Source of the DNA: a bacterium
GTDB taxonomy: Bacteria > UBA8248
Length of the DNA stretch: 64,000 nt
Assembly (NCBI GenBank): GCA_965213625.1
Contig: CBDBZU010000004.1
Span: 192,001 to 256,000, forward strand
Direction of reading: 5' to 3'
The position numbers and the translations under genes were made by a program. Positions 1 through 64,000 of the stretch are shown piece by piece. The number at the start of each line of letters is the position of its first letter. Within the stretch, counting starts at the first letter, position 1. The notes beneath the pieces are model-generated. The model did no database searches, was not told where the DNA came from, and saw only the letters and a list, made by a program, of their open reading frames with translations.

Positions 1-2
1 CT

Positions 3-842
3 GAATACGTCTACGTGCGCTGCAAGCCGCGCACCGTGAAGACGGTCCGCTCCGTGGTTTGCAGGCACATCGTGCCTGCGCTCGGAAAACTGCCCCTCGC
101 ATCGGTCGAGCGCAAACACGTGGCGGAACTCCACCAGCGGCTGAGCGCCACGCCCGCGGCCGCCAACCAGGCCGTCCGGGCGCTGTCCGCGATGTACAAA
201 CTGGCCGAGAGCTGGGAACTTGTGCCTGACGGATTATCAAACCCCTGCCGCGCCATCTCCGAATACCCCGGGCGCCGTCGGGAGCGGTTCCTCACGGAAG
301 CGGAATTGGACCGTCTGGGGAGTGCCCTGGACGAGGCTGAGACGAAGGGAGGCGCGTCGGCGTCCGCGGTGGCCGCGATCCGTCTCCTGATACTGACCGG
401 CTGCCGTAAGTCGGAGATCCTTAACCTGCGCTGGGAGGACGTGGCGCTCGATCAAGCGGAACTGCGGCTTGCAGACTCCAAGACGGGCGCGCGGGTCGTT
501 TCGATCTCGGAACCCGCGGTCAAACTCCTCGCGGGTCTGCCACGCCTCCCCGGCGATCCATGGGTGATCCCCGGCAGGAAGCCGGGAACGCACCTCAGGA
601 AGCTCGATGACGCCTGGCAGTCCGTCCGCTCGCGCGCGGGGCTTCACGACGTGCGCCTCCATGACCTGCGCCATTCGTTCGCCTCGAGGGCTCTCGCGCT
701 CGGCGAGGGACTCACCGTGATAGGCAAACTCCTGGGCCACGCCCGGATCGAGACCACCTCGCGCTACGCGCATCTCGCGCGCGATTCGGTGCGCGAATCC
801 GCCGAGCGGGTCGCCGCGAGCATCGCCGAAGACCTGTTGTAG
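3..842 (+). CDS. Tyrosine recombinase/integrase (5'-partial, frame open at window start)
   Basis: TGCRKSE (R), DSKTG (K), HDLRHS (H-x-x-R), LGH and TSRYAH (Y) catalytic motifs. Confidence 0.93.
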   Translation, partial: EYVYVRCKPRTVKTVRSVVCRHIVPALGKLPLASVERKHVAELHQRLSATPAAANQAVRALSAMYKLAESWELVPDGLSNPCRAISEYPGRRRERFLTEAELDRLGSALDEAETKGGASASAVAAIRLLILTGCRKSEILNLRWEDVALDQAELRLADSKTGARVVSISEPAVKLLAGLPRLPGDPWVIPGRKPGTHLRKLDDAWQSVRSRAGLHDVRLHDLRHSFASRALALGEGLTVIGKLLGHARIETTSRYAHLARDSVRESAERVAASIAEDLL

Positions 843-858
843 GGCGCCTGCGATTTTT

Positions 859-1020
859 CTATAGCTCCAGTCCTCGATCCGATCGGCTCTTCTCCATCGC
901 CTCGTTCTGCTTCTCCGCCCCGATGCTCCCGGTTTTGCCCCCTCCGAGTACCTCCAGGGCTGCGATGCGCTCCCCCGGGGCGTCCTCTCCCTGAACCCGC
1001 TGCCCCGCTTCCGCCGTATT
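859..1020 (-). pseudogene. Possible 3' remnant of a relaxase-like gene
   Basis: Minus-strand frame ends ...AMEKSRSDRGLEL*, a tail typical of conjugative relaxases. No catalytic domain remains. Confidence 0.3.
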
Positions 1021-4000
1021 CTACCAGCGCGCGGTGAGGTCGACCCCGACGCCGTGGTCGGTCGTATCGTCCGCGGCCTCTCGCCGCGTGGCCTTTACGG
1101 CGAGCGAGAGGTCGGGGGCGCCTGCAGCCTCGGGTTCGAGGCGCCAGCCCACGTCGTAGTCCCGCGCCCCGGCCGAGAAGCCCCAGGCGAGGAAGGGAGA
1201 ACCCGTGAAGCGTCCGCCGAAGGCGGGCAGCCCCCAGGCCGCCTCCGCGCGCCAGCCGTCGCTCCGCCCGCCGGAGCGCTTCGCCAGCGGATCGGAGGCG
1301 AACAGCGCGTCGAGCCCGTCCGCGGCCGAACCGCCCAGGTCGCGCCGGAGCGCGAACGAAGCGCCCCGTTTGCTCCCGGGGTCCGGGTCATAGGTAAGCG
1401 AGGCCGATATCCCCCGGTCCTTCAGGTCCTCGTCCTCGTGCGCGAGCAGCGTGCGGCCCGATACGTCGAGCACGAGGCCGAGACGCCCGGCGGTGAGCGA
1501 TACCCCGGCGCCCACCTCGACGCCGAAGCCCGTCTCCGCGCCGCCCCCGTCGTGGCGCACCCCGAATTCGACCCGAGGCGCAACGACGCCGCCATCGAGC
1601 GTGAATTCACGGCTCCCCTCGATTCCCAGCCGAAGCCGGTTCACCTCGGAGCGCGAGGCCGAAAGCTCGCCGGTCTCATCCGAATCCGTGCGCGTCCACA
1701 GCGCGTCGGCGAGAAGGGCGAGGCTGAAGCTCCCGGGCTTCAAAAGGCCGCCCCTGAGTCCCGCCGCCGCCATGGACCACGTCGTGTCCGCGTCATAGCG
1801 GTCGCCCATGGCCGTCTCGAGCGTCACCTCGCCCGAACCGTAGCCGAGCGCGCCCCAGAGCTTCAGGCGTTCCGAGACCCGGAGCGAGGCATAGGGAACC
1901 GCCGCCGCCAGCGACGCCTCCACACTGCCGTCGCCCTCCCGCACGGCGCCGCTGCACAGGACCCTCCGCATCTCGGCATCCAGAGGCTGGGGACAGCGCA
2001 CGGAATCCGAACCGCTGCCTGCCCCGGAAACCGGTCCGCTGTCGGCATAGCCGCCTTCTCCGCTGCTATGCATCAGAGCCATGCCGACCAGCCAGTCGCC
2101 GCGCGCATAGTCCGCGCCCAGCATGGCCGTGGTCGCCTCGCCGTCGAGCGAGAAGCTGCCCTCCCGGCCGTCGAAGCTCGACTGCGCCGCCCGGCCCCAG
2201 AAGGCGAAGCTGCCGCCCGTGCCGTCCTTCTCCCCTGTCTGCGTGAAGTTCGAGCCTAATAGCAGGTCCCGCGTCGTCAGAAGGCGCTCCGGCGCACCTG
2301 CGCCGGAGCGGTACGACTCGCTGGCGAAGACCTCTCCCTCCCCGAGGGCGATGTGGCGGCCGCCCCCGGCCGTAATCGCGTGCGCCGCAGGCGACGCGCC
2401 GACAGGCTCGAAGGCGAGCGGCTGCCCGGCGATCGCGCCCTGCACCCCGGCGCTGCGCGAGGCCGCGATGCGACCGGCAATGCCGTCCAGCGCCTGCTCC
2501 GCCGCCGTGCGGCCGAAACGCGCCAGCCACGCCGCCGGCATCGGGTCGTCGTTGGTGATCGTGCCGACGGCGACGCCGTCGGTGATCGACACACCTTCAT
2601 CGGCGTCGAACAGGACCACCTCGAAGGTCTCCGGATCCTCGTCATGGCTGTCGTTGTAGATGTAGACGGGAATCCGCGCCGTCGTCTTGCCCGGGAATAT
2701 CGAGATCCGTGCCCGCCAGGCCCGCTTCCATTCGAAGTAGTCCCGGCCGGCCCTGGCCGAGACCGGTGTCGATTGGCGGGTCGCGTAGAGGATGGTGATT
2801 GTCCGGTCCGCGGGCTCGCTCATCGTCACCGTGAAATACACCGTGCCCTGGTTTTCCTTGAAGGTGGCGTCGGCGATGGAGATCGTCGGCCCAGACGACG
2901 CCGCGTCGTTGTCCGACACCGCCACCGTGGCCGCATTGTCCGGCGCCGCCGCCACCGTGTAGCCCGCGCCGGCATCCACGCTCGCCGTGATCGAGCCGTC
3001 CGGCTCGTCCGCCGCGTCGTCCACCGTGGCGACCTCCACGTCCACGCTGCCCGTGACCGGGACGGTGACCGTCCTCGAGCCCGTCTCGCCCGAAGCGGCG
3101 AAGGCGCCGCTCTGGCCGACGGTCAGCGTTATGTCGAGCGGCGCCGCAGGCGCCGGCTCGGCATTGACCGTGAAGCCGGCCGGGGCGCCTTCCGTCACCC
3201 CGCCGCCGGCGACGATGCTCACCACCGGCTCGTCATCGTCGCGCACCGTCACCGCGGCGCTGCCCTTGCCCCCGGCCACCGTGTATCCCGCGCCCGTGCC
3301 GAGGGTGACGCTCACCGAGCCGTCGGCCTCGTCCGCCGCATCGTCCACCGTGGCAACGGAGAGCGCGACGCTGGCGGCCCCTGCTGTCAGGACCACCGTC
3401 CGGCTGCCCGCGCCGGGCGCATCCAGATACTCGCCGCTCTGGGCGACGGTGAAGGCAATCGTCAGGTCGGACTGCGGCGCCGGGTCGGCCGTGACCGTGA
3501 AGGCGGCATTGCCGCCCTCGTCCACGGCGGACCCCGCCGAGAGGCTGAGCGCGGGCGTGGCCGGCGTCGCCGGCTGTTCCTCGGCCTGTTCCGCCGGCGC
3601 CGCCGCCAGGCATTCCAGCGCCTCGAGCACCGGGGTCCAGCGCTTAAGGCCGCGATCCGCCTGCGCCCGCGCCTCGGCGACGGTCATCGGGTTGTTGCTG
3701 TAGGCATTGCTCTCCCCGAAGGCGGCAAGCACCCGGCTCCAGCGCTCGACATGGCCCGAAGTCCGCCAGGTTTCGCTCGCAGCCTTCCGGGCGTCGGCAA
3801 GCAGGGCGCCGGAGACGCAGGAAGGTGTCTCAACCGACGCGGCTTCTTGCTGGGGTGAGCCCTGGCCGTCGCCGACGGTGATGGTGACCCAGGCAAAGCC
3901 GTCAAGGATGCCGCGCCGCCTGCTCGTCGTTGACGTGCCGCCGCTCGAATTTGGACGTGTCTCGAGCAGCACCTTTGGTATCGCGGCCAGCCTGAAATGC

Positions 4001-6066
4001 ATGACCGTGGGCGCCGCCGGGGCGGGGAAGGTGGCAGTTTGACCGTCCCTCTGCACGCCTCCCTGGACGACCATGTCCGAGTCCGGGCTGTCCACTTGCC
4101 GCCACCGCCAGGCAAGATCGGTGCTGGCCCAGGGCCCGGAGGCGGTGCCCGACAGGGTGACCTGCTGCCCGGTGGCGACCGTCTGGTCGGTGCCGGCATT
4201 CGCCGTCGGCCTGAACGGGGCGCCGGGGTTGTCTTCCAACCAATGTGTCGCCAACGCCAGATTGTTCTTGAACACGCCATCCGGCAGCGCAGCGAGCCTG
4301 TTGTTATTCAGATACAGAACCCTGAGATTTGTGAGATTGTCAAAGACGCTTGGCCGCAGCGTCGTCAGCTGGTTTCTGTCCAAATCCAGCGTCATCAACC
4401 CCGCGAGGTCGTCGAAGATGCCCGCCGGCAGCGTTGTCAGGCTGTTTCGATCAATCCGCAGGCGCTTCAGATTGGTGAGCCCGTCGAAATCGCCCGCCTT
4501 CAGACTGCTCAACCCCTTATTGAATAAATTCAGGGGGTTGCTGTGGACGTCGCCGCTGATGGCCGCCAGATGTGTGTCGGTCACGTCGCGGCAGTGGCTG
4601 ACGCTGCCGATCATGCGGACAATCTCGTCGCGCACCGCCTTCGTGCGCCCGCAGATGCCGGCGTGCTCGACCGTGACCGGCCAAGTCGGCGACCAGTGAC
4701 GACGGGTTTCATGGGCCCAGGTGAAGTCACGTTCCGCCGAGACCACAAGCTTGGTATCGCCGACGCCGACGCCTTCCAGGCGCACCCACTGTTCGCGGCT
4801 GGACGGCGTGAAGACCATAGTGTCCATGAGGACGCCGTCAACGCGAGGTTGCCCGTCCCGTCTCGTCGCCCTGAGCACATTGCCGACCGGCTCGGTAAAG
4901 AGATGGACATCGACTCTCGCGCTGCTTCCGTTGGGCAGCATCCTTTCGCCGATCCTGATCTTGAAATCCATGGTGGCTCCCTCGGCCAGGGTGATCGTCT
5001 GGCCCGCGGGGGGCAGGCCCGACGCGACGATCTCCACCGGCGGCGTCTGCTCATTGACGCGGACCCAGACCTTGCCCCTGTCCTGAACGGATGTCGACTC
5101 CATGCGGTGCTCAAGGGGCACCGCATCCGGGAAATGGTCGGTGCAGGCCACCTTGACCTTGACCGTTTGCCACTCGTTCCAGTTGGACGGCGTGAAGGTC
5201 AGCGTCGGCTTGCCGATACCGTTACGGCCGTTCGAAGCCCGCCTGTCGGGCCCCACAAAGACGCGGTTCAGCGTCCGGTGGGTGTTGTTGCCCCACCAGA
5301 TGAGGTCGTTGGGGTCATAGACGGTGACTTTCACCGTACCCGACGGCGGTGACTTCAGCTTGACCTGATAGGTCGGCCCGGGGGCGCTGGCGGGAAGCTC
5401 CATGCTCGCCCCCGGGGTGGACATGTATGTGTTGGGATAGGTCGGTCTGACGGCCAGGGCACGTTGTCGGCGCTGTTGGGCGGTGCCGCCGGTAATCTTG
5501 TTACCGCTTAGATCGTAGTATTCGAGCTGGCCGCAGCCCTTACTCTCGTTCCAGGTCAGGTGCGTGGTGCTGAACTCCAGGTCGGGGGTCTGCGCCTGCG
5601 CGCTCGCGGCGAAGCCGGGCAACAACAGCGGCAGTCCGAGCAACACAGCGGCAAGGCTCCGGCGCAGGCTGCCCGCGAACGCAGTGGAAGCAACGGGACG
5701 ATCGGAGGAAGAAGCGGGCCGGCGGGTTGTGGGGCAACCGCCGGAAGAACCGAGAGGCTCAGACCGGGCGGCAGAGTACCTCAGGCGGCGCCACCACGGA
5801 GATGTAGCAAGAGCGGCTCGGCTCGGCTCGGCTCGGCTCGGCTCGGCTCGGCTCGGCTCGGCTCGGCTCGGCTCGGCTCGGCTCGGCTCGGCTCGGCTCG
5901 GCTCGGCTCGGCTCGGCTCGGCTCGATTATGCAAAGACCCCCGGAGCCGGTTTGTCAACCCCCCGGAACGGATTTTCCGGATATCCCCGCCTCGCGCGGC
6001 GCAGAACCGGTACCCGGATTCACACAATTTCTTCCATCCCCTGAAAAACGTGCTCAGTGTCTTCAT
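1021..6066 (-). CDS. Giant autotransporter-like surface protein: extended leader, leucine-rich repeats, Calx-beta/Ig-like domains, C-terminal beta-barrel
   Basis: GAGGT SD before ATG 6066; signal-like RRSLAAVLLGLPLLLPGFAASAQAQ; LRRs (LKAGDFDGLTNLKRLRIDRNSLTTLPAGIFD...); Calx-beta (NDSHDEDPETFEVVL); DPMPAAWLARFGR linker; barrel ending in W. Confidence 0.85.
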   Translation of the reverse strand: MKTLSTFFRGWKKLCESGYRFCAARGGDIRKIRSGGLTNRLRGSLHNRAEPSRAEPSRAEPSRAEPSRAEPSRAEPSRAEPSRAALATSPWWRRLRYSAARSEPLGSSGGCPTTRRPASSSDRPVASTAFAGSLRRSLAAVLLGLPLLLPGFAASAQAQTPDLEFSTTHLTWNESKGCGQLEYYDLSGNKITGGTAQQRRQRALAVRPTYPNTYMSTPGASMELPASAPGPTYQVKLKSPPSGTVKVTVYDPNDLIWWGNNTHRTLNRVFVGPDRRASNGRNGIGKPTLTFTPSNWNEWQTVKVKVACTDHFPDAVPLEHRMESTSVQDRGKVWVRVNEQTPPVEIVASGLPPAGQTITLAEGATMDFKIRIGERMLPNGSSARVDVHLFTEPVGNVLRATRRDGQPRVDGVLMDTMVFTPSSREQWVRLEGVGVGDTKLVVSAERDFTWAHETRRHWSPTWPVTVEHAGICGRTKAVRDEIVRMIGSVSHCRDVTDTHLAAISGDVHSNPLNLFNKGLSSLKAGDFDGLTNLKRLRIDRNSLTTLPAGIFDDLAGLMTLDLDRNQLTTLRPSVFDNLTNLRVLYLNNNRLAALPDGVFKNNLALATHWLEDNPGAPFRPTANAGTDQTVATGQQVTLSGTASGPWASTDLAWRWRQVDSPDSDMVVQGGVQRDGQTATFPAPAAPTVMHFRLAAIPKVLLETRPNSSGGTSTTSRRRGILDGFAWVTITVGDGQGSPQQEAASVETPSCVSGALLADARKAASETWRTSGHVERWSRVLAAFGESNAYSNNPMTVAEARAQADRGLKRWTPVLEALECLAAAPAEQAEEQPATPATPALSLSAGSAVDEGGNAAFTVTADPAPQSDLTIAFTVAQSGEYLDAPGAGSRTVVLTAGAASVALSVATVDDAADEADGSVSVTLGTGAGYTVAGGKGSAAVTVRDDDEPVVSIVAGGGVTEGAPAGFTVNAEPAPAAPLDITLTVGQSGAFAASGETGSRTVTVPVTGSVDVEVATVDDAADEPDGSITASVDAGAGYTVAAAPDNAATVAVSDNDAASSGPTISIADATFKENQGTVYFTVTMSEPADRTITILYATRQSTPVSARAGRDYFEWKRAWRARISIFPGKTTARIPVYIYNDSHDEDPETFEVVLFDADEGVSITDGVAVGTITNDDPMPAAWLARFGRTAAEQALDGIAGRIAASRSAGVQGAIAGQPLAFEPVGASPAAHAITAGGGRHIALGEGEVFASESYRSGAGAPERLLTTRDLLLGSNFTQTGEKDGTGGSFAFWGRAAQSSFDGREGSFSLDGEATTAMLGADYARGDWLVGMALMHSSGEGGYADSGPVSGAGSGSDSVRCPQPLDAEMRRVLCSGAVREGDGSVEASLAAAVPYASLRVSERLKLWGALGYGSGEVTLETAMGDRYDADTTWSMAAAGLRGGLLKPGSFSLALLADALWTRTDSDETGELSASRSEVNRLRLGIEGSREFTLDGGVVAPRVEFGVRHDGGGAETGFGVEVGAGVSLTAGRLGLVLDVSGRTLLAHEDEDLKDRGISASLTYDPDPGSKRGASFALRRDLGGSAADGLDALFASDPLAKRSGGRSDGWRAEAAWGLPAFGGRFTGSPFLAWGFSAGARDYDVGWRLEPEAAGAPDLSLAVKATRREAADDTTDHGVGVDLTARW
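5816..5925. repeat. Simple sequence repeat (GCTCG)x22 inside the adhesin leader, encoding AEPSR repeats
   Basis: Counted directly: 22 perfect 5-bp units, 110 bp. Confidence 0.97.
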
Positions 6067-6947
6067 CGTGACCTCGCTCCAATAAGTTCCCGGAAACCCC
6101 ACACCTTAAAATGAAAGTTTTCAAAAACATAGAACTTGAATGCTTACGTAAATTATAAAACAATGGCGCACGAAAGCAACCCCCCCTGCGCCTCACACCC
6201 TGGGCAAGACCCGGAGCGCCGTGGACGCGGCCGCCGGGGAGCGGTCTCCGCCTCCCTGTGGACCCTACGGCGCTCCCGTGCGTCCTGTGGCGGGGGTTTC
6301 GCCACGGGGACTGGACGGCCTTCGCCCGCTGCCGGCTCCCCGACGGGAGGGAAGAGCGCTACGCCTGGCGCCGCGAACTGGTGGAGCAGGTACTTCACGG
6401 CCACGACCCGGACGCACCCTTCCCGTGAAAGACCCCGGCGCGCTTTGCGCCGCCAAGAGGCCGAGCCGGGCCGGGAGGAGGCGGCGGAAGGGGTCCGGGA
6501 GGGAGGCTCTCCTTCTCCGGTCAGTACCGGTCGCCGCCATCATCCACCCATTCCAAGGAGGCCGCGCGATGCATAAACCGAAAAGAGAAGCGAACACCTT
6601 CCTCACCCATCTCTCAGGCCGGGGACTGGCGGACGAGCGATACGAGGTAAGGCGCTACAAATCCACGGGCGGGGGCGAGCTCAGACCCCTGCCCGCCGGG
6701 GAGAAGGGCGGGCGCAGGATGAAGCGCGTGACGGCTTCCCGCCGTGCGGTCCGGGAGATGCGGCCCGCGCGGGATGAACTCATCGTCTGCACGGGGATCA
6801 AAATCCCCGGTAGCGGCCTGCAGCTCTGGGGCGAACACTTGGTCGGGGAAAAATGCTGTGCCGGTGAGGCTTCCCGGCCCCCGCCGGGAGGACGTCCTGC
6901 CGGGCGCCGGCCGTACGGATTCCATCCACCCAAGGGAGGGAGAGAGG

Positions 6948-7760
6948 ATGCCCCACAAGGACCCGGAGCGAAGACGCGCTTTCGAACGCGAACGCCACAG
7001 GCGCCGGACGGCCAAACGCAAGGAAATGGGCCTTTGTCCAAAATGCGGGAAAAAACCTCCTGCGCCCGGGCGAAGCCTATGCGAGGTCTGCCTCGATAGA
7101 AGCCGAGTCGCCGAGCGCGCCCGCTACTTGAGAGCCCGGGCGGGGGGAACTGCATACGGCGGGCGGGATCCCGAGAGCCGCCGGCGCATGGCGCGCGAGA
7201 GGGCGATAAAGCGAAGGCGCGAGCGGCTGGAGGCCGGGTTATGCTCTCGCTGCGGACACGAGCCCGTAGAGGACGGCGCCGTATGCGGGAGTTGCCGGGA
7301 GGAACGCCGCGCGGCGGAAAAGAGGCTCTATGAAAAAAGACGCTCCAGGAACCTTTGCGGTCGTTGCGGAGGCGCCGTAACCGGAAAGGCTTCGACGTGC
7401 GCTTCGTGCGCCAAAAGGGATTCAAAGCGCCGTCCGCTCAAGAACGCCGCCAGCCGGGCGCGCTATCATACAAGGCGCGCCCGCGGGGCATGTGTTGACT
7501 GCGCAGCCCCCTCTCATGGAGCAGCCAGGTGTGAGGCGTGCGCCAGGCGATCGTATTTCTCATCGGGCGAACACCGGGGAATGCCCGTCCATCCACCACG
7601 CTACACCGTGGTGGAACTGGCCACGGGCATCGAGCACGGACCTTTGGACTCCTGGGAGGAGGTCGCCATGTGCCTCGCCTTCGCGAAACTCTCACGCGAT
7701 GAGGTCGAGGTCGTGGAGGATGCCTGCGTGATGGCGAAACTCACCGCGGCTCCCTGGTGA
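6948..7760 (+). CDS. Arg-rich protein with four tandem C-x2-C...C-x2-C zinc-ribbon repeats
   Basis: Purine-rich SD before ATG 6948; GLCPKCG..CEVC, GLCSRCG..CGSC, NLCGRCG..CASC, GACVDC..CEAC. Confidence 0.75.
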   Translation: MPHKDPERRRAFERERHRRRTAKRKEMGLCPKCGKKPPAPGRSLCEVCLDRSRVAERARYLRARAGGTAYGGRDPESRRRMARERAIKRRRERLEAGLCSRCGHEPVEDGAVCGSCREERRAAEKRLYEKRRSRNLCGRCGGAVTGKASTCASCAKRDSKRRPLKNAASRARYHTRRARGACVDCAAPSHGAARCEACARRSYFSSGEHRGMPVHPPRYTVVELATGIEHGPLDSWEEVAMCLAFAKLSRDEVEVVEDACVMAKLTAAPW

Positions 7761-7878
7761 GCGCGCCTGCACGTGCCGCCGACGCCGACCTGCTCCGCAG
7801 CCGGCCCCACGGCGTCTGGATTCCTGCGGGAGGCTTCGACGGGGGGAGTCGACCTGTATCGGACGTCTCCGCGGGGCC

Positions 7879-8286
7879 TCAGGACCAGGGGCGGTACGGC
7901 CCCTGAGACCTCCCGCGCCCCGGCCGCCTTGACGAAGGGGCGAATCCCGGGCCGCGGGGCCGACGCTCGAGGCGCCACACCGCCATCCATACCGGAAAAG
8001 AGACCAGGAGCGCCTGAACGCCCACGGGGAGCGGACCGAGGAAGCCCATCACAGAGGCCGCGCCGAGTAGCAACCACGCCACCAGGGAGGGACCCGGATA
8101 GCCCGAGCGGGCAAGTCGCCGGCAGGCGAGCGCGAGGGGGATGCCGCACGGAGCGGCGGGCAGCAACTCCAGGACGTCAAGCAGCGTATCTGCACCCTCC
8201 ATTGACCCGGTGCGCAGAACCTCCTCTGCGATAATCCCCGCAGGCAGCCACAGCAGCGCCGGCAACCAGAGCTTGAGTCGTTCCAT
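7879..8286 (-). CDS. Small membrane protein
   Basis: GGAGGAGGT SD before ATG 8286 (MERLKLWLPALLW...); several hydrophobic segments. Confidence 0.55.
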   Translation of the reverse strand: MERLKLWLPALLWLPAGIIAEEVLRTGSMEGADTLLDVLELLPAAPCGIPLALACRRLARSGYPGPSLVAWLLLGAASVMGFLGPLPVGVQALLVSFPVWMAVWRLERRPRGPGFAPSSRRPGRGRSQGPYRPWS

Positions 8287-8488
8287 ACCTCCTCCCTTCC
8301 TCACCTCCGTGCGCTGTCTGACACGAATCCGCGGTAAAGGCAAACACCTTGCGCGAGTGGTTCCCGCCGGGTGAGAACCTCCTCTCGAGAGTGAAAGGGA
8401 AGCGGAGAGCCGGGCAAATACCCGGTAGGGGGGAGGGAGACGGTCTCCAGTTCCCGCCGCCGGGGACAACCCGAGAGGAGGCACGGCC

Positions 8489-8620
8489 ATGTACGAGAAC
8501 GACTACGACGTCGACGTTCCCACCGCGGATGAGTTGCTCGCAGAACTCGGACTCGATGCGTACACGATCCGCAAGCTGCGCGCCGAGGCGGACGGCGAAG
8601 TGGAGTTTTGTAGCGTTTAG
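8489..8620 (+). CDS. 43-aa acidic small protein (not in the ORF track)
   Basis: GAGGAGG SD; MYENDYDVDVPTADELLAELGLDAYTIRKLRAEADGEVEFCSV*; lies directly upstream of ssb. Confidence 0.6.
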   Translation: MYENDYDVDVPTADELLAELGLDAYTIRKLRAEADGEVEFCSV

Positions 8621-8700
8621 GACGAACGGGGGGGGTCGGGGAGAGAGGATTTCCGGCTCCTCGACTTTATCATCCACACTACACTTCAAGGAGTAACAAA

Positions 8701-9126
8701 ATGGCATTCGGACTGAACCGTGCGGAACTGATCGGGCGCTTAGGCGCCGACGTCACCATCAACCATCTCGCGAGCGGGGGACGCGTCGCAAATCTATCCA
8801 TCGCCACCGATGAGGGCTACGTGGACAAGCAATCCGGTGAGAGGGTGGAGAAAACGGAGTGGCATAGGATCGTGACCTTCCAGCCCGGCCTGGTGGACAT
8901 GTTCGAGCGGCACGCGAAGAAAGGCCGTCTGGTCTACGTCGCGGGCAAGCTCCAGACCCGTCGCTGGAAGAAGGACGAGGAGGATTCGGAACGCTTCTCG
9001 ACCGAGATACTCGTAGCACCCGGCGGGGTCGTCCAGTTTTTGGACAAGGCGAACGGGAACAACAACGGCAACGGCGTGCCCGTCGCCGCAGGGGTCGGGG
9101 GTGAGGAGGAGGACATCCGGTTTTAA
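8701..9126 (+). CDS. ssb: Single-stranded DNA-binding protein (mobile-element type)
   Basis: LNRAELIGRLGAD, KTEWHRIV, GKLQTRRW, acidic tail EEDIRF; AAGGAG SD. Confidence 0.95.
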   Translation: MAFGLNRAELIGRLGADVTINHLASGGRVANLSIATDEGYVDKQSGERVEKTEWHRIVTFQPGLVDMFERHAKKGRLVYVAGKLQTRRWKKDEEDSERFSTEILVAPGGVVQFLDKANGNNNGNGVPVAAGVGGEEEDIRF

Positions 9127-9134
9127 GTGCTCAC

Positions 9135-9170
9135 AAGGGGTCGGCGCCATCACGCGCGTCGACCCCTTTT
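9135..9170 (+). terminator. Intrinsic terminator after ssb
   Basis: AAGGGGTCGGCGC...GCGTCGACCCC followed by TTTT. Confidence 0.75.
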
Positions 9171-9495
9171 CTTATGCCCGTTGTCCGGAGGAAGTCCACC
9201 GCCGAAGCGCCCGCGCCTTTCCCTCCCTGTAGGCTTCTCTCGTCTACCGGGAACACCTCGATAGCCTCCGGTTCCGTGAACGATAAACCATGTTCACGGA
9301 AGATCGGCTTGCGCCTGCGATCATTCCATGCTCAAGACAGTGGCTCGGTCCACCCCCCGCTGCGGGAATTCCGGGCCGAATAACGGCCCGAAATGACCCT
9401 TTCCGCAGCATGAGAGATTGTTTCCCGATGAGCTTCGCCTTCATCGTGAAACACCAGAAACTCTTGTGTCCCGGTGACGGTACTAGTGTCTCTCT

Positions 9496-9686
9496 CTTAG
9501 CGTCCTCATTTTAGCACGCACGGCGCGGGGTCAAGGGTGCTTTTGCAAATAACGCAAAAGCATCTTTTTTTCAGAAAAAATCGGTGGAGCATGGATTTTT
9601 TCCGCTGCGCGCCCTCCGGGTGAAAAAAAGACTGAAAACCGCCCCTGACGCCCACGCCTAGCACGTGCTGAAAATGGGACGCCAAG
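9496..9686. promoter_or_regulatory. Long imperfect inverted repeat with -35/-10-like boxes (Frpo/ssi-like single-strand promoter candidate)
   Basis: Arm 9496-9545 pairs with arm 9635-9686 and encloses two small hairpins. The arms carry TTGACC...TGCTAAAAT and CTGACG...TGCTGAAAAT. Confidence 0.55.
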
Positions 9687-9722
9687 AAACGCATCCGTTA
9701 ACTCTCTGGAAAGGAGAAAGGC

Positions 9723-10094
9723 ATGGATACCACCGTGGTGAACTTGAACGACTACGTTGCAGAAAACGGCAGCGGCCTGCTGGTGAGGATCGACCGCATG
9801 ACGAAGTGGGGGAATCCCTTCCGGCTCGGCGCCGACGGCGACCGCGACGACGTCATCGAGAAATACCGCCAATGGCTGTGGAGAAAAATCCAGAATGAGG
9901 AGGTCAACCTCTACGAACTCGCCGACCTCCAGGGCTGCGAGCTCGGCTGCCACTGCCGGCCCCTCCCGTGCCACGGCGACGTCCTCGCCCGCGCCGCTGA
10001 ATGGGCAGCCGGGTATCTCGACGAGATGCCCAGGGAAGTGGGGCGCAACGAGCGTGGATACGCTCTTCCCGAATTCGACCATCCCCTCGCTTGA
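9723..10094 (+). CDS. DUF4326-family protein
   Basis: IDRMTKWGNPF...RDDVIEKYRQWL...LGCHCRPLPCHGDVL signature; AAGGAG SD. Confidence 0.85.
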   Translation: MDTTVVNLNDYVAENGSGLLVRIDRMTKWGNPFRLGADGDRDDVIEKYRQWLWRKIQNEEVNLYELADLQGCELGCHCRPLPCHGDVLARAAEWAAGYLDEMPREVGRNERGYALPEFDHPLA

Positions 10095-10115
10095 GGACTA
10101 CCAAAGGAGTGAACC

Positions 10116-11069
10116 ATGACCGCTATACACGACCACAAGGAGATGAACATGAACGAGCACACGGAACACGAAGCGCAGAACGAATCTTTCACCGCCATGG
10201 TCTGCGAGCAGGCAGCGCTTTTCGGCGCCACGCCAGGGCCGGATGAGTTCGACAACCGCCCCGTGTGGGACGAGGGCGAGGCCACCGCCGCCGTCATCAA
10301 GGCCTTCGGCGCACTCGCGGAAGCAGCGCCCGACGGAACGCAACTTGCGGATGAGCGAAGAAACCTTCTCTGGGGCTTCGTCAACGCCCTGGACGCCCAG
10401 ACACAAAGGCTCGACCGCGCCGCCGACAAACTCATCCCCGGCATCCGCGAACTGCAGCGCGAGCAGGACGGCTCCGAGATCCGCTCGCGTGAACTAGAAC
10501 TCATGACCGACCGGGCCAACAATCTCACGGAACGCAGGGACGCCTTCGAGGGACTCAGGGACACCGCCGCAGAGGCCTACCGCGACCTGACCGGCGAGGT
10601 ATGGCGGCCGAGGCGAGGATCGCACGTCAGCCAGACCGGCAAGCTCACCTCCGCCGTCATCGAGGCGCGCGACTTCCAGCGCGCCAGAAAGGACCGCGAG
10701 AACACGGCTCATCTTCCCCAGGGAACCCTCGTCGCCGTCGCGGGTGGCAAGGAGGCGAACGATGCGGGGAAAATCATCGCGCACCTCGACCGCCTCAAGG
10801 CCAAATACGCCGACGTCGTTCTCGTCCACGGCGGCGGCCCCGGTGCGGAGAAGATAGCGGCGGGATGGGCCGAGAGAAACGGCGTCCACCAGGTCGTCTG
10901 CAAGCCGGATTGGGATGCCCACGGACGGGCCGCTCCCTTCCGGCGCAACGACGAGCTCTTAGCACTCCTCCCCAAGGGCGTGGTCGCGTTCCCGGGCAGC
11001 GGCATCACCGACAACCTCGTCGACAAAGCTAAAACCCTCGGCATACCCGTGCAACGCGTGGCCGCCTGA
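10116..11069 (+). CDS. DUF2493 (YspA/SLOG-fold) protein of conjugative elements
   Basis: C-terminal VAVAGG...VLVHGGGPGAEKIAAGWA...PDWDAHGRAAPFRRND...FPGSGIT. Confidence 0.85.
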   Translation: MTAIHDHKEMNMNEHTEHEAQNESFTAMVCEQAALFGATPGPDEFDNRPVWDEGEATAAVIKAFGALAEAAPDGTQLADERRNLLWGFVNALDAQTQRLDRAADKLIPGIRELQREQDGSEIRSRELELMTDRANNLTERRDAFEGLRDTAAEAYRDLTGEVWRPRRGSHVSQTGKLTSAVIEARDFQRARKDRENTAHLPQGTLVAVAGGKEANDAGKIIAHLDRLKAKYADVVLVHGGGPGAEKIAAGWAERNGVHQVVCKPDWDAHGRAAPFRRNDELLALLPKGVVAFPGSGITDNLVDKAKTLGIPVQRVAA

Positions 11070-11320
11070 TGCGAACACTCCTCGGGTCGCGTCGCCACCC
11101 CGCCCGGTGGCGTCGCGGCCCGTTGCGTCTCATTGAGCAACGCTTGCGCCGCTTGCGCCGGCAACGATGAAAACTCCGCTGGTCTTGCCGCAGGAACATC
11201 TCCCCGCATTTGCTCCTACCGCTCAATCGCCGCGGCGGCTCCCGCTCGCCATTCTCTCCGGCAAGTTTCCCCCATCATCTGTTCTCACGAACTCGACCAT
11301 CTGACGCCCTTCGGCGCTTC

Positions 11321-11339
11321 GGGTTACACACCAGACGCA
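11321..11339 (-). other. Candidate MOBF-type oriT nick site
   Basis: Minus strand TGCGTCTGGTGTGTAACCC resembles the F/R388 TGCGT...GT^ nic motifs. It lies between the leading-region-like genes and an RHH gene. Confidence 0.35.
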
Positions 11340-11728
11340 TCGCTGATGCAGGTATCGCTGTGGCCACGAATGTCCACGTTCCCCTGCGCCTCTTTTTATG
11401 GGTCGTGCCCCCGTGCGTCCCCGTCGCGCCGGGAAATGCAATACCAATCTGGTGGCGCACATATCTTTTTGAAATCACGGCACTTAAAACATGGCGTATG
11501 CTATTTGTAATACGGCTGGTATCAGGGCGTTTCCTGCAGATACCAAATTGGTGGTGCTCAGACCTGCGCTACGCTATGATGAATACCGATTTGGTATTAC
11601 CGAACTCCGGCATCGATTCGAGAACTTCCCGGTTCGAGACGAGCGAATTCGGTGAATGGAAACGAGAATTTACCGATCGTTTTGGACCGGCATCGATGAA
11701 TATCTTCGAGAAAGGAGCGGCAAAACGA

Positions 11729-12055
11729 ATGGCGCAGACGACACAGAAGAACATCCGTTTCACGTCCGAGGAGTGGAAACGCGTCGAAAAAGAGGCACGG
11801 GAGCGGGATATTTCGCCAAACCGACTGGTGGTCGAGCTTACAATGGAGGGCCTGGAGCGTCGGGAATGGCCCCGAACGGAAGCCGAAATCCACCTGTTGC
11901 GCTCTACGATGTTCACCGCACAGGCCATCATTCGCGACATGGAGAAGGACGGACGAGATGAAGAGATCGATCAAATCAGCAGAAACATCTCCGAAGTCGC
12001 GCCGGAATTGCCAAATGAACGAACTAAAATCGACCAGGATCGGTCACAAACGTGA
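11729..12055 (+). CDS. Ribbon-helix-helix protein (relaxosome-accessory-like)
   Basis: AAAGGAG SD; MAQTTQKNIRFTSEEWKRVEKEARERDISPNRLVVELT fits a beta-alpha-alpha pattern. Confidence 0.65.
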   Translation: MAQTTQKNIRFTSEEWKRVEKEARERDISPNRLVVELTMEGLERREWPRTEAEIHLLRSTMFTAQAIIRDMEKDGRDEEIDQISRNISEVAPELPNERTKIDQDRSQT

Positions 12056-12302
12056 GGTTCCACGGACGATAATGGATAAATTTTCCGTGTAGAATCTTTC
12101 CGTGCCAACAAAAAAGCAGAAAACTATCAACTCCGGCAGAAGTGCTTTTCCTATGTTAGATTCTTGATAATATTGCGTGGGCTGGGTCTCATGGCCTAAG
12201 GGGACAAGCTGCCACATAGTCTGTGGCGCATTGTTTCGCATCACTCAACTGGTGTATTTCCTCTTATATGTTAACAACCTCCGAACATCCTTGCCAAGTA
12301 TG

Positions 12303-12331
12303 TTGACTTTCAGCCCATAAAGTAATATTTT
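12303..12331 (+). promoter_or_regulatory. Sigma70-like promoter facing the 3' end of the hsd-DUF3800 operon
   Basis: TTGACT-N17-TATTTT. Confidence 0.5.
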
Positions 12332-12336
12332 TTGTA

Positions 12337-12400
12337 TGTCTCACCTGCCATGTGTAGGAGGAGCATTCGAGGCCGCTCAAGTTCACTTGGGCGGCTTCAG
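12337..12400 (+). ncRNA. Two-hairpin small RNA convergent with the DUF3800 operon (DUF3800-associated RNA candidate)
   Basis: Hairpins CTCACCTGC-CATGT-GTAGGAGGAG and GAGGCCGCTCAAG-TTCA-CTTGGGCGGCTTC. Non-WC positions are G.U pairs on the + strand only, and a promoter lies directly upstream. Confidence 0.55.
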
Positions 12401-12874
12401 CTATATTGGTTTCTCTTCGGCAACCCGATAGGCATCGCGTTCTTTCTGAAGTTGTCTTATCCGGCCACTCTTCTCAGTGCAATACGCGGTCTTGAGCAAC
12501 CAATAGTTGGGACGTTGCGTGAGCACGACGAGATATTCCTCATGATACCAGAGTAGCGTATTCACCTCGGTGCCGCGTCTATTCTGCCATTCGTTAATTC
12601 CTGGGTGCTCGACACCGTTTTCAATCACCCATCGCACCCATCTAAGACGCTCGCATCGCCGCAAATTTGGGAGTCGATCATCCTCTATGCGTCCTTCTTG
12701 TAATAAATGCCAAAATGAAGCCCAACGCCCCGCAGTTTCCGGATATCGGCGGCAACCGACACGAAGGCCGCGAAACTGCAACCCTCTTGAGATTTCCTCG
12801 ATGAAGATGAGGTGGAGTTTCCTTTCATAAGCAGTCCAATCCCCGTCGAAATACAACAGGTCGGGCGGCGTCAT
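12401..12874 (-). CDS. Conserved protein of the phage-P1-related type found with DUF3800 in R-M operons
   Basis: SFWHLLQEG...RLPNLRRCERLRWVRWVIEN...YLVVL...LLKTAY; ATGA overlap with DUF3800. Confidence 0.7.
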   Translation of the reverse strand: MTPPDLLYFDGDWTAYERKLHLIFIEEISRGLQFRGLRVGCRRYPETAGRWASFWHLLQEGRIEDDRLPNLRRCERLRWVRWVIENGVEHPGINEWQNRRGTEVNTLLWYHEEYLVVLTQRPNYWLLKTAYCTEKSGRIRQLQKERDAYRVAEEKPI

Positions 12875-13590
12875 CCTGCCGCTTCCCTTGACGACCAGAT
12901 CAGAATGTTGAATTTGACGGCCTTGAAAGCGGATGTGTTGGTTAAAACATTTAGCCCCAGACTCTCGCGCAACCGCGTTAAGATAGCCATCTTCGCCGAG
13001 CTACCGACAAGTTCCCGGTTCGCATAAGTAAGCGCACCGACCAGAATGTCACCAATTTGCAACAACTCACTTTCATGCGAGCGTACCTGTTGCACACGCT
13101 CGATGACTTCGCGATCGAAATCATGAAGACTGTTAGCCAAGATTTCGTGCAACATGCGGGTCTTCGGCCCGCCGTGTGTATCTTTGACGTCGAGATAGAT
13201 GTGATAGCGGTGCGTCGCAGTGAAGAGTGGGCGTAGCATCGTAAAGTACATCTTGTAGTACCAGTCGTCGTGTGACTGGTTGAATGTATTGTGTTTCAAG
13301 CGCCTTTTGTCCGGAACAACAAGCCCGCGAAAGCGAAGCCGTTTATCGGCTAAGAACAGATCCACCAGAGCCAGATAAAATTCAGTTTTGGCTGGCGAGA
13401 CTTTTGTCCACTTCGCTTCAAAGTCAGGAGCGAGGCCGTGTTCGATTTTCAAAATTCTTATGCATTCCGACAATTCCCGGACAACATGTGCCTCGCAAGA
13501 AATCGCACCCCAAGCCATGACGGGAATACCATCGCGTTCCATATGGCAGCTTTCGTCACAATAGACGTTGAACAGGCGAGGCTCGGTCAT
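12871..13590 (-). CDS. DUF3800-family protein (RNase H-like acidic motif)
   Basis: NVYCDESCH at the N-terminus, EAKWTKVS, and SHESELLQIGDILVGAL; ATGA overlap with the hsdS stop. Confidence 0.85.
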   Translation of the reverse strand: MTEPRLFNVYCDESCHMERDGIPVMAWGAISCEAHVVRELSECIRILKIEHGLAPDFEAKWTKVSPAKTEFYLALVDLFLADKRLRFRGLVVPDKRRLKHNTFNQSHDDWYYKMYFTMLRPLFTATHRYHIYLDVKDTHGGPKTRMLHEILANSLHDFDREVIERVQQVRSHESELLQIGDILVGALTYANRELVGSSAKMAILTRLRESLGLNVLTNTSAFKAVKFNILIWSSREAAG

Positions 13591-15245
13591 TCTGCTAATT
13601 CCATCTTGTGGAAGGAGTCGAGGGCCTCGGCTAGTAGGGCATCGAGCAGGCGGCTTCGGGTTTCTTCCCCGCTGGCGAGGTTCGCTTCGAGTTCGTCGCA
13701 CAGCGCCATCAGTTCATCCACCTTGGCGACGATGCGGTGTTGTTCGGCGAGGGGTGGGAGGGGGAAGGGAGAACCTGCAAAATAGTCTAGCGGTACGCGC
13801 TTTTGACCAGCCGTTCCGGTCATCTTCGATATGCCTGTTTCAATAAAATTAGGGCTCTTTAGAAAGAGCAAAATGTATTCGGGATTTATTAGAAGAGGTC
13901 GGACTATGTGTAGCTCGGTCGTTCCACTACCGATGCCACCGGTGAGGTTATGAAATACGGTTGATTTTCCGTTCTCAAAACACGGAGTGATCTTGGCCAG
14001 TCCCACATCGCCCTCAGCAAAGTGAGTGTAGCCTTTCCTAATGCTACTCCACACCCGTGGCTCATGCTCGTTAAGTACACCGTATTCGGCAAAGATCATC
14101 GGCATTGGTATAAAAGACGCCATATGGTCTGCTGGCGCATTATTTCGTGGATTGATTACGCCAAGGTGAGTGATCTGACTCCATACCCAGCCTTGGGGGA
14201 GAGGTGAAGCAAGCTCATCCGGATCGAGTGTTGTAATAATTCTTGGCTTTTTAATCTCTCCCGCTTTCACCAGTCGTGCTTTCTCAGCCGCTATCCGCTT
14301 CAATAATTCCAAAGCCGGTTCGTCGTTCGGGTCCTGCTCCACCAGCTTGCCGCGCACGGCGAGGTTGAGGATGGTCCGGCGCAGTTGTTTTATCTGGTAG
14401 GGGCGTTTTGTGAGGGCGGGGAGCGCATTCAGCGCGAAGCGGGCGTCGTCACGGAAGGTTTCAGGATCGGGTTCGTTCAGGCAGGCGAAGCTCGCCGCCG
14501 CCAGCCGCTCCCGCTTCGTTTCCCGCTCGGCCTGCGCCGCCTCCAGTTCGTCGCATAGCGCCATCAATTCATCCACTTTGGCGACGATGCGGTATTGTTC
14601 GGCGAGGGGTGGTAGGGGAATGAAAGAAGCCTTCAGCAGTTTGAAATGGCGACCATACCCTCGATTTTCAAGTGGAAGCCATTGGAGAGCAAGAAAATAA
14701 TATGGTGTGTGAATAGAGATTGGTTGTAACAGTTTGACGCCATCTGCTCCCACAATGAAATCGAAATCTATCAATTTCGTTTCACGAGTATGATCTCCGA
14801 AAAGTACAATGGGTTCTTTGACACGGATTACTTTGTTGTCGTCGTTGTGATACCCCCGTATTAGCATTTTCCCCTGATCCACTACTGGAAATTTGCCAGT
14901 CTCAACTACATCCTTTGTTTTAATTTTTTTGCCTTTATCCGAGATTATGAAACAGGGATAAGTTGAAGGGCACCAATTCCATGAATTAGGCAAGCTAAAA
15001 GGTATTTCGGTTAAGTCGAGGGCCTGAAACTTAGCCTGTTGTTGACTGATCTTTTTTTCCTTAACTAATTGCTCTTTCTCCGCCGTAATCCGCTTTAACA
15101 ATTCCTCCGCCGGTTCGTCGTTCGGGTCTTGTTCCACAAGTTTCCCCCGCACGGCGAGGTCGAGGATAAGCCGTCGGAGGCGGGGTATCGCGCTGGGGGC
15201 GTCGGCGACCCGCTCGAAATGGGCGAGAAGGCGAACGGCGTTCAT
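13587..15245 (-). CDS. hsdS: Type I R-M specificity subunit
   Basis: Duplicated ILxLAVRGKLVEQDPNDEPA and PLPPLAEQxRIVAKVDELMALCDELEA segments flanking two TRDs. Confidence 0.95.
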   Translation of the reverse strand: MNAVRLLAHFERVADAPSAIPRLRRLILDLAVRGKLVEQDPNDEPAEELLKRITAEKEQLVKEKKISQQQAKFQALDLTEIPFSLPNSWNWCPSTYPCFIISDKGKKIKTKDVVETGKFPVVDQGKMLIRGYHNDDNKVIRVKEPIVLFGDHTRETKLIDFDFIVGADGVKLLQPISIHTPYYFLALQWLPLENRGYGRHFKLLKASFIPLPPLAEQYRIVAKVDELMALCDELEAAQAERETKRERLAAASFACLNEPDPETFRDDARFALNALPALTKRPYQIKQLRRTILNLAVRGKLVEQDPNDEPALELLKRIAAEKARLVKAGEIKKPRIITTLDPDELASPLPQGWVWSQITHLGVINPRNNAPADHMASFIPMPMIFAEYGVLNEHEPRVWSSIRKGYTHFAEGDVGLAKITPCFENGKSTVFHNLTGGIGSGTTELHIVRPLLINPEYILLFLKSPNFIETGISKMTGTAGQKRVPLDYFAGSPFPLPPLAEQHRIVAKVDELMALCDELEANLASGEETRSRLLDALLAEALDSFHKMELAE

Positions 15246-16696
15246 CGCGTGAGCGCCTCACTCAGAGCCGTTTTGAGTTTATTCTGCAGGTTCGTCGTTT
15301 TGGCCTCGGCGGCATCGAGTTTTTCGAGCAATTCTTCCGGGTCGCCGTGGTCCACCTCGGTCGTGTGCGGATTCTTGAAGTCGAGGTTGTAGCCGCGCGA
15401 CTTCACTTCTTCCGCCGTAACCTTCCAGGCGTGCTCCGTCACTTCGCGGCCCTTGCGTTTTTTCCCGCCCCACCAGTCGATGCAGGTTTGTAAGTGCTTG
15501 AAACGGATCGGTTTAGTTTTGGAATAAGCTTTTTGGTTTTCGGGCACAAGGTGCTCGTAAAACCAGATTTCCTTGGTTGGCTCTCCTTTATCAAAAAACA
15601 GCAGGTTAGTGGCTACTGAAGCGTACGGCTTAAAGACGGAATCCGGCAGGCGGACAATGGTGTGAAGATTGCATTCTGCCATCAGGTGTTCCTTGAGTCG
15701 AGTCTCGACATTTTCACCAAACATGAAGCCGTCGGGCATTACCACGGCGGCGCGCCCACCCGGCTTGAGCAGGCGGATGATGAGGGCGAGAAACAGATCC
15801 GCCGTCTCCTTCGTGCGGAAGCGCTGCGGGAAGTTGTTCTCGATTCCGTCCTCTTCCTTGCCGTTGAAGGGGGGATTAGTGAGCACTACGTCCACACGGT
15901 CCCCGCTCCCCCAGTCGGTGTAGGGTCACGACAGTGTGTTGTCGTAGCGGACGAAGTTGGGGACTTCGATATCATGCAGCAGCATGTTGGTGACGCAGAG
16001 CATCTGGGGAAACGGCTTTTTCTCATATGCGCGCAGGGCCGCCTGCATGGTCTGCTCGTCTTCGGGGCGCCTCACATAGCGTTCGCGCATGTGGCGCAGC
16101 GCGCAGGTCAGGAAGCCGCCCGTGCCGCAGGCGGGGTCGAGGAGAATTTCGCCGGGTTTCGGGTCGATGCGATCCGCCATGAAGGCGGTGACGCCTCGTG
16201 GCGTGTAGACTTCTCCCGAGTGTTTCTCTTGCAAGTCGTTCAGAATCTGCTCGTATATGTCGCCGAAGTGCTGGCGCTCGCTCAGATTCTTGAAGTCGAC
16301 TTCGTTTATCTTGTTTATCACCTGGCGCATCAGTTGGCCCGATTTCATGAAGTTGTGGGCGTCCTGGAATACCTCGCGCACCACGCGGCGACGCTCGTTT
16401 GCTGGACCCGTCGGAGGCAAGTTCTTAAGAGAGGGGAAGAGGTCGTTGTCGATGAAGGTGAGAAGTTCATCTCCGGTTCTGCCTTCCGGGTTTGCCGCCC
16501 ATGCGCCCCATCGGTAGTGCGCCGGTATCGGTGAGGCGTAACCCTCTCGCATCAGCTCGAGTTCCTGGTCCTGATCGTCGATGATCTTGAGAAAGAACAT
16601 CCAGCAAAGCTGCTCGATGCGCTGGGCGTCCCCGTTCACGCCCGCGTCCCGGCGCATGATGTCCTGAATGGATTTGACGAGGGTGCGGACGGTCAT
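15242..16696 (-). pseudogene. hsdM: Type I R-M methyltransferase interrupted by an in-frame TGA at 15926-15928
   Basis: YTPR and DPACGTGGFL in the upstream part, TNPPF in the downstream part. Both parts are in one frame: ...DNTLS*PYTDWGSGDRVDVVLTNPPF. Confidence 0.9.
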
Positions 16697-16699
16697 GGT

Positions 16700-19063
16700 C
16701 TATGCGCTCTCCCGGTACAGGGCGGATTGAAGTTCTCGGGCGGCGCGCTCGAAGTCCCCGAGGTCTCCGAAGGATTTGACAAGTTCATAGGGCGTGCCGA
16801 GCGTCGTGAAAGGGAGGACTTTGAGGACTTCGGGGTCGTTCAGATCAAGGACGCCGTCGTCCGCGTATTTGTCAAGCAGGGCGCTCAGCACCGCGCGGGC
16901 CCGTTCCCCGTATCTGGCGAATACGTCACGCTTCTTCACGTTCGCGGCCCGTTCGCGGCGGGTGAGTGGCCTGGCGTCGAAGGCCACGTGGCAGATGAGG
17001 TCGAAGGGATCCAGGTTTTTCCCCACTTCATCGGCCAGCGAATCAAGCAGGAGACCCTCGGCTTCGAGTTCCTCGATTATCGCCGTCTTGCGCTCCGCCG
17101 CATCCCAGCGTCTCAGGAAATCGTCGAGGTTGGCGAAGCGCTTCTTGAGCGCCTTTCGGATGAAATCGCGCAGCGACTCGGTGATGAGCCTGCCGTTTGC
17201 GTCAAGATACTGCACGCGCTCGGCGATGATGGTCGCGCTTACGCCGTCCACGTAGATTTTCTCTCTCACACCGCCATCGGGGGGTGGAGATGGAGCGGGG
17301 TAGGGTGGTTCATCCACGATGGCTTCTTCGTATCCCGGCTCGTAGTCTTCGGAATTATCCGGCGGCGTCATGGGGTCGTCCTCGCCTGGTTCGTAAATCT
17401 GCACCGGCTCGCCGTCAAAATCGGGATCGGCGAAATGGCGGGTCGCGCCGCGAAAATCCATGAGCGTGAAGTAGAATTTTTTATCATCTTCATACACGCG
17501 GGTGCCGCGCCCAACGATCTGTTTGAACTCGGTCATGGAATTGACTTCACGATCAAGCCCGATGAGCCTGCAGGTGCGCACGTCGACGCCGGTCGAAAGC
17601 AGTCGCGAGGTGGTGACCAGAACGGGATATTTCGATTCGGGGTCGATGAAGTTGTCGAGTTCCGCTTTTCCCTCTTGGTCACTTCCGGTGATGCGCATGA
17701 CGTAGCGGTGGTTTTCGTTCACGAGGTCGGTGTTTTCGTTTACGAGCGCTTTCCGCATTCGCGCCGCGTGCTCCTGATCCACGCAGAATATGATGCTTTT
17801 CTGAAAACGCTCGCCGCTTTCTCTCAAGAATTGCGAGACCTTGCGGGCGACGAGCTTCGTCCGTTCGTCCAGCACCAGATTGCGGTCGAAATCCTTCGTG
17901 TTGTAGATGCGATCCTCAATCTCTTCGCCGAAACGGTCGAGTTGCCCCGGCTCGGGGCGATAGCCCTCCACGTCGCGGTCGATGTGCACACGTACGACCT
18001 TGTAGGGCGCGAGGAAGCCGTCCTGAATGCCTTGTTTCAGGGAATAGGTATAAACGGGTTCCCCGAAGTAGTGAATGTTGGAGTCGTAGTTCGTCTCCTT
18101 CGGCGTCGCTGTGAGGCCGATTTGCGTAGCGGAGGAGAAGTAATCGAGAATCTCCCGCCACGCGGCATCCTCAGCGGCGCTGCCGCGGTGGCACTCGTCT
18201 ATCACAATGAGGTCAAAAAAACCGGGCGAGAACTTGTGAAAAATCTTCTGGTGCTCCTCCGGCCCGGTGATCGCCTGATAGAGGCTGAGATAGATTTCGT
18301 AGGAGTGGTCGATTCGGTGGTTGGTTATCTTGGTCATCGCGCCGCCGAAGGGCTTGAAATCGTTGATCCTTGCCTGGTCGACCAGCACGTTGCGATCCGC
18401 CAGGAACAGAATGCGCTTATTGCGGCCCGCCTTCCAAAGCCGCCAGATGATCTGAAAGGCGGTGTAGGTCTTACCGGTCCCGGTCGCCATGACCAGCAGG
18501 ATGCGGTCCCGGCCCTTAGCGATGGCCTCCATCGCGGCGTTGATGGCGTTGATCTGGTAGTAGCGCGGGCGCTTCTCGCCGCCGTCTTCGTGATAATCCT
18601 GCAAGACGACGCTCTCGGCTTCGGGTGTCAGGCCCTTCCATGCGCTATAGCGCGCCCACAAATCATCGGGCGAGGGGAAGGAATCGTTGTCGAGAACCGT
18701 TTCCCGCTCCGCATCCGTCCTCGTTTTGTCATGAAAAGAGAAGCCGTCCCCGTTCGAGGAGAAGACGAAGGGAACGTCGGCCATCTCCGCATATTCGAGC
18801 GCCTGCTGCATTCCGTCGCCTATTGAGTGTTTATTGTCCTTCGCCTCGATGACTGCGAGCCGGATGTTGGGCTTGTATTCGAGGATGTAGTCGGCCCGCT
18901 TGCTCTTGCCCCGGCTCACCAGCCTGCCGCGCACGTTGATGCGGCCGTCCGTAAGGCGCACGTCCTCGCGCATCTGCGTCATCTTGTCCCACCCGGCCGC
19001 GAGAATGGCCGGTGTGATGAACTTCGTGCGTATGTCCTGTTCTGTGAGGCTTTTCTTGTCCAA
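16700..19063 (-). CDS. hsdR: Type I R-M restriction subunit (EcoEI-like)
   Basis: TTG start (LDKKSLTEQDIRTKFITPA); ADY...IEAK nuclease motif; MATGTGKT, DECHRG, QIVGRGTR. Confidence 0.93.
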   Translation of the reverse strand: MDKKSLTEQDIRTKFITPAILAAGWDKMTQMREDVRLTDGRINVRGRLVSRGKSKRADYILEYKPNIRLAVIEAKDNKHSIGDGMQQALEYAEMADVPFVFSSNGDGFSFHDKTRTDAERETVLDNDSFPSPDDLWARYSAWKGLTPEAESVVLQDYHEDGGEKRPRYYQINAINAAMEAIAKGRDRILLVMATGTGKTYTAFQIIWRLWKAGRNKRILFLADRNVLVDQARINDFKPFGGAMTKITNHRIDHSYEIYLSLYQAITGPEEHQKIFHKFSPGFFDLIVIDECHRGSAAEDAAWREILDYFSSATQIGLTATPKETNYDSNIHYFGEPVYTYSLKQGIQDGFLAPYKVVRVHIDRDVEGYRPEPGQLDRFGEEIEDRIYNTKDFDRNLVLDERTKLVARKVSQFLRESGERFQKSIIFCVDQEHAARMRKALVNENTDLVNENHRYVMRITGSDQEGKAELDNFIDPESKYPVLVTTSRLLSTGVDVRTCRLIGLDREVNSMTEFKQIVGRGTRVYEDDKKFYFTLMDFRGATRHFADPDFDGEPVQIYEPGEDDPMTPPDNSEDYEPGYEEAIVDEPPYPAPSPPPDGGVREKIYVDGVSATIIAERVQYLDANGRLITESLRDFIRKALKKRFANLDDFLRRWDAAERKTAIIEELEAEGLLLDSLADEVGKNLDPFDLICHVAFDARPLTRRERAANVKKRDVFARYGERARAVLSALLDKYADDGVLDLNDPEVLKVLPFTTLGTPYELVKSFGDLGDFERAARELQSALYRESA

Positions 19064-19317
19064 TCGACGGGTCCTCTGGCTTGGGTCATTGCGATGTTGG
19101 AGCATGAAGGGCGGGATCGTCAAGATGGGGAGGTGTTCGCCCGCCGAGAGCACCGACGATGGAGCAATACCGCGACATGGCGGTGAGGCGGTGACGGTTG
19201 CCAGCGCATGGCGGCGTCCGCGCGAGCTTGCGGTGGGCTGCGCCGGGTGGTCTGATCCGCCCGAAGCGGCGCCAGTCAGATGTCGACGACGAGAATGTGT
19301 CGGTCTCGGCTGTAGCG

Positions 19318-19500
19318 AGCCATGGATCAATATCCCCCACCTCGGCTTCCACCTCCTCGCGATCGTCCGCAGGCGCCTGCCCGGGGGCGCTATAGCGTCA
19401 CCCTCGTGCTCATCGAGACCTTCGTCGAGACGCCCCGCTACACCGGCACAGGGCTTCGGGGTGGATCCGCGTCGGTATGGACCAGGGACGTGGACGCTAG
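19318..19500 (+). pseudogene. DUF4338-like gene remnant with frameshifts
   Basis: PWINIPHLGFHLLAIVRRRLP, then YSVTLVLIETFVETPRYTG, then ASGWIRVGMDQGRGR in shifted frames. Confidence 0.6.
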
Positions 19501-19835
19501 CAGCCTGTCTCTTACGCGCGCTCACGGCAAAGCTTCTTGAACGAACCTGTCGGTTGAGGAACCGAGTGCGTCAATCGCGCACGCTCGGGTCTGTGGGGGG
19601 CGGGGTGCAGAAATGCCCCCGCCTACCCGGCCCCCGACACGAACTTCCTAGTATACGCACGAGTTGTAATGAACCCGCTTTCGGCTTGATTATGGGTTGG
19701 GGAAGGTGAACTCCATCGGAAATAGATAACTGCAATTATATCAATTCCATAAATTGATTTCACTTCCGCTGGAAACCCCCACTGCCTGAAAACGGGCGCA
19801 ATAAGAAGTGGAGAGTGTAGTGCCCTTGAACAAAT

Positions 19836-20708
19836 CTAAAGAGCGGAGAAAAATTCCTCGTTTGGAGTAATGACCTCGACGGATTCCGTCTTTACGCCAA
19901 GTTCTAATTTCTTGAGCAACTCACATAGTTCAAGACCATCAATAAGGTCAATGGCCGGGGCACCGTCTCTAACCGCTTCTCGCTCCGCTTCTTTTGTGAA
20001 TCTTCCGGTGGTCATGAACAACCCCTTATCCGCGCGGCCAACCATCGCGCCCCTGAAATCTCGAATCGCGCCTGCGCCTACTGACTCTGTATATCTCTTG
20101 CATTGAAATCGTACATGAAACGAAAGGAGATTTACGCGCAAGACGCCAGCGCCATCTATGCCGCCATCGCCAGATTTTCCCGTCACCTCTACTTTCGTGA
20201 AACCGGACTCCCGAAGGATTCGCTGGCAGAGACGCTCAAAGGCATCAGGTTCAATGCTGCGAACAATATCGAGTAGCTTTTCTTGCCAACCCAATTCAGC
20301 TTCATCGATATCTTCTGCATCGTTGTTATCCCTTATTTGCACACCCTTAGCTTTTCGTTCACGCCGTTTCCTGTTTCGTTCTTCTCGATACTTACGAACG
20401 CGAGCGTGTAATTCACCTTCATCATGAATTTGGCGACCCTGTTCCGTAATCGTCCAAATACCCCTCGTGGTATTGTCAACCGCAAAGGTATACTTGAGAT
20501 GTGTACGCGCCCAGCCAAGACGATATTCAAATTCGGATTGAGTACCACCTTCTTTGTGTGGAAGTTCTAGGATTTCATCGGATAATTCCATATCGGACGC
20601 AATCTGCTCGGAAAGTTCCTGAATTGACGCGGAACCTCCTTTTGCTTTCAAAGCCTCAAGGGTTGGCCACAGCAAGTCATTATATTTTGGGATGTCGAGT
20701 TGCGTCAT
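19836..20708 (-). CDS. mrr: Mrr-family (type IV) restriction endonuclease
   Basis: Mrr N-terminal wHTH (EFEYRLGWARTHLK...RGIWTIT) and catalytic GDGGIDG...QCKRY; lower GC. Confidence 0.92.
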   Translation of the reverse strand: MTQLDIPKYNDLLWPTLEALKAKGGSASIQELSEQIASDMELSDEILELPHKEGGTQSEFEYRLGWARTHLKYTFAVDNTTRGIWTITEQGRQIHDEGELHARVRKYREERNRKRRERKAKGVQIRDNNDAEDIDEAELGWQEKLLDIVRSIEPDAFERLCQRILRESGFTKVEVTGKSGDGGIDGAGVLRVNLLSFHVRFQCKRYTESVGAGAIRDFRGAMVGRADKGLFMTTGRFTKEAEREAVRDGAPAIDLIDGLELCELLKKLELGVKTESVEVITPNEEFFSAL

Positions 20709-21168
20709 ACATGCTCCATTTCATTCGAGTTTAATCTTATGGGACGGGACAATCTTCTCCAAAGAGTTGGATCATATCGACGAACAAGGTCATGTTAAAT
20801 TCGATGAGAACACCAACGGTTTTGTTCTCTGGCGCAAGGATACGCGCAATGTGTTTGGTGTCAACAAAGGATACGTGCGAGGAATCTTTCCCGTCGATGA
20901 AGGTTGCCAGACTGCATGCAGCCTGTTCAACAACTGTTTTGCTATTCCACTATATGTGGTTGGTGGGGTTAAGCAACAGACGCAACGATATCAACGCAGA
21001 CGTTGCTCCAGGCGTAGCTGACCCCGCAATGGGCAATACCCTGGCTGTTTCAAGATTCAAAGAGGAAATAGAAAAGCTCTCGGAAAAACCGGACGAAGCA
21101 CAGCAAGAAACATGGACGAGTGAACGCAAATCAATGAATAGAGAAATTTGGTTTATTCTGGTCGGTTC

Positions 21169-21684
21169 GGGAGGGTGAAGTCCTAATCTTGCTGGAAAAT
21201 GAAGAGGGGTGCATCCTCGGCAGAGGAACCACGAAACCGTGCCGGTGAGCGCCGGCATCCAACCGGGGAGGCACCCCCTTGAGGAAGAGAATACAGGCAT
21301 CTATGCAGACACGCCAAGCCGCTTTCGGATCTGATCGAAGGCCGTCTGTCGAGTCCCGATGCGCGAGCCGACCTGGTGAAGATCGCCACACGACTCATCG
21401 TGGAGGAAGCGCTGGAGGCGGAGAGCCGCGACGCTCTCGGTCGGGAGTACTACGAGCATGGAGCGAAGCCCGGCCAGGGCTATCGTAACGGACACCGCCG
21501 GGGTCGTCTGAAGACAGCGGAAGGGTTCGTCGGGTGCGCGGCGCCTCAGATTGCCGGGCGCGAGTATGGGTTCCGCTCGGAGATCCGGGAGGGCCTCAAG
21601 GGGCGCACCGAGGCGCTCGAAAGGTTGGCGGTGGAGCTTCTGGCGCGCGGCCTGTCGGTGCGCGACATCGAAGACGTCTTCACC
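21169..21684 (+). mobile_element. IS256-family remnant (left end plus frameshifted, truncated transposase)
   Basis: GGGAGGGTGAAG end; ATRLIVEEALEAE...GYRNG...LARGLSVRDIEDVF. Confidence 0.75.
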
Positions 21685-21766
21685 CCCAGGCCGAGCGCCA
21701 CGCCGAGCACGCCGCCGACGACTGTCAGGATGACGGATTCGATCAGGAACTGGCTCCTTATGCTGG
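21681..21766 (-). pseudogene. Fragment of a MacB/FtsX-type ABC permease
   Basis: SIRSQFLIESVILTVVGGVLGVALGLGV. Confidence 0.5.
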
Positions 21767-22061
21767 CGAGCCACAGTCGGCGCATGGTACGGGGAGCGCC
21801 ACCCCGGACTCAATCTTGCCCCCAAGCAAACGGGCCACTGGAGGTAGCCTTGTATCTTTACGCCCCGTCGGCCCGCCCGGCGGTTCTTGCGCCAGTTCCG
21901 AACCGGTCGGGAATACGGGCAAATCGATGCTTCTGATTTAGCACTCGACATGTAGTGCGAAGCGCACTACGTTACCCTTTGAAATCTCAACTTGAAACCA
22001 TGAATGGAGAGGCCCCGGCGGCAACCGAGACCTCCCCCGGAAAATGCAAAGGGAGTATTCC

Positions 22062-23573
22062 ATGCTCAAAAATCGCTTCTATGTGCTTGCTCTATGTGTT
22101 TTCCTCGTTGCGTGCGGTGGTGGAGGTGGTTCGAGTTCAACGCATATGCCGCCTTCCATTGTTCCCGATCATCTTCCCTTCCCGTTCCGGGGGCGTAGTA
22201 ATCAGCATTACGACACTTCCATGATTCCAAAGAAAACTTCATCTGATGCTCGACATATGCCCATCTACCATGACGGAACTTATGATGCGCAAGGTGGATA
22301 CCCGACAAGCCCTGAGGCTCGTGAGCGCAGGTTGTTTGTCGGTATCGACCAAGGCGAGAGCGTCGCAAGGTTGCCGATTGTGAGAAATCGCGGCGATGTA
22401 GAGGTAAGGCATGGGAGATTAAACGATGGTATGGGGAGCGATGTAGTGGTTGATTACATCAGCGGCTCCATTGATCCACCTCAGTTTCTAAGGTCAGGCT
22501 CACGCTACAATACAAGCCCTGCAGTGCGACTGATTGGGCCAGCCGACGGACGCGATTTGGATATCGTCATCGCTGCAGTTCAGGTGGTAAACGCTGCGCT
22601 ACCAGAATCGGCGAAGATGCGCGTGGGCCCATCATTACCGAATTTCAGTTTACGGCATACCGTGAATAGCGGAGGGCGTTACTTCACGTCAGGTGAGGAG
22701 CGAGACAATACTATCCATATCGAGTTCCTTCAGGCAGGTGAATACTTCGGCCACGGCAATTCAGGCGCTACCACGTGGAGCAATTTCTCTGGAAGCAGGG
22801 TCAGGAACTCATACATCCAATTTGACAAGGGAGCACCCGTTTATCAGGACTCTACAGACCGGCGTTCCGTTATCCTTATGGCGCATGAAATAATCCACGC
22901 GCTTGGTTTCTATGGCGGAGGTCACGTCTCGCCTGAATTTGACACAATAATGGAAGCAACGAACAATATCTATTCAATCGCGCAGGGCAAACCGCAGCCA
23001 ATGTCGATTCTCTATCCCGTGGATCGTGAAGCCCTGCAAGCCTACTATCGACACCTTGGAAACGGATTGCGCCCAGAATCACTCGGCCCATGGACAAGCA
23101 CGTCCATTCACATACATGGCAACGGCCCACACGCGGGCTTTGGTGTCGCATTGAGAAACGGCTACGCTGAGCCGTGGGCTTACGGCTATATGCCAGATAC
23201 CGACCTTGCTGCAAACCGCTCACTTTCCGGCTCTGTCAGTTGGATAGGCACAATTCTCGGCCTTACGCCCAATGCGGCTTCTGTCGCGGGAGACGCCGAA
23301 ATAGGCGTGAATCTTGGAACTTTGACTGGCTATGCTGATTTCAGGAACCTCGAAACGTGGGGCAACGGGCTTGCCCCTGGGGAAACCGGAACCGGGACGC
23401 AGTGGCTCGACGGCGACCTCGGTTATTCTATCGCCGTGCGCGGCAACACATTCAAACAGACTGTCGGAGATGAGGGAATCATCACCGGGATATTTGTGGG
23501 CCGAAGCCATGAAGGCGCGGCAGGAACGCTTGAGCGCCAAGACCTTACTGCGGCATTTGGCGCATCAAGGTAG
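22062..23573 (+). CDS. Lipoprotein with zincin HExxH domain and C-terminal TbpB-like barrel
   Basis: Lipobox FLVAC-GGGGG; MAHEIIHALG; ends GAAGTLERQDLTAAFGASR; paralog at 61228-62634. Confidence 0.75.
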   Translation: MLKNRFYVLALCVFLVACGGGGGSSSTHMPPSIVPDHLPFPFRGRSNQHYDTSMIPKKTSSDARHMPIYHDGTYDAQGGYPTSPEARERRLFVGIDQGESVARLPIVRNRGDVEVRHGRLNDGMGSDVVVDYISGSIDPPQFLRSGSRYNTSPAVRLIGPADGRDLDIVIAAVQVVNAALPESAKMRVGPSLPNFSLRHTVNSGGRYFTSGEERDNTIHIEFLQAGEYFGHGNSGATTWSNFSGSRVRNSYIQFDKGAPVYQDSTDRRSVILMAHEIIHALGFYGGGHVSPEFDTIMEATNNIYSIAQGKPQPMSILYPVDREALQAYYRHLGNGLRPESLGPWTSTSIHIHGNGPHAGFGVALRNGYAEPWAYGYMPDTDLAANRSLSGSVSWIGTILGLTPNAASVAGDAEIGVNLGTLTGYADFRNLETWGNGLAPGETGTGTQWLDGDLGYSIAVRGNTFKQTVGDEGIITGIFVGRSHEGAAGTLERQDLTAAFGASR

Positions 23574-23585
23574 TTCAACTATTTC

Positions 23586-23621
23586 TTCAACGAGCGTGTT
23601 ACGATTGAGATAGTTGACTAG
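23586..23621 (+). pseudogene. Last 11 codons of an ADP-ribosyltransferase gene (variant 1)
   Basis: FNERVTIEIVD* aligns with FAERVIIEVVE* of 24393-24905 and precedes a paralogous small gene. Confidence 0.55.
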
Positions 23622-23630
23622 GAGAATATT

Positions 23631-23831
23631 ATGGCTAAAGAAGATGTGTATAACCGATGGAATACGCCAGGTCCATTCATGCAAGACGAGGACCTTACGC
23701 CAGAACAGATAAGGAAATCTGATCTTATGATGAAAGCCACGAAGTTGGCGTACGAAGGAGATTATACCTTGGGGGTAGAGGTTGGTATTTTTCCTAAGTC
23801 AGCATTGAAGAGAAACAAAAAATCAAATTAG
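23631..23831 (+). CDS. 66-aa putative immunity protein A
   Basis: AGGAG SD; paralog of 24924-25112 (NRWN/NRFN, GPF, LTPEQI, GD..LGVE.G.F); immediately follows an ART 3' end. Confidence 0.65.
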   Translation: MAKEDVYNRWNTPGPFMQDEDLTPEQIRKSDLMMKATKLAYEGDYTLGVEVGIFPKSALKRNKKSN

Positions 23832-24296
23832 CAGCGCTGCTAATTTGCCAGTCTTTACGCCCCCGTTTCAATATGCAATTATCCTCCCGCTATGTTTGAC
23901 CGGATGAAGGAATACATACAGCGAGCCTACAAGGGCATCGGCACGGGAACGGGAGGCGCACGCCCTATGGGTGGCCTCTCGAACGCCATGTCCGGTCTTG
24001 GCGGTCCTGCGGATAAAGCAAGAAATACTTTCTTCAAACCTACGCATATCTACTGGCGCAATCCTCTTGAAATTCTGTACGTCCAGTCATGGGCCGCAAA
24101 GAAAGCAATCGACATTCCGGTTGATGATGCTTTCCTTAAATGGCGCACGTGGTCGGACGAAGATGATACAGGCTCTGCCGAGAAGATAGAAGATGCGGAG
24201 AATAAGCATAAGGTGCAGGAAGCGCTTAGGATGACGATGAAGCAGGCGTCGGCATACGGAACGGGATGCCTGCTCATTATGTCTACCGAGGCACCG
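23823..24296 (+). repeat. Diverged direct repeat, copy 1 (palindrome plus portal-gene 5' part); copy 2 at 25114-25587
   Basis: Near-identical sequence starting TCAAATTAGCAG..CTGCTAATTT. Copy 1 has a perfect 24-bp palindrome at 23824-23847. Confidence 0.9.
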
Positions 24297-24329
24297 CAAC
24301 AAACGCTACAGAAAGCGAGGTCATCCTAA
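23892..24329 (+). pseudogene. N-terminal fragment of a DUF1073/HI1409-type phage portal protein (copy 1)
   Basis: LSNAMSGLGG.ADK...LYVQSWAAKKAIDIPVDDAFLKWR. Similarity to copy 2 stops at STEAP (~24296). Confidence 0.65.
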
Positions 24330-24433
24330 CGCCCGATACAAAATATAGGGTTTTGAAAATAGTTAAGGTGGCCAAGGACAAAATAAGTCATTATGGATTC
24401 GCAGAACGTATTATACTTGAGGCACTTGAATGA
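24299..24433 (+). pseudogene. C-terminal 44 codons of an ADP-ribosyltransferase (variant 2, E-x-E motif)
   Basis: TNATESEVILTPDTKYRVLKIVKVAKDKISHYGFAERIILEALE* aligns with the tail of 24393-24905. Confidence 0.8.
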
Positions 24434-24905
24434 TCAACGAAAACGAAATAAGGGTTTGTCTCAATACACGTGGGGTGAAAAAATCGCTAATGATACGCAT
24501 GAACAATTGAATGGATCACTTCGAAATAATAAGAAATTAACTGGACGACTTAAGGACATAAACGATAGTTTGTATGAACTTGCAAAGCCACTTAATAAAG
24601 AAATGAGATTATTTAGAGGGGAAGTGGAATTAACTGATATTGAAGTGGGGAAATTACACTCCTTGGACCAGTGGACTTCAACATCAACGTCACCCAGCAT
24701 GGCCCGATCTTCTGCGGATAATGGAAGGATTTATGATATAGTTACGGAGAAAAATACAAAAGGAATAATCACAAATGCTGCTCAAATGGAGGTCATTTTA
24801 AGACCCGATACAAAATATAGAGTCTTGGAAATACAAAAGGTGCCTAAAGATAAAATAAATCGCTATGGATTTGCGGAACGTGTTATAATTGAAGTAGTTG
24901 AGTGA
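24393..24905 (+). CDS. VIP2/C3-like (R-S-E) ADP-ribosyltransferase domain, probably N-truncated (variant 3, Q-x-E motif)
   Basis: YT...LNGSLR, RLFRG, WTSTSTS, QMEVIL. The ATG lies inside variant 2 in another frame. AT-rich. Confidence 0.8.
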   Translation: MDSQNVLYLRHLNDQRKRNKGLSQYTWGEKIANDTHEQLNGSLRNNKKLTGRLKDINDSLYELAKPLNKEMRLFRGEVELTDIEVGKLHSLDQWTSTSTSPSMARSSADNGRIYDIVTEKNTKGIITNAAQMEVILRPDTKYRVLEIQKVPKDKINRYGFAERVIIEVVE

Positions 24906-24923
24906 ATATAAAAAGAGATAGAT

Positions 24924-25112
24924 ATGAGCGATAAAGGAACAAATAGGTTCAATAATTCCGGTCCATTCTTGCAAAGGAGAGGCTTGACGCCAGAGCAGAT
25001 AAAAGGAGTTAAGCTTCAAAATAAAGCATTCGATCTAGCGGATAAGGGAGATTTCAGGCTTGGGGTAGAGCTTGGACTTTTCCGTGAATCAAGACTAGAG
25101 AAAAATGATTAG
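24924..25112 (+). CDS. 62-aa putative immunity protein B
   Basis: Directly follows the ART stop; paralog of 23631-23831. Confidence 0.65.
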   Translation: MSDKGTNRFNNSGPFLQRRGLTPEQIKGVKLQNKAFDLADKGDFRLGVELGLFRESRLEKND

Positions 25113-25182
25113 TTCAAATTAGCAGTTCTGCTAATTTACCCATCGTTACGCCCCCGTTTCAATATGCAATCATCCTCCTGCT

Positions 25183-25680
25183 ATGTTTGATCGAATGAAG
25201 GAATACATACAGCGGGCCTACAAGGGCATCGGCACGGGAACGGGAGGCGCACGCCCTATGGGTGGCCTCTCAAACGCCATGTCCGGTCTTGGCGGTCCTG
25301 CGGATAAAGCGCGAAATACTTTCTTCAAACCTACACATATCTACTGGCGCAATCCTCTCGAGATTATGTAAGTCCAGTCATGGGCTGCCAAGAAAGCAAT
25401 CGACATTCCGGTGGATGACGCATTCCTGAAATGGCGTGTCTGGTCGGATGAAGAGGATACCGGTTCTGCCGAGAAGATGGAAGATGCGGAGAATAAGCAC
25501 AACATCCAGGAAGCGCTTGCTATGGGCATGAAGCAGGCGTCGGCGTATGGGACGGGATGCCTGCTTATGATGTCCACCGAAGCACCGCTTACCGAGCCGT
25601 TGGAAATCGACCGCATCAAGTCTGGCGATCTCAAATCACCTCAAAGGTACGACAAGTTCGATATGAGCGTCATTGATTAG
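25183..25680 (+). pseudogene. DUF1073-type portal fragment (copy 2) with a TAC->TAA nonsense codon at 25369-25371
   Basis: Same frame as copy 1 across the stop; truncated after YDKFDMSVID. Confidence 0.7.
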
Positions 25681-25789
25681 GGGATTATGCAGGAAAGTGC
25701 CAGCGGGGCTATTCGTTGGTGAAATCCACCTTGATGCGCTTTCCCCGGCCGGTGCGCGCGTCTCAATCTCTCGTGCGTTCCGCCCGTTG

Positions 25790-26080
25790 ACCTCCTGGTC
25801 GTAGAGCTTGAGCTTGAAGACCTCCGGGTCTTCTTCCTCGCTGTCGTCGATCGTGTCCACATAGACCTTCTGCTCCTTGACCCCCGAGTTGAAGGTCACG
25901 GTTCCGGTGGTCTCTTCGTAATCCTCGCCCTTCACGGCCGCGCCGTCTTGCGTCTTGTACTTGTAGCGCACCGCCCAGCCGTTCAGCGCCGCCCCGAGCT
26001 TGACCGTGAACTCCATCGTGTCGCCCTCGGTTGCGCCGGCGTCCGCGCCAAGCGCGGCGCACACCGCCAGCACAACACTT
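25790..26080 (-). pseudogene. Calx-beta domain gene fragment
   Basis: ATEGDTMEFTVKL...YKTQDGAAVKGEDYEETTGTVTF...IDDSEEEDPEVFKLKL; fused to the IS1182 3' end. Confidence 0.65.
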
Positions 26081-27396
26081 TCGAGACCGCGCAGGAGGAA
26101 CTGCCGGAAGCCCATCGCCCGCTTGACGATGCCGAACACCGGCTCCACCGTCTGGCGGCGCAGGCGATAACGGGCGCGCTCTTCAGGCAGCGCCATCTTC
26201 GCGCGCATCGCCGCATTCCACTCCGCCCGAACCGCCGGACCCGGCCGGGGCGCCACCGGGGGCCGGAAGTCGTGCCGACGGCGTCGCCCTTCGGCTTCCG
26301 TGGACACCAGCACCTCGGTACCCCGTCCCTCGAGTTCTTCCACCTCGCTGCCCGTCGCGTAGCCGCTGTCCGCCAGAACCCCGCGCCGGAGCGCCAACCC
26401 CAGGCGGGACCGCGTCCACTTCCGCCAACAATTTCCGGCGGTCGCTCGCGTTGTTGCTCACCTGCGCACCCAACACCAACTGGCTGCCCTCGGCATCCAC
26501 CACCGCCTGCGTGTTGTACGCCTGACGGTACTCGTGCCGCTTACTCTTGCGCATCAAGGCGCTGTCCCCATCCGTCAGGTTGATCTGCCGCCCCTCTTCG
26601 GGCTCCTCACGCGGAGGCTTGATGCGCGGACCCTTGCTCCGGCCCCTACGACGCTCCCGAGACGCCACCTTGCGATCATGTTCCGCCCGACCCGCATCGG
26701 CCGCCGTTTTCGCCCGGCGCTCCAACTCCGCGCACGCCTCGTCCAGCTTCGATTTCAACTCTTCGCGCCGCGCCAACTCCTCTGGCAGCGCCTGCGGGTC
26801 CGCCACCTCCTGCGCATCTTCGCTCTCCGCCCGCTCCTGCAACTCCTCGATCTCTGCGCGCAATTGCTCCCGCAACGCCTGCGCACGGTCATACCGGATG
26901 TTTTTGTGATTGTTCGCGTCCACACTCACCATCCCGACTCGCAACAGCTTCAACTCCTTCGCCAACAGCAGAACCTGCTCGAACGTCTCCGCTACTGCCT
27001 TGAAGTTCTTCCGGCGGAACGCTCAGATCGTGTCGTGGTCCGGGTGAGTGTTCGACGCCACGTACCGTACCCCGATATCACGGTACGTCGCGCGCTCGAT
27101 ACGCCGCGAACCGAATATCCCGTTCGCATAGCAGTAAATCAGTAGCGCAAGCATCGTCCGGGGGTGGTACTGCACCGAAACCGTGCCGCGCTCGTTCACA
27201 CGGAATGCCCCCAGAGGGACACGTTCCACCGCCTCCACTACAAAGTGCGCCAGATCGTCCTCCGGAAGCCAATCCCGCATGTCCACAGGCAGCAGATACA
27301 ACTGCGACTGATCTCTTTCCACAAACTTCGCCACCCCAAGACCCTCCATAGATATATGGAGGATTATAAAAGACAGGGTCTAAGTCCGACAGGCTG
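26081..27396 (-). mobile_element. IS1182-family element with an inactivated transposase
   Basis: LLPVDMRDWLPEDDLAHFV, YHPRTMLALLIYCYANGIFGSRRIE, HPDHDTI*, NLTDGDS, ADSGY, YRLRRQTVEPVFGIVK; contains stops, frameshifts and a deletion of the usual GTK motif; end CAGCCTGTCGGACTTAG. Confidence 0.85.
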
Positions 27397-27399
27397 TTG

Positions 27400-27525
27400 A
27401 TGCGGTTGTTTCTCGATGAGGAGTTACTGTCCCCTAAGATTGTTCAGGCTCTGAACGCCGAGGGGATTCATGTTGCTCTGCATCCGCGCGACTTCGGTGG
27501 GTTGGGGGCATCAGCTCTTATATAA
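27400..27525 (+). pseudogene. Truncated DUF5615 (PIN-like) gene
   Basis: MRLFLDEELLSPKIVQALNAEGIHVALHPRDFGGLGA... Confidence 0.5.
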
Positions 27526-28112
27526 GATGAAAGTCGATGTCGATACGCCGCCTATGCAGCGCAAGTGCTTAAAGATTCTGCCGATTTGTATAGGGGCGAT
27601 CGCTTTGGGCTGGTTCAGTAATGTTCTCACAGGATACCGAACTCCCGCAGTTCTGGGGCTGCCATCACGGCCCGGATAACGATTACGCGGTTGCCCGCGA
27701 CAGGCGCACCCTTGGATACGCAGGCGTTGTAACGAATCCGCTTGCGGTTTGATTACGGGTTATGGAGGGTGGATCTCGGAGACTCGGTGAAAGAAAATGA
27801 TATCAATATGTTAGATGGATATGTGTCCAATCGAAACGAGTGGATGCACCTGATTTACCGAATAACCCCGTGTATTTATCGAATTTTTCAGAAATTCCAT
27901 ATCTCTGGATGAAGCGACCGGCTCCGCCATCATACCCGCTCTCTCCCCCGCTCCCGCCACCGCAGCTGCGGGCAAATGCGCGCGCCCGCCTTGTGGAAAC
28001 CGAAGCCGGACTCCCCACCGAGTGGAAATCGCATCGCACGCAAACCGCTCAGGATACGCCCGCCCGCCTCTTCTCCCGCGACGGCAAATGCGGGCAAATG
28101 CGACGGATGAAA

Positions 28113-28324
28113 GGGTTGTTGAGAAAGTACAACAAAGGAGTCTTGCAGGTTTTGTAGCGGACAGGCCCCTGCGCCTGTCTGGGGCCTCCGTGCCTGTCCT
28201 GATTGTAACCATCCTGCAAAAGGACAACCACGGAGGGTTGTCCCTACACCCCCGCGCGTCGAACCCTCTCTCCCCAGTCGGCTCCATACGCCGAATTTCG
28301 AATTTGAGGCATTTTCAACAGCCC
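28113..28324. repeat. MITE-like element: outer GGGYTGTTGA(A/G)AAA...TTTTCAACAGCCC ends around a GTAG-type REP doublet
   Basis: REP core 28154-28247 is nearly the reverse complement of 61011-61104; an extra right end lies at 28382-28397. Confidence 0.7.
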
Positions 28325-28907
28325 CCTCAAGGGGGAGTGACCTTCAAAAGCATTCGCGCTATCCAAATTCGCTTGCCGGGACTTTTTCAACAGCCCCTGA
28401 ATGGGTCGCCTTTCCCTCACCCTGAGTAGCGGCGAAGAGGTCTCTTCCAACAACCCTCATTCGGGTCGTTGCCGTACTTTCCGTAAGAACGCAGGGGTTC
28501 CCCCACCTGCGGCTCGGCATTTTCATTCTCCCGCAGGCCGTAGCGGCAACAGGCCCCGGCGCCCGCCCCTCGTCTTCCCCCGGAGGGTGTCGGCGGGGCC
28601 GATTCAATTCTCTTGACACGCAATCGTCCATGCCACAAGCTGTACATGCGACACATTATCACGGGTATGGGAATGCGTTGGGGCTCCCCCTCGTCCGGGG
28701 TCCGTACCGTCTGGACAAATTCCCTTCATTCCATATACCGGCCCGCGCGCCGACGGGCGCGCGGCGGCGCAGCTTGCGGCTCGCGTGCGAGCGCAGGCCG
28801 GGTCCGCGCGTGCGGAATGCGCCCTGGCGCGGACTTCTCCCGTGATACCGATCATCGCGAGGAATGGAACGGTTCTTTTGTAAGTCCAGGAATACGGGGG
28901 TAGCGAA

Positions 28908-31900
28908 ATGGAGATTTCGGCGATATTTCATGCGGGTAACGAGGCGGCGCGGGCGGACGGGCCCGGACCCGATGAGGCGATAGCGGCGGCTTCGAAGCGG
29001 ACTCCGCGCGGCCTGCACAGGCCCTGGGGCGCGATAGGCGTCGCCCTCCGCCTTCTGCTGGCGTGCCTGCTGCTCGCGGCCGTGGCCCTCGCGCCCTCTA
29101 CCGCCGCAGCTCAGTCCGAAGGCGACCTGCGCCTCATCGGCGGAATCGATACGGATTCGCCCAGAACGGGGCGGCTGGAAATCTACCACACGCAGTCCGG
29201 TGAAACCGGTCGGTGGGGACCCATCTGCGACGATGCCTTCCGTATCCACGAGGCCAGAGTGGCCTGCAAGCAACTGGGCTACGGGGACGCAAAGCGCGCC
29301 ATCATTCGCTACAGCAAGACCCACTCGATGACCACGGCGGATTTCTGGCTCGACGACCTCGATTGCAACGGTACGGAATCGAAGCTGACCGATTGCAAGA
29401 GGTGGCAACAGAATGGAAGGGGACATGTAACGGGGCTGCAGTGGGGGCAGCACAACTGCGTTCCCGAAGAGCAGGTGGGCGTGGAATGCACGGCCGACAC
29501 GACCTCGAACTCCATTCAGATCGACAAGCGCAAGCTCGTGGTGGCCGAAGGACTCAGCGCACCCTTCACGGTCAGGCTGGGCAAGGTGCCGACTGCTGAC
29601 GTCACGGTCACCATGACCGTGAACAGCGGTCCCGACCTGACCCTAAAGGACGGCGACGATACGATATCGACGCTTACCTTCACGACAGGAAACTGGAACG
29701 TGCCGCAGACGGTGACTGTGGCGGCTGCGAGCGACACCGACACCGCCGATGAGGCGGGCATCACGATCGGCTTCAGCTCCACGGGAGGCGGTTACCAGGG
29801 AGCGAGTTCGCCAACCCTCAAGGTCGAAATAAGGGACGATGACACCAAAGGGATTACGATCACGCCGACTCGCCTGAACTCCTATGAAACCGATTCTGCC
29901 AACCAGATCAAAACCGGCGTCGTGCGCAGCTACACGGTGGAGATGACCGGCGCGCCCTCGGAGGACGTTACGATCAACCTCGCGGTAGCCGCCAATACGC
30001 CCGGCGGGGTCGGTGCGACCGATATCACCCTGGAGCCCTCGACCCTCACCTTCACTACGTCGAACTGGAGCGGGCCGCGTACCGTTACGCCGAAGGTGAC
30101 CAAGGATGCGGACGCAATTTCCGAGACGGTCACGATCTCGCATACCATCGTCACCGAAGACAGCGACTACAGCGCGATGAACCTCCCGGACGTTACGATG
30201 GAGGTGAAAGACGTGGGCGGGTACGGCCCCGGGCTTTCGGTGGATGACGTCACGGTGACCGAGGGCACGAATGTAACGCTCGACTTCAAGGTGACGCTGT
30301 TTCCGTCGTCCACGGGCACAGTAAGGGTGAGATACAAGACCGTGGAAGGCACGGCGACGGCGGGCGAGGACTATACCTTCACGAGCGGACTGCTCATCTT
30401 CGCCCCCGGCGAGACGGAGAAGACGGTCTCGGTGCCGGTCATCGACGATAGTGTGGAGGACAGCGGAAATACGCTGTGGTTCATGCTGACTGTCGCCACG
30501 GGCGCGACCATTGACGATCAATGGGGACTGGGCACGATCCTCAACTCCGAGACGAGCGGCGACAACACGGCGCCGACGGGATCGCCGACGATTTCCGGGA
30601 CCGCGCGGGTCGGGGAGACGCTGACGGCGTCGTCTACAGAGATTGCGGACACGGACGGGCTGACCAACGCGAACTTCGCCTGGCAGTGGATGGCGAGCGA
30701 CGAGACGGACAGGTCGGACATCGCGGGTGCGACGTCGGAGACCTACACCCTGACCTCTGCCGAACAAGGCAAGACGATCCAGGTGCGGGCGACCTTCACC
30801 GACGACGGGGGCACGGAAGAGACGCTGGTGAGCGCCGCGACGGAGGCGGTGACCGCGGCCGTTCAGCAGCAGGTTGCGAGCGATACCGACCCGCCGACCG
30901 TGTCGGTGACGAGCGACGCGACGGGAACGGTGACGGGCGACTTCGACGTCACGGTGACGTTCAGCGAGGCGGTGACGGGCTTCGAGATGTCCGAGCTGTC
31001 AATCACCAACGGTTCGGCCACGAGGATGCTGAGCAACGAAGCGGGCGACGCGTACACGGTGACCATCACGCCCGATCCCGGCGCTTCGGGAACGCTTTCG
31101 GTGGAGGTCCCGGCGGGGGTGGCGAGTGATGCGGCGGAGAACGCGAACACCGCCTCGGGCGCATTCGGCATCGCGGTGAGGACCGCGCTGAGCGCGTCGT
31201 TCTCGGAATTGCCGTCGTCGCATGACGGTTCGACGGTGTTTACGTTCACGCTGACGTTCAGTGAGGATGTAAGCGGCCTGAGCTTCCGGACGCTCAAGTT
31301 CGGTGGCATCGGGGTGACCGGCGGGACGGTGAGGCGCGCGCTTCGCCGCCCGCCAGGGCGGAACCAGTACTGGACCATCCACGTCGAGCCGGACACGGAC
31401 GGGGACTTGACGATCACGCTGCCCGAGGCGAGCGACTGCGCGGCGACGGGGGCGGTGTGCACGAGCGAAGGACACAAGCTCACCGGCGCGGTGTCGGCGA
31501 CCATACCGGGTCCGGCGTCGGAGCCGCGTGTGTCGATCGCGGCGGGGACGTCGCCGGTGACAGAGGGCGCGGCGGCGTCGTTCACACTCAGCCGCAGGGG
31601 CGGCCCGACGACGGCGCTCTCGGTGGACCTGAGCGTGAGCGAGGACGGTTCGATGGTGGACGGTACGGCGCCGTCGACGGCGACGTTCGCCGCGGGGTCG
31701 ACGACGGCGACGCTCACGGTGGCGACGGCGGACGACGAGGTGGAGGAGTCGGCGAGCGTCATCACGGCGACGGTTTCGTCCGGAACCGGCTACGCGCTCG
31801 ATACGGGTGCGGAGAGTGCGTCGGTGACGGTCGAGGACGACGATGGTGCGTCGGCCAACGCGGCGCCGACGGGTCTGCCGACGATTACGGGCGCGGCGAA

Positions 31901-34900
31901 GGTCGGCCAGACGCTGACGGCGTCGGAGACAGGGATAGCGGACGATGACGGGCTGACGAACGCGAGTTTCACATGGCAGTGGATCGCGAACGACGGGACG
32001 GCGGATGCCGAGATCGCGGGCGCGACGGGCGCGACCTACACGCTGACCGCTGCCGAGGAAGGCAAGACCATCAAGGTGCGGGCGACGTTCACCGACGACG
32101 GCGGCAGGGAGGAGACGCTCGAGAGCGCCGCCACGGAGGCGGTCGCGGCGCTCTCGACCGTTCCGGTCTGGTCGGCGACCGTGACGGTCGGGGCGGACGG
32201 GAACTTCCGGGGTTTATCCACAATGGCCAATCCGGATGTCGGATCGGCGTCCTTGGTCAGGTTCGATTACGGGTCGGAAACCACGCTCCGCTACACGGTT
32301 CAGATCGTGGGCGCCAATACCGACGGCGTGATATTCAAGGTTCGGAGCCGGAACGATGACCTCTCCGGAATGTACCTGGAGTGGGCCGGCGAGACACTGC
32401 CGTTGGCCTCCGCCGGCCGCCGGAGTGACGGGCGGTTCATCTGGGGCCAGAGCTGGCTCGCCGTCAACGCGCCTTCACTGAGCGCGTCCTCTTACGTCTC
32501 GACGCTGCCGGAGAACGGCGCGGTCTCCGTATGCCTGCGGACCGTGGGACAGAGCTGTTCGGCGACCGTGGCGGAGAGCACCGCCAACGCGGCGCCGACG
32601 GGCCTGCCGACGATTACGGGCGCGGCGCGTGTCGGCGAGACGCTGACGGCGTCGGAATCGGGCATCGCGGACGATGACGGACTGACGAACGCGAGTTTCA
32701 CATGGCAGTGGATCGCGAACGACGGGACGGACGACACGGACATCGCGGATGCGACGGGCGCGACATACACGCTGACCGCCGCCGAGGAAGGCAAGACGAT
32801 CAAGGTGCGGGCGACGTTCACCGACGATGGCGGAACGGAGGAGACGCTCGAGAGCGCCGTGACGGATGCGGTGGCCGCGGCGCTTCCCCGGGTTTCGATC
32901 GCGGCGACCTCCTCGCCGGTGACGGAAGGCGCTGCGGCGGCGTTCACGCTGAGCCGGACGGGCGACGCGACGGCGGCGTTGACAGTAGCGGTGAGCGTGA
33001 GCGAGGCGGGCTCCGTGCTGTCGGGGACGCCGGCTTCCTCGGTGACCTTCGCGGCGGGGAACGCGACGGCCGCCCTCAGCCTGGCCACCGAGAACGACGA
33101 CGTGGACGAGGCGGACGCGAGGGTGACGGTTTCGGTGTCGTCGGGGACGGGCTACTCGGTGGCTCCGGACGCGGCCTCGGCCGGGGTGGATGTCTACGAC
33201 GACGACGCGGCGGCCTCTGGCGAGGCGACGGTCACGACGCTCTGGTCCACGACACTCGAATGGACGGACCTGAACGGCAATGTGATCGCCAACGCGGCGG
33301 ACTTCGCGGACGCGGGCTGGTCCGAGGACGGGGACGCCTTCAGGGTCTGGTACTTCGCCTACGATCCGTATGGCGGCGATCTGTGGTTGCGGATGAACTC
33401 TTCCCGGTCTGCCGGGGACATTCCCCGGCCGGGAGAGCTGACGCTGCGCATCGGCGACGAGACGGTGCAGGCCGGCGATGCGCTGTCGGCCTTCTCCGCG
33501 GGCAATATCGGGACCGTCAGCGGGGTCTGGCAGGACTGGGAGGAGGGCGACCGGGTTTCGGTGCGCCTGACGCGGACGGAAGCGGCGGAGACGACCGCCT
33601 CCCTGCCGGGGCTTTCCGTGGCGGACGCGCAAGTCAACGAGTCGTCGGGCGCGCCGCTCTCGTTCAGCGTGACGCTGGGTGCGGCGCAGACCTCTGCGGT
33701 CTCGGTGCGCTATGCGACCTCGGACGGCACGGCGACGGCGGGCGCGGACTATGAGGCGGTATCCGGAATACTACGCTTCGAGGCGGGCGAAACCTCGAAG
33801 ACGGTGTCGGTTCCGGTGATCAACGACGATCACGACGATGACGGCGAGACGATGACGCTCACGCTCTCTTCGCCGTTCGGAGCCGAGATTATCGACGGCG
33901 CGGCGACGGGGACGATCAACAACACCGACCCGATGCCGAAGGCGTGGCTCGCGCGCTTCGGGCGTGTGGCGGCGGAGCACGTAACCGGCGCGATAGGCGA
34001 GCGCCTGCGCGGCGGGGCGGGTACGCAGGTAACGCTGGCCGGGCAGGCCCTGGATTTCGGCGGGGATCCGCAACTGGTGAAAGACGAAGGCGGCGCGCTT
34101 CTGTTCGCGAAGAATGATTCGGCAGCCGCCCTCCCCACGCTGATGCGCGATTCGGGCGAGGACGTGGGGCTGCGCCCACTGGAGGAGGACGGCGAGACCT
34201 CGATTCCCGAACTCCTGCTCGCGAGTTCGTTCCACCTGGCGTCTGCGGGAGACCCCGGCTCGGACCGGCGCTGGTCCGTCTGGGGGCGGGGGGCGCGATC
34301 GAGCTTCGACGGCGCGGAAGGCGCTCTCACCCTCGAGGGCGAGGTGACGACGGCGACGCTGGGACTCGACATCGAGCAGAGCCGCTGGCTGCTCGGCGTG
34401 GCGCTCTCCCGGAGCGCGGGCGAGGGTTCCTACCTGGGCGACGCGACGTGCCGGAGCGGGTGCGACATAGAGAGCGCGCTCACGGGCGTATACCCCTATG
34501 CGCGCTACCGGGTGAGCGAGCGCCTTGAACTTTGGGGCGTCGTGGGCCACGGACAGGGGGACATGACGCTCAGCCCCGAGGGGATGGACGATATCGACAC
34601 CGACATCGAGATGAGCATGGCGGCGGCGGGGGCGCGCGGCGTTGTGCTGCCCGCCTCTGAAAAAGGAGACTTCGAGCTCGCCCTGCGGGCGGACCTGCTG
34701 GTGACGCGTACGAGTTCGGACGCGGTGTCGGAAGCGGGAACGGGCCGCCTGGCCGAGACGGAATCGGAGACGAGCCGCCTGCGGCTCCTGCTCGAGGGCT
34801 CGCGCAGCTTCAGCTTCGGTGAGCACGCCGTGCTCACGCCCTCGGTGGAGCTCGGCCTTCGCTACGACGGCGGCGATGCGGAAAGGGGCGCCGGCCTGGA

Positions 34901-35375
34901 ACTGGGCGGCGCGCTCCGCTATGCGGCCGGGAGTCTCACCGTGGAGGTGAGCGCGCGCGGTCTTCTCGCCCACAGCGAGAGCGATTACGAGGAATGGGGC
35001 GTGAGCGGTTCGGTGCGCTTGGCGCCGGGTACGGACGGGCGCGGCCTCTCGATGCGGCTGGGTTCGGGCTGGGGCGCGACCTCGGGAGGTGCGGAGCAGT
35101 TGTTCTCGCAGGCGAACGGGGCGTTCGGGGCGGGACGCTTCGACCCCGACGCGCGGCTGGACGCCGAGGTGGCTTACGGCCTCGACGCCCCGCGCGGTCT
35201 GCTGACGCCCTATACCGGCGTGGCGTACTCGGAGAATGCGGAGACGTGGCGCGCGGGCGCGCGCTGGAAGCTCGGCCCCGAATACGAGGTGAGCGTGGAA
35301 GCGAGCCTCAAAGAATCCCCAGGCGGGGAAGAACCCGAGAGCGGCTTGCTGCTTAGGGGTTCCAAGCGCTGGTAG
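28908..35375 (+). CDS. Giant autotransporter-like adhesin with N-terminal SRCR domain, Calx-beta and Ig-like repeats
   Basis: Signal LLACLLLAAVALAPSTAAAQ; SRCR GDLRLIGG..GRLEIYH..WGPICDD..VACKQLGY..WLDDLDCNGTE..HNC..VGVEC; three APTGxPTIxG repeats; DPMPKAWLARFGR linker; ends in W. Confidence 0.88.
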   Translation: MEISAIFHAGNEAARADGPGPDEAIAAASKRTPRGLHRPWGAIGVALRLLLACLLLAAVALAPSTAAAQSEGDLRLIGGIDTDSPRTGRLEIYHTQSGETGRWGPICDDAFRIHEARVACKQLGYGDAKRAIIRYSKTHSMTTADFWLDDLDCNGTESKLTDCKRWQQNGRGHVTGLQWGQHNCVPEEQVGVECTADTTSNSIQIDKRKLVVAEGLSAPFTVRLGKVPTADVTVTMTVNSGPDLTLKDGDDTISTLTFTTGNWNVPQTVTVAAASDTDTADEAGITIGFSSTGGGYQGASSPTLKVEIRDDDTKGITITPTRLNSYETDSANQIKTGVVRSYTVEMTGAPSEDVTINLAVAANTPGGVGATDITLEPSTLTFTTSNWSGPRTVTPKVTKDADAISETVTISHTIVTEDSDYSAMNLPDVTMEVKDVGGYGPGLSVDDVTVTEGTNVTLDFKVTLFPSSTGTVRVRYKTVEGTATAGEDYTFTSGLLIFAPGETEKTVSVPVIDDSVEDSGNTLWFMLTVATGATIDDQWGLGTILNSETSGDNTAPTGSPTISGTARVGETLTASSTEIADTDGLTNANFAWQWMASDETDRSDIAGATSETYTLTSAEQGKTIQVRATFTDDGGTEETLVSAATEAVTAAVQQQVASDTDPPTVSVTSDATGTVTGDFDVTVTFSEAVTGFEMSELSITNGSATRMLSNEAGDAYTVTITPDPGASGTLSVEVPAGVASDAAENANTASGAFGIAVRTALSASFSELPSSHDGSTVFTFTLTFSEDVSGLSFRTLKFGGIGVTGGTVRRALRRPPGRNQYWTIHVEPDTDGDLTITLPEASDCAATGAVCTSEGHKLTGAVSATIPGPASEPRVSIAAGTSPVTEGAAASFTLSRRGGPTTALSVDLSVSEDGSMVDGTAPSTATFAAGSTTATLTVATADDEVEESASVITATVSSGTGYALDTGAESASVTVEDDDGASANAAPTGLPTITGAAKVGQTLTASETGIADDDGLTNASFTWQWIANDGTADAEIAGATGATYTLTAAEEGKTIKVRATFTDDGGREETLESAATEAVAALSTVPVWSATVTVGADGNFRGLSTMANPDVGSASLVRFDYGSETTLRYTVQIVGANTDGVIFKVRSRNDDLSGMYLEWAGETLPLASAGRRSDGRFIWGQSWLAVNAPSLSASSYVSTLPENGAVSVCLRTVGQSCSATVAESTANAAPTGLPTITGAARVGETLTASESGIADDDGLTNASFTWQWIANDGTDDTDIADATGATYTLTAAEEGKTIKVRATFTDDGGTEETLESAVTDAVAAALPRVSIAATSSPVTEGAAAAFTLSRTGDATAALTVAVSVSEAGSVLSGTPASSVTFAAGNATAALSLATENDDVDEADARVTVSVSSGTGYSVAPDAASAGVDVYDDDAAASGEATVTTLWSTTLEWTDLNGNVIANAADFADAGWSEDGDAFRVWYFAYDPYGGDLWLRMNSSRSAGDIPRPGELTLRIGDETVQAGDALSAFSAGNIGTVSGVWQDWEEGDRVSVRLTRTEAAETTASLPGLSVADAQVNESSGAPLSFSVTLGAAQTSAVSVRYATSDGTATAGADYEAVSGILRFEAGETSKTVSVPVINDDHDDDGETMTLTLSSPFGAEIIDGAATGTINNTDPMPKAWLARFGRVAAEHVTGAIGERLRGGAGTQVTLAGQALDFGGDPQLVKDEGGALLFAKNDSAAALPTLMRDSGEDVGLRPLEEDGETSIPELLLASSFHLASAGDPGSDRRWSVWGRGARSSFDGAEGALTLEGEVTTATLGLDIEQSRWLLGVALSRSAGEGSYLGDATCRSGCDIESALTGVYPYARYRVSERLELWGVVGHGQGDMTLSPEGMDDIDTDIEMSMAAAGARGVVLPASEKGDFELALRADLLVTRTSSDAVSEAGTGRLAETESETSRLRLLLEGSRSFSFGEHAVLTPSVELGLRYDGGDAERGAGLELGGALRYAAGSLTVEVSARGLLAHSESDYEEWGVSGSVRLAPGTDGRGLSMRLGSGWGATSGGAEQLFSQANGAFGAGRFDPDARLDAEVAYGLDAPRGLLTPYTGVAYSENAETWRAGARWKLGPEYEVSVEASLKESPGGEEPESGLLLRGSKRW

Positions 35376-35501
35376 GCGGATCCGACCAATTCGGGGTTGT
35401 TGAAAAACCCCCGTTAAGGGCAGCGAACGCTCCCTCCCCGGTCGCGTTCGGTCTTCCGTCTCCCGGAGGTTTTCGGCCGGGCCGTCCGGCACCTCGCCCG
35501 G

Positions 35502-38054
35502 CTATGCTTTCAGGCGGGCGCCCTCGGGGTCGAACATCTCAGAGGGCGAAGCCACGGACACGGGGAAGCGCTCGTTCATATATTGCACCTGCAGCTTGTT
35601 GCCGGCCACCGCCTGCTCGATCGGCAGATAGGCCAGCAGGAGGTATTTGCCGAGGGAGGGTCCCATACCGGCCGAGGTGACGAAGGACTCCCGTCCGCGG
35701 GCGTCGACGAGGCGCTCGCCCCCAAGCGTCAGGATCGGTTCGCTGCTGCCGGCGGGGAACCGCAACATCCCGGATTCGCCGGCGTGATCATCAACCGTCA
35801 GTGTACAAAGCTTCGCCGCCGGACCTTCGTCGCGCGCCTGCAGGTAGGCCCTCTTCCCGATGAATTCCGCGGCCTTCACGCGGGGCCGCGCCAGGCCCGC
35901 CTCCACCGGCGAGTACTCGGAGGTGAGATCGGCGCCCATGAGCGCGTATCCCTTTTCCAGGCGTCCCGTGGCGCCGTAGACGCCGATACCGACGGGCCGG
36001 GCGTCGAAGGTGCGGCCCGCCTCCCAAATCGCGTCCCACAGGCGCGCGCCGTGCGACGTGCGCGTGTAGATCTCCCATCCGCTCTCGCCCACGTAGGAAA
36101 TGCGCAGCATCGTCGTCGGCACGCCGTCGATAATCACCTCCTGCACCGTCCCGAACGGAAACGCTTCCTGTGTCAGCGGGGAGTCGGCAATCTCTGTGAG
36201 CAACGCGCGGGCATCCGGTCCCCATACCCCGATGGTGCAGAACCCCGACGATTGGTTCTCGAGCTGAACCGAGCCGTCCCCGGGAAGATGGCGGCGGAAC
36301 CAGACCTCGTCGCGCGCACCGTCGAAGACGCCGGTCACGATGCGGAACCGATCGTCCGCCAGCCTCTGGATGGTGAGGTCGGCGCGGATCCCGCCTTCCG
36401 GCGTCAGTAGCGGTGTGTAGATCGAGCTGCCCACTGGACGATCGCAGGGGTTGACCGCCAACCGCTCCAGGTAGGGCACGACGCCGGGGCCTGAGGCGTC
36501 GAAGATCTGAAAAGCGCTCAAATCCACGATCCCGACTTTCTCCCGCATGTGGAGATGCTCCGCGTTGATGATCGGTGACCACCAGCGGCGGTCCCATTCG
36601 TGCGGGCGATCCGAAATGCCGTAGCGGGCGACCAGGTCCTCGTTCGACGCGTACCACTGGGGCCGCTCCCAGCCGTGCGCTTCGTAGAATTCGGCGCCCA
36701 GGTCCGCGGTGCGATCGTGGAACGGCGCCCGGTGCATGCCGCGTTCGGACGCCCACTGCTCACGCGGATGCACGATTCCGTAAGTCTTGTTGAAGTGTTC
36801 GCGGCATCGCTGCCTGATGTGCTGCTCGGTTCGCTCGTGCGGGTAGAACCGCGTGATGTCCGAGCCGTGCGGATCGCACAGACGCGGATAGCCGTGGGTG
36901 ATCCACTCGGCGATCAGGCGCGCGGTGCCGGGGCCCTCCTTGATCCAGACGGCGGCCGCCGACCAGAGCTTCTCCACCTCGGCTGTCTCGCCCAGCACCT
37001 GCATCGCATCCGGGGTCAGGGAGAGCAGTCCGTTCACCGAATACTGCATTTCGGAACCGGCGAGCAACTCGCCCATAATCGCCCGGGCGTGCTCGAGCTG
37101 CGGCGCAAAGTCATCGCCGGTGAAGGGCAGCTCGGTGGGTGTCCGCTCCGCTTCCGCATTGGAAGGAATGTCATCGGGATGCACCAGGATGGGGCGGTGG
37201 GCGTACGAGCCGATCTCCATCGCCCCGTGACTCTGCCGCTCGTACATGAAGGTGTCCATGTCGCGGACGATCGGATAGTCGATCTCGTTTCCCGTCCTTT
37301 GCAGCAGGTCGATTGAGCCCATGTCGGCCATCTGGTGCACCGCCGGGGTGAGCGGGATGGTCGCTCCGGCGAGCGCGGCGACCCTCGGGCTCCAGACGCC
37401 GCACGCGATCACCACCTGTTCCACCTCAATCGCGCCGCGCGTAGTCGCCACGGCCCGGATGCGCGGACGGCCGAACGGCGGGCGTGATACCTCAAGCCCC
37501 GTGACCTCGGTGCCCTCCAGCACGGTCAACACGCCCTTGGCCTGCGCCCCCTCACGCATGATGGCGCCCGCCCGGACCGAGTCGACCACAGAGGCGCTCG
37601 GCGTGTAGAAGCCGCCCAGGATCACGTCACCGTTCACGAACGGCGCCCTGGCGACCACCTCGGCGGGATTAAGCAGTTCGGCCTCGATGCCCCAGCACAG
37701 GGCCGAGGTCATCCGCCGGCGCAACTCTTCCATGCGGGCATCCGTGCGCGCCACTTCGATGCCACCGCAAGTGGTGTTGACGCCGAGCGCGGCGTACTGG
37801 CGCTGGCTCTCCAGCGTCAGCATCGTGATTTCGCGATTGTGATCGGTCGGGAATATGAAGTTCGACGCGTGGCCGGTCGAACCACCTGGGTTGGGCAGCG
37901 GCCCCTTTTCTATCAGCAGCAGGTCCTCCCACCCAAGCTCCGCCAGGTGTCCCACCAGGCAATTGCCGACGATTCCGGCGCCGATCACGGCAATCGTCGC
38001 CCGCGCCGGCGGCGGCGAAGCGCTCTCGGATGGGCTGGTGATGGCGTCTTTCAG
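35502..38054 (-). CDS. GcvT-family FAD-dependent oxidoreductase (dimethylglycine/sarcosine dehydrogenase-like); start uncertain
   Basis: ATIAVIGAGIVG Rossmann motif, GGSTGHAS, GWERP, RLEKGY and a GcvT C-terminus. The only plausible upstream in-frame start is CTG 38054. Confidence 0.88.
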   Translation of the reverse strand: MKDAITSPSESASPPPARATIAVIGAGIVGNCLVGHLAELGWEDLLLIEKGPLPNPGGSTGHASNFIFPTDHNREITMLTLESQRQYAALGVNTTCGGIEVARTDARMEELRRRMTSALCWGIEAELLNPAEVVARAPFVNGDVILGGFYTPSASVVDSVRAGAIMREGAQAKGVLTVLEGTEVTGLEVSRPPFGRPRIRAVATTRGAIEVEQVVIACGVWSPRVAALAGATIPLTPAVHQMADMGSIDLLQRTGNEIDYPIVRDMDTFMYERQSHGAMEIGSYAHRPILVHPDDIPSNAEAERTPTELPFTGDDFAPQLEHARAIMGELLAGSEMQYSVNGLLSLTPDAMQVLGETAEVEKLWSAAAVWIKEGPGTARLIAEWITHGYPRLCDPHGSDITRFYPHERTEQHIRQRCREHFNKTYGIVHPREQWASERGMHRAPFHDRTADLGAEFYEAHGWERPQWYASNEDLVARYGISDRPHEWDRRWWSPIINAEHLHMREKVGIVDLSAFQIFDASGPGVVPYLERLAVNPCDRPVGSSIYTPLLTPEGGIRADLTIQRLADDRFRIVTGVFDGARDEVWFRRHLPGDGSVQLENQSSGFCTIGVWGPDARALLTEIADSPLTQEAFPFGTVQEVIIDGVPTTMLRISYVGESGWEIYTRTSHGARLWDAIWEAGRTFDARPVGIGVYGATGRLEKGYALMGADLTSEYSPVEAGLARPRVKAAEFIGKRAYLQARDEGPAAKLCTLTVDDHAGESGMLRFPAGSSEPILTLGGERLVDARGRESFVTSAGMGPSLGKYLLLAYLPIEQAVAGNKLQVQYMNERFPVSVASPSEMFDPEGARLKA

Positions 38055-38232
38055 AACGGTTCCCCCGCATACGCATGGCGGTCACGACCCGCGGCATGCC
38101 CGGCCCCGGAGTCGGAAGGTCAGCCTTGAAACATGGCATATACGGCATATATGGCATATAATCAGCGTTATTTTCAAGGGTTGCGAGGGTCGGGGGGGCA
38201 CCCCGGTAGCGGCGGCGAACTCGCCCCGCGAA

Positions 38233-38455
38233 GGGGCTGTTGAAAAAGCCCATTCAAGTTACGGGCGGTATGGAGTCTCACACGATGGTGGAGGGGAAAC
38301 CGGCTCGGCGCGAGCGGGTGTGATTGGTCATGTAGGGGCCGCATATATGCGGCCCATGGTCGGCAGGCGTAAAAGGCAGGGTCGCATATATGCGACCCCT
38401 ACAACTTTACATTCGTTGAACCGAATCACGAAATCAGGGCTATTTCATCAGCCCC
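38233..38455. repeat. MITE-like element with a REP doublet (GTAGGGGCCGCATATATGCGGCCC...GGGTCGCATATATGCGACCCCTAC)
   Basis: 19-bp terminal inverted repeats, 17/19 match; REP core 38331-38403. Confidence 0.75.
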
Positions 38456-38513
38456 GGGGAGCGAGCGTTTGCCGCGTCGGAAAACCGTAAGGCGTGAGGG
38501 AACAGGAGAAGCC

Positions 38514-39818
38514 ATGAGTGGCCAGCCGCAAAGTGTCGACCAGTCCGACCGGATCGTTCCCGTCAACCTGCGCCAGAGCGGCCGGACGCCCGTGGAGATG
38601 CTTATCTCCACGCGGGTGCGGAAGTCGCCCTACTGGCATCTCTCCCACGAGGCGGGCTGCTGGCGGGCCACGGTCTACAACCGCGTCTACCATCCGCGCG
38701 GCTACGTGAGGCCGGAGGCGGGCGGCGCAGCCGTCGAGCACGAGGCGCTGACGAACCACGTGACGCTCTGGAACGTCGCGGTCGAGCGGCAGATCCAGGT
38801 CAAGGGACCGGATGCGGAGCGGTTCGTCGACTACGTCATCACCCGCGACGCGACCCGCATCAGGCCGATGCAGGCGAAGTACGTCATTCTCTGCAACGAG
38901 AAGGGCGGGATTCTGAACGACCCGGTACTGTTGCGCCTGGGCGAGGAGGAGTTCTGGTTCTCGCTGGCGGACTCCGACCTGCTGTTCTGGCTTCAGGGCG
39001 TCAACGTCGGGAAGCGGATGGATGTGGAGATCAACGAGATCGACGTCTGCCCGCTGCAGATCCAGGGGCCGAAGTCACTCGCGCTGATGGTCGATCTGCT
39101 GGGCGAGGGCGTCCGGGACATCCCCTACTACGGGGTCCTCGAAGGCGAGGTCGCGGGCTGCCCGGTGGTCGTCACCCAGACCGGCTTCTCGGGAGAGAAG
39201 GGTTACGAGATCTACCTGCGCGACGCCACCCTGCACGCCGAGAAGCTCTGGCGCGCGGTGATTGACGCGGGCAAGCCGCACCGGCTCATGGTCACCGCCC
39301 CCGGCCATCAGCGCCGCATCCAGGCCGGCATCCTGTCCTGGGGGCAGGACATCGACCACGAGACGGCGCCTTTTCAGTGCAACCTGGCCTATCAGGTGCC
39401 GCGCAGGAAGCAGGGCGACTACATCGGCCGGACGGCCCTCGAACAGATGCGGGCCGAGATCGACGCGGGGCGTCCGCCGTTCTCGATGGTGATGGTGGGC
39501 ATGAAGCTGGGCGGCAAGGCAATCGACGACTACGCGCCCGACTTCTGGCTGGTCTCGGATGCCGATGGAGGCGACCCGATCGGCTACCTGACTTCGCCGT
39601 GGCACGCCCCGGAGCTGGGGTGCAACATCGCGCTGGGTTACGTGCCGATCGGCAAGTCAGCAGTCGGGACCGAGCTGCTCGTCTGGCTGCCGGATGAGTA
39701 CGCCGGCGAACCGGGGCGACCCGACCGTGCGCAGGTTTGCGAGGTCCCCTTCCGCCCATCGGTCAACCCGAGTGCGCGCGAGCTGGCGCATGCCCGCGGA
39801 GAGGACGCGGCCGACTAA
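38514..39818 (+). CDS. GcvT/aminomethyltransferase-family demethylase
   Basis: AGGAG SD; WNVAVERQIQVKGPDA, GGILNDPVL, QIQGPKS, TGFSGEKGYEIY, RRIQAGILSWG. Confidence 0.88.
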   Translation: MSGQPQSVDQSDRIVPVNLRQSGRTPVEMLISTRVRKSPYWHLSHEAGCWRATVYNRVYHPRGYVRPEAGGAAVEHEALTNHVTLWNVAVERQIQVKGPDAERFVDYVITRDATRIRPMQAKYVILCNEKGGILNDPVLLRLGEEEFWFSLADSDLLFWLQGVNVGKRMDVEINEIDVCPLQIQGPKSLALMVDLLGEGVRDIPYYGVLEGEVAGCPVVVTQTGFSGEKGYEIYLRDATLHAEKLWRAVIDAGKPHRLMVTAPGHQRRIQAGILSWGQDIDHETAPFQCNLAYQVPRRKQGDYIGRTALEQMRAEIDAGRPPFSMVMVGMKLGGKAIDDYAPDFWLVSDADGGDPIGYLTSPWHAPELGCNIALGYVPIGKSAVGTELLVWLPDEYAGEPGRPDRAQVCEVPFRPSVNPSARELAHARGEDAAD

Positions 39819-40039
39819 CCCGGCCATCAACACCTTGCGACTCTGCTGTCCGCCACACAACCTCCCGGCAATTCCTCACCGATCTCAGGTCTTGAGGCGT
39901 TCGATCCACGCCGAACGGTTGGGGGTATGGCGACGGCGCCCTGGCGCCGGATCCCGGCGGATTCCGGGTAAGAAGCGCCCGGTCGGACTATAATCGAGTC
40001 GATACCGATTCAAACGGTATGGACGCACTGGGAGGAAAT

Positions 40040-41275
40040 ATGAGCAAAGCGTCCACCGGACCCGCCCTTCGTTATGGCGAATTCGTTCCCCTCGTCGCCC
40101 TTCTGATGGCGCTCGTCGCGCTCTCGATTGACGCGATACTGCCGGCGCTGCCCGCGATAGGCCACGACCTCGGGGCGCCGCGCAGAAACGACGTTCAGTT
40201 CGTCGTCACGGCCGTGCTCCTGGGGCTCGGCCTCGGGCAGATCGTTTTCGGGCCTCTCTCTGACGGAATCGGACGCAAGCCCTCTATCAATACCGGCCTC
40301 GTTCTCTTCATGCTGGGATGTGTCATGAGCATCTTCGCACACACTTTCGAGGTGATGATTGCGGGCCGCATATTGCAGGGCATCGGAATCGCGGGACCGC
40401 GCATCGTGACCGTCGCCCTGGTGCGCGATCAATACGAAGGACGCCAGATGGCCCGCCTCATGTCGTTTGCGATGGCCGTGTTCATTCTCATTCCCACCGT
40501 CGCACCAGTCCTCGGACAGGGGATACAGTGGCTGGGCGGCTGGCGCGCGATATTCGCAGCTTTCTTCATCATCGCCGCGTTCACGTTCGCATGGTTTTCA
40601 CTTCGCCAGCCGGAAACCCTGCCCTCCGACCTTCGGCGTCCCCTCTCCCCGCGCGTCATCGGTGGAGCCGTCATGGAGGTGCTCAGGATTCGGGCCGCGC
40701 TTGGATACACCGTGGCCACCGGATGCGTTTTCGCGCCGTTCGTGGCCTACCTCAGCTCCTCCCAGCAAATCTTTCAGGAGGCCTACAGGACAGGCGCGCT
40801 GTTCCCGGCCTATTTCGGCGCGCTGGCGCTCGCTTTCGGATGCGCCTCGCTCGTGAACGGGTGGCTCGTAATGAAGTACGGGATGCGCAAGCTCTCGAGG
40901 ATGGCGACGGTGTCCATGACGCTGGTCTCGTTCGTTGCGTGGGCGATGGCCTTCTCCTTCGAGGGACTACCTCCGTTGTGGCTGTTCATGACTTACCTGC
41001 TCGTCGTCTTTCTCTGCATCGGACTCCTCTTCGGAAATCTCAATGCACTCGCCATGGAACCCCTCGGCCATATCGCCGGAGTAGGAGCGGGAGTGGTTGC
41101 TTCGATCTCCACCTTTATTTCGGTGCCGTTCGGAGCGCTCGTGGGTCAAAGTTTCGATGGAACCATGTACGCCCTGATTGCCGCTTTCGGGGTCTTCGGA
41201 GCAGGGACCTACGCCGCCATGAGATGGGCTGAGAGAGGTGAAGGCGAAAAGCGCAGCCGAGATACCGCCGCTTGA
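40040..41275 (+). CDS. Bcr/CflA-family MFS efflux transporter
   Basis: ALSIDAILPALP, GPLSDGIGRKP, GRILQGIG, VRDQYEG; about 12 hydrophobic segments. Confidence 0.9.
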   Translation: MSKASTGPALRYGEFVPLVALLMALVALSIDAILPALPAIGHDLGAPRRNDVQFVVTAVLLGLGLGQIVFGPLSDGIGRKPSINTGLVLFMLGCVMSIFAHTFEVMIAGRILQGIGIAGPRIVTVALVRDQYEGRQMARLMSFAMAVFILIPTVAPVLGQGIQWLGGWRAIFAAFFIIAAFTFAWFSLRQPETLPSDLRRPLSPRVIGGAVMEVLRIRAALGYTVATGCVFAPFVAYLSSSQQIFQEAYRTGALFPAYFGALALAFGCASLVNGWLVMKYGMRKLSRMATVSMTLVSFVAWAMAFSFEGLPPLWLFMTYLLVVFLCIGLLFGNLNALAMEPLGHIAGVGAGVVASISTFISVPFGALVGQSFDGTMYALIAAFGVFGAGTYAAMRWAERGEGEKRSRDTAA

Positions 41276-41595
41276 TCGTGATCGTCAATCGTCCGCTGGA
41301 TATCTCCGGATATCTCAAGAACCACATTTCGCGTCGCGGTAAGTGGGTGCGGTGGTTTATGAATCGACGTGCGCGGCACGGACATAACCATAAGCAAACT
41401 GTTCGCGGGCCGGAAGTTGGAGGACGGCCCGAAAGGGACTCGCCGGGATGCGGGCGAATTGTAACGAATCCACTTTCGGTTTGATTGCAGAGCAGAAGGT
41501 GCCGATTTCAAAAAGACTCAAATATATTTATATGCTCAATAATATCAATCGGCTACGGGAATCTTGAATTTAATACCCGTGTCAGCCCGTATGAA

Positions 41596-41690
<95 letters not shown>

Positions 41691-41789
41691 GCGGGAGCGG
41701 GGCCGTCGCGTGAAAGCGTGAACCGGCCACGCGGTGGTTTGTATATCACGGACGGCGCGGGCCTGTCAGTCCGCCGCCGAGATCGCGCC

Positions 41790-41818
41790 TTGACTTTTCC
41801 GCTCACTTTTTCGATGAT
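41790..41818 (+). promoter_or_regulatory. Sigma70-like promoter divergent from tRNA-Ser
   Basis: TTGACT-N17-GATGAT. Confidence 0.55.
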
Positions 41819-41824
41819 CCCAAG

Positions 41825-41995
41825 TACGTCAGAAAGGAGGTGATCCTAATATGAAAATAGACTGTAGGGACGAGGTGGCTGGAGCCTAGGGGAGAGAGCC
41901 CTGAGGAGATTCACCGGGTTCATCTTCGCCCAGGCGAATCCCCACCAGGCCACCGAACGATGTGAAACCCCGGTCCGCGAGGGCCGGGGTTTTTC
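41825..41995 (+). ncRNA. Structured small transcript with a 16-nt anti-16S-tail sequence and a micro-ORF
   Basis: AGAAAGGAGGTGATCC at 41831-41846; stem 41874-41882/41945-41954 enclosing two hairpins; own promoter and terminator. Confidence 0.6.
41851..41889 (+). CDS. 12-aa micro-ORF MKIDCRDEVAGA
   Basis: ATG follows a maximal Shine-Dalgarno sequence. Confidence 0.5.
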   Translation: MKIDCRDEVAGA

Positions 41996-42000
41996 ACGTC
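41959..42000 (+). terminator. Intrinsic terminator
   Basis: GAAACCCCGGTCC-GCGA-GGGCCGGGGTTTTT (GNRA loop, U tract). Confidence 0.85.
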
Positions 42001-42063
42001 ATCTATTAACGAGAAGTCTTCGTCTTTCACATCATCTGTATTCAAGGATAAGGAGCGCGTTTC

Positions 42064-42522
42064 ATGTCGCAGACGAGTTGGACGGTCTATCTCTCTGGAG
42101 AAGTGCACACGGACTGGCGCGAGCGCATCACCGAGGGCGCGGAGAAAGCGGGGCTGCCGGTCACCTTTCTCGCCCCCGTCACGGACCACGACGCGAGCGA
42201 CGATTGCGGCGTGTCGATTCTCGGCGGTGAGGAAAAACCGTTCTGGAAAGACCGCAAGGGCGCGGGCGTGAACGCCATCAGGACGCGCACGCTCATCGAG
42301 AAGGCGGACGTCGTGGTCGTGCGCTTCGGTGAAAAATACAGGCAGTGGAACGCCGCTTTCGACGCGGGCTACGCGGCAGCTCTGGGAAAAGCCCTCATCA
42401 CCCTGCACGATCCGGGCCACACCCACGCGCTCAAGGAAGTCGACGCCTCCGCCATGGCCGTGGCCGAAGAGCCCGAGCAGGTGGTGCGGATTCTGAACTA
42501 CGCCATCAACGGAGCATTGTAG
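42064..42522 (+). CDS. YtoQ-family protein (nucleoside deoxyribosyltransferase-like fold)
   Basis: VYLSGEVHTDWRE...VVRFGEKYRQWNAAFDAGYAAALGK...HALKEVD. Confidence 0.88.
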   Translation: MSQTSWTVYLSGEVHTDWRERITEGAEKAGLPVTFLAPVTDHDASDDCGVSILGGEEKPFWKDRKGAGVNAIRTRTLIEKADVVVVRFGEKYRQWNAAFDAGYAAALGKALITLHDPGHTHALKEVDASAMAVAEEPEQVVRILNYAINGAL

Positions 42523-42528
42523 CGGGCA

Positions 42529-43530
42529 TCACCTCCCCCGCACCCCGTAGGCTTCGGGATTCACGAGCGTGGAGGGTCGCTCGCCCCGGAAGTACGCGAG
42601 AACGCATTCGGTCGTGTGGTGGAGGGTGTTGCGAATCGCATCCTCGCCACGGCCGCCCAGGTGGGGGGCGAGCACGGCATTCTCGAGCCCGAAGACGGGA
42701 TGATCGTAATCGGGCGGCTCCTCGGGGAACACGTCTATCCCCGCGCCCCGGATGACGCCCTCTTGCAGAGCTTCCGTAACGGCGTCCAGATCGAAGACGG
42801 GACCCCGCGAAGTGTTGAATACGTAGGCGTCGGGCTTCATGAGGCTTAAAATCTCGCGGTTGATGATGTGCGTCGTCTCGGGCGTCAGCGGCACGTGGCA
42901 TGTCAGGTAGTCCGATTCCCTCGCCAGCTCTTCCAGGCTCACGAAGCGCACGCCCAACTTTTTCGCCGTCTCCTCATCTTGCACGATGTCGTGGGCGATC
43001 ACGTTCATGTCGAAGGCGACGGCCCGTTTCGCCACCTGCTTGCCGATGTTCCCGAAGCCCAGTATCCCCATCGTCATACCGTTCAGGGGGCGCATGGGCG
43101 GCTGAATCTCCCGCCAGAGGCCCTTGCGGATGTTCACGTCCAGCCAGCCGATGCGCCGGACGGCGCAAAGCAGCAGGCCGAAGAGGTGCTCCGCCACGGA
43201 CTGCGAGTTCTGCCCCGCCGAGTTCGCGACGAGTATGCCCCGCTCGGTGGCCGCCGGAATGTCGACGTTGTTCAGGCCCACGCCCGCGCGCACGATAATT
43301 TTCACCCCGCGCGCGTTGTCCATCACATTGCTCGTATAAGGCTCCGCCCCTGCGATGACGGCCGTTACGTCCGGCAGGGCCGCGATGACGTCTTCCTCGG
43401 GCATGTAGCCCCGGCACTCGTCCAGGCGTACCTCCAGCCCCTCCTCCACCAGGGGCTGAAAAATCTCCATCGGATCGTCGAAATTCAGGATAAATGGGGT
43501 TCCCACCCAGACCACGGGTCTATCGCTCAT
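42529..43530 (-). CDS. D-isomer-specific 2-hydroxyacid dehydrogenase (SerA-like)
   Basis: RAGVG, GILGFGNIG, NTSRG, DVFPEEPP, APHLGG. Confidence 0.92.
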   Translation of the reverse strand: MSDRPVVWVGTPFILNFDDPMEIFQPLVEEGLEVRLDECRGYMPEEDVIAALPDVTAVIAGAEPYTSNVMDNARGVKIIVRAGVGLNNVDIPAATERGILVANSAGQNSQSVAEHLFGLLLCAVRRIGWLDVNIRKGLWREIQPPMRPLNGMTMGILGFGNIGKQVAKRAVAFDMNVIAHDIVQDEETAKKLGVRFVSLEELARESDYLTCHVPLTPETTHIINREILSLMKPDAYVFNTSRGPVFDLDAVTEALQEGVIRGAGIDVFPEEPPDYDHPVFGLENAVLAPHLGGRGEDAIRNTLHHTTECVLAYFRGERPSTLVNPEAYGVRGR

Positions 43531-43593
43531 CTGCTTTCATCTCCATTTCATTCGTTCTTTTTATCTAATGAGAAAAATCAGGGTAATTACAGT

Positions 43594-44361
43594 CTATCTA
43601 CCGCGCCATTCGGGCTTTCTCTTCTCTCTGAAGGCGAGTAAACCCTCCTTCGAATCCTCCGTGTTCAGGATGCGGTCCGCCACGTCGCGCGACATATAGA
43701 CCCTGTCCTTATAGCCCAGGTCCTCGCCCCGGCGCGCCGCCTCCTTGATGGCGCAAACCGCCATGGGTGCGGCTTCGAGAATCTCGTGCGCGTAGCGCAC
43801 AGCCGTCGGCAGAAGCGCCTCATGCGGCACCACCTCGGTGGCTATCCCCAGGCGCAGGCACTCATCCGCTGGAATGAACTTGCCGCGCATCAGGTAGCTC
43901 ATCGCCTGCGTCCAGGGAATCGCGTGCGCGCACATGGCGGGGCCGCTGACGGAAGATATTCCCCGGAGCACCTGTGGCCAGCCCATGGATCCGCGTTCCG
44001 AGAAGATCAGGATGTCGGAGTTCAGCGCAAAGCCCGCCCCCTGAGCCAGGCAGGGGCCGTTGATCGCGCAGATGACCGGCTTGTAGAGATAGCGCAGGTA
44101 GAGATAAAGCTCATCGTTCGACATTACATGGGCGTCGTTCTCGGGCATCGTCTCCACGATGTCCTTGCCCGAGCAGAAAACGTCCCCAGCTGCCGTGATG
44201 ATGGCCACCCAGATGTCCGGGTTGTGCTTGATGTCCACGTACGCGTCCTGCACCTCCTTGCGCATGGCGTAGTTGATGGCGTTTTTCTTCTCTGGCCGGT
44301 TCAGTGTGAGATACGCGACGTGGTTCTTCACTTCGTAGGTGGTTGCTTCTCGATTCGCCAT
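43594..44361 (-). CDS. Enoyl-CoA hydratase/isomerase family
   Basis: LTLNRPEKKNA, FCSGKD, KPVICAINGPC, EDSKEGLLAFREKRKP. Confidence 0.92.
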   Translation of the reverse strand: MANREATTYEVKNHVAYLTLNRPEKKNAINYAMRKEVQDAYVDIKHNPDIWVAIITAAGDVFCSGKDIVETMPENDAHVMSNDELYLYLRYLYKPVICAINGPCLAQGAGFALNSDILIFSERGSMGWPQVLRGISSVSGPAMCAHAIPWTQAMSYLMRGKFIPADECLRLGIATEVVPHEALLPTAVRYAHEILEAAPMAVCAIKEAARRGEDLGYKDRVYMSRDVADRILNTEDSKEGLLAFREKRKPEWRGR

Positions 44362-44556
44362 GGCCGGGCTTCCTTTTCTGAATAGTTGCGAGTGCGATGC
44401 CCCTCGCCTCATTGAATTTTCACTAGATGGTCGCGCATTGTACCCAAAACCGACGGAGTGCGCGCTCCTTCGCTCGCAAATTTCCTTAAAGCACAACTTG
44501 TGAGAGACTCACCCCATCGCAAAAAGCAAATCCACCGAACCGATAGGAGAAGCCAC

Positions 44557-46206
44557 ATGCGCGTCGTCGACGTCATCGCCGGAATCCTGAAGCGCGAAGG
44601 GGCGGAACACCTGAACTGCTACCCGACCACCGTCCAGATCGAAGCGGCCGCGGCCATCGGTATCCGGCCCATCGTCTGCCGCCAGGAACGCGTGGGGGTG
44701 GGCATCGCGGACGGCTTCGCCCGCGTCACCAACGGGGCCTCGCCTTCCGTGTTCACCATGCAGTACGGACCGGGGGCGGAAAACGCCTTTCCTGGCATCT
44801 CGACCGCGTATTCGGATTCCACGCCCTTGCTGCTGCTCCCTCTCGGCCACGCCAGGGGGCGCGACCGCGTGTTCCCCATGTTCAGTTCCGTCGACTCCTA
44901 CGCGTCGGTTACGAAATCGGCCGAGCAGATCAACGTGCCCGAACGGGCTGCGGACGCCATGCGGCGCGCCTTTCACGCATTAAAGAACGGACGCCCCGGC
45001 CCCGTGCTCGTCGAGTTGCCCGAAGACGTGGCCGGCGCGGAAGTCTCAGAGGATATGCTTGGCGGCTACACGCCCGTGAAGAGAACGCGCGCCCAGGCGG
45101 ACCCCGAGGACGTGGAGAGCGCAGCCCACGCGCTGCTGGCGGCCGAGCGTCCGGTCCTCCTCGCGGGAGCGGGCGTGCTCTACGCCGGGGCCACCGATGA
45201 GCTGCGCGAACTGGCGGAACTCCTCCAGGTTCCCGTGATGACCACCATGGAGGGCAAAAGCGCGATTTCGGAGAGGAACCACCCCCTCGCCCTCGGCGTG
45301 GGCTCGAGCGTCATGGCGGGTCCCGCCTATCATTTCCTGAAAGATGCAGACCTCGTGTTCGCCGTCGGCACGAGTCTCACCGACCACGGCCTCGCCACGC
45401 GCGTGCCCGGCGGAAAAACCATCATTCACGCGACGAACGACCCCGTCGACATCAACAAGAATTACGCCGCCGATCATCCCGTGCTGGGCGATGCGAAGCT
45501 CGTGCTGCGCCAGTTCATCGACTGCTGCGCCGAGCAAGTAGTGAGCGAGGAAAGGCGTGAGGACATGCAGGCGCAGGTGGCGGAGGCGCGGAAGGCATGG
45601 CTCGATGAATGGGCGCCCAAACTCACATCCGATGGAAAACCCATCAACCCCTACCGCGTAATCTGGGAGTTGATGCAGAACGTGCCGCCCGCGGAGGCCA
45701 TCGTCACCCACGATTCGGGGAACCCGCGATACGAGGTCCTGCCCATGTATCTGTGCGACACGCCGAGGTCATACCTCGGCTGGGGGAAATCACACCAGCT
45801 CGGCACGGGGCTCGGCCTCGCCATGGGCGCGAAACTCGCTGCGCCCGATAAGTTCTGCGTGAACTTCATGGGCGATGCGGCGTTCGGCATGACGGGGCTT
45901 GATTTCGAGACCGCCGTGCGCGAGAACCTGCCCATCTGCACCGTGTTGCTCAAAAACTCCACCATGGCGGTCGAGACCAGTCACATGGCGCTCTCCCACG
46001 AGAAATACGGCACGCGCGACGTGGGCGGCGAATACGCAGACATCGCCAGAGCGCTGGGCGGCTGGGCGAAGCGCGTGGAAGATCCGGCGGAAGTGGGCGC
46101 GGCATTCCTGGAAGCACGGCGAAAGACCGAAGAGGGAACGCCTGCGCTGCTCGAGTTCATCACGAGCGAGGAGATGGGCTACTCCCACCCCCGTCCGTTC
46201 GGGTAG
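44557..46206 (+). CDS. Thiamine-diphosphate-dependent enzyme (acetolactate synthase-like)
   Basis: RQERVGVGIADG, QYGPGAEN, GRPGPV, GDAAFGM...KN; AGGAG SD. Confidence 0.92.
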   Translation: MRVVDVIAGILKREGAEHLNCYPTTVQIEAAAAIGIRPIVCRQERVGVGIADGFARVTNGASPSVFTMQYGPGAENAFPGISTAYSDSTPLLLLPLGHARGRDRVFPMFSSVDSYASVTKSAEQINVPERAADAMRRAFHALKNGRPGPVLVELPEDVAGAEVSEDMLGGYTPVKRTRAQADPEDVESAAHALLAAERPVLLAGAGVLYAGATDELRELAELLQVPVMTTMEGKSAISERNHPLALGVGSSVMAGPAYHFLKDADLVFAVGTSLTDHGLATRVPGGKTIIHATNDPVDINKNYAADHPVLGDAKLVLRQFIDCCAEQVVSEERREDMQAQVAEARKAWLDEWAPKLTSDGKPINPYRVIWELMQNVPPAEAIVTHDSGNPRYEVLPMYLCDTPRSYLGWGKSHQLGTGLGLAMGAKLAAPDKFCVNFMGDAAFGMTGLDFETAVRENLPICTVLLKNSTMAVETSHMALSHEKYGTRDVGGEYADIARALGGWAKRVEDPAEVGAAFLEARRKTEEGTPALLEFITSEEMGYSHPRPFG

Positions 46207-46223
46207 GTTCTAAGAAGCGCGGC

Positions 46224-47213
46224 TTACACCTCGACGACGATCTTGCCCATCTGGGTGTTCGATTCCATGTACTTGTACGCGCCTACGATATCGTCGAGAG
46301 AGAACGTCTTGGCGATGATGGGCTTGAACGCGCTCGATTCCAGGCCGTCATAGATGAATTGCCTCGCCTTCTCTCTTAATTCTTCGTTTCTCGATATTTC
46401 CATGATCGTATAGCCCCTGTATGTAAGTCCCTTTCTGATTGACGCGTACAGGGGCAAAACAGGCGCATCGGGCGAGAGGAGGCCATAGAGGAAAATCGCG
46501 CCCTGGTAGGCGGCCGCATCGGCGAGTTTCGGCAGAAAAGATCCGGCGACGGGGTCGAAAATGACGTCAACGCCTGCGCCTCCCGTGATATCCATCACCG
46601 ACTCCGCCAATTCCTCCTCGTCCGTCACAACGACGCGATCAGCACCAATGTTCAGGAGAAAATCCTTCTTGCCCGCTCCGCGCGTCGTGGCGATGGCCCG
46701 CGCGCCCAATGATTTCACGATCTGGATCGCCGCGACTCCGACGCTGCTGCTCGCCGCCGTGAGCAGGACGTTGTCGCCCTTCTTCACCCGCCCGTATTCG
46801 ACGATGGCGCCGTATGCGGTCATGTAAGCCATCCAGATGGCCGCGGCCTTCACGGACGTCAGGTGGGCAGGATAGCGGGCGGCGGCGAACGCCGGCACGA
46901 CAGCCTGCTCGCCGCACACTCCGTGCTCCACCATCGAAAAACACGGAATCGTGCTCACGCGGTCCCCGACCACAAGGTCCTCCACGCCCGGACCCACGGC
47001 GTCTATCGCCCCGCAAGCCTCGTAGCCAATGCGGGAGGGAAACACGGGTTTGTCGTGGTAGCGCCCCTCGCGGAAAAGAATCTCCGCCCGGTTGATCCCG
47101 AGCGCTTCCACGACGATGCGCACCTCGCCCTCCGCAGGCTCGAGCTCAGGAACCTCCGCCACGCGGAGCACGTCCGCGCCGCCCAATTCGTCAAAAAGAA
47201 CTGCTTTCGGCAT
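46224..47213 (-). CDS. MDR-family (quinone) oxidoreductase, copy 1
   Basis: GINRAE, GYEACG, TAASSSVG, GKIVV. Confidence 0.9.
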   Translation of the reverse strand: MPKAVLFDELGGADVLRVAEVPELEPAEGEVRIVVEALGINRAEILFREGRYHDKPVFPSRIGYEACGAIDAVGPGVEDLVVGDRVSTIPCFSMVEHGVCGEQAVVPAFAAARYPAHLTSVKAAAIWMAYMTAYGAIVEYGRVKKGDNVLLTAASSSVGVAAIQIVKSLGARAIATTRGAGKKDFLLNIGADRVVVTDEEELAESVMDITGGAGVDVIFDPVAGSFLPKLADAAAYQGAIFLYGLLSPDAPVLPLYASIRKGLTYRGYTIMEISRNEELREKARQFIYDGLESSAFKPIIAKTFSLDDIVGAYKYMESNTQMGKIVVEV

Positions 47214-47291
47214 TCGCTCATCTCCTACGTTTCATACATTCAGCTTCGCATATACTCCCGCGCCCGTCCGTTCGGGCAGATCGGCCTCAGC

Positions 47292-48281
47292 TTACGCCTC
47301 GACGACGATTTTGCCCATCTGGGCGTTCGATTCCATATATTTATGCGCCCCCACCATGTCGTCGAGCGGGAACGTCTTGGCGATGATGGGCTTGAGCGCG
47401 CCCGATTCCAGGCCGTCGTAGATGAATTTCTTCCCCCGCTCTCTTTTTTCCCGAAACTTCGTGATCTCCATGATCGTATAGCATCTGAACTTCAGGCCTT
47501 TCTTGAGAGCCGGAAGCAGGGGTATCACCGCATCCTCGGGCGAGAGGCGGCCATACAGGAAAATCGCGCCCTGGTAGGCGGCCGCTTCGGCTAGTTTCGG
47601 CAAAGACGACCCGACGACGGGGTCGAAGGTGACGTCGGCGCCCGAGCCTCCCGTAATATCCATCACCGATTCAGCCAGATCCTCCTCATCCGTCACGACC
47701 ACGTGGTCCGCGCCCGCGTTCAGGAGGAAATCCTTCTTGCCCGCCCCGCGCGTCGTGGCGATTACGCGTGCGCCGACAGATTTCGCGATCTGAATCGCCG
47801 CGATGCCGACGCTGCTGCTCGCCGCCGTGAGCAGGGCGGTATCGCCCTCCTTTATTCCTCCGAATTCGACGAGCGCTCCGTATGCGGTGAAATACGGCAT
47901 CCAGATGGCCGCGCCCTCAACAGGCGTCAGGTTGTCCGGGTAGCGGGCGGCTGCGAACGCGGGCACGACCGCCTGCTCGCCGCACACCCCGTGCTCCACC
48001 ATCGAGAAACAAGGAATCGTGCTCACGCGGTCCCCGACCGCCAGGTCCTCCACGCCCGGGCCCACGGCGTCTACCGCTCCGCAAGCCTCATAACCGATGC
48101 GGGAGGGGAACTGGGGTTTGTCGTGGTAGCGACCTTCGCGGAACATAATCTCGGCCCGGTTGATCCCGAGCGCTTCCACGGCGATACGCACCTCGCCCTC
48201 CCCGGGCTCGAGGTCAGGCACTTCCGCCACGCGGAGCACGTCCGCGCCTCCTAACTCGTCAAATAGAATCGCTTTCGGCAT
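47292..48281 (-). CDS. MDR-family (quinone) oxidoreductase, copy 2 (tandem paralog)
   Basis: Same length (329 aa) and motifs as copy 1. Confidence 0.9.
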   Translation of the reverse strand: MPKAILFDELGGADVLRVAEVPDLEPGEGEVRIAVEALGINRAEIMFREGRYHDKPQFPSRIGYEACGAVDAVGPGVEDLAVGDRVSTIPCFSMVEHGVCGEQAVVPAFAAARYPDNLTPVEGAAIWMPYFTAYGALVEFGGIKEGDTALLTAASSSVGIAAIQIAKSVGARVIATTRGAGKKDFLLNAGADHVVVTDEEDLAESVMDITGGSGADVTFDPVVGSSLPKLAEAAAYQGAIFLYGRLSPEDAVIPLLPALKKGLKFRCYTIMEITKFREKRERGKKFIYDGLESGALKPIIAKTFPLDDMVGAHKYMESNAQMGKIVVEA

Positions 48282-48305
48282 GTCTTCAATCTCCCCACAT
48301 CTCAT

Positions 48306-49133
48306 CTACAAGGGCGGCCCGATGGGCCACTCGATAATCGTCACCCCCAGAAACCACAGGGGCTCTATCCGGTATACCCACAAGTTCGCCTCCGTGTCCC
48401 CGCTCATGGCGGCGGCGGATATCCACGTCCTGATTTCGTTTCCCCCGTTTCCACCCTCATCGATCTTCGCTTGCGGCCACGCGGCGAGGCCCTTTGCGTC
48501 TGCGCGGCATAGCATGTCGATCACCTCGCGGTCCCACGCCTCGTCAATGGCGCCCTGCTCGGGGGTCCCTATCCAGTGAGAAGGCGCGCCCGTCGCCACC
48601 ACGGCCACGCGCTCGTGTCCCTCATAGCTCTCTATCAATCGCCTGAGCGATACGCCCAGCTCATATGATCGCGCGGCGGGCGGCAGGGGCGGAGCCACCG
48701 TATTTTGAAGGATCGGAACGATGGGAAGACCCGTATCGCCCATGAGCACCAGGGGCGAGACGAAGGAATGATCGAGCGCCAGTTCCCGGCACAACAAGGG
48801 GTCGAAGCCGTTCGCCAGCAACCCGCGCGTAAGGTGAGAGGCCAACTCCTCGGCCCCTTCGTATATGTCGTCCGGCAGATAAGGTTCCGTCTCCACCGGG
48901 CCGAACCGGGGACCCGCGCCGACCGCCAGTGCGGGGTATCTGTCCATGGAAAAGGCGTGCAGATGGTCGTTTCCAAGCAGGACCATCGCCTCGGCCCCTC
49001 TGTCCACGATCTCCCGGGCCATCCGGCGGTAGCCTGAGAATACCTCTTCCCTCACATCTTCCGCGGGCGCGTCATGCCGCAGCAGGAACAGGGGCGTATG
49101 GCTCGCCGCAAAGGCGCCGACAATCTCGGCCAC
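48306..49133 (-). CDS. LigB-type (class III) extradiol dioxygenase, catalytic subunit
   Basis: FAASHTP, GNDH, LDHSF, ATGAPSHW, GNGGNEIRTW; GTG start with GAGGGG SD. Confidence 0.85.
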   Translation of the reverse strand: MAEIVGAFAASHTPLFLLRHDAPAEDVREEVFSGYRRMAREIVDRGAEAMVLLGNDHLHAFSMDRYPALAVGAGPRFGPVETEPYLPDDIYEGAEELASHLTRGLLANGFDPLLCRELALDHSFVSPLVLMGDTGLPIVPILQNTVAPPLPPAARSYELGVSLRRLIESYEGHERVAVVATGAPSHWIGTPEQGAIDEAWDREVIDMLCRADAKGLAAWPQAKIDEGGNGGNEIRTWISAAAMSGDTEANLWVYRIEPLWFLGVTIIEWPIGPPL

Positions 49134-49134
49134 G

Positions 49135-49413
49135 CTATACATCCCCCTCATCGGGACGCGGAAAGGAGAGGCCCGCCAGCGCCGCCCGGAAATCCACATC
49201 CGATATGCCTGAGCGCATCTGCAGCACCCGCAGCAGGTAGGGGTTCGCGCCGAAGTTCCACAGCGCGCGCATGTCGGAATCGCGAACCGCCGCAAGTTCG
49301 GCTTCTGTGACGTCAAAGCCACGCGCGTATTCGGGCGGGTCGCGCAGGAACGCCTCGCGCTTATCGAGCGGCTGGATGTCGTGGATCAAGCGGTTCAGGG
49401 ATAGTTTCGGCAT
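49135..49413 (-). CDS. LigA-like small subunit
   Basis: LNRLI...REAFLRDP...VTEAELAAV...LWNFGANPYLL; adjacent to the LigB-type gene. Confidence 0.75.
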   Translation of the reverse strand: MPKLSLNRLIHDIQPLDKREAFLRDPPEYARGFDVTEAELAAVRDSDMRALWNFGANPYLLRVLQMRSGISDVDFRAALAGLSFPRPDEGDV

Positions 49414-50173
49414 GGAGGAAGACTACAGGAGTAGGCCGTGAAAATAAACGGGAATTACATCCATGACTCGACCGTGAGGGAGGAGGGTCTGTACCTGACG
49501 GGGAATGATGGAATCACGCCCCCTTGGGGGGCTGTTGAACAACCCGGCATCGGCGGCGGGCGGCATGGAGGCTCACGCGGCGGCGGAGAGGAAGCCCACG
49601 CCGTATCTTCGCCTCGCCCCTGCGGCCCGCCGAGCCTTCCTGCGGGCGGTTGCGGGCAAATGCGGGGAGAGCCGCGCAATTCATCGCAAATGCGGGCAAT
49701 TGCGGAGCGCGAAAAAAAATTGCGCTCATATTTGAGTCGCCTGCGCTCAGATATATGAAACAAGTCATTTTATTACAGTGCGTTGCGATATTTTCCCGCT
49801 TTCTTTTTTTATCGAAAAACCCCGTGAATTTATCGATATTTTTCGTATTTTTCGGTATTTTACCGAAATTCGCGGCGCATTCTTCGCGATCGGTCCCCGG
49901 GCGCGAAAGGGCGGTCCTGATCGCCTTCAGAAGGGTTGCCGCCCGAACGGAGCCGGCCGGTCTTCCTTGATGAGGGGCCGGCCGCCGCTTTCCCTTTTTC
50001 GCATTTCTCGCGTCCATGAGAACGTCTCCTCTTCGCTCCTTGGCGGAGATTCTGCCGCACCCCGATGCGGGGCGATAACCGCAAATGCGCGGATATGCGG
50101 AGCCAGGGCGCTCTGGCCGATTCCTCTCGGGCGACGGTATAATCCCGCCATCTCATCGAACGAGGAGTCCGAC

Positions 50174-51496
50174 ATGGAATGCACGCCGGACCCGGCCATC
50201 CCGCCGGGGCGCGGGAAACCGGGCAAGGAGATGACCCCCGAGGAAGCGAACGGCTTCAAGCTCCTGGGCCACTGCGATTTCGGCGGACGCAACAAGGGCG
50301 ACGTCATGCAGCTTCTCGTGAAGGACGACTTCATACTCTGCGGCCACGTGGGCATGTCCGGCGCGGGCACGAGCGTCATCGACGCCTCCAATCCCCGGAA
50401 GCCGAAAGTCGTGAACCAGATTCCCGCCCCGCGCAACACGCACAACAACAAGCTCCAGATCGTCGGCGACATCATGGTCGTCAACAACGAGCAGTTCGGC
50501 GGACGCGGCCCCGATTTCGAGCCCTTCAAGGCGGGCATCGACATCTACGACGTCTCGAACCTGCCCGAACTCCGCCCGCTGGGCTATTTCCATACAGGAG
50601 GTCGCGGGGTGCACCGGTTCTGGTTCGGCGACGGCCGCTACGCGTTCCTTACGGCGGGGGACGATGATTACATCGATCAGTTCCTGAAAATCATCGATCT
50701 CAAGAACCCCACCCGGCCCAAGGAGGTGGGCCGCTGGGCAATGCCGGGCATGCGGAACGACGAGGAGCGCGACTGGTACCAGATGGGCCAGTTCCGCTTC
50801 AAGAAAAACAGACAGGGCGAATACATCCCCTTGGGCGGCGAGGCGCCCGAGGGCGTGCAGAAAAAACGCGCCTGCGTACACATGTCCATGAACGTCGGCG
50901 ATAGATGCTACGGCGCGTGGTGGGATTCTGGCTTCATCATCCTGGACATCGCCGACATCACGAACCCGACCCTCATCAGCCACACCCAGTGGCCGCCCGA
51001 GGAGAGTTCGGCCACGCACTCCGTGCTGCCCCTGCCGGAGCGGAACCTCTGCATCGTTTCGGATGAATGCACGGCGGAGGACATGGAGGATATCGAAAAG
51101 CAAATCCGCGTGATGGACATATCGGATGAGAAAAACCCGAAGGTGCTCTCCACCTTCCCGCACCCCGAGGGCGATTACGCTGAGCGCGGCGGACGCTCCG
51201 GCCCGCACAACCTGCACGAGAACCGCCCGGATTCGCTGATCGACGAATCCAGAGTTTACATGACCTGGTTCAACGGCGGCCTGCGCGTGTTCGACATCGA
51301 AGACCCGCTGAATCCCAGAGAAGTCGCCCACTACGTGCCCGAAACGCCCAGGCGCGACCCCATCCGCCCCCTGTGGGGGAGAGACTACGAACTCCTGCAA
51401 GTCCAGGTGGACGACGTCTACATGGCCGCCGACGACAGGGCCTACATCAGCGAACGCCTGGGCGCCGGCGTGTGGATACTGGAGTCCGATTTTTAG
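50174..51496 (+). CDS. LVIVD-repeat beta-propeller protein
   Basis: Repeated IxDxxNPxxPxxV motifs; GPHNLHE, WFNGGLRVFDI; GAGGAG SD. Confidence 0.8.
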   Translation: MECTPDPAIPPGRGKPGKEMTPEEANGFKLLGHCDFGGRNKGDVMQLLVKDDFILCGHVGMSGAGTSVIDASNPRKPKVVNQIPAPRNTHNNKLQIVGDIMVVNNEQFGGRGPDFEPFKAGIDIYDVSNLPELRPLGYFHTGGRGVHRFWFGDGRYAFLTAGDDDYIDQFLKIIDLKNPTRPKEVGRWAMPGMRNDEERDWYQMGQFRFKKNRQGEYIPLGGEAPEGVQKKRACVHMSMNVGDRCYGAWWDSGFIILDIADITNPTLISHTQWPPEESSATHSVLPLPERNLCIVSDECTAEDMEDIEKQIRVMDISDEKNPKVLSTFPHPEGDYAERGGRSGPHNLHENRPDSLIDESRVYMTWFNGGLRVFDIEDPLNPREVAHYVPETPRRDPIRPLWGRDYELLQVQVDDVYMAADDRAYISERLGAGVWILESDF

Positions 51497-51632
51497 GGAG
51501 GTGTTTTTTCATTATTTCCAATCACATCAGGTGTTGAAACATTTTTATTTGTAGAGTATCTTGATGCTCTGAATTTCGCCCAAATTTTATCTCATCTGTA
51601 CTAGACCAGTACACATTAGACAGAAAAATTCT

Positions 51633-53423
51633 ATGACTTTCTCGAATCGATTTAATATTGAAGACAATGAACTTCTGCGCATTCCACAGCGCGAAGGGTG
51701 GGTACATATCCGTGATTATTATGGGACGGGTGAGGCCACTAGATTTGCCGGAGTCGTCCTTCCTGTCGGTTGTGGAAAATCCGGGCTCATCGCCATTACT
51801 CCGTATGCGCTTGATGCTCACCGAGTTCTAGTCATTGCGCCTGGAACACGAATTCGTGATCAACTTGTTGATGATATGAAATCAAGTAGCGCTAATAACT
51901 TTTACGAGAAATGCGCTGTGCTCGAAATTGATGACGATTTCCCCGAAACTGTTGTTGTCGCAAGTAGGACGGTCAATCACGATGATCTGCAAAACTCGGA
52001 GATTGTCGTTTCGAATATCCAGCAAATTGCAGGTGAAGAAAACCGTTGGCTGGATGAATTTGGAGATGACTTTTTCGATTTAATTCTAGTTGACGAAGGC
52101 CACCACAACACAGCAGCGTCTTGGCAACAGGTCTTTGATCGCTTTCCTAACGCCCAAGTGATAAATTTCAGTGCGACTCCCACACGTGCTGACGGACAAC
52201 TTATGGAAGGGGCTGTGATTTACTCCTTCCCAGTAGTTCGTGCAATTCAAGCCGGATATGTGAAACGTGTAGCAGCCAAGATGTTGAGGCCTTCCGAGTT
52301 GACTTATGTTGATCAGAGTTCGGGTGAAGAGTGCACAATCGAGCTGGAAGATGTGATTAGACTTGGCCAAGAGCATGCCGAGTTCCGCCGCGGAATCGTG
52401 ATGTCAGATGAATCGCTGTCATCCATTGTGGACTGTTCTATTGGTGAGTTGCGGCGTTTACGTGAGGAAACTGAGGAACAACGCCTTAAAATCATTGCAT
52501 CAGCCTTGAATATCGATCATTGCATCCAAATTGTAGAAGCATTCCGTGCTCGGGGTATGCGAGCAGATTATGTCCATTCCCGAGTAGGACAGAACGCGAA
52601 TCAGCTTGTACTCCAAAAGCTCGCGAATCATGAGTTAGATGTAATCGTACAAGCACGAATGCTCGGTGAGGGCTTTGATCATAAGTATCTAGCTGTGGCA
52701 ATGGTAGGCAGCATCTATGCCAATCTCTCGCCGTTCGTTCAGTTTGTCGGTCGGATCATGCGCGTAGTCGAACAGAATATGCCATATAGCCAGCTTAATC
52801 GGGGAGTTGTTGTCTTCCATGCAGGTGCAAACGTCGCGCAACGCTGGAACGACTTCCGATCCTTCAGTGATGCAGATCAGGCATATTTCGCGGACCTTCT
52901 ACCTGAGGCCGAAAATATCGACTTCGACCCCACAGGCCCTACTGAACGTGAGCCTGGCGGCATTGGAAATATCCAACCTATAGATGTGGTCTCTGAAACG
53001 GATGTACTAGCAACGGACATGGATCCTATTGGAGATCCAGAAATTATTGCTTTATTACAACAACTAGCTGATCGGGGGATTACTCCAGACCAAGCAGCAG
53101 CTGGTATTCGCCGTATCCGACCGACCCGACAAGATAAGAGACTGGCGCGTCGCAATTCATTGAGCCAACGAATTCAGAATGAATCAGGCGGCATCCTAGC
53201 TCGATGTGGAATCAATCCTGGGGGACAAACACTGGACCCACGACGACAGAAGGCGAACTACCAATGGGTCGTGAGTGAATTGAACAAACGAGTGAATGCG
53301 AGCGTAGCCCAAGAAAATGCCAATCGTGAGAATTTTACTCTAGAACAGTTAGAAACTGCCCACGATGCTTTGGAAGCCCAAGTTGCAATCCTCGAAGAGG
53401 AGTTGCGAGATGCCAAAACCTAA
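51633..53423 (+). CDS. SF2 DExH helicase (type III Res/SSL2-like), low GC
   Basis: LRIPQ, LPVGCGKS, VDEGHH, SATP, MLGEGFD, QFVGRIMR. Confidence 0.88.
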   Translation: MTFSNRFNIEDNELLRIPQREGWVHIRDYYGTGEATRFAGVVLPVGCGKSGLIAITPYALDAHRVLVIAPGTRIRDQLVDDMKSSSANNFYEKCAVLEIDDDFPETVVVASRTVNHDDLQNSEIVVSNIQQIAGEENRWLDEFGDDFFDLILVDEGHHNTAASWQQVFDRFPNAQVINFSATPTRADGQLMEGAVIYSFPVVRAIQAGYVKRVAAKMLRPSELTYVDQSSGEECTIELEDVIRLGQEHAEFRRGIVMSDESLSSIVDCSIGELRRLREETEEQRLKIIASALNIDHCIQIVEAFRARGMRADYVHSRVGQNANQLVLQKLANHELDVIVQARMLGEGFDHKYLAVAMVGSIYANLSPFVQFVGRIMRVVEQNMPYSQLNRGVVVFHAGANVAQRWNDFRSFSDADQAYFADLLPEAENIDFDPTGPTEREPGGIGNIQPIDVVSETDVLATDMDPIGDPEIIALLQQLADRGITPDQAAAGIRRIRPTRQDKRLARRNSLSQRIQNESGGILARCGINPGGQTLDPRRQKANYQWVVSELNKRVNASVAQENANRENFTLEQLETAHDALEAQVAILEEELRDAKT

Positions 53424-53631
53424 GTCCTTACTTAAGAATGTAAAAATCACTAAAGCAAAACGGGCACATAACTGTAAACATAATGCACGACATCGTATTG
53501 AGAAAGATGATTTGCGGCTGACCGTCAAAGAGGGCCAAAATAAGCAGAATTACTGTTTAGTCTGCGGTTCTAAATTCGTGGACACGGCGATAAACTTTCT
53601 AAGCGAGTTACGTACTTCTCTACCGGATTAG
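53410..53631 (+). CDS. 73-aa basic Zn-finger-like protein overlapping the helicase 3' end
   Basis: GAGGAG SD; AKRAHNCKHNARHRIEK...RL...YCLVC. Confidence 0.7.
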   Translation: MPKPKSLLKNVKITKAKRAHNCKHNARHRIEKDDLRLTVKEGQNKQNYCLVCGSKFVDTAINFLSELRTSLPD

Positions 53632-53671
53632 TTAATTTTCTGTCTAATACCTAAGCAGTTGATATCCCCCA

Positions 53672-53848
53672 CTAACCCAGCTTCTCACCGAAAAACGCGA
53701 GCGTTTTCTCCCAGGAATCCTCGCTCTGTTCGGCACGGAAGCGCTCGGGGTTGTCCTCCCACTGAAAGGTGTGGCCCGCGCCGTCGTAGCGGTGGAAGAC
53801 GTATTCGACGCCAGCGCCCTTGAGCGCCGCCTCGTAGTCGCCCACGTC
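53672..53848 (-). repeat. Diverged duplicate of the last 177 bp of the dienelactone hydrolase gene (54677-54853)
   Basis: Co-linear alignment with scattered substitutions; ends in TAG rather than TGA. Confidence 0.92.
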
Positions 53849-53912
53849 TCTATCTGTGCTATTCTGAAATTGGAATGGAACGCATCAAGAACATCCTCAG
53901 CGAGACGAAAAA

Positions 53913-54641
53913 ATGACGGACATGATCACCGACCCCATACAGACACGCCGGGCTTTGTTGACGTGGCAGCGCCCTCTGGAGCAGCCCGGTTCCCGCGACA
54001 GGTTCGCGGTGGCCGAGTTGGCGCAATGCGAAGAAGGCGTGGCGTTTTCGTATTTGGATGAGGCGCGCCTCGCGCCTGCCCTGGAAACCGGATTCGGCGG
54101 CTATCCCGGCCTCGCGCTGGGCGATCCGCACGAGGCGGACACCGCGCTCGACGTACTGGCGCGACGACTCCCGCCCCGGGGTCGACCCGACTTCCATGAC
54201 TTCATGGAGACGTTCGGCCTCTCGCCGCAAGCCGATTTCTCCTACCTCAGCCTTCTGGCCTATACAGGCGCCCGCGTGACCAGTGATAGCTTCGGGGTCA
54301 CCGAGACTTTCGAAGGTTTCGACCGTCCTTTCCGCTACGTTTTCGACGTCTCGGGTTACAGGCATTATCGAAACGATGCGCTCGACTTGGAAGTTGACGA
54401 GCCCGTGGTTTTCCAACACGACCCGACCAACGAGTATGACCCTCATGCGGTAGCGGTGGCTCGCAAGAGCGGCGTTCGCCTGGGCTATATCAACCGCCTG
54501 CAAGCTCAAACGGTTAGTGAGTGGCTTGAGCACGGAAGCGTAGACGCCCGCGTATTCAGGCTCGGCGGCCGTTCGGTATATCCACGGCTATTCGTCATGG
54601 CCGATATCGAACCGGCTTTACAAGGGGTTCATGCGACCTGA
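53913..54641 (+). CDS. HIRAN-domain protein of the HipA-associated type
   Basis: RRLPPRGRPDF...LLAYTGARVTSDSF and the HIRAN motif DPTNEYDPHAVAV...LGYI. Confidence 0.8.
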   Translation: MTDMITDPIQTRRALLTWQRPLEQPGSRDRFAVAELAQCEEGVAFSYLDEARLAPALETGFGGYPGLALGDPHEADTALDVLARRLPPRGRPDFHDFMETFGLSPQADFSYLSLLAYTGARVTSDSFGVTETFEGFDRPFRYVFDVSGYRHYRNDALDLEVDEPVVFQHDPTNEYDPHAVAVARKSGVRLGYINRLQAQTVSEWLEHGSVDARVFRLGGRSVYPRLFVMADIEPALQGVHAT

Positions 54642-54676
54642 GAATCGCTGCGGCGTAATCTCCTTCAAACCTCCCC

Positions 54677-55396
54677 TCACCCCAGCTTCTCACCGAAAAA
54701 CGCGAGCGTTTTCTCCCAGGAATCCTCGCTCTGTTCGGCGCGGAAGCGCTCGGGGTTGTCCTCCCACTGAAAGGCGTGGCCGGCGCCGTCGTAGCGGTGG
54801 AAAACATATTCCGCGCCCGCGCTTTTGAGCGCCGCCTCGTAGTCGTCCACGTCCTCCGGCGAGGGGTTCTGGTCCTCGTTTCCGAATATGCCAATGACCG
54901 GGCACGCGATGTTTCCCGTCAGCTCGATGGCGGGCGGGTTTCCTGCGCCGCGCACTTCCTTCACGCCGCCGCCGTAGAAGACCGCGCACGCGGCGTAGCG
55001 CGAATCCGTGCACGCGGCAAGCCAGCTCACGCGCCCGCCCCAGCAGTGCCCGACGACGCCGATCCGGCCCGCGTCCACGCTCTCAATAGTCGCCAGGGCG
55101 TCGAAGCCCGCTTTCAAGTCCTGCGCCGTCTGCGCGTCGTTGAACTCATCGCGCTTTATCTGCATGTCGTCACTCTTGGACCACCAGTGGTAGAGAAACG
55201 GAACCGACACCGCGTAGCCGTTCGCCCGGAAGCGCTCCGCCGATTTCACCGTGAAGGGGTCGCCCTCGATTCCCCCGTGCCCCGGAATGTGCTGGCAGAG
55301 CACCAGCCCAGGATGCGGCCCGTCGCCCGCAGGCTCGTACAGGAAAATCTCCATCTCGCTGCCCTGGACTTCAGTCATCTCGATTCGGTAGCTCAT
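54677..55396 (-). CDS. Dienelactone hydrolase family
   Basis: GVVGHCWGG, FYGG, GNEDQNP, YDGAGHAF. Confidence 0.92.
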   Translation of the reverse strand: MSYRIEMTEVQGSEMEIFLYEPAGDGPHPGLVLCQHIPGHGGIEGDPFTVKSAERFRANGYAVSVPFLYHWWSKSDDMQIKRDEFNDAQTAQDLKAGFDALATIESVDAGRIGVVGHCWGGRVSWLAACTDSRYAACAVFYGGGVKEVRGAGNPPAIELTGNIACPVIGIFGNEDQNPSPEDVDDYEAALKSAGAEYVFHRYDGAGHAFQWEDNPERFRAEQSEDSWEKTLAFFGEKLG

Positions 55397-55501
55397 TTTT
55401 TCCCTCTCTTTTAAAAAATAAGAAGTCTTAAGTTTTCTTCACATTGCTATAAGTCATTTTAATTTCTGCGAATGGTTGAAAACGCCTCTCGCATGAAATA
55501 C

Positions 55502-56470
55502 TCAAGCGTCCTCGAACACCAGGTTCTCAGGCACTCCCCGAATGAAAGCCTCCACGTTGTCCACAGTTATGCGCGCCTCCCGCTCAACCGCCCCCTCGGT
55601 ATGCGCGGCGACGTGCGGTGTGAGGATCACGTTATCGAGCGTTCTGAGCGGAGAATCCCCCGGCAAGGGCTCATCCGGCTCGAACACGTCGAGGCCTGCG
55701 CCCGCGATCCTCTTTTCCCGCAGCGCTTCGAGCAGGGCGTCCATATCCACCAGGCCCGCGCGCGAGGTGTTAATCAGAAACGCCGTGGGCTTCATCCCCG
55801 CGATGCGCTCTTTGGAGATGATGCCCTTCGTCTCTGGCGTCACGTGAAGCTGTATCGTCACGAAATCACAGCCCATGCACGCATCGAGCGATGCCGCGCG
55901 CGCTCCTTCTTTCGCCGCGCGCTCAGGCGTCATGCGCTTCGACCACGCCAGCACCTCCATCCCGAAGCCCCGCGCCATGGGGACGACCTTGCTTCCGATG
56001 TGCCCGAAGCCGATCACCGAGAGCGTCTTGCCCAGAAGCTCCACGCCCTGGACGCGCTCCCACACCCCCGCCCGCATGGCCGGTCCCTGGAAGGGCAGCC
56101 GCTTCGCGAGGCCTAAGACCATCATCATCGTGTGCTCGGCCACCGAGGGACTCCCCGCTCCGGGCGTCACGGAAACCGTAACGCCCCGCTCACCAGCACG
56201 CTTCATGTCCACCACACGGGGGCGCGTACCCCAGATTGAGATAAAACGCAATTTGCACGCTGTTTCAAGCAATGCAGTGTTCTTGAAATCCGTCTGAAAG
56301 CGCACGGTCAGTATGATTTCCGCATCGGCAATGCGATCCGCCATGTCCTCTTCACTCGCAGGCCGCCCGGTGAAATGGGCTACCTCGCCAAGCTCCTCGA
56401 GGCGCGCGAGCTGGGGCGAGTCTGTGAAGTTACCCTCGTAGTCATCCGGAATCACGATTTTCACATTCAC
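55502..56470 (-). CDS. D-2-hydroxyacid dehydrogenase family
   Basis: IGFGHIG, INTSRAG, DVFEPDEP, TPHVA. Confidence 0.9.
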   Translation of the reverse strand: MNVKIVIPDDYEGNFTDSPQLARLEELGEVAHFTGRPASEEDMADRIADAEIILTVRFQTDFKNTALLETACKLRFISIWGTRPRVVDMKRAGERGVTVSVTPGAGSPSVAEHTMMMVLGLAKRLPFQGPAMRAGVWERVQGVELLGKTLSVIGFGHIGSKVVPMARGFGMEVLAWSKRMTPERAAKEGARAASLDACMGCDFVTIQLHVTPETKGIISKERIAGMKPTAFLINTSRAGLVDMDALLEALREKRIAGAGLDVFEPDEPLPGDSPLRTLDNVILTPHVAAHTEGAVEREARITVDNVEAFIRGVPENLVFEDA

Positions 56471-56642
56471 TCGCCTTAAGTCTCAGTTTCGCCGGAGGCA
56501 ATTCGCCCTGTCCGTTCATGGGTTTACGCATCCACGGTATACCCCAATATGATTGACAGAACATAGCGTCTCAAGTAGTGGTACGAAATCGGGCAAATCA
56601 CCATTGACTTGTCTCGCTTTCAGAAGGATGCGCCTAAACGCC

Positions 56643-57821
56643 ATGATGCCGGACTTAAGCCCCGAAGAATCCGAGATGGTGCGCCGCGCGCGAAAGATTG
56701 CGCGTGAGGACATCCTGCCCATCGCCGCGGCGAGGGACAGGAACTACGCGCCCGGCGAGGCCTATCCCTGGCATATCGCCGATAAGCTCGACGCCGCAGG
56801 CTTAAGAACGCTCACCGTGCCCGAAAAATACGGCGGCTTCGGCGCGCGCCATCTGGTGCAGGCCATGGTGGCCGAAGAACTCGCCTATGGCGATCTGGGC
56901 GTCGCCGTCTCGATGGACCAGACCTACAAGTTCGCCCAACTGCTCACGGTCGAGACCACCCAAAAACAGCGCGACTTGTACCTCGATGACTTCATGAACG
57001 ACTCGAGAGCCCTGCTCGCCCTCGCCACCACGGAGCCCCAGAGCGGGACCGACACCTTCCTCATGCACGACGAGCCGGGTGCAGGCCCGCGCATGACGGC
57101 GAAACAAGAGGGTGACTTCTATATCCTGAACGGCACGAAGCACTACATTTCAAACGGCGGCCTGGCGAAGTATTACTTCATCTTCGCGCGCACGGCGCCC
57201 GAGAAAAAGATGAGCGAAGGCCTCACCTGCTTCCTCGTGCCCCGCGATACGGAAGGCTTCGAGATCGGTGAGGCGCACTCGAAGCTCGGCAGGCGGCTTC
57301 TTCAAAACGGCGAACTCGTACTCAGAAACTGCCGCGTGCCCGCGCATAATCTCTTCGGCGAATGGAACGGCGGCCTCTCTATCCTGAAGCGCATGGTGAG
57401 CGGCGCGCTCATCCCGGTGATGGGTCCCTCGCGCCTCGCGTACGACCTCGCGCGGACGGCCGCGCAGGAGAGCGGCGCGGCGAGCGAACAGTGGGCGCAG
57501 ATGGCGCTCACGGAAATGTATATGCTGATTGAGGCTTCGAGAACCTACCTGTATTCTGCGGCATGGCATGCGGAGAAGCCGACGGACGATTCGAAGCGCC
57601 GTCTCATGTCCAAGGTGTTCGCGTCTGAGGCGGGCATCAAGGTCTGCCGCACCGCGATGGAAGTATGGGGGAGGTCGGGCGCGACCTGGCACGACGACAG
57701 GCCGACGCCCGAGAAATGCTGGCGCGACGTGCTGAGCTATCTGCACGGCTTCGGCACGAACGAGGCGGTGAAGCTCAAGGCCGCGCCGCTTCTCGCCCCC
57801 GCCGGTGAGGATGAATGGTAA
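56643..57821 (+). CDS. Acyl-CoA dehydrogenase family
   Basis: VPEKYGG, TEPQSGTD, LNGTKHYISNG, KLGRR, SKVFASE. Confidence 0.88.
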   Translation: MMPDLSPEESEMVRRARKIAREDILPIAAARDRNYAPGEAYPWHIADKLDAAGLRTLTVPEKYGGFGARHLVQAMVAEELAYGDLGVAVSMDQTYKFAQLLTVETTQKQRDLYLDDFMNDSRALLALATTEPQSGTDTFLMHDEPGAGPRMTAKQEGDFYILNGTKHYISNGGLAKYYFIFARTAPEKKMSEGLTCFLVPRDTEGFEIGEAHSKLGRRLLQNGELVLRNCRVPAHNLFGEWNGGLSILKRMVSGALIPVMGPSRLAYDLARTAAQESGAASEQWAQMALTEMYMLIEASRTYLYSAAWHAEKPTDDSKRRLMSKVFASEAGIKVCRTAMEVWGRSGATWHDDRPTPEKCWRDVLSYLHGFGTNEAVKLKAAPLLAPAGEDEW

Positions 57822-57869
57822 ACTCAAATTGACGGATGTTTCCGTCACACACCCGAGAAGGAGACAGCA

Positions 57870-58838
57870 ATGCCCTCTTACAAGAAATCGGACTCACGCG
57901 CCTACTGCAAGGAGAACATGCGGGGAATCTGGGCCGCCATCCCCTACCCCTTCGATGAGAACGACAACATCGACGAGGCGGGTTTTCGCGCCGATATTCG
58001 TCATTACATCGACAACCTCGACATCAAGGGGTTTTTCGTCGGCGGGATGATCGGTGAATTCTGGTGCCTGACGAAAGAAGAGCGCCTGCGCGGACAGGAA
58101 ATCGCCTGCGACGAGGCGGGTGACGTACCCATCATCGCGCACACCGGCCACACTTCCGCCAAAGAAGCTATCGAACTCACCAACGCGGCGATTGATGCGG
58201 GCGCGACTTACGCCATTCTGGCGAATCCCTACCTCGGCGCGCAGGGGATTCCCGAGCGCGTGCGTGCGTTTTTCAAGGAATTCTGCAGCAACGTGGATAT
58301 CGGCGTGTCCCTGTTCAACACGGCGGCGACCGGCTATTCCCTCTCGGCGCCCCTGGTCAAGGCAATCGTCGAGGACAACGAAAACCTCTGCTGCATCAAG
58401 AACGCGCAGCCCAAATACCACTGCGACGAGGTGCGTGAAGCCGTGGGTGAGGATATCGTCGTGAGCGACCCCATGGAAACCCAGTGGTTCTTCAACCGCG
58501 CATATCACAAGCAGCAGACCTACATGAGCGGCCCCGACCCGTTCCTGTTGCAGCGCACCGGCAATCTCAACATGCAGCGATACACCGACTTGATCGACGA
58601 GGGGAACCTCGAGGAAGCCTGGACCGCGCGCGAGTCCATGAACCCGATTCGCCGCGTGGCCGACAAATGGCTGTGGGAGCCCTGGGCGCGGGGTGCGTTC
58701 CCCATCGCCGCGCTCAAGGACTGGATGGACCTCATGGGCATGCACGGCGGCCCCTCGCGCGCGCCGATGATCCCCCTGAGCACGGACGAGAAGGCGGAAC
58801 TGACATCGGATCTCAAGAGCGTGGGCCTCATCGACTAG
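57870..58838 (+). CDS. Dihydrodipicolinate-synthase-like class I aldolase
   Basis: PYPFDE, GMIGEFWCLT.EER, IKNA Schiff-base lysine, GGPSRAP. Confidence 0.88.
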   Translation: MPSYKKSDSRAYCKENMRGIWAAIPYPFDENDNIDEAGFRADIRHYIDNLDIKGFFVGGMIGEFWCLTKEERLRGQEIACDEAGDVPIIAHTGHTSAKEAIELTNAAIDAGATYAILANPYLGAQGIPERVRAFFKEFCSNVDIGVSLFNTAATGYSLSAPLVKAIVEDNENLCCIKNAQPKYHCDEVREAVGEDIVVSDPMETQWFFNRAYHKQQTYMSGPDPFLLQRTGNLNMQRYTDLIDEGNLEEAWTARESMNPIRRVADKWLWEPWARGAFPIAALKDWMDLMGMHGGPSRAPMIPLSTDEKAELTSDLKSVGLID

Positions 58839-58874
58839 CTCGCTGAACTTCTCGCGTTCATAAGGGTTCGGCGC

Positions 58875-60023
58875 ATGGACTTCGCTCCCGCAGAGGCTAC
58901 TCTCGCGCTTCAAGGCTTGGCGCGCGATTTCGCGCGTCAGGAGATCGCGCCGCACACCGACGCGCTTGATGAGGAAAAAATCCCGGAAAACCGCTTTCCC
59001 GCTGATATCCTGGAGAAAGGCGATTCACTGGGACTGCGCACCCTGCCCGTCCCGGAGAGCCGCGGAGGAGGAGGGGCTGATCTGCTGAGCCTTTGCTTCG
59101 TGGCGGAGGAGATCGGCTGGGGGGATTTAGGCGTCGGCGTCATCTACGCGCAGGATTGGGCGCTCGCAAACGCCGTATCCCGCCTGTGGGACGAAGTGGG
59201 CTTTGCGGCGTTCGCGGAAAAATTCACGCAAGACCACCCGCTCCATCTGGCTCACCTGAAAATCGGCGATTCGCCCGCTGCCGAGGAGAAAAGTCCCTTT
59301 CCCTCCGATGCGATCCAGGGCGCGAGTATTGAGCAGAACAGGGACAGCCTGAGTCTTAACGGCGGCGCGCGGCATGTGCTGAATGGCGCGTCCGCCGGCC
59401 TGTATCTGCTGGAATCGAGTCCCACGGATGAAGGCGGTTGTCAGATTTTTCTCCTGGAAAACCGCGAGGGGGCGGGAATCGAGGTTGCCCATTACCATGA
59501 TTTGATGGGCATGCGCTCCTGCCAGGATGTCGATCTGCACCTTAACGACGTGAAACTCGAACACCCGTTCGATTGCGCGGAGGAGGATTGGCGGGACGCG
59601 ACGCACGCCACCCGCATCCTCCCTGCGGCGGCGGCGGTCGGAACGGCGAGAAAATCCTTTGAGCACGCTCTCGAGCACGCCCGCGAACGCGTGCAGGGAG
59701 GAAAACCCATCATCGAGCACCAGACGGTCGGCTTCATGCTTTGCGATAACCTCATGGAGCTGGACGCCTCCAGAAGAAGCCTCCAGGCGGCGGCTTGGGC
59801 GGCAGAGCGGGGCGAGGACGCAGACCCTTGGCGGAGTTTTCTCGCAAAAGCCTTCGCGGCGGAATCGTGCGAGCGCGTCGTGCGCCGTTCGATGGAGGTG
59901 TGGGGAGGCGCAGGCTACATGACCGAAGCGCCCATGGAACGGCTGGTGCGCGACGTCGTGGCTTTTTCCCATGCTTTCGGCATGGGCCACGCCGCGCGCT
60001 CCGCTGCGATGGACCTGCTATAA
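58875..60023 (+). CDS. Acyl-CoA dehydrogenase family (divergent N-terminal half)
   Basis: ARDFARQEI, ERVQGGKPIIEHQ, AKAFAAE, WGGAGYMTEAPMERLVRD. Confidence 0.85.
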   Translation: MDFAPAEATLALQGLARDFARQEIAPHTDALDEEKIPENRFPADILEKGDSLGLRTLPVPESRGGGGADLLSLCFVAEEIGWGDLGVGVIYAQDWALANAVSRLWDEVGFAAFAEKFTQDHPLHLAHLKIGDSPAAEEKSPFPSDAIQGASIEQNRDSLSLNGGARHVLNGASAGLYLLESSPTDEGGCQIFLLENREGAGIEVAHYHDLMGMRSCQDVDLHLNDVKLEHPFDCAEEDWRDATHATRILPAAAAVGTARKSFEHALEHARERVQGGKPIIEHQTVGFMLCDNLMELDASRRSLQAAAWAAERGEDADPWRSFLAKAFAAESCERVVRRSMEVWGGAGYMTEAPMERLVRDVVAFSHAFGMGHAARSAAMDLL

Positions 60024-60056
60024 GACAAAGCGTGAACGACGCGATGATGCGAAACC

Positions 60057-60983
60057 ATGGAGGATGTGGAATTGACTGAGAGAATCGCCTACGTCAAGGG
60101 CCGGTTCGTGCCGGAATCGGAAGCGAACGTGTCCATCCTGGACAGGGGCTTCCTCTACGGCGACGGCGTCTATGACGCATCGCGCACCTTTGGCGGCCAG
60201 CCCTGGCATCTGCGGGCGCACATCGACAGGCTCTATCTATCGTGCCGCTACGCGCGGCTCGACCCCGGCATGAACGCGGACGAGATGGAAGCCCTCACCA
60301 TGGAGCTCATCGAGCGAAACCGCGGCGTATACGCCGAGGATGAGGAATTCCGCATCAACCACTGGGTGACGCGGGGGGGCGGCGTCAGCTCCGCCGCCAC
60401 CCACACGCACGGCGCGCACACGGTGGTCATCTTCACCCTGCCGATGGACTATACGCGCTACGCCCACGGCTACAGGGAGGGCGTGCCCTCGGTCGTCACC
60501 GGCGTGCGCCGCATTCCGCCTGAGTGCATCGAACCGCGCGCCAAGGTGGGCAACAAGATGAACCACGTCCAGGCCGACTTCCAGGCCCAGGAGGCGGGCG
60601 CATGGCCCATCATGCTCGACATGAGCGGCTTCGTGGCCGAGGGGTCGAGCTACAACTGCTTTTTCGTGAGAGACGGTGAAATCCTCACCCCTACGGATCA
60701 CAACTGCCTGGTCGGCGTCACCCGCACACACGTCATCGACATGGCGAAAGAACTCGGCATCCCGGTTCGCGAGACGAACCTCACGCGCTACGACCTGCTG
60801 ATCGCGGACGAGGCCTTCCACACCGGGAACAGCATCTGCATCCTCCCGGTCTCCTCGGTCGACGGAACCAAGATGGCGCACGGCGCGCCCGGCCCCGTCA
60901 CCAAGCGGCTCATGGACCTGTGGGCGAGCCAGGTGGGATGCGACTGGGCGGCGAAATCCTTAGCAGCCGTCGAGGGCTGTTGA
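60057..60983 (+). CDS. Aminotransferase class IV (branched-chain/D-amino-acid type)
   Basis: DRGFLYGDGVYD, HIDRL, AKVGN, AEGSSYN, LVGVTR, PGPVT. Confidence 0.92.
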   Translation: MEDVELTERIAYVKGRFVPESEANVSILDRGFLYGDGVYDASRTFGGQPWHLRAHIDRLYLSCRYARLDPGMNADEMEALTMELIERNRGVYAEDEEFRINHWVTRGGGVSSAATHTHGAHTVVIFTLPMDYTRYAHGYREGVPSVVTGVRRIPPECIEPRAKVGNKMNHVQADFQAQEAGAWPIMLDMSGFVAEGSSYNCFFVRDGEILTPTDHNCLVGVTRTHVIDMAKELGIPVRETNLTRYDLLIADEAFHTGNSICILPVSSVDGTKMAHGAPGPVTKRLMDLWASQVGCDWAAKSLAAVEGC

Positions 60984-61154
60984 AAAGTCCGCAGAAGGAG
61001 GAATGGCGGTTGTAGGGACAACCCTCCGTGGTTGTCCTTTGCAGGACGGTTGCAATCAAAACAGGCGCGGGGGGCCTCGGACAGGCACGGAGGCCTGTCC
61101 CTACGTGATCATCATGTCGCCGACCGGACGTATAGTGGGCTTTTTCAACAACTC
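60973..61154. repeat. MITE-like element with a REP doublet; its left end supplies the aminotransferase stop codon
   Basis: AGGGCTGTTGAAAAGTCC...GGGCTTTTTCAACAACT; REP core 61011-61104. Confidence 0.72.
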
Positions 61155-61227
61155 CCATCGAGGGGGAGCGAGCAGGAATCTACGCTATTATGGAGGATGA
61201 ATAGCGAATTGCGGTGTAAGGTGAGGC

Positions 61228-62634
61228 CTACCGCTTGCCCCCAAAACCGGCGGATAAATCGGAGCGCTCGAGAACACCGCCCATCCCCTCGTGCCCGGGA
61301 CCAAAGAAAGCGCCTGTAACCTCGCCGTCATCCCCACCAGTTTGGAAGAAAGTGTTGCCCCGCACATCAACCGAATAGCCGAGGTTGCCATCTTCCCACA
61401 TCCCGCCGCCGTCGAACTCCAGACCGGTGAAATCGAGTTGTCCGTCCAGGTCCGCCAGATTGACGTCGAGGCTGGAATCACCGACAACCACCTCTCCTGA
61501 TGGCGTGACACCTAGCAATGCGCCACTCCAGGTGGCGCTCCCCGATAATCCACCGTTTTGCGCCAGATCCATTGGCGGCTCCGGTCCGGTGGCCCAGGGT
61601 TGCGCCAGGCCGTTCCTCAAAGCGACGCCGAAGGAGACCTCACCGCCCGGAATCCCCAAATCCCCACGGACGTGAAACGACGCCTCATCCCAGGGTCCGA
61701 GATTTTCCGCCGTTATCTGTTCGGGCTGCGCCCCGGGCCTGTACCTGTCATACGCCGCGAGCAGCGCTTCTCGATCTATCAGGGAAAGGAGAAAAGGAGG
61801 CAAATTCGCCGGGACATTGGGATTCAAGGTGGCGTCCGGGAAACGCGCAGGATCGGTATGGCCGGAGAAACCCAGGGCGTGGAGCAGTTCGTGAACAAGT
61901 ACGTAGACGGTTTTATCTTCAGAGAAATATTGTACTTCCTCGCTGTCAATCAATATATGAGAAGAGTCGGCTTCCAGGATTTCACTTCGTCGCGTTCGGG
62001 TATTGTACCAGTAACGAGATTGCGATTGCGTATTGCCGACCGCGTTCTCATCGGGCGTGACTTCTCCCGGCCACTCCGACTGTGGGATGAATTCGATATA
62101 GATGTTGCCGCGCGGCACGTCATCGACGTCCAGCGGATCCGGAGCGGGCGTATCGCCAAACGAAAGACGCGCATCCCGAGGCAGAGCGGCGTTAATGATC
62201 TGAACGGCGCGCACCGCATAGTCGGTGTATTTCTCGTCCGTTCCCTGGGCGACGCGGACGAGCGGCGGACTCGGGAACGTCGCAAGTCCTGTAAGATCGG
62301 TATGAAACGCTGTCGGCCGCACATAGTCAAGAACATCGATGGCTCCCGAGCCATCCAGTACCCGCCCTTGCGAGACTTCCACCCCGTTGTGCTCGCCTGT
62401 CTTCTGGAGTTGACCGACCGGAGGCGCGGAACCAATCCCGATATGTAGAGAGCCACCGAGATCGAAAAATGGCGCCTTCGCCGCTCGTGCGGAGGGTAGC
62501 AAATCTGCTAGGGGCATCACTGCCGGAGGGGAGGGGCGCGGCGCACTGGTACCGCCTCCGCTCTCCCCACCTCCACAGCCATACAGCGACAAGATGACGA
62601 GAACGGCCGTACATAGGATTCCCGAGGACTTCAC
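61228..62634 (-). CDS. Lipoprotein with zincin HExxH domain and C-terminal TbpB-like barrel (paralog of 22062-23573)
   Basis: Lipobox LYGC-GGG; VHELLHALG; FGVALRNG.A.PWA; ends GGVLERSDLSAGFGGKR. Confidence 0.75.
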   Translation of the reverse strand: MKSSGILCTAVLVILSLYGCGGGESGGGTSAPRPSPPAVMPLADLLPSARAAKAPFFDLGGSLHIGIGSAPPVGQLQKTGEHNGVEVSQGRVLDGSGAIDVLDYVRPTAFHTDLTGLATFPSPPLVRVAQGTDEKYTDYAVRAVQIINAALPRDARLSFGDTPAPDPLDVDDVPRGNIYIEFIPQSEWPGEVTPDENAVGNTQSQSRYWYNTRTRRSEILEADSSHILIDSEEVQYFSEDKTVYVLVHELLHALGFSGHTDPARFPDATLNPNVPANLPPFLLSLIDREALLAAYDRYRPGAQPEQITAENLGPWDEASFHVRGDLGIPGGEVSFGVALRNGLAQPWATGPEPPMDLAQNGGLSGSATWSGALLGVTPSGEVVVGDSSLDVNLADLDGQLDFTGLEFDGGGMWEDGNLGYSVDVRGNTFFQTGGDDGEVTGAFFGPGHEGMGGVLERSDLSAGFGGKR

Positions 62635-62861
62635 TTCTATCCCTTTCCGAGAGCCGACCGAGCCCAGCTTTCAGGCAATGTCGACAAGGCGGCGAACTTC
62701 GCACAGAGTATATAGGGAGATTCCACCTGTTTCTATTCCCCAGCCATTCCCGCTCCTTTGCTATAGTCATTTGCCGGCATTCCCGATATATTGCCCGCCA
62801 TCAATCGCACATGTTCGCGCTTTAGCATCGCGCGCGGAGATACTCCCAGAAGGAGACTCTC

Positions 62862-63896
62862 ATGAAGGCCATGGTGTTGAGGAAAAAAGGAGCGCCATTT
62901 TCTTATGAGGACGTACCCGACCCGAAACCCGGGACGGGCGAGGCCGTGGCCCGCGTCATCGCCTGCGGCTCGGGTCTCACGATTCACCATGCGCGTGCGG
63001 GCCGCGTGGACATCGACTACCCCATGATCATCGGCCACGAGGTGGTGGGCGAGATCGTCGAGACGGGAGCCGGGGTCTCGAACGTGAAGGCGGGTGACAT
63101 CGTCACCTTCCACTGCTACCTCACCTGCGGGCATTGCCGCTGGTGCCGGGTGAACAGGGAACCCCTCTGCGACAACATGGCCGGCTTCGTCGGCAGGCAC
63201 TGCGACGGCGGTTATGCCGAATACATCAACCTCCCCGCACAGGTTTACGTTCACCTGCCAGAGAGTCTGGACTACAAGGCCCATCCCGCCGAGGCGGCCG
63301 TCATCTGCGACGCCATCGTCACCCCCTATAAGGTGGTGCGCCGCGCGCGGATCGAGCCGATGGAGACCGTCGCCGTCATCGGGGCGGGCGGCGGTGTGGG
63401 TATCCACATGGTCATGCTCGCCCGCTGGGCGAACGCGCGCGTCATCGCCGTGGACGTCTCCGAGCAAAAACTGGCCCAGTGCAAAGAACTCGGGGCGGAG
63501 GCCACGGTCGACGCCTCGAAGGAAAACGTGAAGGAGGCGCTGCTAGAACTCACGGGCGGCGTAGGCGTGAACGTGGCTATCGATTTCGTCTCCCACGACA
63601 CTACGCTTGAGGCCGCCGCCGAAGCGCTCGATAAGGGCGGCCGTCTGGTGACGCTGGGCGGGTTTACGCCCAAGCCGTTCCGCCTCTCCGCCGGAAGCCT
63701 CCTGAACGGAGAGCTCGAGGTCATGGGCAGCCGCTCGTTCACCAAACAGGAGATCATCGAATCACTCGAGCTTTGCGCGCGCGGCGAAGTCTGGCCGCTG
63801 GTCACGGAAACCTACCGGCTCGAAGAAGCCGAAAAAGTGCACGAACGCCTGGAAGCGGGCGCGATTACGGGCCGCGCGGCGATCGTGATGGACTGA
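62862..63896 (+). CDS. Zinc-dependent alcohol dehydrogenase family
   Basis: ACGS, IGHEVVG, CGHCRWC...C, GAGGGVG. Confidence 0.93.
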   Translation: MKAMVLRKKGAPFSYEDVPDPKPGTGEAVARVIACGSGLTIHHARAGRVDIDYPMIIGHEVVGEIVETGAGVSNVKAGDIVTFHCYLTCGHCRWCRVNREPLCDNMAGFVGRHCDGGYAEYINLPAQVYVHLPESLDYKAHPAEAAVICDAIVTPYKVVRRARIEPMETVAVIGAGGGVGIHMVMLARWANARVIAVDVSEQKLAQCKELGAEATVDASKENVKEALLELTGGVGVNVAIDFVSHDTTLEAAAEALDKGGRLVTLGGFTPKPFRLSAGSLLNGELEVMGSRSFTKQEIIESLELCARGEVWPLVTETYRLEEAEKVHERLEAGAITGRAAIVMD

Positions 63897-63925
63897 GCCG
63901 TTTCACTTTAACCAAAAGGCGAGCG

Positions 63926-64000
63926 ATGGATTTCACACTCACCGAACGACAGCTTGAACTGCAGAAACTGGCGCACGACTACGCCAAAAACGAACTGAAG
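63926..64000 (+). CDS. Acyl-CoA dehydrogenase, 5' start (runs off the window)
   Basis: MDFTLTERQLELQKLAHDYAKNELK. Confidence 0.6.
   Translation, partial: MDFTLTERQLELQKLAHDYAKNELK

What the first reader, a model, noticed from the sequence alone, without database searches (positions are those of the whole stretch)
41790..42000. Stand-alone small RNA with a perfect complement to the 16S rRNA 3' tail and a 12-codon ORF
Seen: promoter TTGACT-N17-GATGAT, then AGAAAGGAGGTGATCC, then ATG and MKIDCRDEVAGA*. The ORF's 3' end (GGTGGCTGG) pairs with CCAGGCCACC 60 nt later, closing a multibranch with two hairpins (41888-41902 and 41905-41943). A GNRA terminator follows. The unit is divergent from tRNA-Ser and separate from the next gene. 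Established: the 16-mer is the exact reverse complement of the canonical 16S end GGAUCACCUCCUUUCU, far longer than normal SD sites, and over-long SD pairing impedes ribosome escape. Inference: an RNA that captures or stores 30S/70S ribosomes, or acts in 16S 3' maturation or quality control. The peptide's small-residue C-terminus recalls ssrA degrons. I cannot assign it to a known family.
Basis: partly seen in the sequence, partly recalled or inferred. Interest (0 to 1): 0.85.

Follow-up and report, generated by a model that had tools for sequence, protein, structure and literature searches.

The report
Mini-mRNA with giant ribosome-binding site
A 169-base stand-alone RNA carries the longest ribosome-docking sequence in its genome and a 12-codon reading frame threaded through a folded stem; it belongs to a little-studied RNA family that occurs in many bacterial phyla and whose job is still unknown.

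Summary
Window 41826-41994 (+) is a separate transcription unit with its own promoter and intrinsic terminator. It has a 16-nt perfect complement to the genome's own 16S rRNA tail, the longest in the genome, and a 12-codon ORF whose 3' end forms helix P1. One copy is found in 44 of 51 genomes of the window's phylum, with covarying helices. Contigs in RNA libraries from three studies cover it but not its flanks.

It is not an orphan. A motif scan found the same architecture under record titles from many phyla. Actinomadura copies pass the Rfam threshold for RF02471 (Ms_IGR-5), a detected but uncharacterised mycobacterial sRNA. The window's copy scores only 16 bits against that model.

The closest described kind is rreB/rreR of alpha-proteobacteria. 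These are about 165-nt small mRNAs with a 16-17-nt Shine-Dalgarno sequence. rreB binds 30S subunits and is weakly translated. Its function is unknown.

What is new here:
- The ORF (9-15 codons) is kept in three reading frames with all three stop codons.
- It always ends 13-17 nt after a conserved GAGGUG motif.
- The peptide itself is not conserved.

So ribosome docking and read-through of the stems look like the conserved function. Verdict: a new member of a known kind, with a wider distribution than reported.

The parts
41790..41818 (+). Sigma-70-type promoter: -35 TTGACT (41790-95), 17-nt spacer, -10 GATGAT (41813-18)
   Evidence: The -35 TTGAC is invariant and the -10 is xATxAT in 24 of 24 homologous loci. 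A comparable promoter precedes the element in the other genera.
41826..41994 (+). Whole inferred transcript, 169 nt, from the conserved 5' A to the end of the terminator U-run
   Evidence: Conservation starts at 41826. One RNA-library contig (run X3) spans exactly 41826-41994, and another (run X2) covers 41829-41992. None covers the flanking genes. Contigs are only a weak hint for transcript ends.
41827..41830 (+). P0 5' strand (CGUC), which pairs with 41869-41872
   Evidence: 97% of cells paired on A3, with both-sided changes (CAUC/GAUG, CGC/GCG). Across phyla there are 48 distinct strand pairs, with mean duplex energy -4.7 against -2.45 +/- 0.25 kcal/mol when partners are permuted; 0 of 2000 permutations as low.
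41831..41846 (+). Extended Shine-Dalgarno sequence: a 16-nt perfect complement to the genome's own 16S rRNA 3' tail
   Evidence: The family-wide core is AAAGGAGGUGRUCC.
41851..41889 (+). Mini-ORF of 12 codons plus TAG (MKIDCRDEVAGA)
   Evidence: An ORF of this kind is present in 24 of 24 (A1), 27 of 27 (A4) and 70 of 70 dereplicated cross-phylum loci.
41869..41872 (+). P0 3' strand (GACG), lying inside codons 7-8
41874..41882 (+). P1 5' strand (GGUGGCUGG), covering codons 8-11 of the ORF and part of the conserved GAGGUGRC motif
   Evidence: Pair 55-130 of A1 covaries: A-U 15, G-C 6, G-U 2.
41889..41893 (+). P1b 5' strand (GGGGA). It begins with the G of the stop codon and pairs with 41939-41943.
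41896..41921 (+). P2 hairpin (GAGCCC ... GGGUUC with an inner stem)
   Evidence: 9 of 9 pairs show both-sided changes on A3.
41925..41938 (+). P3 hairpin (UUCGC-CCAG-GCGAA)
   Evidence: 4 of 5 pairs show both-sided changes on A3. The sequence is nearly invariant within the genus.
41939..41954 (+). 3' strands of P1b (UCCCC) and P1 (CCAGGCCACC); part of the conserved GAAUCC..CAG..YCACC block
41965..41994 (+). Intrinsic terminator: 13-bp stem, GCGA loop, U-run
   Evidence: The stem covaries. It stays folded when the ORF region is masked. A terminator follows the element in 18 of 18 loci of other genera by reading of the sequences.

Best explanation
It is a stand-alone small mRNA of the rre type: an RNA built to dock on the 30S subunit. 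It is also a divergent relative of the RNA family that Rfam lists for Actinobacteria as Ms_IGR-5.

Proposed working:
1. A sigma-70-type promoter makes a 169-nt RNA that starts with A and ends at a strong terminator.
2. Helix P0 ties down the 5' end and closes a loop of about 40 nt. The loop displays a 14-16-nt complement of the 16S tail, a start codon and the first codons.
3. A 30S subunit binds this oversized Shine-Dalgarno sequence (SD) very tightly.
4. Translation starts, probably inefficiently.
5. The ribosome has to unzip P0, then P1 and P1b, and terminates at a fixed spot at the base of the inner domain.

Ribosome engagement therefore sets the RNA's fold and probably its lifetime. The conserved product is the RNA-ribosome encounter, not the peptide. 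The physiological output is unknown.

Shown here: the anatomy, the conservation, covariation, the frame-independent ORF, single copy and presence in RNA libraries. Inferred: tight 30S binding and weak translation (by analogy with rreB), and the translation-gated switching itself.
For: 1. The SD is extreme. It is 16 nt long and the next best in the genome is one 12-mer.
2. The element is conserved as a single copy: 22 of 22 genomes of the genus by blastn, 37 of 41 of the family and 44 of 51 of the phylum (one of these 44, G028, is a false hit).
3. The structure covaries. On A3, 89.7% of cells are paired and 19 of 32 pairs change on both sides; 0 of 500 shuffles reach this, and slid controls give 34-59% paired. 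P0 passes a permutation test at 0 of 2000.
4. The ORF is kept wherever it was looked for: 24 of 24, 27 of 27 and 70 of 70 loci. In the sister family it starts with UUG, stops with UGA and carries in-frame 3-nt insertions.
5. Across 70 dereplicated loci, as first tallied (one locus was re-called):
   - starts are ATG 38, GTG 23, TTG 9;
   - stops are TAG 39, TGA 18, TAA 13;
   - the GAGGUG motif is read in three frames (47, 20, 3);
   - the stop always lies 13-17 nt after that motif.
6. Four of 5 further hits found by covariance model alone, not by the motif, show the same features.
7. There is no conserved neighbour. No Pfam family recurs in more than 3 of 113 flanking ORFs.
8. RNA-library contigs from three studies cover the element but not its flanks.
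9. rreB has the same design, and in experiments it binds 30S and is weakly translated. Changing its start codon to a stop codon raised its half-life from 10 to 37 min (PMC5711450, Results and Discussion read).
10. Ms_IGR-5 is a detected transcript in M. smegmatis whose 5' end is an NAD-capped A (bioRxiv 10.1101/2021.12.14.472595, passages read).
Against: - No experiment exists on this RNA. Binding to 30S, translation and switching are all inferred.
- Sequence homology to rreB was not tested.
- Rfam RF02471 scores the window's copy at only 16.1 bits against a threshold of 45.
- The 70-locus set was chosen by a motif that already demands the SD, TGTA and GAGGTGRC. The lengths of SD complementarity and the near-universal Cys (69 of 70) are therefore partly built in.
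- The loci are related to each other, so the counts are not independent events.
- In the single-sequence ensemble the SD is only about half unpaired (0.54), and the minimum-energy fold pairs the 5' end with a different partner than P0.
- RNA contigs cannot prove transcript ends, strand or level. One contig (run X1) starts at 41795, inside the promoter.
- Within lineages the peptide is well conserved (for example xxCRDEVxxx across the window's family), so a role for the peptide is not excluded.
Confidence: 0.55

Rival explanations
1. It is a small-protein gene. The 12-residue peptide is the effector, and the oversized SD and the stems only throttle or time its synthesis.
For: Start codon, frame and stop are kept in every copy examined. 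Within the window's family the core C-[RSI]-[DGS]-E-V is stable. The authors of the rre paper favoured conserved small proteins (PMC5711450, Discussion).
Against: The peptide is not conserved between lineages. The GAGGUG motif is read in three frames, giving ..EVA....RGG.. or ..RRW... Positions that would be synonymous are invariant at the nucleotide level across the genus, and codon 7 changes together with the 5' end of the RNA. Cys is missing in 2 of the 4 clear model-only hits. RreB and RreR peptides were unstructured, and overproducing the RNA form expected to raise RreB had no phenotype (PMC5711450).
Confidence: 0.2
2. It is a ribosome sponge, a store of ribosomes, or a checker of the 16S tail. 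The RNA holds 30S or 70S particles idle, or probes the maturity of the 16S 3' end, without productive translation.
For: The complement covers the whole single-stranded 16S tail. rreB sits on 30S subunits in gradients (PMC5711450).
Against: A stop codon kept at a fixed distance in three frames would not be selected if ribosomes never elongated. rreB overexpression did not slow growth, and its authors judged ribosomes to far outnumber the RNA (PMC5711450, Discussion). There is only one gene copy per genome.
Confidence: 0.12
3. It is a base-pairing or protein-binding sRNA whose working part is the 3' domain. The 5' helix, the SD and the mini-ORF serve only as a ribosome-dependent 5' stabiliser, like STAB-SD.
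For: The SD lies 5 nt from the 5' end, next to a 5'-terminal helix. STAB-SD shows that a bound 30S blocks 5'-to-3' decay (PMC4113751, passages read). The 3' block GAAUCC..CAG..YCACC is conserved across phyla.
Against: The inner domain varies in sequence and length between phyla, while the SD and ORF part is the most conserved. [quoted passage not shown] In rreB, removing the start codon stabilised the RNA rather than destabilising it (PMC5711450).
Confidence: 0.1
4. It is a cis-acting leader or attenuator for the downstream ytoQ-like gene.
For: A YtoQ-family gene follows about 70 nt after the terminator in 21 of 24 close loci.
Against: It is absent downstream in 3 of 24 close loci and in 0 of 18 loci of other genera. 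No neighbour recurs across phyla. The terminator stays folded when the ORF is masked, so no antiterminator is evident. RNA-library contigs stop at the terminator.
Confidence: 0.03

Closest known systems
rreB / rreR small mRNAs of alpha-proteobacteria (Hahn et al., RNA Biol 2016, PMC5711450; abstract, Results and Discussion read)
   Same: A stand-alone transcript of about 165 nt with a sigma-70-type promoter and a terminator. It has a perfect 16-17-nt complement to the organism's own 16S 3' end, a very short ORF (14 or 18 codons there, 12 here), a tRNA gene next door (tRNA-Gly there, tRNA-Ser here), no conserved context beyond the family, and peptides that differ between clades. In the tally, 27 of the 70 relatives have the start codon 7 nt after GGAGG (20 of them GTG), and in copies such as L081 the complement runs into a GTG start, as described for rreB.
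   Different: In the window the start is ATG, 4 nt after the complement ends. The predicted folds also differ: there the SD is mostly inside a hairpin, whereas here it sits in a loop closed by P0. Sequence homology was not tested. rre genes were reported only from alpha-proteobacteria. The motif scan returned no alpha-proteobacterial record among its 117 loci. Model R3 found only SD-sized matches on the six plasmids of Azospirillum sp. B510.
Rfam RF02471, Ms_IGR-5 (Actinobacteria sRNA)
   Same: The alignment starts at the same 5' A. The Rfam consensus printed carries GGAAGGAGGUGGUCC, a UUG start, 12 codons, GAGGUG and then UAG 15 nt later. Actinomadura-type copies found with the window-derived motif score 92-106 bits against a threshold of 45. 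The model built only from the window's phylum (R2) hits those copies at E between 3e-7 and 5e-6.
   Different: The window's copy scores 16.1 bits, E 0.36 genome-wide, which is below threshold. Only 5 of the 16 cross-phylum loci tested pass. Rfam files it as a non-coding sRNA. In the passages I read it is called validated but uncharacterised, and none mentions the ORF or the long SD. The original paper (Li et al. 2013) was not available.
STAB-SD 5' stabiliser of Bacillus thuringiensis cry3A mRNA (PMC4113751, passages read)
   Same: [quoted passage not shown] The bound 30S protects the RNA from RNase J1.
   Different: STAB-SD does not start translation and sits in the leader of a long mRNA. Here a start codon and a complete mini-ORF follow, and the RNA ends after 169 nt.
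tmRNA
   Same: A small stable RNA with a short reading frame that engages ribosomes.
   Different: There is no tRNA-like domain and no tmRNA call here. The frame has its own SD and start codon, and the peptide's C-terminus is not conserved.

Membership tests
Rfam RF02471 (Ms_IGR-5) | Bit score at or above the curated gathering score (45 bits) with the Rfam covariance model | tested here: not met
   16.1 bits, E 1.1 in the 3-kb scan and E 0.36 genome-wide. It is nevertheless the best of 4 hits in the genome, full model length, with the same 5' end at 41826.
Rfam RF02471 (Ms_IGR-5) | Homology to accepted members, shown through intermediate sequences and shared architecture | tested here: met
   Loci found with the window-derived motif pass the threshold: L075 106.5, L101 95.9, L085 93.6, L087 91.6 and L146 52.3 bits, 5 of 16 tested. 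R2, built from the window's phylum only, hits 15 of those 16 loci at E <= 2.3e-4. Caveat: these loci were chosen by a shared motif.
rre small mRNAs (rreB/rreR) | At least 16 nt of perfect complementarity to the organism's own 16S rRNA 3' end, upstream of a short ORF | tested here: met
   The 16-mer at 41831-41846 is identical to the strand opposite the 16S gene end. A 12-codon ORF follows.
rre small mRNAs (rreB/rreR) | A stand-alone small transcript (about 165 nt) with its own promoter and terminator | tested here: met
   Promoter, terminator, and a 169-nt span matched by an RNA-library contig (contigs are a weak hint only).
rre small mRNAs (rreB/rreR) | The complementarity runs into the first base of a GTG start codon | tested here: not met
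   The window has ATG at 41851, 4 nt after the complement ends. The arrangement does occur in relatives such as L081. Of the 70 loci, 23 start with GTG.
rre small mRNAs (rreB/rreR) | Sequence homology to rreB or rreR | not tested
   No alpha-proteobacterial chromosome could be reached.
rre small mRNAs (rreB/rreR) | Co-sedimentation with 30S subunits and weak translation | not testable with these tools
   Needs sucrose gradients and reporter fusions.
STAB-SD 5' stabiliser | An SD-like sequence that binds 30S but does not direct translation | tested here: not met
   A start codon and an ORF at proper spacing are conserved in 70 of 70 loci.
tmRNA | A tRNA-like domain plus a tag frame without SD or start codon | tested here: not met
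   ARAGORN finds only tRNA-Ser in the window. No tmRNA match in Rfam at E <= 10.
Type I toxin mRNA | A hydrophobic membrane peptide, usually with an antisense RNA | tested here: not met
   The peptide MKIDCRDEVAGA is 12 residues long and charged. An antisense transcript was not looked for.
Leader-peptide transcription attenuator | An alternative antiterminator fold and a conserved regulated gene downstream | tested here: not met
   The terminator persists with the ORF masked. The downstream gene is not conserved: 21 of 24 close loci, then 0 of 18, and at most 3 of 113 for any Pfam family.

The most novel reading that the evidence does not exclude
Ms_IGR-5 of Actinobacteria, the rre mRNAs of alpha-proteobacteria and the copies found here may be one ancient, nearly pan-bacterial family. 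The copies found here carry record titles naming Nitrospinota-type MAGs, Planctomycetota, Acidobacteriota, Binatia, Acidimicrobiia and others. In this reading they are translation-gated RNA switches. Each is a single-copy RNA that uses an oversized Shine-Dalgarno sequence to catch a free 30S subunit. It then uses the ribosome's own helicase action over a fixed 9-15-codon track to open its closing stems. In this way it would report free-ribosome or translation capacity to an as yet unknown partner.
Probability: 0.3. Interest if true: 0.8.

Novelty: new member of a known kind. Interest (0 to 1): 0.55.

Why it matters
Small mRNAs with a 16-17-nt Shine-Dalgarno sequence have been described only for alpha-proteobacteria, and Ms_IGR-5 only as an actinobacterial sRNA. 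Neither has a known function.

This locus and its relatives show the same design under record titles from many phyla. It is found in 18 of 39 sampled genomes of the phylum of the Actinomadura genome at E <= 1e-5, and in 43 of 50 other genomes of the window's own phylum (42 without the false hit in G028).

The comparison also gives a concrete, testable rule: the ORF ends 13-17 nt after GAGGUG whatever the reading frame. That rule points to ribosome passage, not the peptide, as the selected feature.

If this holds, bacteria widely keep a dedicated RNA whose only conserved business is an unusual encounter with the ribosome. That would bear on how cells sense or tune translation capacity. The family includes members in tractable laboratory species (Mycobacterium smegmatis, Streptomyces), so the question can be tested directly.

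Tried and rejected
**Rfam.** The E-value scan of window 40500-43500 gave only tRNA-Ser above threshold. The weak Ms_IGR-5 line there became meaningful only.

**Helix between the SD tail and UAGGGA.** I considered a helix pairing UCCU, at the end of the SD, with RGGGA. Reading the A3 alignment by eye, it is broken in several genera, so I dropped it in favour of P0.

**Antiterminator.** Masked folding leaves the terminator intact.

**Neighbour analysis.**
- All-against-all BLAST of flanking ORFs gave only lineage-specific clusters.
- The Pfam tally was at most 3 of 113 for any family. ORFs were picked greedily by length in GC-rich DNA, so this negative result is weak.
- A tRNA gene lies within 1.2 kb in 15 of 117 loci, 12 of them from the window's own lineage.

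**Prevalence.**
- The strict motif is rare in the phylum of G060: 3 of 301 genomes including G060 itself.
- Model R3 finds more:
  - phylum of G060: 6 of 41 at E <= 1e-3 including G060; among the 40 others, 5 at that cut-off and 2 at E <= 1e-5 (G095, at 1.2e-5, falls just outside);
  - phylum of G058: 21 of 40 including G058; 18 of the 39 others at E <= 1e-5;
  - phylum of G062: 10 of 40 including G062; 5 of the 39 others at E <= 1e-5.
- R3 also gives 19.1-bit matches to the strand opposite rRNA gene ends. One 24.6-bit hit (L196) lacks the ORF. Hits near E 1e-3 are therefore doubtful.
- R2's hit in G028 is a false positive: it is the start of a DUF1059 gene.

**Search for an rre gene in Azospirillum sp. 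B510.** Of the 8 AAGGAGGTGATCC sites found on five of its plasmids, 7 are rRNA gene ends. The eighth (pAB510d) precedes an ORF open for at least 59 codons, so it is not a mini-ORF. R3 found nothing more on any of the six plasmids. The blastn search of the plasmid collection returned only ordinary ribosome-binding sites.

**RNA runs.** Only Logan contigs were available, with no raw reads, so strand, ends and level could not be measured. Run X9, of unknown kind, covers the whole stretch evenly and is probably DNA.

- Ms_IGR-5 or RF02471 appears in 3 papers. The separate search for IGR-5 with smegmatis and sRNA found 2 more.
- In the passages read from four of these, none describes its ORF or its long SD. 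The other two were seen only as search listings.
- I did not search for papers citing rreB, so later work on rre genes may exist.
- Supplements and figures are closed. Fig. S1 of PMC5711450 would hold the rreB sequences.

**Unpublished genomes.**
- G059 (locus L084) is 1 of the 5 genomes, 1 of the 16 loci, and 1 of the 117. It is not among the 70 dereplicated loci and not in A5 or A6.
- G363 and G380 are 2 of the 20 positives among the 39 other genomes.
Full report
**1. The observation**

- A TTGACT-N17-GATGAT promoter lies at 41790-41818.
- The 16-mer AGAAAGGAGGTGATCC lies at 41831-41846.
- ATG follows at 41851, and a 12-codon frame reads MKIDCRDEVAGA and ends in TAG at 41887-41889.
- The frame's last codons (GGTGGCTGG, 41874-41882) pair with CCAGGCCACC (41945-41954).
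- A 13-bp terminator with a GCGA loop and a T-run ends at 41994.
- The 172-nt stretch folds to -71.9 kcal/mol against -57.3 +/- 4.1 for dinucleotide shuffles (z = -3.58, 0 of 200 as good).

The 16-mer is not a chance match.
- With up to one mismatch it occurs twice in the 4.15-Mb genome.
- The second site is the strand opposite the end of the 16S rRNA gene. Rfam SSU_rRNA_bacteria matches there up to its last model position.
- Fourteen of the 16 nt lie within that model. The first two lie just beyond it, so whether they pair depends on the mature 3' end.
- No other place in the genome has 13 or more complementary bases. One has 12.
- tRNA-Ser(GGA) lies upstream on the other strand, and a YtoQ-family gene (PF11071, E 8e-66) starts at 42064.

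**2. Conservation in the window's own lineage**

- blastn finds one copy in 22 of 22 other genomes of the genus and in 1 of 2 genomes from the two other genera of the family that were sampled. It finds none in the 17 more distant genomes.
- A covariance model from these copies (R1) finds one full-length copy in 37 of 41 other genomes of the family.
- A second model (R2) finds a copy in 44 of 51 genomes of the phylum, including 6 of 7 in a sister family. One of those six, G028, is a false hit on a DUF1059 gene.
- In every genus the element has its own promoter about 7 nt upstream of a conserved A, and its own terminator.
- The YtoQ gene follows in 21 of 24 close loci but in 0 of 18 loci of other genera.
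- The upstream tRNA is Ser(GGA) in 23 of 24 close loci. In the 18 others it is Ser in 8, Cys in 6 and absent in 4.
- So this is a stand-alone gene, not a leader.

**3. Structure**

- On 25 diverse copies (A3), a structure of five helices is 89.7% paired.
- 19 of its 32 pairs change on both sides. 0 of 500 column shuffles reach this, and versions with partners slid by 1-3 columns give 34-59% paired.
- A3 was fitted to the model, which favours the structure. The MAFFT alignment of close copies gives 97% paired but few double changes.
- The five helices are:
  - P0 (41827-30 with 41869-72), which closes a loop of about 40 nt holding the Shine-Dalgarno sequence (SD), the start codon and six codons;
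  - P1;
  - P1b, which starts at the G of the stop codon;
  - hairpins P2 and P3.
His two inner hairpins are drawn differently from what covariation supports.

**4. Expression**

- Only assembled contigs were available.
- In RNA libraries from three studies a contig covers the element: 41826-41994 exactly (run X3), 41829-41992 (run X2) and 41795-41948 (run X1).
- None of the three covers the flanking YtoQ gene. A run of unknown kind (X9) covers everything evenly.
- This is a weak hint for a discrete, abundant transcript. The X1 contig begins inside the promoter, so DNA carry-over cannot be excluded.

**5. The family is much wider**

- The motif was the SD core, then TGTA, then GAGGTGRC.
- The record titles name Actinomadura and Spirillospora, Acidimicrobiia, Planctomycetota, Binatia, Deltaproteobacteria and Syntrophobacterales, Acidobacteria, Sumerlaeota, Eisenbacteria, Tectomicrobia, Verrucomicrobiia, Fimbriimonadaceae and Nitrospinota-labelled MAGs. 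Bin labels may be wrong.
- All copies show the same layout.
- In five whole genomes from other phyla, R2 finds exactly one site each (one of the five is unpublished).
- The strict motif is rare: 3 of 301 genomes in the phylum of G060.
- A cross-phylum model (R3) finds more:
  - 6 of 41 in the phylum of G060;
  - 21 of 40 in the phylum of the Actinomadura genome;
  - 10 of 40 in the phylum of G062.
- All three counts are at E <= 1e-3 and include the centre genome. At E <= 1e-5 the counts among the other genomes are 2 of 40, 18 of 39 and 5 of 39.
- Weak hits are unreliable, because R3 scores the strand opposite rRNA gene ends at 19 bits.

**6. What is conserved: a ribosome track, not a peptide**

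- I dereplicated the motif loci to 70. In 70 of 70 a start codon lies 7-12 nt after GGAGG, and a frame of 11-15 codons follows.
- In the tally the starts are ATG 38, GTG 23 and TTG 9.
- The frame ends 13-17 nt after the G of GAGGUG. The stops are TAG 39, TGA 18 and TAA 13.
- The GAGGUG motif is read in three different frames (47, 20 and 3 loci), giving ..EVA.., ..RGG.. or ..RRW.. peptides.
- The motif did not ask for a start codon, a frame or a stop.
- By my rough estimate, not computed in any call, a random locus would show such a frame a few per cent of the time. The loci are related, though, so this is not a formal probability.
- Independent support comes from two places:
  - the sister family uses UUG, UGA and two in-frame 3-nt insertions (MKKSSCSDREVAEV);
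  - 4 of 5 model-only hits that lack the motif keep the SD, an ORF of 9-15 codons and the stop position, two of them without any Cys.
- P0 also covaries across phyla: 48 distinct strand pairs, -4.7 against -2.45 +/- 0.25 kcal/mol for permuted partners, 0 of 2000 permutations as low.
- Codon 7 changes together with the RNA's 5' end.
- No neighbouring gene family recurs: at most 3 of 113 flanking ORFs.

**7. Comparison with what is known**

(a) Rfam RF02471, Ms_IGR-5.
- Actinomadura-type copies score 92-106 bits and a Tectomicrobia-labelled one 52 bits, against a threshold of 45. That is 5 of 16 loci tested.
- The window's copy scores 16.1 bits.
- The window is therefore a divergent relative, not a member by Rfam's rule.
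- IGR-5 is described as a validated but uncharacterised M. smegmatis sRNA whose NAD-capped 5' end is an A (bioRxiv 10.1101/2021.12.14.472595, passages).
- It was seen again in cold-stress RNA-seq (PMC10454040, passages), and an Rfam hit in S. lividans was confirmed by RNA-seq (PMC8079986, passage).

(b) rreB and rreR (PMC5711450; abstract, Results and Discussion read).
- These are 165-nt small mRNAs with a 17-nt SD and a GTG start.
- rreB has a 14-codon ORF and lies next to a tRNA gene; rreR has 18 codons.
- rreB co-sediments with 30S subunits, and this depends on the 5' part of the SD.
- It is translated weakly.
- It is stabilised when the start codon is removed (10 to 37 min).
- Overexpression has no growth effect. 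Function: 'elusive'.
- The window's element is the same kind of object. Homology could not be tested.

(c) STAB-SD (PMC4113751, passages) is a mechanistic cousin without translation.

**8. Mechanism proposed**

The steps below say which are shown and which inferred.
- The promoter makes a 169-nt RNA starting with A. The sequence and its conservation are shown; the ends are only hinted at.
- P0 sequesters the 5' end and presents the SD and start codon in a loop. Covariation is shown. In the single-sequence ensemble the SD is only 0.54 unpaired.
- A 30S subunit binds the 14-16-nt complement very tightly. This is inferred, and was shown for rreB.
- The ribosome starts, probably slowly, and must unzip P0, P1 and P1b to reach a stop placed at the foot of the inner domain. 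This is inferred from the frame-independent stop position.
- The terminator is constitutive.
- The output may be exposure of the conserved 3' strand, ribosome-dependent decay or something else. It is unknown.

**9. Verdict**

- The finding is real and well observed.
- It is not an orphan. It is a new member of the rre-type small mRNAs and a distant relative of Ms_IGR-5.
  - the breadth of the family;
  - the P0/P1 architecture;
  - the rule that the ORF's end point, not its peptide, is conserved.

Noticed in passing
L070:840-1001 (genome G028, sister family of the window's phylum): R2's only hit in this low-GC genome is the 5' end of a DUF1059 gene (Pfam E 1.3e-4). Its start, MKKLTCRDLGG, and the nucleotides around CUGUAGAGAUC resemble the mini-ORF (MKIDCRDEV). 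This may be chance, or a hint about where the mini-ORF came from.
   Followed up: partly
NC_013858.1 (Azospirillum sp. B510 plasmid pAB510d), about 339770-339800, minus strand; locus L206: A CAGAAAGGAGGTGATCCA stretch followed directly by ATG lies in an unannotated gap between a mandelate racemase family gene and a carbonic anhydrase gene. The frame stays open for at least 59 codons and begins with a hydrophobic, signal-like stretch. It is therefore a long ORF with an oversized SD, not a mini-ORF. It may or may not be the plasmid-borne Azospirillum 'rre' mentioned in PMC5711450.
   Followed up: partly
window 41795-41948 in run X1; 41829-41992 in run X2: The X1 RNA-library contig starts inside the promoter and ends in 16 unrelated letters. 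The X2 contig carries 147 unrelated letters upstream. The two base differences in X2 and X3 (41949 G>A, 41963 T>G) match the variant of locus L004. The contigs therefore come from a close relative and may be chimeric.
   Followed up: no
L058:1-133 (G047, contig start): The element's first 25 or so bases, including the SD, are replaced by unrelated sequence right at a contig end. The sister species G048 has the normal 5' part. This is probably an assembly-end artefact.
   Followed up: no
G370 and G383 (sample of the phylum of G058): Two genomes show two R3 hits each. In G383 both are strong (53.1 and 44.8 bits). The family is thus not always single-copy. This could be duplication or contaminated bins.
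   Followed up: no
window 42064-42522 and loci L003-L024: The YtoQ-family gene downstream is very well conserved within the genus (87-97% amino-acid identity in 21 of 24 loci) and sits only about 70 nt after the terminator, with no obvious promoter match in between. Its transcription start was not examined.
   Followed up: no
plasmid records W01-W05, strand opposite the rRNA gene ends: The cross-phylum model R3 scores the 26 bases opposite each 16S gene end at 19.1 bits (E about 0.002-0.006 per record). This sets a practical noise floor for any census made with the model.
   Followed up: yes
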